A stretch of 64,000 nt of DNA from assembly GCF_963853765.1 (NCBI RefSeq), contig NC_088854.1:24118001-24182000 (forward strand). Reading direction: 5' to 3'. The notes under the pieces are model-generated. The model was not told where the DNA came from and ran no database searches. It was given only the letters and a program-made list of their open reading frames with translations. Origin of the DNA: Magallana gigas. Its lineage: Eukaryota. Shown here in pieces: positions 1 through 64,000 of the stretch (positions are counted from its first letter, which is position 1; each line of letters opens with the position of its first letter). The translations under genes were made by a program, and so were the position numbers.

Positions 1-129
1 TAACTATTAAACTGTATTTAATATGCAACAAAATGGAAATTTACATGCTTATTTTCAGCTGTTTTTACAAAATATTAATCAAGAAAAATATTTACTGGAG
101 GTATTTGTCTAGATATTATGTAAATGTAC

Positions 130-2357
130 CAGCTTCATTTTCCATTCCATTTTGTTTCCTGGAATCAACACCTGGTGAAGAGTTCACTGCATCACAAATT
201 ACAACATCAGGCTGCTGTTCTTTCACTGGAGTAAGGTACCTCTCTAAGTTCACAACTACTGGCTTAGTCTTGGTAAATCGAAAAGTCTTTTTCTGACTGG
301 GCTGCTGCTGACACACAGGAGATCCAACAGTATGTTCGGGCGAGACGACCTCACTCTTGTCTTGGATCAAAGACACTTCGTCTTCTTCACTGTCTGAACG
401 TATTGAGGTAACTGACATTGGAGAGTTGAATCCATCATCAACATTAACACTGTTTCCATCATTGACCTCTGTTGTAATGACATCACTGCTCTGTTTAGGA
501 GAATCTGAATCACACAGAACCTTGTTCAGGTTACTCCTCCTCAAGATTCTTTTTGATCCACCACTCGTTGATACTTTGACTGGTGTCTGGTTTCCTGCTT
601 TAGATTGAGCTGGTGAATGTGATGAATGGGGTGTGGGTGGACTGAAGTTCCCTGGAGATAGCCCTGGGCTTAGCCTATCACTCTCAGGGAATCTACTCTG
701 TGAGTTTACATGTTCAGGAATCTGTATGGATATAGGAGACTCAAACAAATCCAAACCCGAGGAGTCTAGTCCCTGCGCACTAATGGCTGGAGACCCTGAC
801 CTTATGTCTACTTCCCCCACTAAAATCTCCTCCCCCTCCTGAAAACTGCGAGAACTGGACCCACTGGCCACTATCAATGGGCTTTCAGCTCTCCCACTCC
901 GGTCTGGATTCAATGACAGATCCGCAGACAGAGGATCCACAGACTGGGATTTTCTGATCACTTCTGATCCAGAACATGGAGGCGTGTCTTCAGTTTCACT
1001 GTAAATAATTAGATCCTCATCTTGATATACAATGCTGTCATTGACCTGAAGTTTTGGATTCAATTCCTCTGTTGCCAGCTCTTTATTCACCCTGTCTTGT
1101 TGATCTACACCACTGTCCTTTTCATTTTTACTTTCCATTAACTCAGATTCTTTTGTTCCGTCTTCAAATCCTTTCTCTTGATCTATGAATATAACATCCA
1201 TTTCATCATTTTGCAATTTTTCTTCACTTTTTCTTTTCTTTGCTGAATTTTGCATATTACATTCATCATCTTCCTGGCATGGCTCTGCAGCAGTCCCATC
1301 AAAACTTTCATCATGAAAGAACAGCGATATCTCTCCTTCACTGATATCACTCTCCATGCCTGACTGATCGACCTCTGAACTCTCTTTCCCAGAATCCTCC
1401 TGATTCTTCCTCCCTTCAGTGACGCTGTATTTCTTTCTCTGTGTACACATGATATCATTGTAATCTTCATTAGATATTCCCTCATGAAAGTTATTCTCCT
1501 CTTCACATTCTTCATCTTCGCTTGGATTTCCCTCCTCAGTGTCCTCTGTCATCATGTTCTGTAAATTGCTTAAGTTTTTCTCCTCTGTGTCTTCTGCAGG
1601 TTCTTGGTTGTCCGCCATTTTTTGGTCATTCAGAGCAGAGGCGCAAATCTTTACTAATTCATCGATTTCCAACCTGATAAAGGACATTATATTAATTTAT
1701 ACTTCTATATTCAACATTCAACAAATTCCTCACCTCAAGTGTGAATATTACAGACATCAAATGATCTAAATACATGAATTGTACATCAAATTTACTCTAC
1801 ATCATCAAAGTTCCCAATATCAATAACATTTAACATCTCTCGATGAAAATAATAAGATTTAGCAGGAAACTGCAAAATTAATTTCAGCTAGCCTCCCCTA
1901 ACTTTGTGTATGTTCACATGTAAAGAATTAAATTCTAACCATGAAGCCAAGTCCTTTATTTCGGAGACTGAACCTTTAGGAAGACAGATGGCCCCAGCAT
2001 ACAGGTACTTCATAACTGCCAGTACAGTGGTAGAGGAATAGTCTGTCAGCCCCACTTCATCCTGGCTGTCCTGTCAATTCAACAATCATACGCCTGTATG
2101 CATGCAGGTAAAGAATTATAATCAAATATTTGGAAGTAAAACTGAAACAGCAAGACTTACCTGGATAATCTTAGGGCACTTGAGCCCTAGAATCAGTCTG
2201 TGACCATAAATGATACCATCACTGGTCTTTATCCTTATATCACTGAAATTAGGATTGTTCACCATGGAAACCATTGTCTTTTGGTGGGCATCTGCTACCT
2301 TTTGTTTGGTTTGCTCCTTCAACAAAGAAACGTCATACAGGGTGTGAGTCATAAAAC

Positions 2358-2394
<37 letters not shown>

Positions 2395-5300
2395 GAACAA
2401 TAGGTATGATAAAATCAGCTTAATGGAGTCATAATACAAACTATCTGGACAATGTACAATAATACATGTAGATCCTGTATAAATAAAATCCATTTTCCCC
2501 TGGATATTCTTATGTTTATAATCATTAGTCCCCTTTCTGACAGGATGATTTTATAGTCATGTCATATGTTGAGTATTGCAGTTCTCAAAAAGATCCTTAA
2601 CAATAGTTTATACATCGGATATAAACGTACATCAAACTCTGAACCTTCTCGTGAGGCCAAAGAATTGTCCTGGGGCCAAAGTCTTAATAATTATAAAGAA
2701 TCATCTGGCTGATTAGTTTCTGAGAAGATTTTTAAAGATTTACCCTATATATTCCTTTGTTAAACTTTGACCCCCCATTGTGGCCCCACCCTACCCCTGA
2801 GGATCATGATTTTCACAACCTTGAATCTACACAACCTGAGGATGCTTTCACACAAGTTTCAGCTTTCCTGGCTGATTAGTTTTTGAGAAGAAGATTTTTA
2901 AATATTTACTCTGTTTATTCCTATGTAAAATATCGACCTCCCATTGTGGCCCAAACCTATCCCCAGGGGTCATGATTTTCACAAATTTGAATCTACACTA
3001 CTTGAGGATGCTTCCACACAAGTGCCAGCTTTCCTGGCTAATTAGTTTCTGAGAAGAAGATTTTTAAAGATTTACTCTATATAATCATATGTTAAACTTC
3101 GATCCCCCATTGTGGCCCCAACCTACCCCCAGGGGTTATTATTTTCACAACTTTGAATCTACACTACCTGAGGATGCTTCCACACAAGTTTCAGCTTTGC
3201 CGGCTGATTAGTTTCTGAGAAGCAGATTTTTAAAGATTTACTCTATATATTCATATGTTAAACTTCGATCCCCCATTGTGGCCCCACCCTACCCCCGGGG
3301 GTAATGATTTTCACAACTTTGAATTTACACTACCTGAGGATGCATCCACACAAGTGTCAGCTTTTCTGGCTGATTTGTTTCTGAGAAGCAGATTTTTAAA
3401 GATATACTGTATATATTCCTATGTAAAACTTCGATCCCCCATTGTGGCCCCACCCTATCCCAGGGGGTCATGATTTTCATAACTATGAATCTACACTACC
3501 TGAGGATGCATCCACACAAGTGTCAGCTTTCCTGGCTGATTAGTTTCTGAGAAGAAGATTTTTAAAGATATACTGTATATATTCCTATGTAAAACTTCCA
3601 ACCCCCCCCCCCCCCCCCCCCATTGTGGCCCCACCCTCAGGTGAGCTAAAAAGATTAAGTTTACAATACAATAAGTTGTTAAAGTTGGTTTCTGGGAGAA
3701 CAGACTTTGAACATTTTCTTAATAAATATTGACAATTTTTTTACTTTTTTAATCTTTAGTTTTTAAGATCTGTGTACAAACATAGAATTGTGAGCAAATC
3801 TTTGTATCTTGCTTATAATTCGAAGCTTAACACTCAAATATGGTTAGTAAATAGAAATTGTAAACAATTAAACACAAGAAACATGCACTATAACAAATAA
3901 AGAACACAATTTATTTTTTCGAAATGAATCATATATATATACATGTATATACCAGTGGCGTAGCCGCCGTTAGGCACTTAAGGCACGTGCCTACACATCA
4001 TTTTAAGACCAAAAATTAAAAATGTTAAAATATCACATTTAATTAAAAAAAAAAATTTTTTTTAAAAAGCACACAGCAAATATCTTTCTTTTCCCTATTT
4101 CAAATCTCTGATTGTTTTAAGGTCACAAATATGTGACGTCGATGATGCTAATTATTGCGCAGTCAATCAGTGAAAAACATCACAGGCAATTAACCAAAAG
4201 TAAGACCACTGGATGAAATGTTTAAAATCATATTCATAGATCGAGGCATATTGCGATCTCAACTATCATTGCCAAATTTGCGCTAATAAAAATGGACGCC
4301 TTGACTTCGTGTAACATCATGTGCGACTTAAAAAAAACAACAAAGCAATATTTCTGTTTTCTTATTACTATCAAAATTTAAAATAACCATTACAACTGTT
4401 TTTGAATCATGACATTCAATTACAAAGTCTAAATGTTTTCCCTTTAATAGTAAACTAACTATAGAGACAGATAATAGCTTTCGTGTAAGAAGATGGGTGG
4501 ATAAGGCGTGTAAAACCTATGCACGGACGGAAAGGATACTGAAAAATTTAAATATCAATAAATCTGATATTTTTAAAAAATATATTCAAAACAATAAATA
4601 TTTAACATATCCTCGAATTTTTACCTTTTTTAAATATGTTCAATACTTGGAATATGTTGACTCAAACAGGCGTATACGTATATCAAAACTTCCAATAGTG
4701 TCATTTTTTTTTTTTACAACTTCATGGTCTTTTCTTTTTTATAGTGAGTCTCTGCTCCATATTTTTCTCATAGTCTAAATAAGGTTTTATGGAAAACAAA
4801 CCGATTTCAATCAACAGAAACGTGGAGAGATGACCCACTATACAATAAAAATTTCATTTTGTATCTCAACAATTGAACGTTTTGAAAAAATAATTCGTCC
4901 GTAAAATCGTGGCCAAAGTTCAAGGCACTCGTAATATTTAAACAATCTATTTTGTTGTGTGTGAAATGGCTTACCAGACATTAGCTAACCTTACTTAAGT
5001 AGGGTTTTTATGTTGTGGGTTCGATTCCACCAAAATTTAAGGTAATATTTTTTTTCTATCGTTTGTTAAACTTAATAAAAACTGAATTTATTTAGAAATT
5101 GTGCTTTTGCAAAACTTGTGTAAGAAGTAATTGATAAAATAAATTCAAAATTGTATTTTACGATGAAACCGAATGGGCATGTCCCCTTTCTTAATTATTT
5201 CCCCATCTTCTTCCCGCCATTCACTTTGATAACGCTTAAAAAAGGACTGCTGGTGAAAACAATGTTGGATTGTATTAAAAAATGTTTTTTGACTTTTTAC

Positions 5301-6467
5301 GATGAAAAAATCTTTTACAAAACTCCAAATTTTATGTGCGAAAAGTGCCTAAAATTTGTTCCTGTGTGTTCTATAAAACATGAAATCCGTTTTCCGTCGG
5401 GGGGCTTCGCCACCCTGAACCCCCTACCAGGGCGCTGCCCTGGACCCGCTGGGGGCCTTGAGCGGCCCCCAGACCCCTCGCCGTATTTGGTGCCTATACT
5501 TCATTCTAGCTCTAGCTACGCCACTGTATACCTACATATTTCCGTCAGCGATATCAAAAGAAAATGCCGAATTACCGATAGAAGGAATTGTATTTCAGTA
5601 CCCCTACATCAGATTTTGCTTAATTTGCGCAGGTAAACAGTTAACTGTTTGATTTACCGAAGTATCTGTTTGAATTGATACGTAAAAATCACGAAATACC
5701 TGTAGACGATAGTTTCCAGGTTTAAAAGCGTAAATAATGAAAACGAAACGAAAATCCGAACAAGCTAACACCAACACACTTGTTTGATCCTTGTTGGAAC
5801 AATTAGAAAATTAATCAATAAACAATAAAAACAGAGGGAAATGCACTTTAGTACGTTGTTAATGCATCAGATTTAATCATTTTCGCAGGTAAACATTTAC
5901 CGAAGTCTATGTTCCAAATACAAGGCGATTGTTTCCCAAGTTAAAAAGCAAAATGAAACGAAAAAATGAAAACAAACTAAAACCAACATCACAAGTGAAA
6001 ATGACAACGCGTTGAAATATTTAACCTCAATTTACTTCACAATAATCGGCACCAAGGTTATTTCCATGTTTCATAGATTATATTCGCACGTGAACTGTTG
6101 CACAACAAACTGCCAGCTTCAAACAAAGAACCTCGTTTTCGAGATGCGGTAGACTGGCGATGCCTGTCATAAGACCAGTCTATCGCAATGAATTGCCAGT
6201 CTACGATATATGGAATAACGAGCCATTCTTTATAAGTATTTTCGCAATTATCTCAAATTTGGAACAGAAATCGCCTATAAGTTTTGCAATTTATATTTTC
6301 CTTTCCCTAAGGATGATTTATGCTAAATTACGTTAAGATTAACTCGGTAGTTCTTGAGAAGAAGATTTTTAAAAATGCACCCCCCTTTTTCTACAGTTTC
6401 AAGGTTTTCTCCGCTTTGAATACAGATCGGACTTTTATTTCTGCAATTTATATTCGCCCTCCCATAA

Positions 6468-6499
<32 letters not shown>

Positions 6500-6613
6500 A
6501 TAAGCGGTTTTAGAGAAGAAGTTCAAAATGTAAAAAGTTTACAGACGGACAGACGGACAGACAGACGGACAGACGGACGGACGGACGGACGACGGACAAA
6601 ATGTGATCAGAAT

Positions 6614-6646
<33 letters not shown>

Positions 6647-9600
6647 TTACCGTATTTTTCGGAAATTAGGTCGATACTTTTTTTTCCTGACACGTGGACC
6701 TCGCCCTATTCATCGCTTTGCCCAATTTATGTTTTTTTTTTTGGGCTGGAAAATTTGATATGAAGTTTTGCGAAAATTTATGCAACGCTCCAATAAAATC
6801 ATGAGGTTTACTATAATACTGCTTGAATTTCTGTGTAAAAATCTGTGTAAATAGATTTATTTCTTCTTACATTTCTTACTTAGATCACTGACTGAATCAC
6901 CTTTCGATCATTATTATATGCTGTCATGCATTTTGATCGTGTGCTTACGATAAACAGGAAATCTATTTCGCGCGGTAAAAGTAAAATGAGAACTGTACAA
7001 AGGGTAATTACGGGGGAAAAATATCGTTGGGTAGAAATAAAAAAAAAAACAATTTGTTTTCATAATAAAATACATGAACAAGTTTTTTTCTGTTTATTCA
7101 ACATAAAACTTTCGATGAAATTTTAGCCAGGTGTCTCTGAAATCAGTGTAGGTAGCGCTCACTTTGTTTATACACAGTTGAACTCTCGGCACGTGCTACT
7201 CATGCCCGCAGGCTTCAATAAGATCAGAGGTTGACTCTTAAATTAAAACCAGCTGTACTGAATTAATTGGTTTGAAAATTTTGATGCAATTTAAGACATT
7301 TCTTACGATGTTTTCAAGAAATACATTTTATTTCCCTTTTGTTTAAAACTGTGAAATAAGATTAAAGGCTACTATATGATAACGTTATTGGTTTAAACCA
7401 TTTATTCATTAGAACTAGCGGTAATTTTTCGACCAATTCTTCGAAGTCGACCTATTTATACTTTTTTAAAATTTTTTGGCTAAAAACGGCCTCCTTCGCC
7501 CAATAAAAAGTACCTACCTAATTTTCGAAAAATACGGTATCTATTACTATTTCAGGACTTCTTATTTGGCAAATTCATTACCTGCACTTTGACAGGAGAG
7601 TCTGGACAGAAACCACTGCAGGTCAGGTCAAGGTCACCAGATGAACTAGCATTGACCTCTAACTCTGCTAGTATCACTGCAGTCTGAGTGGAGGCCAACA
7701 TAGTGTCACCATGAAAAGTACTGCTTCCAACCTGTGAAATACAATCAGAATGAAACAAATGTTAGTGGCAATGTGAATCTAAGTTATAAATTAACACCAA
7801 TACGAATGTATGTAGTAACTAGTGAGCATTGCTTGCTTGCTTTAACTTAGTTCTACGCATTGATCTTAACTTCATTTCATCATTGTATATTCATAATCTA
7901 GAGTGTGCTGTATACAGACAGTTCTAAAACTTGATGCCTCTGAAATGTCAGTAAGCTCTACCTCGGTCTTGTCTGGGATTCCTTTGTAGGTGGACTGTCT
8001 TCGGCCCGGAATGCTTTCTACCTTTTTGATGTTGGAGCCCACAACAAATCGACTGACACATATAGGGGGCATAAGTTTTTCCACATAGAACTTATCTTTG
8101 TTTTCAAAGGCGGTTAAACTCTCTGTGGATAACTCACATCTTGACCATAAAGAAGGCATCTAGGTAATAAAAAGAACTGTATGTAGCAAAATTCACAACT
8201 CAAATCATTTATTCTTTGACTGAAAAATATTTTACAGTAAAACTTTGATATCACGAATATTGAGATATCAAATACAATGGATATGTTGAAGTTAGATGGA
8301 AGTCCCAACTACTGTTTCTTTTGTGCATTTTAACCTCCTTTGAGATAATTTGGTAAAACTTTAGTTGTTATATATATTTCCAGATTTGCTCCAATCAATA
8401 TGAAAATGAATACAAATTTAAAGTACTAATAACAGTAGATAGAGCGTGTACTAACTCAGTGTACCTTGTCATTGTCAGATGAGTACTTTTCTTGAATAAG
8501 ACTACCACAGAAGGCAGGGGCCAAATTCTCCATTTCATTGTCATCATCATCTAGATCCTGTTAAAACAAAGAATCAATCTTTTCCAGAATCTACACATGA
8601 TAAGAGAATTTGTTCTTATAAACTTCAGTAAAACTATTGCTAAGGAAAGTATACCGGTATGTACACTGTGTATAACTATCATTTTCAAATATATGGTTGA
8701 AACAGCAACTGTCATAGACAACCTCAGGAGACTACTGAACATATACACTGACATACTTCAATAGCAACTGAAACTCACCTGGGGAATCAGCATGGCTGCC
8801 ACCCTCTCTGATCGTCTCTTCTGTTTTTCCTCCTCTGATAGCAGGACCACAAGAGATGGGGTGGGATCTCTATGAAAGGTCATAATCATATGATTTGTTT
8901 TTCTCCATATGAATATAAGCTGAATGCAACTTGTCGTTAGACACACAAGTTTCTAGACAACTTACGCCTTTTTCTTCCGGCCCTGTTTCTGGAGCTGTGT
9001 CTCTGTTTTCTTGCTGACATTTTTATTCGACAAAGAATCAGATATGGCCAGAGCAGTCTGCAGCTCTTCCTCGTATTTACTGAAATTGTGAATAAAATAT
9101 CAACAAAATGTCCATGCAATGAAGGAACACCTGATTCTGCTTTCCGGTATACCATACAGCATATGACACTATACTGACAAGAATAGAATTCCTGGGTCCC
9201 CCGCCGGTCAAGCAGTATACTAGTATCGAGTCTATCGACCAAGGCTGATTTAGAAACTTGACCAAGGTATTAGTGGTATAAACATTTGGTATAAATTTAA
9301 TGAAAATCCGTCAAAATTTGTAGGCATGAGAGCGCTTACAAGGTCAATTTTTCGATAAAACGGAGTCATTATTGTGGTCAAAGTCCCATAACTCCAACAA
9401 AAAGTATCGACCAATGCTGATTTTTGAACTTGACCAAAGTATTAGTGGTATAAACATTTGGTTTAAATTTAATGAAAATCCGTCAAAATTTGTAGGCATG
9501 ATAGCGCTTACAAGGTCAATTTTTCGATAAAACGGAGTCATTATTGTGGTCAAAGTCCCATAACTCCAACAAAAAGTATCGACCAATGCTGATTTTCGAA

Positions 9601-12600
9601 CTTGACCAAGGTATTAGTGGTATAAACATTTGGTATAAATTTAATGAAAATCCGTCAAAATTTGTAGGCATGAGAGCGCTTACAAGGTCAATTTTTCGAT
9701 AAAACGGAGTCATTATTGTGGTCAAAGTCCCATAACTCCAACAAAAAGTATCGACCAATGCTGATTTTCGAACTTGACCAAGGTATTAGTGGTATAAAAT
9801 TTGGTATAAATTTAATGAAAATCCGTCAAAATTTGTAGGCATGAGAGCGCTTACAAGGTGAATTTTTCAATAAAACGGAGTCATTATTGTGGTCAAAGTC
9901 CCATAACTCCAACAAAAAGTATCGACCAATGCTGATTTACGAACTTGACCAAAGTATTAGTGATATAAACATTTGGTTTAAATTTAATGAAAATCCGTCA
10001 AAATTTATAGGCATGAGAGCGCTTACAACGTCAAATTTGGATAAAACGGAGTCATTATTGTGGTCAAAGTCCCATAACTCCAACAAAAAGTATCGACCAA
10101 TGCTGATTTTCGAACTTGACCAAGGTATTAGTGGTATAAACATTTGGTATAAATTTAATTAAAATCCGTCAAAATTTGTAGGCATGAGAGCGCTTACAAA
10201 AAAGTGTGACGGATGGACGCACGGACACACGGAACGGATGCCCGGCATTTCTATGTCCCCGCTCCGCGTTGCGGTGGGGGGACAAAAATCAACAATGTCT
10301 ACGAAGTTTTTTTTTATAACCAAAATATCTGCTCTTTTAGAGAACTAAGGCATCATTTGAATTCATGGTGGCTCAAACTTTGTGGCCCTTACCAGTGAAT
10401 TTACATTCTCACCAAATTATGAAATACAGTTTTTATTCATTATCTAAACAAATAACTTGAGAAAACTTCATACCCAAGAACCAGTGGAAAAATTAGCCCT
10501 AACAAATTCAAATGATTCCACAGTATGTCAGGTTACTTTGGCAGAGTAAAGTTGATTATTGAAAACTACAGTATCTTGTAAGGTGCAAGTTGTACATATG
10601 TACATTGTATCAATACTCACCTCTGTGGTTCTTTCAGCTTTTTCTTGGTCTGCTTACTGAGTTTGCTAATGGTTGATCTGAGTAATGTAAGAATGAGAAC
10701 ACAGAATATACAACCTCTTTAACTGTGACATTAATTGAGAAATATATTTTATCATCAGGCCAAACGAAATGCTTTCTTGTACTGAAACAATTTTTTTTAC
10801 AGTCCCAATCGATTACCGGTAGATGTGATCCTGATTACATCGGCTTACCATACTCATCAAATAATATGAAACAACATTTAAAACGAATCAAACTATCACA
10901 ACAGAATCGTGTCATTGGTTTACGTGGATCCCCTTGTTGGTGAGATTGACCGATCCACTGACCTTGCTGCCAGAGGAACCAGCCCTGCCGCTATGTTCAC
11001 CTGTCTCTCCTCCTCCTGCTGTTTTATAAGTGTCAGAAGTTGGTCTGTCGACACCCCCAGCTTCTGACTGCACTTTTTCATGTGGATTTTTCTTCCCTAT
11101 GAACAATCAGTAGATGATCAAATAAAGTAGTTGTTGAACTTTTTGTATTTGTTTACCAGCACTTAAACATATTTTGTATAAATTTGTTTCTGTTTAGTAG
11201 GTAACATTTAAACTCTCCTGAGCAAGATTCAGGTAATTACCATGTTGTATACAACTTTTAATCCTACATTTAACAAAATATAAAGTCAGAGTAAATAATA
11301 GACACTTGATTTTTTTTTTCAGACTAATACTAAACCTCACTATTGTACATCAAAAAGCATAAATATATCTAATTTTAGGTAAATTGATGACATATCAGTA
11401 ATGTTTGACCCACACTTTCAGTCTTCAGAGCTTTGCCACACATAGGACAGTCCAGCACTGCTGTCTTGGCCTTCTCCAGCTGTTCTGTCTTCTCAGTTTC
11501 TTTTTGTTTCATCTCATCTACCTGTAAAATCATGAAAAACATACTTGTCCTTTTTAATTGTGTAAGCATCACAGTCAATTTTTTTTTACTTAACCATTAA
11601 ATGTTTAATGCCACAGAAAACTTTTTTTTTAACTACAGTTAAATGGACATTGAGATGTGCCATTTTAATAAGAAGTTTGGGTCAATGTGGTTAAAAATTT
11701 AAAATGATATTGATCCCTACAAAATTTTTTCAATAAGTAAAATTGAAAACATGTAGTGATAAACCTGACTTTTAAATTTACTCATTTAAACTGGCTGATT
11801 TATCGGCTACAGAATATCAATTGACAATCTTTTTTACAAGGCACCATTATCAAACTTATGTACAAAATATTCTATACATATCCTTCATACATAATATATA
11901 CAATGAATCCTGGATGGAACAGCAGGTAAAGGGACTGTAGTCCATATTGATTCTCACCCAGGGATGTGATTAGGGATGTGATTGGCAGAAAAAAAAACCC
12001 AGGAGGAAATCAAATCAGTCCGTGTCCCAGGGTTGGCCGGGAAATACCAGGGTAAATACCGGTATTTCCCGTCCCGGTCAATACTACTGTTTTTCACTAA
12101 TCTGGGAAATACTGGGAAATACAAATTTATAATCTTTATTTCTTTAATTTTTTCAATGCAAAACATATGTTTATGATAAAAGATATTAACAATAAGCATC
12201 AAAAACCAATTTATCCCACTTTCCCATTTCACTGCCAGTTTATGAATCTTAAATTCACCAATCACCTATTCCCAAAGACTTCTATAGCTGCTAAAGTACA
12301 AATTTTAGTCCAGCTTTTTGATTTATAATTCAAAGCACAAAATAAACTGTTATAATTACTGTAAGTGTTACAAGTAACAATTATATAATCACACATGTTG
12401 TTATAATAAATGACACTTGACAGTTTTGTGCTCCTGTTTTGGGGAGATATATACTATGAGTGGGGCTGATTGGCTTCTTCTTAGGTGTGTTGCATACTGA
12501 GGTAGTGACCCAGTCACACTTTATTTTTCATAATTTTCTTGCACCATTTTCACATTCACCAAATAAACAGAAAATGGAACTTTTCATATTATGTTTATGA

Positions 12601-13940
12601 TAACTGTATAGATTCACCTATACCTGACTAGTCTTAAAAACAAATAACAATCTTGTCAATGAATGAACCATGTTTGGAGTATTCATAAGAAGATAACCAA
12701 TGCATTACTGGGCAGTCAAACTTGTTAAAATCAAAGAACATTATAAAATGTCAAAAAGCTGACAAGGTGTACTATTGTCTACATCCCTACAGATTTGATT
12801 AAGACTAATGTCTAAGTATGAAGTACTATAATATGTAGTTGTACTTTATTTCCCAGTATTTCCCGGGAAATACCAGTAATTCCCGGGAATTACCAGTATT
12901 TCCCACCGTCCTGGGAAATATGAGTATTTCCCGCTTTTTTGCCAACCCTGCCGTGTCCTGTACATCTTCGCTAGCCAAGGGTTTACGATCCACTCTGTTA
13001 TTCTACAACAGTTTTAGAGTAACAGAGTGGATTGTAATTTAAACCCTTGGCTAGCAAAGATGAGGTCTGCACTGATCTTAAAAATGACCTTTTTGACTTT
13101 TTTAAATCCGCCGAAATCAGTTTTTCTATCTTAGTATTACATGTAATGCCTACCTTGTCCATACACCTGTTGAGGTGCTGTGTTTTCCTGGCTGAGTTAA
13201 AATGAGAGAGATCCTTTGTACAGAACTGACAAACAAATTTCTCCTGGCTAAGCTCATCTTGATTTGATCCTATAAGGAACCACAATAAAAATAAAACCGG
13301 ATCCTGTAAAGACTGAAATGCTGGTATCAAAATGGTATCAAAAATCAAACATATCAACATCAGCTGTCATAAACAAAAATATGAATCAAGTAAACCCATA
13401 GTAAAGCTATTAGCACTATCAAAAACAGACTAAGTTTACGCTTAATATCATTAGATGCCAAAAAGGATCAACTTAATGTTGTTAAAACTGACGAGTCTGA
13501 AAAAATTAATGACACCATACAATACTGTGTAAAATGCAGCCAAGACAAATCACTGAGGCATTCAACTGTAGCACCAACTCCCACACCCTACCTTTTTTCT
13601 GGAATCTCTCCTTCAAGCAACTGACAACATGTGACTGAAAGGCGTTTGTAGTCAACATCAATTCACAAGTTGGACATTTCTTGAAACTGTCAGCATCATC
13701 TTCTTTCTTTGATTCAAAAACAGAAGATGCCGCTGCCTCTGGTACATCTAAATCCATCTGACATTGTGCTGAAGTTTGCTCTTTGTACCTGTTGTTGCTG
13801 ACTTGAAATTCACATGTTTCATTTAATGAATTCTGCGGCATTGACAAAATATTTTGAAGTGCATTCTTTCCCCCTTTCTTTTTCTTCTGTAGCGATAGTT
13901 TGGACTTTGTATTCTCTTCATCTTTTTTCCTTGTTTTCAT
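130..13940 (-). CDS. SLX4: Structure-specific endonuclease subunit SLX4 (FANCP/BTBD12), 5' part; gene continues beyond the left window edge
   Basis: 13 in-frame GT-AG coding exons: 13592-13940, 13154-13269, 11414-11521, 10963-11096, 10621-10677, 8966-9079, 8779-8869, 8465-8557, 7962-8159, 7582-7731, 2161-2316, 1940-2070, 130-1673. Tandem UBZ4 fingers (CQFCTKDLSHFNSARKTQHLNRC; CPMCGKALKTESGRKIHMKKC), MLR-like EEELQTALAIS and SERVAAML, BTB domain (MVNNPNFSDIRIKTSDGIIYGHRLILGLKCP...KYLYAG), then a long acidic Ser/Pro-rich exon with SIM-like motifs (DVIFID, EVSLIQD, DVVICD). This domain order matches SLX4. An in-frame TAA lies two codons upstream of the ATG at 13940. Confidence 0.92.
2359..3652 (+). 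mobile_element. Non-autonomous Helentron-type element (HINE) carrying a Cg170-like satellite array
   Basis: 5' end AACAAGAGGCCCATGGGCCACATCGCTCACCTGAG and 3' end CTCAGGTGAGCTAAAAA (subterminal inverted CTCACCTGAG/CTCAGGTGAG). About 5.5 internal 166-167 bp monomers. Family assignment is from recalled oyster repeat structure. Confidence 0.8.
2705..3635 (+). repeat. Tandem array of about 166-bp monomers (Cg170-like satellite)
   Basis: GAAT(C/T)TACAC recurs at about 2823, 2990, 3156, 3322 and 3487. Confidence 0.9.
3953..5526. mobile_element. Non-autonomous DNA transposon (MITE-like)
   Basis: TIRs CAGTGGCGTAGC...GCTACGCCACTG, flanked on both sides by TATAC. GC-rich hairpin-prone subterminal block at 5395-5485. 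No transposase ORF. Confidence 0.8.
6105..6646 (+). mobile_element. Second HINE-type element, 3' part with (GACG/GACA)n microsatellite
   Basis: AGAAGAAGATTTTT satellite-type core, GACGGACAGACGG microsatellite at 6543-6597, terminal hairpin AGCTCACTTGAGCTTTCAGCTCAGGTGAGCTAA. The 5' boundary is approximate. Confidence 0.7.
6650..7537. mobile_element. Tc1/mariner-pogo-type non-autonomous element
   Basis: 22-bp TIRs CCGTATTTTTCGGAAATTAGGT / ACCTAATTTTCGAAAAATACGG (1 mismatch), with TA on both flanks. Confidence 0.85.
9177..10288 (+). mobile_element. HINE-type element with about six 172-bp tandem repeats
   Basis: Starts ACAAGAATAG. 172-bp period (duplicated ORFs at 9344 and 9516). GACGG/CACGG microsatellite at about 10210. 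Terminal GTCCCC...GGGGAC hairpin followed by AAAAA. Confidence 0.8.
12028..12950. mobile_element. hAT-type non-autonomous element
   Basis: TIRs CAGGGTTGGC...GCCAACCCTG, perfect 8-bp TSD CCGTGTCC (12020-12027 and 12951-12958), subterminal GGGAAATAC repeats at both ends. Confidence 0.9.
12963..13061. mobile_element. Short palindromic MITE
   Basis: CATCTTCGCTAGCCAAGGGTTTA...TAAACCCTTGGCTAGCAAAGATG with inner arms ATCCACTCTGTTA/TAACAGAGTGGAT. A related half copy lies at about 50045-50067. Confidence 0.65.
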
Positions 13941-16900
13941 GATTTATAAGGTTGATGAATGAATCTCACAAAACCAAACTCTGAAGTCACATGTACACAA
14001 TTCAAATAATTCAGTTCTATCACAATATTTCACATAATTCATTTATTTGCAGTCCTTCCTGTCTTTTACACACTAATATCTTTACAAAGAAGTCTACATA
14101 TAATTAACTTTAATTATCATATAATTAAACAAAAATGTCTCTAGCCAATGAGACAAAAAAACATGTTCATACAGAAAAATGTACAAATATTCCAAAAGAC
14201 TGACTTAGAGGTGTCAAATAGTCATTATTGCCTGGTTTAATGAGGTGGTTTCCTGTCAGTATATTGAAACTCGTCGGAATATTGCTCATTTATAATTCTT
14301 TCTGCTTCCTCCATCATGTAACGGTAATCAGCTTTTATTAGTTCATCCTTAAGACGCTCTCTTTCCATTTCTTTTTCAGGATGCAAGGGGAAATATTTTC
14401 GCAAGCTGAAACACGGAATGTATTCAGAGTCACTACCATAGTTAACTTCTATTAAACAAAAATTACACAACTACAGGTCCTGATAAAACTAAGATCAAAT
14501 AATCTTTTTTTGTTATTCATTTTAAGTAGCAAAGTTGCTACATTCGAATAGAAAAAAAGTAAGAATTCACATTTTTAAACATCAGAGAAAATCTTAAACT
14601 CCTTTATATTCTCAGTTTTACTTTTATTTTTATTTTAATAAATGTATGTTAATAATTATATATCAATCCATGTATAATTTTTTTATTTGTAGCATGTTTC
14701 TTTTAAATGCCTTATTGCAGTATAACATCAGTACCGTATAGAACGAAAACTACCTGCCTTTGGGACTGCAACCCAATAATTGTGAAAATGATATATTATA
14801 CAATTATTTAATGCCTGAGCAGTCAATAGAGTCGAATAGACCAGAGTATTTTTCCCTTGGTGCAAGGAACAGCTCAGACCAATGGCCGAGGACAATAGAA
14901 CACACTAAGCTGTATGTAGGCCTATCCGTTTTGAAACATAAATTCCTATTCAGACTTATAAATCCCTAGATAGAATGTTCTATCGTTAAAATGACAGATG
15001 TCCTACGGACTCGGTTTAACGATAGAATTCGTCCCATATACTCGCTTCATAGCAAATAAAAAAAGTATTTCGCACTGTATCTGGCCTAAACTTTCATATG
15101 ATTGGTCTAAAATACCTACTATGTTGCTCTTTTAACTGTTTTTGCAACGAAATCACTGCAACTTTCAACATCATGTTTGAAAATTCGCTGTTTATGGTCG
15201 CAATGTAATGATAAAATCTGAGACATTCCGAGTGCGATATCCGACAAAATGGCAAATTCAAACATGTATTTTAACAAAATGCCTTGGTATGACTCATTAA
15301 ATGGATATTTTGTGGATTAAACTACATATGCATGTTCATAAAGGTTTGTAATGTATAGAAATGTGTTTTTCCCATGCAGATTATTTTTAACAGACTTAAA
15401 ATTGACACAAAGCTGATCCGCTTCGCGGCTGCTACATTGCAAGTATATGGGATGAATTCTTACTGTGACCTGAGCGTAGCCTGGTCATGGTAAGATTATT
15501 CTTTTTAATAAATCCCATACGACTAATATATTCTATTTTAAATAGAAATGCAAAAATGGCAATGTGGCCCAAACAGTTTGCTTAGCGAAGACAAAAGTGG
15601 TCAGACCGACTTATAACACTGATCTATGCAAATCTGCGGTTCAAAAGAACAATTCTGGTTGAAAATGGCATGTCAAACAGAATTTTCACGTATAGACATG
15701 TTAGAGCAACGGATCTGCAGAAAACCCTGATCAAGCTAAAACTGTAAAACAAATATCATTATTGACCTTTGATCAAACAAAACATATTTTGGGACCATTT
15801 TCTTACCCAAACATCGAAAAAACTGTTACAGTAGTGACCGCTAACGAGATTCCAATGAAGGTTTTCTTTAACAATTTAACAACAGGTGTCGTAACTCTGA
15901 ATTCCGGGTCTATACGCCGAGTTTTAACCATAATGACTAAAAGAACAAGATAGTTGCGTTGATCAACTTTCCTACACAGGAATTATCATTTTTGAGGGCA
16001 CCTTTCAAAACTCCTTTCTCGTGGTTCAAAACACGGATGTCGTATTCATTCGCTAAAGGAGAAAATAGAACGGATACAAAATCCGGATTGTTAAATATAT
16101 AAAAGTTTTTTTCAAAAACTAAGCATTAGGTTTTTTCCTTTATTTCAACTTTGTACACATATTCTGCTAATGAATTTAATTTTCACCAATGTTTTACGAG
16201 TATAACATAACATGTAGCAGTGTAGATTGAAATTTTGATAAATTTTTACAAGGTAAAAACTTATCTTACTCATCCATGCATTATCTCAAATTAATTTGAC
16301 CTTTTTGCACAAAAATGCAATACCAGCCTGTTTGGCATTTGTTGAAATTATTTCATCAAATATTTTTATGAATTATGCACAATGGTCAGTTTGAATAATC
16401 TGTATAAATCTGCATAATTTTTTTCCAGACTTCCAGTACGTTTAAGAAAATTGTTTATTGTGAGAAAAAGGAACGGGAGGGGGAAGACTGCCTGATGCTC
16501 AAGGTGCCTGGAGTATACAAGTAAGTAATAAAATGTAAATGATCATTATTGCTTACAGGCACTTGTGTCTGCAACAAAGCTTGTACCTCATAGTATAATG
16601 GCCCGTTACACATGTATTACATATATACTGCAATACTATTGGGTGAACTTTGCTGAAGAAACATTAAGCTAGTGCCTACTCTATTGCTGATAAGGTACAT
16701 GATTAATCTCCATTAGGATTTAACTCTTTTAAATTTTTAAGTTAATATAAATATTTCAACCATGTAAATAAACTGCATATAAACATGATTTAGACATCAT
16801 TTAACTATTAATTTATTTTTCATTACAAGGACTTGTATATACACATTGTCACTCACTACATGCACAAAAACTGCTAATTTAAAATAATATGTTAATCATG

Positions 16901-17035
16901 TTAATATCAAGTTGTGTTCTTCACCAGTGTTATTGCTAGTACTGGTAAATCGATTCATAAAAGTACAAAAAGTCACAAAATTCAGCTTTTATTTCAGTAC
17001 TAGAATATAGGCATTAAATACTTAAAAATAGAATT

Positions 17036-19061
17036 TCATGTACATTTTGTAATTAAATCATCAAATACACTTAAAAATCCATTTTCAAATTCAGCGTCTG
17101 AGAATTTATGTACATGAGTCCGTGCACTTTGTTGTATCTCCATCCTTTCTCTGTCTGACAGAGAGAAAATCTTTGCCATACATGTTGCATAGGACTTCAC
17201 ATCTGAGGCTAAGAATCCTGTTGGTTGGTCATTAATAGGCACAACTATGTCCAGCTTTGGTCCTCCTGAATTGTGAGCCAGAATGATGCACCCTGCTGCC
17301 ATCAGCTCTACAACACCTGTAAAATATATGTCTATTGAAGAAATATGAACCTATAACATGTATGATTTAATTATCATTTATCAGTTTGAGTATCTGTGAC
17401 AAAAAGTCCTCCTATCTAAAAAAAATAGTTTTTAATTGCTCTTAATTTTTATAAATGCACATTAACATTTTTGATGCAGGACATAATTTCTATTTGATCA
17501 TTAAAGTTCAGGTCCAGTGTCATCACCAACTTTCCTCAAGTCAATACTCAGCCTCAAATCTGAGATTTCACCTCAAATTTCTGCACATTTCTTTTAAAGG
17601 CCAGATTAGAGTTTAGGACTGAGTTGAGTGATTTACACATTTTGGTGACATTCATAAAAACACTCACCTATTCCAAAGTGTTCATTCCACATTGTGTGAA
17701 GGCCGACTTGTGATGAAGCCATCAAAGATTTCAAATCTGCAAAGCTGACATTGAGCCTGAAGTCCACATTCTCAGTTATACCCAGATCTGAACACATTTT
17801 CTGCAGGGTTTCTACCCTGTCTTTGTCACCTTGGTTTCGGCAACTTCCAACCAACAGCAGCTTGTATGAGGATTTCTGGTTATCTGGGATTCCAGACATA
17901 AATTTGTAAAATGCTTGAATCTGCAAAGGATGGTCCTTTTCTGGTCTGAACTGAGATATAGACAAGATGTGTTTAGAACGCTTAGCATCCAGAGGTATTT
18001 TTATAAACTCATTGATATCACATGGTGGGTACACTATATGTGTCCTATCTTTCATCTTCCACAACTTCTGGATATGGTCAAAGGTCCAGGTTGAGTTTAC
18101 AATGGCTGCATGGGATCGTCTTCCTGCCCAGCCATACAGAAGGGCAAACAGCTTATAGTACTGGACTTTAACAGTGGAGAGAAACCAGCTCTTTGTAATG
18201 AAAGATGGGTTGTTATGTCCTTCCTGTTGAGTAGAGACTTTCTCTAACATATCCGTGCTTACAGTGGGATAGTGGACATAACAGCCTACAGTGCAGTCTC
18301 CCAGGTAACGGAACAGGGGCAGTGTAAAGGCATAGCCCATACTGTCAATATAAATGTCTGGTACACACTTCCATAATGCCTCCCATCCTAAAAGTACTGA
18401 TCCAACGCTTTGCCCTAAAAGTGTCAGATGAGGGTACATGTAAGCCTCCACCCAGCGGCGCTTTGTTAAGAATACAAAAGTAACTGGGCGCTGTAGTGTA
18501 ATGTTAAAGCGCTGTCGAGCTCGCTGAGAGATATCTTCAGGAGTGGCATCAGTGTCGCCTGTGTATACCACTATGTGGATAGAGGGATATCTGTAGAGGG
18601 AAAAAGAACTCACTGTACACATCTCTCAATTGCAATATTCTTAAATAATATTACAGGGAAATAATAAATTTCAAAGGTATCATATTGATTTGAACACATG
18701 TTTTGACTCAGTCTGATTAAGATCAGCATTCCAATACACTACCGCTCTCATTCACGGTTTGAGAGCGGTAGTGTATCAGAATGGCTGATATTTTTTGGTT
18801 TTGGTTTTTGACTAAGATATGAAAACTAACACAAGATACCTACTTTTTCTGTATTGCTCTTATAGCCACCCAGAGGACCCGTTCTCCTCCCCCTCCAGCA
18901 TTGCAGTAGGGGTGGAAGAAGCCCAATACACATCTTCCACCTACAGATGCCCTGTAGTTCCTTCTCCTGACTTTCAGCCACAGTCTCAGAAATAGCAGAG
19001 TAAAGGCTATCAAAATCACAATACTGACTGCGACATATAGCAGACAACACAGAATAGTCAT
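17036..19061 (-). CDS. ALG11: GDP-Man:Man3GlcNAc2-PP-Dol alpha-1,2-mannosyltransferase
   Basis: Exons 18844-19061, 17668-18590, 17036-17316 give 473 aa. N-terminal TM helix; motifs [53 protein letters not shown]. Confidence 0.96.
18721..18790 (-). other. About 70-nt long-stem hairpin in an ALG11 intron (pre-miRNA-like or MITE relic)
   Basis: Perfect 17-bp stem ATACACTACCGCTCTCA/TGAGAGCGGTAGTGTAT extended to about 29 bp, with two G-U pairs on the minus strand. Confidence 0.45.
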
Positions 19062-19287
19062 CTGAAAAAAATATCCTAAATTCAATTGCTGAGAATTAAA
19101 AATAAAATGGTGCATAAAAAAAGGTTTCTATGATAATAATAATTAAAATCTGGGTTGTCATATAATTTGGTAAGGATATAACCAAACAACAAACATTTTG
19201 CAAAATGATCAAGTCTGTCACAGATCATCAACGCATAAACATGAATAAAACTATTCTCTGATAAGATTATTCAATTTTTAATCCAAT

Positions 19288-19655
19288 TGTAGTAGTTGGG
19301 GCTATATGGACTGGGGATATTGGCCTGGATAAGCCTAGAGTTGCAGGGGTCCCGGGTCCGATTCCCGGTCCAACCAAATGTTTTTATAGTATATTATACA
19401 TGATCATTCCTCCTAATTTCCTACTACATTTGGTGCTGTGCCTGCCCATAGACTGACAGGTTAACCTCTGCCAGGGGAAGAACCTGGGATGATCTATATG
19501 AGGACAAAGATAATTTAAGGAGGGATGAATGTAGTAGTTGGGGCTATATGGATATCGGCCAGAAGAAGCTCAGTGGTAATAATATGGAACTCTTGACTTA
19601 GGTTGCTGGGGTCCAAGGTTCAATTCCTGGTCCAGCCATGTGTTTGCATTGTATA
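19288..19655 (+). mobile_element. Terminal-repeat retrotransposon in miniature (TRIM) with tRNA-like LTRs; 3' LTR truncated
   Basis: LTR1 19288-19428 (TGTAGTAG...CTACTACA), PBS TGGTGCTGTG at 19431-19440, purine tract AAGGAGGGATGAA, LTR2 from 19530 with A-box AGCTCAGTGGT and B-box GGTTCAATTCC. Confidence 0.8.
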
Positions 19656-20260
19656 ACATCAGGTGCCTGTGGAATCATGCACTAGCTTTTATATTCTTTG
19701 CAAAAGTTAGGCAAAATTAGTGAAAATAGCAATTTATTATTTTCTCTACATTATATTCATCTATATTTTTTGTTTTAAATTATATATAACGTCAGGTGCC
19801 TGTTGAGTCATTTTATGAAAAAGTTAGACAAAATAACATATTAAAGACAAGATCTATTATAACATATGAATGTTGTCTACGTATTAGTAATAGTAATTTA
19901 AGAGCTTTGAGTTTATTGTTTTGAAGAAGAGAAAAGGACTCGAAATACAATGTAAGGATTTAAAGATTAAAATTACTCACTATATATGAATGACACGCTT
20001 AATAATTCGCTGTATAATTGTATAAATTATTAGAAACACCAGGACATGAATAAATTCATTCCAACATTCTGACTGATGTAACGCGTGGAATAGTTATTCG
20101 TCATCTACTTTCACTTTCTTAACATCTCTTCCGGTGATAGAAATGTTGATGTATTATACCCACGTGTACGGACTGTACATATAGAGTGTCATACTGCATA
20201 CTAGACTTGGTAAGTACATATGCTATGTTTTATTCCAGACCATTGAAAGTGTCCTTTGTA

Positions 20261-20316
20261 CAAAGAAAGTTTAAGTCACTTATCATGACAAAGAAAGTTT
20301 AAGTCACTTATCATGA
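20261..20316. repeat. 28-bp tandem duplication
   Basis: CAAAGAAAGTTTAAGTCACTTATCATGA x2. Confidence 0.85.
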
Positions 20317-20398
20317 CATGCATGAGTCACTGAGGCATGACATGTAAACATAAACAAATCACCATGTGTTACTAAGTTGACGTTTTCGCTGTAAGTAG

Positions 20399-20400
<2 letters not shown>

Positions 20401-20460
<60 letters not shown>
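20401..20460. repeat. (CT)n microsatellite
   Basis: About 30 TC units read directly. Confidence 0.98.
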
Positions 20461-20466
<6 letters not shown>

Positions 20467-21065
20467 AACATGTACCTGATGGGATCATGATTTAGATTTA
20501 TGCATATGTTCCTTCTTAAATTAGGTTTAAAAAAATACTAGAATCCATTCTGGAAAACAAACCAATTTTTTTATATCATAATCAACGAATTATTTAGGAT
20601 TTTGATAGGAGCTCTGCCAGTATAGCAGAACAACATTGGGAAAGCAGAAAAAAATCATTCACAAAACAGAATATTAATAAAGAACTGCAGAAAAGTTATT
20701 CTTGAGAAAGGAGAATCCATGCAGTATGGTCATATATGTACCAAGACTGTTTTTTTTTACTTTTATTCTATAGTATAGAATACTATATATTGTTGTACCA
20801 TTACTTACGGGTGAGCATTCTTTTTTTTTAAAACATATATTATGATATTGGATATCAGTACATACTACACACCATGCAAAAACTTTCTTAATATTAATGT
20901 GTTTATTAATAACCATATCATGTGGAAAAGACAACATCAATATATATTAATTTTTATGCAATTGTACTTCCAAATACCAATTTTAATACCAAACCAAAAC
21001 TGAACCAAATTATGTTAGGTATTAAACAAAAAGTGTAAGTTAAGTACATATAGTTTACTAAGTAT

Positions 21066-22078
21066 CCCCGAGTACCCAAACTCCGTCACCATAAGCAGAA
21101 AACCTCCCATGTTTCTCTGTAAATTATTTTTTGTGGTTTTTATCATTTGCAATCACTTAATATAATCTGAAACAATATAATTTATAAAATAATTAACAAA
21201 AATATTTTTATTTTTATTCAAATAAGCCCTCTGAATACGACGTTTATCACGCGTGCTTATTATATCTTATGAACCTAACTCCGTCACCCACATGCTCTAT
21301 GATATGGCAGGGAATGAAGACACATTAACAATTTAGCTAAAACTCCATTTGTATCTAGGCCAAGTTATAATAAGTAAAAATGGTACTTACAATATAAATT
21401 GTATTTAATTTCATCGAAATGAAATGATCGCCAGGATAAAAATTGGGTCCATGTAACAACAATCACAATGGTCTTTTCAGAATGTATGGATGCCGTTTGA
21501 TTTATGTCCTTACATATTTCAAATATTTTATATCATTAATTATATATATATATATATATTACTTATCACATTATTTATTTATTACATTTTTAGAAATGTA
21601 GCATATTCTAAATAGAGATATACCGGATATATCTGTAACCCTGTATAAGGCAAAAGTATCGGCATGAGCGATTTGACGTTATCATCAAGAGTAGTGCATA
21701 AAGGCTATTGCGGACTGAAAAAAATGTATTAATTACCTTAATCCAAGATGTATTACAAGTGAAATGTTTCATCTTGACCTCTCTTGAAATGACTGACCAC
21801 CGTAAATGATCAAATGGGCCCGCATGTCAGAAATATCGATATTTTAGTGCACCCGTGAAAAAGTTTTAGCTGATTTCACGCTATTAATGGTGCATAAAAT
21901 GAACAAGGTTTAGTTCTGTTATTTTTGACACATTCTTAAATTTAACCGTTGCAAATTGTTGACATTTGATTGAAGATTTTTGACATGCAAAAAATGACGT
22001 CATAATCGTACTTGATTTCAAACGGCGAGGAGTTTCCCGAAAGTGACGGAGTTAGGGTAGTGACGGAGTTAGGGGGCT
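21066..22078. mobile_element. Degraded DNA transposon with AACTCCGTCAC subterminal motifs
   Basis: AACTCCGTCAC at about 21078 and 21276, and inverted GTGACGGAGTT twice at 22043-22070. Confidence 0.5.
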
Positions 22079-24401
22079 ATGCGATAATTGATAACAGATT
22101 AAAGATGAAAATTTAATTCCAATAACTAAAATATTTATTTCATCAAAATAAAAAAAATATGGCATTAATTCAACGTAAGTAATGCTCCAATTCATTTATA
22201 TTACATTCAAGACTATCATTTTTAGCCATTACAAGTAACTTCTGTTTTCATGCAAATAAAAAAAAAATACCCCTTACAGCAAGATACATTTCACGTCAAC
22301 TATTAAGTAAATTCTTGTAAATATCACCTTCGTACTGTTAGTAAGTACCAAATGATAAGTTACAAGATCTAATTACAAACTACCATAGTATTTTTGTTGT
22401 ACAAATATTAAAAATTATGTTTGTAAGCATTTTAAAGGCAGTTTGAAACTCCCCAAGGTTTCAATGGTTTTAATCATTCTTCTTTTGTAGAACTCTTGTA
22501 GGTGCAGGCCAATTTATTTAAATTGAAAATTTTCACAGATTGTCTTTTTAGTTTGGTATTTCAGTAAACTGTCAATTTAAATGGAAAACATTTTTGTATT
22601 GTTCACAAAATGACTGACACATTCGTCGATCTTCAATACTTTTAAACAGGATGGACCAGACAAAGAGAATGGAAATGTGGCAGATTTGACTGGGTTTTGT
22701 CCACAGTCGATCACATGACCAGGCAGCTGTTGTAGTTACTCTTTGTCTGAGTGAAACCCAGAGGCAGATGTTGTGCTGACCGTGTGATATGCAGTTTGTG
22801 TCATATACAGCTAGATAATAATACAACCAAAGACAAAAGAACGAGGTGCAGCTATTGTCCACCAGATACACTGTTGGCTTAGCTCTCAAAAGACATATAT
22901 ATGATTGTTCATGATTGACATAATCAATAATAGATTAAGGTAAGAGAAGTTAATATAGTCCTCCTACAGTATTTCTGAGTCTATATATACTGGTATATAC
23001 ATGCATTCTAGTTTCAAAGTTTTCTCTGCAATTGAATTTTGTGAATTTATTCTACACAAATGCGGTAAGTATATATATGTAGAAATAGAATATTTTCACT
23101 TAACTGGTATATATTGTTATTGTTTTAAACAAATTACTTTTATTATCGATAAATCTTTTAAGAGAGATTAACATTGTGTTGGTTTAGATCAAGAATAGCC
23201 CCACCACTCTTTAAATTCAAAAGACAATTTTTAAAAGATTTAGTGATATTCTTTCAATTGAAGAACACATATTACAACGGAATTCCAATGTGTCTAAGAA
23301 GTAAGGGGGTGTTAATGTTGGTGAGGGGAGTGATCATGACTGTATGCTGCCAAAGACATGTGCCAAATTTGACAAAGATTATATACAAAGTTTATCTAAA
23401 CTTTAGGTACCTGTTGAATTTGCCAAGATCAAAGTGCAGCAATATGCTGTGTTTATGAATGTACATGTAATGCTTCTTGCGTCATTGTGGGGTAATCCTA
23501 TATCAACTTTTAACCAAATTTAAAGAATTAAGGTACCGGTATTAAATTTCATTATCTCCCAGATTATATCACGGATATGCAAAATAGAAATTGACACTTT
23601 GAATCATAGTTAGAACTGCCAGCGATGTTCATTTGAATTGTAATAAATCCAACTTGCTGAGCTGGTATGGACAGGTATTTTAAAATACCCTGATTACCGG
23701 TTTTAAGATTAAACTTCCACTTAAAGGTTTGGGTGGTGCTGCACGCTCATTATAACTCAGACTTTCAGGAATTTCAGACACCTTTTTCTGTCTCGAAGAG
23801 CATTTGGGTTAATTATCATTTGTAAATGATTATGTCATTCAGAAAAGTGCTTTTTAAGGGCAATGAACCCAAAAGAATGTAATATATGACAACTTGTTTT
23901 ATATAGTCCCCTGTATATTATATAGATATATAAAACACGCTTACACTGACAGATGATAGGAGTCAGTCATCCATGACGCCATTTAACATTTTCCATTGTC
24001 ATTATGTGAGGTCCTGACTGTGGTCCCTTTATTTTTTGGTTTTTGTGAGTAGGTGGACTTTGATTTAATAAGGTGTGAAATTTTATGTACAGACATGCTC
24101 TGTGCTGTATTATGATCCAGTTCTATCCAAGTTCACTGTGACAGTACATCAAACTGCTGAATTAATTACACTAATTAACTGACTGTCAGAGGGAAATCTC
24201 GGACCATTAATCCCTCACGTGTATCTGTTTATTTACGGAGTTTGTTTACTGGACAAAACACCCTGCAGGTGGAAGTGGAAACAGTTTTATTGTACATATA
24301 CCAGCTGAAGGTCTGAAGGGATTAGTCCACTTTTTATTGATCTGTGAACACTGACCGACAGTTGGGCTGCTGAGTGTATTGGCCTTGTGGGAGATGATAT
24401 A

Positions 24402-26882
24402 ATGGGGGATAATCCACCCTTTGTTTATCCTGATCCTCTTGAAGTGGAAGAACCACTGGAGGTAGAGGAGCGGGTCAGTTTAGTACGTACTTTTTGTCTT
24501 GGGTGGATTTATGTATCAGCTTTTTTTGTACAATAATATTCTAGGTGAACAGTGGACAATTAACAGGTGAGAAACTCAGGTAAGTCGTCTGTCTAGTGAA
24601 GTGGTCAACCAATGATCAGGTGAAAAAAAGGTAACATGGGCATTATAAGCTTCCAAAAAGAGAATCAGGAGAAGTAATGAGTCAGGGAAATAGGTTAATC
24701 AATACACAGGTGACCAGTAAACTCTCTGATGACTGGAGAGATCTCGGCAGTGACCGCGGTCACAAATATATTGGGACGGAAATCATTATTCTAAGGAGAC
24801 ATATAGAAAGGTAGAATGTTTTGTCAGAGAATATAGCATAAAAGGAACTGTGAAAGTTTGCCACATAATGGTGGATTTTGATAAATAAGAATTATATATT
24901 TAAGAAAAAAGGACAAAGAAGATTTACGCTACAAATATTTGCTTAACGACCAACATAAAGGTAGAGGAAACCCAGTAACCACAGGTAATTTTGGCTCCAA
25001 AGTTTTGTTCCTTCTTGTACATGCTATTTTGTTTAGATGATGGGTAGATAAAAAACTCCTAATTTCTAAGCCCATGTTAATTAAATGTACATTATCATTG
25101 TGTGTGTGGGAAATTTGCATGTTTAAATTGCCAAGTGATCACAGGTAAAGAGCATATTTGGTAAATCTGTTTAGATGTTCAAGATCTAAGCAGGTAGTTA
25201 CATTATTGACAAAAGGTGAATGATTTTCAATAGGTTATCAACCTGTTGAGTGGCCATGAATAATGACAACTACACAATGTTCAACTTTCTCCAGTAGCTA
25301 GAATACCTTGTGGGAATAATGATTCAATTTGTACAATAAATATTGATTATTATATCAAAATAGAAATCAAGCTCAATTAAATTCTTGATATGTAATCATT
25401 AGGGGTCTTTTTACATGGACCATATATTCATAGCTTTTAGAAACAGTGCAGAATTGTTAATGGAATTTTTGAGTTACCATATCATATCACCCAAATGGCT
25501 CAAATATACAGCATATGGAGTCTAGACGGAATACAAATGTAGCTATTGTGTAAAGTTTTTGAATGCACAAGTAAGGTTTTTCTCACGTAATATCTACAGA
25601 CTGCAATTATTTTTCACTCTTGTGCTTGCAGAAAATGGAGGAAGATGTCCACCCTCCAGAAAATGACAGTCACATCTTGCGAGACGAGGTCAACTTCATT
25701 CACAATGTATCGCAGTTTTTTAACCAGGAGGCACTCAGTGATGTGAAATTGAAAGTCGGCGATGACGTATTCTTTGCTCATAAGTTTGTCCTGGCCAAGT
25801 CCAGTGATGTATTTCGCACCATGCTGTATGAGAGACGGTGGTCTCAAGAAAACATGGAAGAAATTGAACTCAGTGAGACGCCAGAATGTCAACCGGTGTT
25901 TGAAAGTTTTTTGCGATTTCTCTACACAGCAGAGGTAGCAGTGACAGGAGAAACTGCTGTTGGAATTTTGTGCCTAGCTGACAAATATAACGTCACATCC
26001 TTAAAACAGTTGTGTATGAACTACATGGTGGAAAACTCGCGATCTCCGAAAATCAAGAATGCAGTGCAATGGTACCCATGGTCTAAAGCCTTGGGACTGA
26101 CTGACCTGATTGATCAATGTGCTAAGACTATTGCTTGGAACTCTGACAATCTGCTAAAACTAGAAGAGTGGAAATCTATGGATTTCGACTTTGTGTATGA
26201 CATTTTGAAGAATTCTGATCTTGTTATTCCTAATGAGTACCTTCTGTTTAATTCTGTACTCACATGGTTAAACCAGGAGTCACATTTCCCGCAACTAAAA
26301 GAAAATGCAGAAAAATTGCTTCCCTTGATTCGGTTTCCCCAGATGATGGTAAATCAGTTGTTCGAGATTGAGAAATCTGTGATTGCTGAGAATGAGGAGT
26401 GTAAAGAGCTGATTCTGGCCTTGGTGGGAAAAGCCTACAGATATCGTTCTCTGTGTCCCTCTCAGGTGGAGCTCAGTATTTCCTTCAATGATCCATTTTA
26501 CTTGCCGAGAAATTACACTGATCTAGCTGTGGACACAGTCAGAATGCAGAATACTCTGCGATTTGGCATTCAGGTGGATGTTAGGACGTACGCAGGTCCT
26601 GTTCCTACAGATAAACGCGAGGGAGAATGGAAAATCACATACCGCAAAAATGGGGATCACTGGACGTTACAGATTTTTTGCCACGATTCCGCAACCGTGA
26701 ACGGGGAGGCAAGAATTCAGGCGGCGGTGATTATATTTGATGAAGAAGAAAATGTCATACAAGTGGATCAAGCTAACACCTATACGTGTTCCCGTGGCAA
26801 CAATTTGGCTATGACTATCAATGTGGATAACTCCACTGATTCTAAGGTCATGGCTCTGATTTTGAAGCCAGTGCCCATCTAA
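24402..26882 (+). CDS. BTB/POZ-BACK domain protein (BTBD17-like)
   Basis: Main exon 25632-26882 after acceptor TTGCAG encodes BTB (SDVKLKVGDDVFFAHKFVLAKSSDVFRTML...LRFLYTA...LADKYNV) and BACK (...LLPLIRFPQM). Probable first coding exon 24402-24473 (MGDNPPFVYPDPLEVEEPLEVEER, donor GTCAGT, phase 0, joins in frame). Confidence 0.85.
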
Positions 26883-28438
26883 TATGTCTTATTTGTTATA
26901 ATCCTGTACTATCTGTAAATTGTGTGTCGTCTTGGGAAATAAGAGTAGGGTCTGATGTGAATTTAATCCTGCATTTCTAATTTGGAATTTGATTTAGCAT
27001 TTGATCATTTGATTCTATGTAACTGATTACATTAGCATTTAACTCATGAATTTGAGAGCTTACCTTTAGCTACCATTATTGTGGAATATGGAAAATCTAT
27101 TAGAGGAATTAAGAAGTCTTCATTTTTTAATACCTAAGATAAATTTTGGATGAGTTAATATATTTTTTTATTTATAAACAGCTACATTCAGTATTATTAA
27201 ACAAAAATCACTGTACCAGAATATGCCTTGATGAAAGCATTTTTAATTAATATCTGATTGTCAAAACATTTTTGTTGTGATGTACCAGTATTTTTGTTAT
27301 AATCTCAGTGTGTTGGGTGTACACATACATGTATTTGTAGAGTTTTTAGTGTAGTAACTCTTTATGCAAGCTGTTTATTTTTTTTTTCTGTTGTTGCTTT
27401 TAAGCATATGTTTGTTGTTGATATTCATTTTTGGAATGTGGGAAGTTTCACCTGTTTTAAAGTGGGTGATTTTTTTTTTTTAATTTCTGGTGATAATTTT
27501 TCGTTTAGTCTTTCAGTTTATCTCTCAATCTATTTACAGACTAAACAAATATATGGGGTCTTGTTGTGTAGATTTATTAGATGTACAATGTAGTGGTTAT
27601 GAAGAGCAAGTATTGATGTACTAATGTATCAAGAGTTATTGCCCTTTAAACATTTCAGACTTTTCAGTTGTCAATCATATTTTGTAATCAATCAAGGTAA
27701 TACATGTACTGTAATTCAACTTGATCAGGGTGAGATTTTCCAAGGTTGGTGAGATCAATGTTTACAATATAATATCTCTCATGACAAAAAAGTCTTTTAA
27801 TGTCTCTCTTTAATGTTTTGAATGTTTGCAAAAATCATACGCAGTTTTAGCACTCTGTATGGTAAATCAGGAATTATGTCATCTCAGATAAAAACGTAAT
27901 AAAAGTATCTACCTGGTAATATGACTTTTTTTCGTCCTCGTTAATTTGTTATCAAGAGTCCCAGTTATGAATGGGTAGTTGCAATGCATTTATATAAATT
28001 ATGTACCACTATTAGCATCCTAGCCATTGATGCCGCTAAATTATTTTGTATCAGGGAATTCTTTTGATATTCATATAATCTATTGTATTTTTGTACATTT
28101 TAAGTTCAGAAAATTCTGAACAATAAAATGATATTAATTCACAATTGTTGTTGTGTTTGTATACCAATCAAGGTCCTTTGGTAGCTGCAGAACTATTGCT
28201 TTAGCAGGAACATGAAAGTTAAGGTTGATGGACTATTGCATACAGACTAAACATCATTAAGTATGAGTTTTTATTTTAAACAGTTGGTGTGAAAATAAAT
28301 AAAAAGCTTATGTCATGTTCCTTTTTTATAGTAAACTACAACGCCTACAAAAAAGGAAAGAGAAAAAACAAAACCAAAAATAAACTCAAGGCATGTTTAT
28401 GTCATATTAATCTTGATATATCTGAATATTGAAGGATA

Positions 28439-28645
28439 CTGTGGTTTTATTAATATTCAAGGGTATCAATTTTCGTGGATAAAATGAAAATCACAGTTTC
28501 AAGGAAACGTGAATTCATGGCCAGTGGCCTTATCAATACAAAATGTTATTAGAAATTGCACTTCAATGAACACTTAATTTCGTGGATCAACTGAAAAACG
28601 AAATCCACGAAAATTGGTATTCAACGAATATTGATGAAACCCCAG
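28439..28645. mobile_element. Tc1/mariner-type MITE
   Basis: TA|CTGTGGTTT...AAACCCCAG|TA termini and internal TTTCGTGGAT/ATCCACGAAA inverted motifs. Degraded relatives near 10330-10523 and 47055. Confidence 0.7.
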
Positions 28646-29137
28646 TAAATGATATCGTGAATGCAGTCACAATGAAAATCTGAGTTATCTCCCTGTAGCT
28701 GCAAACCACACCTTAAGAGGAAACACAGTATAGTCTGAAGATTCAAGACCAGGAGATTCCATGGATAGATGGCCAGACAAGATACATTTTACAAAACAAA
28801 ATATTATATGGTTTAATTCATAAAAAAAAACTTAGATATCAGTACATGTATCCCATGAGACAGGACAAGTAGGTTAATTTATCTCTATTTCATTTGTATC
28901 CTTTAAAATTTTTCCTTGGGATAATTCAAAAATATTTTTTACACAAAGAAAGTCCAATGTAGCCTAATTTCCAGTTCAACAAATTTGTTTTCATTTAGAA
29001 TGTACTAAATATTTTTCAGATTCCATATCCATGGAAACACCACCAATCTTAATTATCGTAATACAGAATATATGACCTGAGATTCAACTACCGGTATTAC
29101 ATATCTATATGTATCAAATTTTCACCAAAATGTCAGT

Positions 29138-32100
29138 TTATACAGATTGTTGGACAGGAGGTTCGTACCCCATGGGCCGCGCTACAGCTTCACCAAAGTC
29201 GGTGACAGTGTTCTTGGTTTCACTATACCCCTCTCCATGGATTTCCATTAATTTTCTGAAGTCAAATTTGGGTTTTTTCAGCACTTTCACTTTACAGATG
29301 AAGACATTATGTAGTGGATAAATTCCTTCGCAGGCTTTTTCAATTTCCTTGCCAATGCTGTCTGGGATTCTGTTCAAACGAGAAGAATAATCATCACTGC
29401 TACATGGGTGTGTTCTCCGAACGCCTACTCCTCAATTAAAAATAATAATTGGTCAAGGCAATTATGGGGCCCTCTAAGGGGACACAGGTAGACTTTACCT
29501 GTATATACTTTGGGACACAGGTAGACTTTACCTGTATATACTTTCGTTCACAGGTAGACTTTACCTGTATACACTTTGGGACACAGGTAGACTTTACCTG
29601 TATATACTTTGGGACACAGGTAGACTTTACCTGTATATACTTTGGGACACAGGTAAATACTTTACCTGAATATACTTTGTGACACAGGTAGACTTTGTCT
29701 TATTTTTAATTTAAAAAAAGATGCAATAAATAGTGCTAATGGCTGCATGTACCTGACATTATATTAAAAATACCATATTTTTTTAATAACCTAAATGTTT
29801 CACTGAAATAAAATAATCATTAAATAAAAAAAATTAAAATTAAATATCTTTCTTCAGTTTTAAACTTACATCTTAACAAAATAAGAATAAAACATTATTT
29901 CTTAAGGTATAAATTAAGAAGAGATTTTAAATGATGATTATCTAAAGTATGACTGAGTTAAAATTATGATAAAAAATCACTTTCTTCAACAAGTTTGTCC
30001 AAGCTGTGAATAAATAAATGAACGTGGGGAAACTGATAAGAAGAGCAGCCGTCCTACCCCTAGTTCCTGATCTAGACAGCATCGAAGACGTGTGGTCCTG
30101 GAAGACCGCGATGAAGCCGACCTTACGGAAGTGAGAGAGACCTTTACAGACTATATGTGACAGAATAGTGGGTGAATGGTGACAGACTTATTTGGAATCA
30201 CTTCGGAACCAATGGACCACGGACCAATAACAACTTAAAAGCATGGCACGGGAAGCTGAAGAGGATGGCCCTACACGCGCACACAAACATCTACACTGTC
30301 ATCAAGATCTTCAAGGACATCCAGAACGGCAAAGAAATTCTACAGATCCAGAAACAAAGAAGTACGCGAACATCAAGAGGAGACTGCAGACCCTGAAGGA
30401 GCGATACCAAGACGGGATCATCGACCTTATGACCTACGCAGATTCAGCTTCGGAACTTCTTTATTTAGGACATTGACATAGTGACAGTGAAAGAGAAAGG
30501 ACATTATGACAGACTCCGTGCCCATACTAGTATATGTGTAAATATTGTATATATATACTGGTATGAATTATACTTTTTAAAACTTAATGTCATTTTGAAT
30601 TGTTATTTATGTTTTAGACAACCATGTATTTATGAGTTTGTTATAAAATAGTGCTATGTGTAAAAATAAAAAGAAAACTGTATATAAAATGTTATGCAAT
30701 TTTAAAACATTATTTTATTGTTTTAAATTATATGTAGTGCTAAAAAATTAAATAAATATATTAAAATTGATTCAATGTTTTCATTTTATTTATGCAACAA
30801 TTTTAATTATAAAGACATTAAAAATTTAACAAAAATTACAAACTGTTATATTATTTTTCATTCAAGGAAACACAGGTAAAGTTTACCTGTGTCCCTTTAG
30901 AAGGCCCCATAATTGCCCTGTATAATTGAATAATGATAATTTGGCAGTAGGCGTTCGGAGAATCAGCCGCTACATGTATGTGTAATGGTAACAAAACATT
31001 CAAAATCATCAAATGCATTCACCAAGCTCATCCATGGTTATTAAGTAACCAAGTTTTAGCAAATACATGTATATACCAAGTTCCTAATGAAGGAATATTT
31101 AAACTTTTTTAAGGGGGGGGGGGGGGGGGGAGAGGGTAGGGTAGGCTGCTTGACTCTACACCTGAATTTGTACATGAGGTGACTTTAAAGGGCCTCTAGC
31201 ATCTTGTTACAGACTTCATTAACTTAGAGGTGATTGAATGTTCCCCTACAGGTAATACAGGTAAAATTTGGCAATTGACATACGCCATAATTTCTGTCAG
31301 GAGAAGCTGAAATTCTAAAATGCTAACAAAAAAAGATAACTACATATTGTAAATGTCATTTAAGGAAGGAGTCTTTTTATTATCAAACATACTTCTTATA
31401 ATAAGAAATGCATGAAATTTTGACACAGTCAAACGGATCATATTACTTAATGATTCTATCAGTTTAATTAAATTTGACCTTTTTGTTTTCGGATAAAGGT
31501 CAGGTCAAGGTCACTACCTTTTTCCTCAACGTAAAGAGTGATAAGAATAAGTGTAGCTCTTTATAGTTCTGTAGACATTTGTTTAAGATTTGAAGATTCA
31601 AATCTTCAATGAAATCATAGACCATGAGAGTGTCTATCAGCTTATACTACTAAATTGGAATAAATGTTTATACTAAAATTGAAATTGCTTAGCCCGCATT
31701 TCCTCTAATTTTCTTAAATTTTGAAGAAATTTTGATTATTTTTTTATGCTTCCAATAATAAAATATTTCTAATTTTTATGTATTATGAAGACTTTATATA
31801 AAGATATAAATTGACAGAAAAGCTAATATATTGACCGTTTCATAAGAGAGAAAAACTGATTTTAGTGATTTTTTCACAAAAATCAATGTTTAGAATGGGC
31901 GCTTTAAAAAGCTTATAAAAATGTTATTTGATAGGCAAATCATATTTTAAAAACATATTCTGAAACCCAAGTATCATATTATTAGTTCACATTTGTAAAA
32001 AAAAAATCCAACATTATTGTTATTGTTTTTAAAATGATAAAACAGACTCATTATATATATATAATTTGCAGCAATTCTGAATTGCGCAACATGTGATATT

Positions 32101-35100
32101 TTCCTACGCCAAAAATATAGTCCTTGTTCCATTCTAAATATTGATTACATTTTTCTATGCCAAGTTGTATGATAGTAAAAAAGAAAGAAAAATATACTAT
32201 TTTAATTTCCTTTCATCTTGATTTAATGAACAGTTAATCAAATTTACGTTTGACAAGTCGAAAACCAGACAAGACTCCTTCCTTAATTAGTCACTGTGCA
32301 ATTAACAGCATGTAAATATTAATGAGACCTATTTTTTAATCTGAGAGCAATTGGCATCTTCTACTTACAATTTGTTGACCACTTCTTTCATGTCATTTGA
32401 TGTCACTTCCTTAGTGATGATATCAACCATCTTTCTTCTGATGGTTTTGATCTGTAGAAGAAGTCACAAATAATGTGAAAACATGATTTCAGTAGAAAAA
32501 TATTGCATTACAGCAAGCTCTACAATTTTAAGCAAAAGAATGTTCTTTATACAGTATTTTGAAAAAATATGCAAATACATCAAATAAGTATGCCTACAAC
32601 TTTTATAAAACTTTGTATGAAATTGTGCTAGCTTCTTGCAAGTTTATTTCAGTGCATTAAAATTTCATTCCAACCTGTGTATTTTGAGCATAACAAGTTT
32701 TCTTCAATTGATACACCCTCTTCTTGGTGAAACCAATACAGAACATCCTAAGAAGGTAACCATCAGTGGTCTTGACATCAACATGAGCCTGGATCATGGT
32801 TTGCCATTTCTTGACCATAGAGCAGAGTTTGTCACGGGTCAGATCCATGCCGTGGAAGTTGGTCAGAACATTGCGCCCCTGAACTTCTTCAGCCATCAGT
32901 TTGAACTTCCTGAAGGATACTTCATCATTCTGAAGATCAGCCAGGGAGACCTCAAACACTCGCCCCTTCAGGCCATCAGAAGCAATCCCTGTAATTAACA
33001 CAATATAAAAATAAGCTACAAATAAGCTATAATAATTATACGAATTTCCTATTTTTGCTTGGCTAGCCAAGCCTGTTAATGGTTGTGTAAACCCAATTCC
33101 TTTTGAGGGTCGACTGGGCTTTCCCAGGGCCCCATCCTCACCAAACATGAAATCCCAAATATGGGATACCCTGTGTTAGCCATCCCCTTGAAAGATACAT
33201 GATGATTTTCTTACCTTCTTGCCAGACTAGCTAATTATGTCAATGTTCAGATCAGGTCAGCAAGTAATAATTTTTATTTTATAACTGTTTCTTTCGATCA
33301 AAAAAGGAAGTTTATATTGAATTTTGATTTTACGTTTATTAGCATATTTACGGTAATTTGAGTAGCGAACCGACCACAGAATTCTATCCGCTATTCGAAT
33401 AGTGAAAAGCGAATATGACTCCAACTTCTGAATGCCCATAAGAAAGCATTTAATTCTTAAAGATCTTTTTTGAAATTTACTTTTTAATTTTTAGTTTATG
33501 TTTGTCCTCGAGGATATTCTATTGCTTTTTTCTAGATCTATTCTCCCTAATACATGTGGTTTTTTTCTACGGCATGATGATTATACATGTAGTCTCAACT
33601 GCAAAAGGGGTGCGCTATTGTCGTGCCATTCTTAAAGTAATGACGACAAATAAAACAAATCCCAAAGATGACAGAATATCTCACGACATCACACTTACTG
33701 GTTCCTTGAGTTCTGGTGACCAAGGTCTTCCCAATCTGTCGCACAACAAACATGCTTGGTGCCTTAACATCGTACCAGTCTTTCTTAGTGAAGGGATCAA
33801 TTCTAAAGGATGTGAAACAACCAAAAAAAAAGAAAAGAAGAAACACAATAAAAAGCATGTTCAGGCATTTGATCTATACTAATACTATAGTGGAGTGACA
33901 ATACCATCAAAAAGTTTATTTTAATGTACCACCCTACCCCACGGCTAATTTGTACTTTTTTGGAAAGATATTATAGTAAGTAATAATTTTCGCCATGGTC
34001 AAATTCTAAAATACTAGTAATTAAAGGTCAAAGATCAATGACTGAAATATGAGCAAACATATACAAACTGAGATAATCTGTCAAAATTCGCGAATTATTT
34101 ATCAATATTAAATATTTTTATAATATTTTAGCTTTTGTAAGTTGTATATATTGATCTGAAACCCCAAAAAGTTACCGATAATGTATAAATTGTATGTTTG
34201 TATTATGAAGCGTTTTCCTTCAAATAACTATCATACATTTAACTGTTAAAATGTAAATTTATATAAATATTACAACACTATCATATACAAATTAGAAATT
34301 AATACCATAAAAATTAAAATTAACAAAAGAAAAACAAATAATTTTAATGACTTTACATGTATATAAAGTAAGTTAAAAAATGTTTGCTTCGATTAAAAAA
34401 GGGTGGTATAGAAGGGGAGAACCCAGTCCCCTGATGCTACTTTACTGCTGGTCTGAATGGTTTTAATGACCTCATATACAGTTTTCCAGATAAGCTTGAT
34501 ACATGTAGTTCGAGATGATCAATGTTCCTATATGGTGAAAAACAACCGAAAATCCGATCTTTTCACAAACCCTATTATGCATACACTATTTAAAACAAGA
34601 GGCCCACGAGCCCCATTGCTTACATGAGCAAGTGTATGGGTTTTTTTCGGGGGGGGGGGGGGGGGATAACATAGTACCATTATTCGAACCATCTTTTCCA
34701 GCCAAGGGTTTCTGGTCCGCACTGCTTCTCACGGTGCATCCACCAATGAACACCCTTCATATTTTTTCAGATTTTTAAATCTTCCAGATAAGTCTGTAGC
34801 TGCGCAGTTCGACAGCTGTTCTGTGCGATTAAAAATGCATTGTCTTGTTCTTGTATGCATACTTTTCAAACAAAATGACATGTTGAACGTCATATTTATT
34901 GCTTTTGTTTATCTTTTGACAACAGTTTTAGTAAGTTTTGGACAGAAACAAGCCAGGTCAAGAAATGTTTACAGTTTTCTTCTCAAACATAAAAGATGGC
35001 CGGACATCCCCCTTAAACTAAAATTAAAAACAAATCTATATTGTGCTGTCTCCCCGCCCTCTTTGTCATTGTGACCTTACTCTCACCTTAGATGTTTATG

Positions 35101-36718
35101 GTATGGGAAAATAGTAAAAAACTTCATAGAATTATCCAAGCTTCTAGATAATAGATTTACTTCTCGAACGGATTGCTTACCGATTTTACACTCTGAAATA
35201 TGTCAACAATCGGCACAATCGGTTTTCTACTTTCAGTATCAAATATTTCACCCCGTTAAGGAAAGGAAATAAATTAGAGTTTCCTCTCTAAGTAAAACAA
35301 TACAGCGGACAACCTCATGATCATTTAACAGGTCGGGTACACTACCTTATATGGATAGCATTATTTAACACGTGACAGTATTTTTGGCAAACAGATTCTC
35401 CAATCCAGTGAATGAGTTGCAATGCATGACGGTCTATAACGTGTTTACGATTCAACAAACGCACGTGGTATTTGTCTGTTTTATACACAATATTTAATTG
35501 CTTGCCGGAATGTTTGTACGTCTTGATTTTTACTTTAGAAGGTAAAAAATTAAAGATTACGTACCATTAACTTTGTTCCATGCTCACATTAAAAAATACT
35601 GTTGTTTTAGTTGACTAATTGTTGCTTCAAAAATGATCAGTATCAAACGACTGACAAACATACGCATACAAGTACAAACATATTTTGATAAGAAAAAAAC
35701 ATCACATTTGTGTATTGGTGACTTTATTACTGTGCACTAGAAATAAATACGGTAACTGTACATTTTTTAACATACGTGAATACTAGTAGCCACGGTAGTA
35801 GAAATGCCCAAATATACAAACGCGGAAGCACAAGCTATATGCAGCATAAAGTATTTTGTCCGTTAAGCATTCTGATGAATGTCCCTGAAGAAAATATCAA
35901 CGCGTGGTTCTACTAATATTGTCCCAAATATGGGGTATCACGTGAAAAAAACAGTACTCACTGCTTTTAATTCAATAGGACGTACCTCTCTTTTGAACAT
36001 TGACAATGGGGTATTTAAATAGGTTGATATAAGTCCTCATATGCAATATTTTTTAAATCTGAGCATAGAAATTGAAGTTCAGACATAATTGTCCATATTA
36101 CTTTCATAAATTCTGAAAAATCATTCAAAATGAGTTTCCAAAGGACAATTCAAAATAGTATATATTTTCCATACGATTTGTATACACTGAAACTTGTAGT
36201 AGCCCACAATGCCTTGCAACTCATTCACTTGATTGGTTTGTCGATAAAAGTAAACAGGTGCCTAATTTAGTATGCAAATTTATGCCGACGTCACAAAATA
36301 TAGTGGTCTCGACCTGTTTAAACATAGAACCATTTTAACAAGACCTTGGACTTTTAGTAGGGCGTAGTTATCTTTTCCTTGGGTCAAAACAAATAAAAAT
36401 GACGCGGTTTCAAGCGAAATATGCATCGATTGCGTAGTCTTTAACTCAAAAGCCATACAATTCTTGTTGATTTCAAAGAGCCATAGCCGAGTGGCTAGCA
36501 ATGAAATAGACACGCCTACGTCACATTGCTGTTTGACACAACTACCCAAAGTCCAAGCTCTTGTTAAATGGTTCTATTACAGTACTTAACTATTAACTGT
36601 AAGACGATAAGGTAAAATTAACATACAGTTTCTTCTTTTTTAACCTCTTCATCATTTTCATTGATGGTAGCGGCTGAGATTTTCGTATTCCCATATTCTG
36701 AGATTTTCCTCTCGCCAT
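29138..36718 (-). CDS. RPS3A: 40S ribosomal protein eS1/S3a, divergent paralog (copy B), 274 aa
   Basis: Exons 36627-36718, 33699-33802, 32675-32988, 32369-32451, 29138-29369; phases match copy A. Core [14 protein letters not shown]...LADLQNDE...KTTDGYLLR is intact. Novel N-terminus [31 protein letters not shown]. The 5'UTR motif GCCTCGAAC is shared with copy A. Exon 1 is the least certain part. Confidence 0.88.
29454..30920 (+). mobile_element. Mutator-like (MULE) deletion derivative with transposase remnant
   Basis: TIRs GGCAATTATGGGGCC...GGGACACAGGTA at both ends; seven 33-bp subterminal repeats at 29479-29699; frameshifted C-terminal transposase fragment at 30040-30476 ([22 protein letters not shown]...[13 protein letters not shown]). 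Confidence 0.8.
30040..30476 (+). pseudogene. MULE transposase C-terminal fragment
   Basis: RTNNxxxAWH motif typical of animal MULE transposases; split between the ORFs at 30172 and 30243. Confidence 0.7.
31364..32282. mobile_element. Kolobok-like non-autonomous DNA transposon
   Basis: TTAA|GGAAGGAGTCT...AGACTCCTTCC|TTAA: TTAA target site with purine-purine termini. Confidence 0.75.
36325..36576 (+). mobile_element. Academ-like MITE (copy 1, in intron 1 of RPS3A copy B)
   Basis: TAGAACCATTTTAACAAGA...TCTTGTTAAATGGTTCTA TIRs (TAG...CTA termini); near-identical inverted copy at 39074-39318. Confidence 0.75.
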
Positions 36719-36800
36719 GTTCGAGGCCGTTTAAAGGAATTGACAGAATATTGCGAACGAGTTGTGCAAGAGTTTCGGTATTACCGGCAGCCATTTAATG
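36719..36800 (-). promoter_or_regulatory. Putative promoter of RPS3A copy B
   Basis: On the minus strand, a pyrimidine TCT-like start TTCCTTT precedes GCCTCGAAC and the ATG, with a YY1-like AAATGGCTGCC at 36787-36797. Confidence 0.5.
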
Positions 36801-62200: not shown

Positions 62201-63811
62201 ACATCTTGAGCAAGAGAAATGGCGTATATGCCCCCATTGGCATCGAGGTGAACAGCCATGACTGTACCATCAACTGTCAGCTGTACGAATTCATGAACCC
62301 AGACCTCGCCGGCCTTTCCGTCGGTCCACTCATCCAAACAATGTGTGAAAGATCTCAGAGGTACGCCATGTCCGGCAAAGTCGTCGTCGTCGTTGGAGCC
62401 GGAGGAAGCAGCAAGAAATTCATTTGGCCAGCCGCCAAGAAAGAAAACATCCGCGTAAGTTTCAATATTTTTGACTTTTTAAAAGTAATGTTCGAGCTTT
62501 CAATTGTTTGTTCTATGATTGAATAAAATGCCGCAAATTGAAATTCTTGTTTTTCACGCTTTACAGGTCGTCCTGGTTGACTGCTTGCCCAACCATGAAA
62601 TTCCCGATGTGGCCAGGTATCTGGAGTACGACTTTACCGACCACACCCAGGATGAGACCCATGCTAAGACCATCGTCCAGATGCTGCTGAAACATGGAGC
62701 TGAACTAGACGGCTGCTGCACCTTTTGGGAGGACTGCGTGCCTCTTGCTGCTCGCATCTGCGACATGCTGGACCTTGATGGCATCGGCCTAAAAGGAGCC
62801 ATGATCGCCAAGAAGAAGTCATCCACACAGAACACGCTGTGTGACCGTACTGCAGATATCCCCCACTTCCCCAGAACGTATCTGTACGCTGAGAGATGCC
62901 ACCACATTGAAAACGAGTGCGATTTGGAAAATGCTGAGAAAAGCGTCGAATTTCCCGCCATAATGAAACTGGAATACGGATCCAGTGCCGTTGGGGTTAA
63001 ACTTGTACATGACATGGGAGAGGCTAAGGAACACCTGAGTAGCCTACAAGAAAAACTAACATGTGAGGAGGACCACCCAGGGATTGGCCTTGGATATGGC
63101 AACAGCATGTTGATGATGAAATATCTGGAGGGCACAGAACACGACATTGATGTCGTTCTATACAACAGAAAACTAGTGGCCGCTTTTGTCTCTGATAATG
63201 GACCAACAAAGAAGGGCTTCTTCACAGAAACCGCCGCCTGCATGCCATCTTGTCTGCCAAAGGACAAGGTTGGACAGATTGTCACAGCAGCCTACCAGTG
63301 CTGTGTCGAAATCGGCCTAGTCAGTGGCGCCTTCAACGTGGAGATGAAAATGACCCCCGCGGGACCAAAGTTGATCGAAATCAATGCCCGTATGGGAGGA
63401 TTCTATCTCAGAGACTGGATCAAGGAGATCTACGGTGTTGATCTGCTCCGCTGTGTCTTCATGACCGCTTGTGGAATCAAACCTCTGATCAACAAACCCA
63501 AGCCACGCTACCAGATGATGGGAGTCATGTGCGTGCCATCCGTTCATGCGCCAATCTTCAAGAACTCTCAGACATACGATCTCATCAAAAATCTACACAC
63601 TATGGGCCACATCCGCTACAATGCCATCGAAGACGAAATCGAAGACGTGGATTTTGAGACCGAAGAGCCAATGTGTAACATTGCAGTCCACGCCGGTAAC
63701 GTGGCCCAAGCCAAAGAGAAACTCCTCAACTTCTGCACTTTGTTCCATCTAAGCACAGAAGAGTATGACGTGAATCACTTCTTGGGCAACTTCAAAGAAA
63801 ACATGATCTAG
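59248..63811 (+). CDS. CARNS1: Carnosine synthase 1-like ATP-grasp ligase (ATPGD1 family), 944 aa
   Basis: Exons 59248-59298, 60533-61339, 61452-61614, 61771-62076, 62192-62454, 62567-63811, all in phase. Two ATP-grasp modules: RRTDDKVLTR...VVVKPSG...GIEVNSHDC, and FPAIMKLEYGSSAVGVKLV...EHDIDVV...FVSDNGPT...FTETAACMPS...FNVEMK...KLIEINARMGGFY. The short first exon is less certain. Confidence 0.9.
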
Positions 63812-64000
63812 CGATAGGGTATGTGCCTTAATACCATCTAAAAGGCACATACACCCAAAAGCCTGAAGCTCGTTTGATCTAACAACAGAAATCCGTCATC
63901 AAACAGTGCAGTCCAATATTGTAACTTTATTATTTTCTTTTGTATTGTATTTCAATAACATTGTCAATGCGTTTAATATGTTTTTATCAAGAGTGTGTAA

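What the first reader, a model, noticed from the sequence alone, without database searches (positions are those of the whole stretch)
29138..36718. Intact, divergent eS1/RPS3A paralog with a new N-terminal tail: candidate specialised-ribosome protein
eS1 is very conserved, yet copy B replaces [22 protein letters not shown] with [32 protein letters not shown] (10 aa longer, with a duplicated KSQ/GAAAATCTCAG unit). It also changes KKQFQV to KRVYQL, DVFIRK to NVFICK, DIGKL to DFRKL, and the [12 protein letters not shown] segment. All five exons, splice sites and phases are intact, and it keeps a homologous 5'UTR with TCT-like and YY1-like motifs. It has lost the intronic snoRNA and I saw no AATAAA near its stop. 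eS1 sits on the 40S platform near the mRNA exit site (established), so a tissue- or stage-specific variant, for example in the germline, is a plausible inference.
Basis: partly seen in the sequence, partly recalled or inferred. Interest (0 to 1): 0.8.

Follow-up and report, generated by a model that had tools for sequence, protein, structure and literature searches.

The report
Low-expressed oyster eS1 ribosomal-protein duplicate
The Pacific oyster has a real, intact and correctly spliced second copy of the ribosomal protein gene eS1/RPS3A with new protein tails, but its RNA was about a thousand times rarer than the normal copy in the one run where it was seen, and it evolves under relaxed constraint, so it looks like an ordinary young ribosomal-protein duplicate, not a shown "specialised ribosome" part.

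Summary
On the minus strand at 29138-36718 there is a five-exon, 274-aa eS1/RPS3A gene (copy B). It lies 3 kb downstream of the canonical 262-aa copy A (39904-43269).

- **Identity.** The window is Magallana gigas. Copy B is already a RefSeq model (XP_019920998.3). No paper on it was found.
- **Transcription.** A 1047-nt RNA contig joins 36627 to 33802 exactly, so B is transcribed and spliced.
- **Level.** In four raw RNA-seq runs, the B 5'UTR/exon 1 stretch had depth 0, 0, 0 and about 0.5-1. Copy A had 50-1200, so B/A was about 1/1000 in the one run where B was seen.
- **Age.** B sits between A and a BTB/BACK gene only in M. gigas and M. angulata. That interval is empty in C. virginica, Saccostrea and Ostrea.
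- **Mosaic.** Exons 2-4 are homogenised with A (dS 0.04-0.09, and the differences segregate within A). Exon 5 is old (dS 0.75). Exon 1 aligns with A at only 69%.
- **Selection.** On the B branch, exon 5 has 16 replacement and 14 silent changes (omega about 0.3, p=0.002 against neutrality). A has 0 and 7. B is altered at several near-invariant eS1 residues.

Verdict: a lineage-specific, weakly expressed duplicate under relaxed constraint. The specialised-ribosome reading remains speculation.

The parts
36627..36718 (-). Copy B exon 1 (CDS), encoding the novel 31-residue basic tail. It is 30 nt longer than A's exon 1. M. gigas has a 12-nt insertion here relative to M. angulata.
36719..36864 (-). 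Copy B 5'UTR, at least 146 nt as seen in RNA contig L003. It holds an out-of-frame upstream ATG at 36794. This opens a 57-codon uORF that overlaps the main ATG and ends in exon 2.
   Evidence: the upstream ATG is conserved in M. angulata
33699..33802 (-). Copy B exon 2, 97% identical to A's exon 2.
32725..32988 (-). Copy B exon 3, converted part: 4 silent differences from reference A in about 264 nt. At least two of them (A positions 42047 and 41939) are the majority allele in A transcripts, and one (41876) is a minor allele.
32675..32724 (-). Copy B exon 3, 3' patch that escaped conversion in this allele (KRVYQL...N): 9 differences in 49 nt. M. angulata B and RNA contig L003 have the A-type sequence here.
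32369..32451 (-). Copy B exon 4, 97.6% identical to reference A. Both differences are alleles seen in A transcripts.
29138..29369 (-). Copy B exon 5 with its stop codon: 83% nt identity to A, 16 replacements and a 2-codon insertion.
29062..29137 (-). Copy B 3'UTR as far as RNA contig L003 shows it. The parental AATAAA is mutated to AATACC, and the poly(A) site is not determined.
39904..43269 (-). Copy A, the canonical eS1/RPS3A gene (5 exons, 262 aa). It is the gene-conversion partner of B and is highly expressed.
29403..30976 (-). M. gigas-specific insertion in B intron 4, absent from M. angulata B. It contains a 33-nt x 6.5 tandem array at 29479-29696. Further M. gigas-specific insertions lie at about 31340-32282 and 35329-36316.

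Best explanation
Copy B is a real tandem duplicate of the eS1/RPS3A gene, restricted to the genus Magallana. It is transcribed from its own upstream start. Its 5'UTR is at least 146 nt long and carries an overlapping upstream ORF. It lacks the parental AATAAA and is spliced exactly as modelled. Its mRNA was undetected in three bulk RNA samples and about one thousandth of the parental copy in a fourth. Exons 2-4 are kept almost identical to copy A by recent, exon-limited gene conversion. Exon 1, the last 49 nt of exon 3 in the reference allele, and exon 5 escape conversion. These parts have accumulated replacements and in-frame indels under relaxed but non-zero purifying selection. Inferred, not shown: the protein could probably still enter 40S subunits, because the part modelled in solved ribosomes is about 95% identical to A. 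It would then act as a minor, redundant or cell-type-restricted eS1 isoform. It is more likely on a slow path of functional decay or drift than a dedicated 'specialised ribosome' subunit.
For: Gene structure and intact ORF. Only two loci in the genome. Identical to RefSeq XP_019920998.3, with an M. angulata ortholog XP_052721485.1. Spliced RNA contig L003 covers 36864-36627 joined to 33802 and runs through to 29062. Exon 1 words are held by 11 RNA-seq runs of 4 studies. Expression: the bins covering B's 5'UTR/exon 1 have depth 0/0/0 in X36, X38 and X44 and 0.5-1.0 in X48, against A exon depths of 46-356, 12-84, 0.5-14 and 350-1190. Gene conversion: dS(A-B) is 0.04-0.09 in exons 2-4 and 0.75 in exon 5, and the introns are unalignable. 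Difference density is 7/449 against 49/271, Fisher p=1e-15. A transcripts carry the 'B-type' letters at 42047, 41939, 40942 and at the last bases of exon 4. Selection: on the B branch exon 5 has 14 silent and 16 replacement changes (omega about 0.32, binomial p=0.002 against neutrality). The A branch has 7 and 0 (Fisher p=0.012). Age: the order PDZ - A - [B] - BTB/BACK has B only in M. gigas and M. angulata. In the exon 5 tree B joins the Magallana A node on a long branch. Loss of parental features: upstream ORF, AATAAA>AATACC, replacements at near-invariant columns V3R, N6S, K7Q, G13M, D196E, Q202E, D209N, R213C, G226R.
Against: Long-term omega below 1, three or more in-frame indels and an ORF open in every haplotype seen argue that selection kept the protein for much of its history. 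A real restricted function therefore cannot be excluded. Tissue and stage of the four runs are unknown, so a germline or embryonic burst of expression would have been missed. Within one study some runs hold B words and others do not, which hints at sample-dependent expression. The M. gigas-M. angulata comparison (8 replacement to 2 silent changes in exons 1 and 5) is too small to separate omega 0.3 from 1.
Confidence: 0.6

Rival explanations
1. Specialised-ribosome paralog. B would be made in a particular cell type or stage, for example the germline. It would enter 40S subunits and change translation through its new N- and C-terminal tails near the platform and mRNA exit. Selection would protect the tails from gene conversion.
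For: The ORF is intact, correct splicing was seen, and B-branch omega of about 0.3 is significantly below 1. All indels are in frame. The tail stays strongly basic. Most tail changes lie in segments usually left unmodelled in solved ribosomes: many deposited chains cover only B residues about 29-243. The core fit could therefore be kept. B words occur in some RNA runs but not in others of the same study.
Against: B/A was about 1e-3 in X48, and no B read was laid in the other three runs. B is found only in Magallana. The tail itself is unstable: M. gigas and M. angulata differ by a 12-nt indel and 4 replacements in 80 nt, which is at or above the intron rate of 3.8%. There are radical changes at near-invariant residues inside the ordered core, such as R213C, D196E and G226R. 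The upstream ORF overlaps the start codon. By its abstract, a systematic test of noncanonical ribosomal-protein paralogs in Drosophila gave no evidence for specialised functions (PMC12704716, seen).
Confidence: 0.12
2. Non-functional, decaying duplicate. B would be a transcribed pseudogene-in-waiting. Its ORF stays open mainly because 61% of the CDS is continually rewritten from copy A by gene conversion, and the rest has not yet been hit.
For: Expression is extremely low. The poly(A) signal and the short parental-type 5'UTR are lost. B-specific exons differ between M. gigas and M. angulata at about the intron rate, with 8 replacement to 2 silent changes. Invariant residues are replaced. Independent eS1 duplicates in Ostrea edulis (no annotated exon 1, omega about 0.3) and in Pecten maximus (exon 5 dN about equal to dS, both 0.04) show that such copies arise and degrade repeatedly.
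Against: B-branch exon 5 has significantly fewer replacements than neutral expectation (p=0.002). There is no stop or frameshift despite about 30 substitutions and at least 3 indel events in unconverted exons. Splice sites are all canonical in both species.
Confidence: 0.26
3. Assembly artefact or haplotig: B would be a mis-assembled allele of A.
For: None beyond the high identity of exons 2-4.
Against: B has its own introns, flanks and exons 1 and 5. The same A-B tandem is in an independent M. angulata assembly. An RNA contig carries B-specific exon 1 and exon 5.
Confidence: 0.01

Closest known systems
Canonical eS1 / RPS3A (Pfam PF01015 Ribosomal_S3Ae), here copy A at 39904-43269
   Same: Same five-exon structure and phases. 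There is a PF01015 match. Residues 32-155 and 169-205 are identical to A. B aligns end to end with eS1 chains of solved 40S/80S structures.
   Different: The near-universal N-terminal MAVGKNKRL...GGKK motif is replaced and lengthened by 10 aa. There are replacements at near-invariant columns, including D196E, Q202E, D209N, R213C and G226R. The C-terminal segment is rewritten. B mRNA was about 1000-fold lower in the one run where it was seen. The 5'UTR is long and has an upstream ORF, and there is no AATAAA.
Animal ribosomal-protein paralogs with restricted expression (RPL3L, RPL10L, RPL39L, RPS27L and Drosophila eRpL22-like; named from general knowledge and from titles and abstracts listed)
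   Same: It is a duplicated ribosomal-protein gene with an intact ORF, a diverged sequence and much lower bulk expression than the canonical copy.
   Different: No tissue specificity, ribosome incorporation or phenotype is shown. The copy is confined to one oyster genus, and most of its CDS is still being homogenised with the parent.
Duplicated genes evolving in concert by exon-limited gene conversion (general knowledge; not checked in the literature here)
   Same: The pattern is a mosaic of near-identical coding blocks between unalignable introns. Differences are shared as polymorphisms.
   Different: Terminal exons escape conversion. Whether that is due to selection or to a divergence barrier is unknown.

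Membership tests
eS1 / RPS3A (PF01015) | Sequence match to the Ribosomal_S3Ae family over the whole domain | tested here: met
   PF01015.24 is precomputed for the identical protein P0001. phmmer against PDB eS1 chains gives E=1e-136, covering B residues 22-274.
eS1 / RPS3A (PF01015) | Conserved N-terminal basic motif ([18 protein letters not shown]) found in over 90% of 130 eS1 sequences | tested here: not met
   B has V3R, N6S, K7Q, L9M, G12M, G13M, a change at column 16 (A has S, consensus G, B has L) and a 10-aa insertion. Basic charge is retained.
eS1 / RPS3A (PF01015) | Stoichiometric component of the 40S subunit | not testable with these tools
   There are no proteomic data. mRNA was about 1/1000 of copy A in X48 and undetected in three other runs.
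Specialised / tissue-specific ribosomal-protein paralog | Expression pattern distinct from the canonical copy, dominant in some cell type or stage | tested here: inconclusive
   B is near zero in 4 raw RNA runs. It is assembled in contigs of other RNA runs. Sample identities are coded, so tissue is unknown.
Specialised / tissue-specific ribosomal-protein paralog | Purifying selection on the paralog-specific parts | tested here: inconclusive
   Long-term omega is about 0.32 and below 1 (p=0.002). Recent M. gigas-M. angulata divergence of exons 1 and 5 (10/312 nt, 8 replacement to 2 silent) is about equal to the intron rate of 3.8%.
Specialised / tissue-specific ribosomal-protein paralog | Conservation of the paralog across a wider clade | tested here: not met
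   The syntenic A-to-BTB/BACK interval lacks B in C. virginica, two Saccostrea species and O. edulis. No B-type C-terminus was found elsewhere among the proteins searched.
Processed (retro)pseudogene or disabled pseudogene | Loss of introns, or frameshifts and stops | tested here: not met
   All four introns are at parental positions with GT-AG ends, and the ORF is open.

The most novel reading that the evidence does not exclude
B is a Magallana-specific eS1 isoform made mainly in a cell type or stage not sampled here, for example gametes or early embryos. Its lengthened basic N-tail and rewritten C-tail would then alter 40S platform interactions. Selection would keep the tails from being overwritten while conversion maintains the core.
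Probability: 0.12. Interest if true: 0.65.

Novelty: new member of a known kind. Interest (0 to 1): 0.33.

Why it matters
If B were incorporated into ribosomes in a defined tissue, it would be a rare non-model example of a small-subunit platform protein variant, and the specialised-ribosome idea would become testable in a mollusc. As things stand, its main value is different. It is a clean case of a ribosomal-protein duplicate whose core is held by gene conversion while its terminal exons drift. It is also a practical warning: A and B share exons 2-4, so transcript assemblies and Ka/Ks screens in oysters can mix them. One oyster study lists RPS3A among 'positively selected' genes (PMC6611504), and this confusion is one possible cause that I did not test.

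Tried and rejected
- **Assembly artefact:** rejected.
- **Ancient pteriomorph-wide paralog:** I considered this because Pecten maximus has a tandem copy with a divergent N-tail and Ostrea edulis has a second copy. All three paralogs also change the same Ser of the TDSGE segment. I rejected it because each paralog groups with its own species' canonical copy (support: pecB with pecA 100/100, oed2 with oedA 98/96). Pecten dS is 0.04. The shared Ser change has a chance probability of about 0.1 by my own arithmetic. The 'IDPF' seemingly shared with Pecten B is also present in Pecten A.
- **B orthologs by C-terminal search:** only Magallana was found. P0127 to P0132 are not B-type.
- **Rfam scan for snoRNAs in both genes:** no snoRNA hit. 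The only hits were weak plant-miRNA-like matches to a hairpin repeat at 38741-38834.
- **AlphaFold2 model of B:** too poor to use (mean pLDDT 52), so I made no fold search.
- **Literature:** searches for K1QPM8, XP_019920998, SRR85510 and 'ribosomal protein S3a' with Crassostrea gigas gave nothing specific. The single-nucleus atlas preprint does not mention this gene.
- **Logan look-up of the exact copy A protein:** not on record, so relative assembly of A and B in SRR8551079 could not be judged.
- **Exon 3 of contig L003:** it equals the common A haplotype. I could not decide between an assembly chimera and a fully converted B allele.
Full report
**What is there.**

Reading the minus strand of 29000-37000 and assembling the five proposed exons gives an 825-nt ORF of 274 aa. 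The exons are 36718-36627, 33802-33699, 32988-32675, 32451-32369 and 29369-29138. Every intron is GT..AG.

A tblastn of this protein on the window finds a second eS1 gene 3 kb upstream on the same strand. This is copy A, with exons 43269-43208, 42866-42763, 42063-41750, 41013-40931 and 40129-39904, encoding 262 aa. A six-frame search of the whole 564-Mb assembly with the exon 3 peptide finds only these two loci.

- the N-terminal 22 aa are replaced by 32 aa;
- KKQFQV becomes KRVYQL, DVFIRK becomes NVFICK, and DIGKL becomes DFRKL;
- the segment after GEG is rewritten and carries a 2-aa insertion.

**Identity and prior knowledge.**

The protein is 100% identical to RefSeq XP_019920998.3, 'small ribosomal subunit protein eS1 [Magallana gigas]'. 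An ortholog of 270 aa is annotated in M. angulata (XP_052721485.1). So the gene model is already in public annotation. Searches of the paper library found nothing that discusses it.

**Is it expressed and spliced?**

A 1047-nt Logan contig from run SRR8551079 (L003) encodes a 274-aa B-type protein. It aligns to 36864-36627, then 33802 onward, then B exon 4, then 29369-29062.

Exon 3 of that contig is identical to the common A haplotype. It is either an assembly chimera or a fully converted B allele, and I could not decide which.

Exon 1 words are held by 11 runs recorded as RNA-seq, from 4 studies. Exon 5 words are held by 20 runs from 11 studies, of which only 2 are recorded as RNA; the rest are guessed or unknown.

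**How much?**

This stretch contains B's 5'UTR and exon 1 and A's exons 3-5, so both copies are measured in the same raw reads.

| Run | Depth over copy A exon bins | Depth over 36600-36999 (B) |
|---|---|---|
| X36 | 46-356 | 0 |
| X38 | 12-84 | 0 |
| X48 | 350-1190 | 0.5-1.0 (about one read pair, on the expected strand) |
| X44 | 0.5-14 | 0 |

B mRNA is therefore about 1/1000 of A in X48 and undetected in the other three runs, where A's own depth sets a looser limit.

Caveats:
- Tissue and stage are hidden behind coded sample names.
- Human-like reads are silently removed. That can only lower A's depth, not B's.

**A mosaic made by gene conversion.**

Nucleotide identity between A and B by exon is as follows:

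| Exon | A/B nt identity |
|---|---|
| 1 | 69% |
| 2 | 97% |
| 3 | 96% |
| 4 | 97.6% |
| 5 | 83% |

The introns do not align beyond about 6-28 nt next to the exons. Silent-site divergence between A and B is 0.04-0.09 in exons 2-4, the same as between the A copies of M. gigas and M. angulata (0.05). In exon 5 it is 0.75, against 0.60 between M. gigas A and C. virginica A.

Difference density is 7/449 outside the patch and 49/271 in the 3' patch of exon 3 plus exon 5 (Fisher p=1e-15).

The reads add a direct observation. A transcripts, identified by their junction to A-specific exon 5, carry the 'B-type' letters at 42047, 41939, 40942 and at the last bases of exon 4. These are at 100% in X36 and X38 and at 68-100% in X48. 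The few reference A/B differences in exons 2-4 are therefore segregating polymorphisms, not fixed differences.

The exon 3 patch (KRVYQL) is A-type in M. angulata B and in L003, so conversion tracts vary among alleles.

**Age and distribution.**

The gene order PDZ(-) - A(+) - B(+) - a 443-aa minus-strand gene is seen in M. angulata. That last gene sits where the BTB/BACK gene lies in the other species.

In C. virginica, two Saccostrea species and O. edulis, the interval between A and the BTB/BACK gene has no eS1-like sequence.

A search ranked by similarity to B's C-terminal 76 aa found no B-type protein outside Magallana.

In an exon 5 tree the B pair sits on a long branch (0.2 changes per site). 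It joins the Magallana A node and lies apart from the virginica/Ostrea/Saccostrea clade (support 84/93).

O. edulis has a second copy 130 kb away with an intact exon 2 but no recognisable exon 1. Pecten maximus has its own tandem copy with a different short N-tail. Each groups with its own species' A copy (support 98/96 and 100/100). These are therefore independent events, or locally converted copies.

**Selection.**

I polarised the exon 5 differences with four outgroup A copies.

| Branch | Silent changes | Replacement changes |
|---|---|---|
| B | 14 | 16 |
| A | 7 | 0 |

- B's omega is about 0.32, below neutrality (binomial p=0.002) but far above A (Fisher p=0.012).
- All indels in unconverted exons are in frame.
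- Between M. gigas and M. angulata, the A proteins are identical (0 replacement and 6 silent changes over exons 2-5; the exon 1 sequences are identical).
- Over the same interval, B exon 1 differs at 5/80 nt (4 replacements) plus a 12-nt indel, and exon 5 differs at 5/232 nt (4 replacements).
- The intron rate is 3.8%.
- Recent evolution of the B-specific parts is therefore not distinguishable from neutral, but the counts are too small to exclude omega 0.3.

Against 130 eS1 sequences, B departs from columns that are 86-100% conserved. The departures are V3R, N6S, K7Q, L9M, G12M, G13M, K15R, D196E, Q202E, D209N, R213C and G226R. E252M replaces an acidic residue (E or D in 98% of sequences).

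Many PDB depositions of eS1 contain only the part matching B residues about 29-243. The new N-tail and most C-tail changes thus fall in segments usually not modelled. The exon 3 patch and E206, E212, N219, C223, F235, R236 and I241 lie in the ordered core.

**Regulatory features.**

- B's RNA contig starts at least 146 nt upstream of the ATG.
- This ATG opens a 57-codon out-of-frame ORF that overlaps the main start. It is conserved in M. angulata.
- The ATG has T at -3 and G at +4, while the main ATG has A at -3 and G at +4. Leaky scanning is therefore possible (an inference).
- A/B similarity upstream of the ATG is only about 25 nt and is not above shuffled controls.
- A's AATAAA is AATACC in B, and the first canonical-variant signal (ATTAAA) is about 325 nt past the stop.
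- Rfam finds no snoRNA in either gene, so I did not verify the 'lost snoRNA' beyond the lack of intron similarity.

**Conclusion.**

The evidence fits a genus-specific tandem duplicate with these properties:
- very low bulk expression;
- a core maintained by conversion from the parent;
- terminal exons drifting under relaxed constraint.

A restricted, functional isoform is not excluded. A specialised-ribosome role has no positive support here.

Noticed in passing
window 39904-42063 (copy A exons 3-5): RNA reads show that the reference A haplotype is the minor one in several samples. Non-reference alleles at 40069, 40102, 40942, 41939 and 42047, and at the last bases of exon 4, reach 55-100% in X36, X38 and X48. 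Those in exons 3-4 match the copy B reference letters.
   Followed up: partly
window 38741-38834: A hairpin repeat between A and B gives sub-threshold hits to several plant MIR families. RNA reads cover it on both strands, with a 73-nt 'skip' joint from 38749 to 38823. It looks like a MITE-type inverted repeat, not a curated miRNA.
   Followed up: no
window 39074-39318 and 36325-36576: A 250-nt element (92.5% identity) lies in opposite orientation downstream of A and inside B intron 1. It is covered by reads on both strands with many loose ends, so it is probably a dispersed repeat.
   Followed up: no
window 29479-29696: A 33-nt tandem array (6.5 copies, 91% matches) lies inside an insertion of about 1.6 kb in B intron 4 that M. 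angulata lacks.
   Followed up: partly
window 41470-41695 (copy A intron 3): Reads map on both strands at depth 4-51 with loose ends at both borders. This suggests a transcribed repeat inside the intron, distinct from the C/D-box-like candidate at 41243-41322 noted by the scan, which has no poly(A)+ read cover and no Rfam hit.
   Followed up: no
L005:9953-13045 (Ostrea edulis) and L007:10001-15950 (Pecten maximus): These are independent extra eS1 copies. The O. edulis copy lies 130 kb from the canonical gene and has no recognisable exon 1. The P. maximus copy is tandem, has a shortened, divergent N-tail, and has its exon 5 split by an extra intron. All three bivalve paralogs replace the same Ser of the TDSGE/TESGE segment with F, Y or L, which has about a 0.1 chance by my estimate.
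   Followed up: partly
P0002 (RefSeq copy A model, 287 aa): The RefSeq model of copy A starts at an upstream in-frame ATG, adding 25 residues before MAVGK. This is probably an annotation artefact, given the pyrimidine-rich start region just upstream of the canonical ATG.
   Followed up: no
PMC6611504: A breed-versus-wild C. gigas transcriptome study lists RPS3A among genes with Ka/Ks above 1. Mixing of copies A and B in de novo transcripts could produce this. I did not test it.
   Followed up: no
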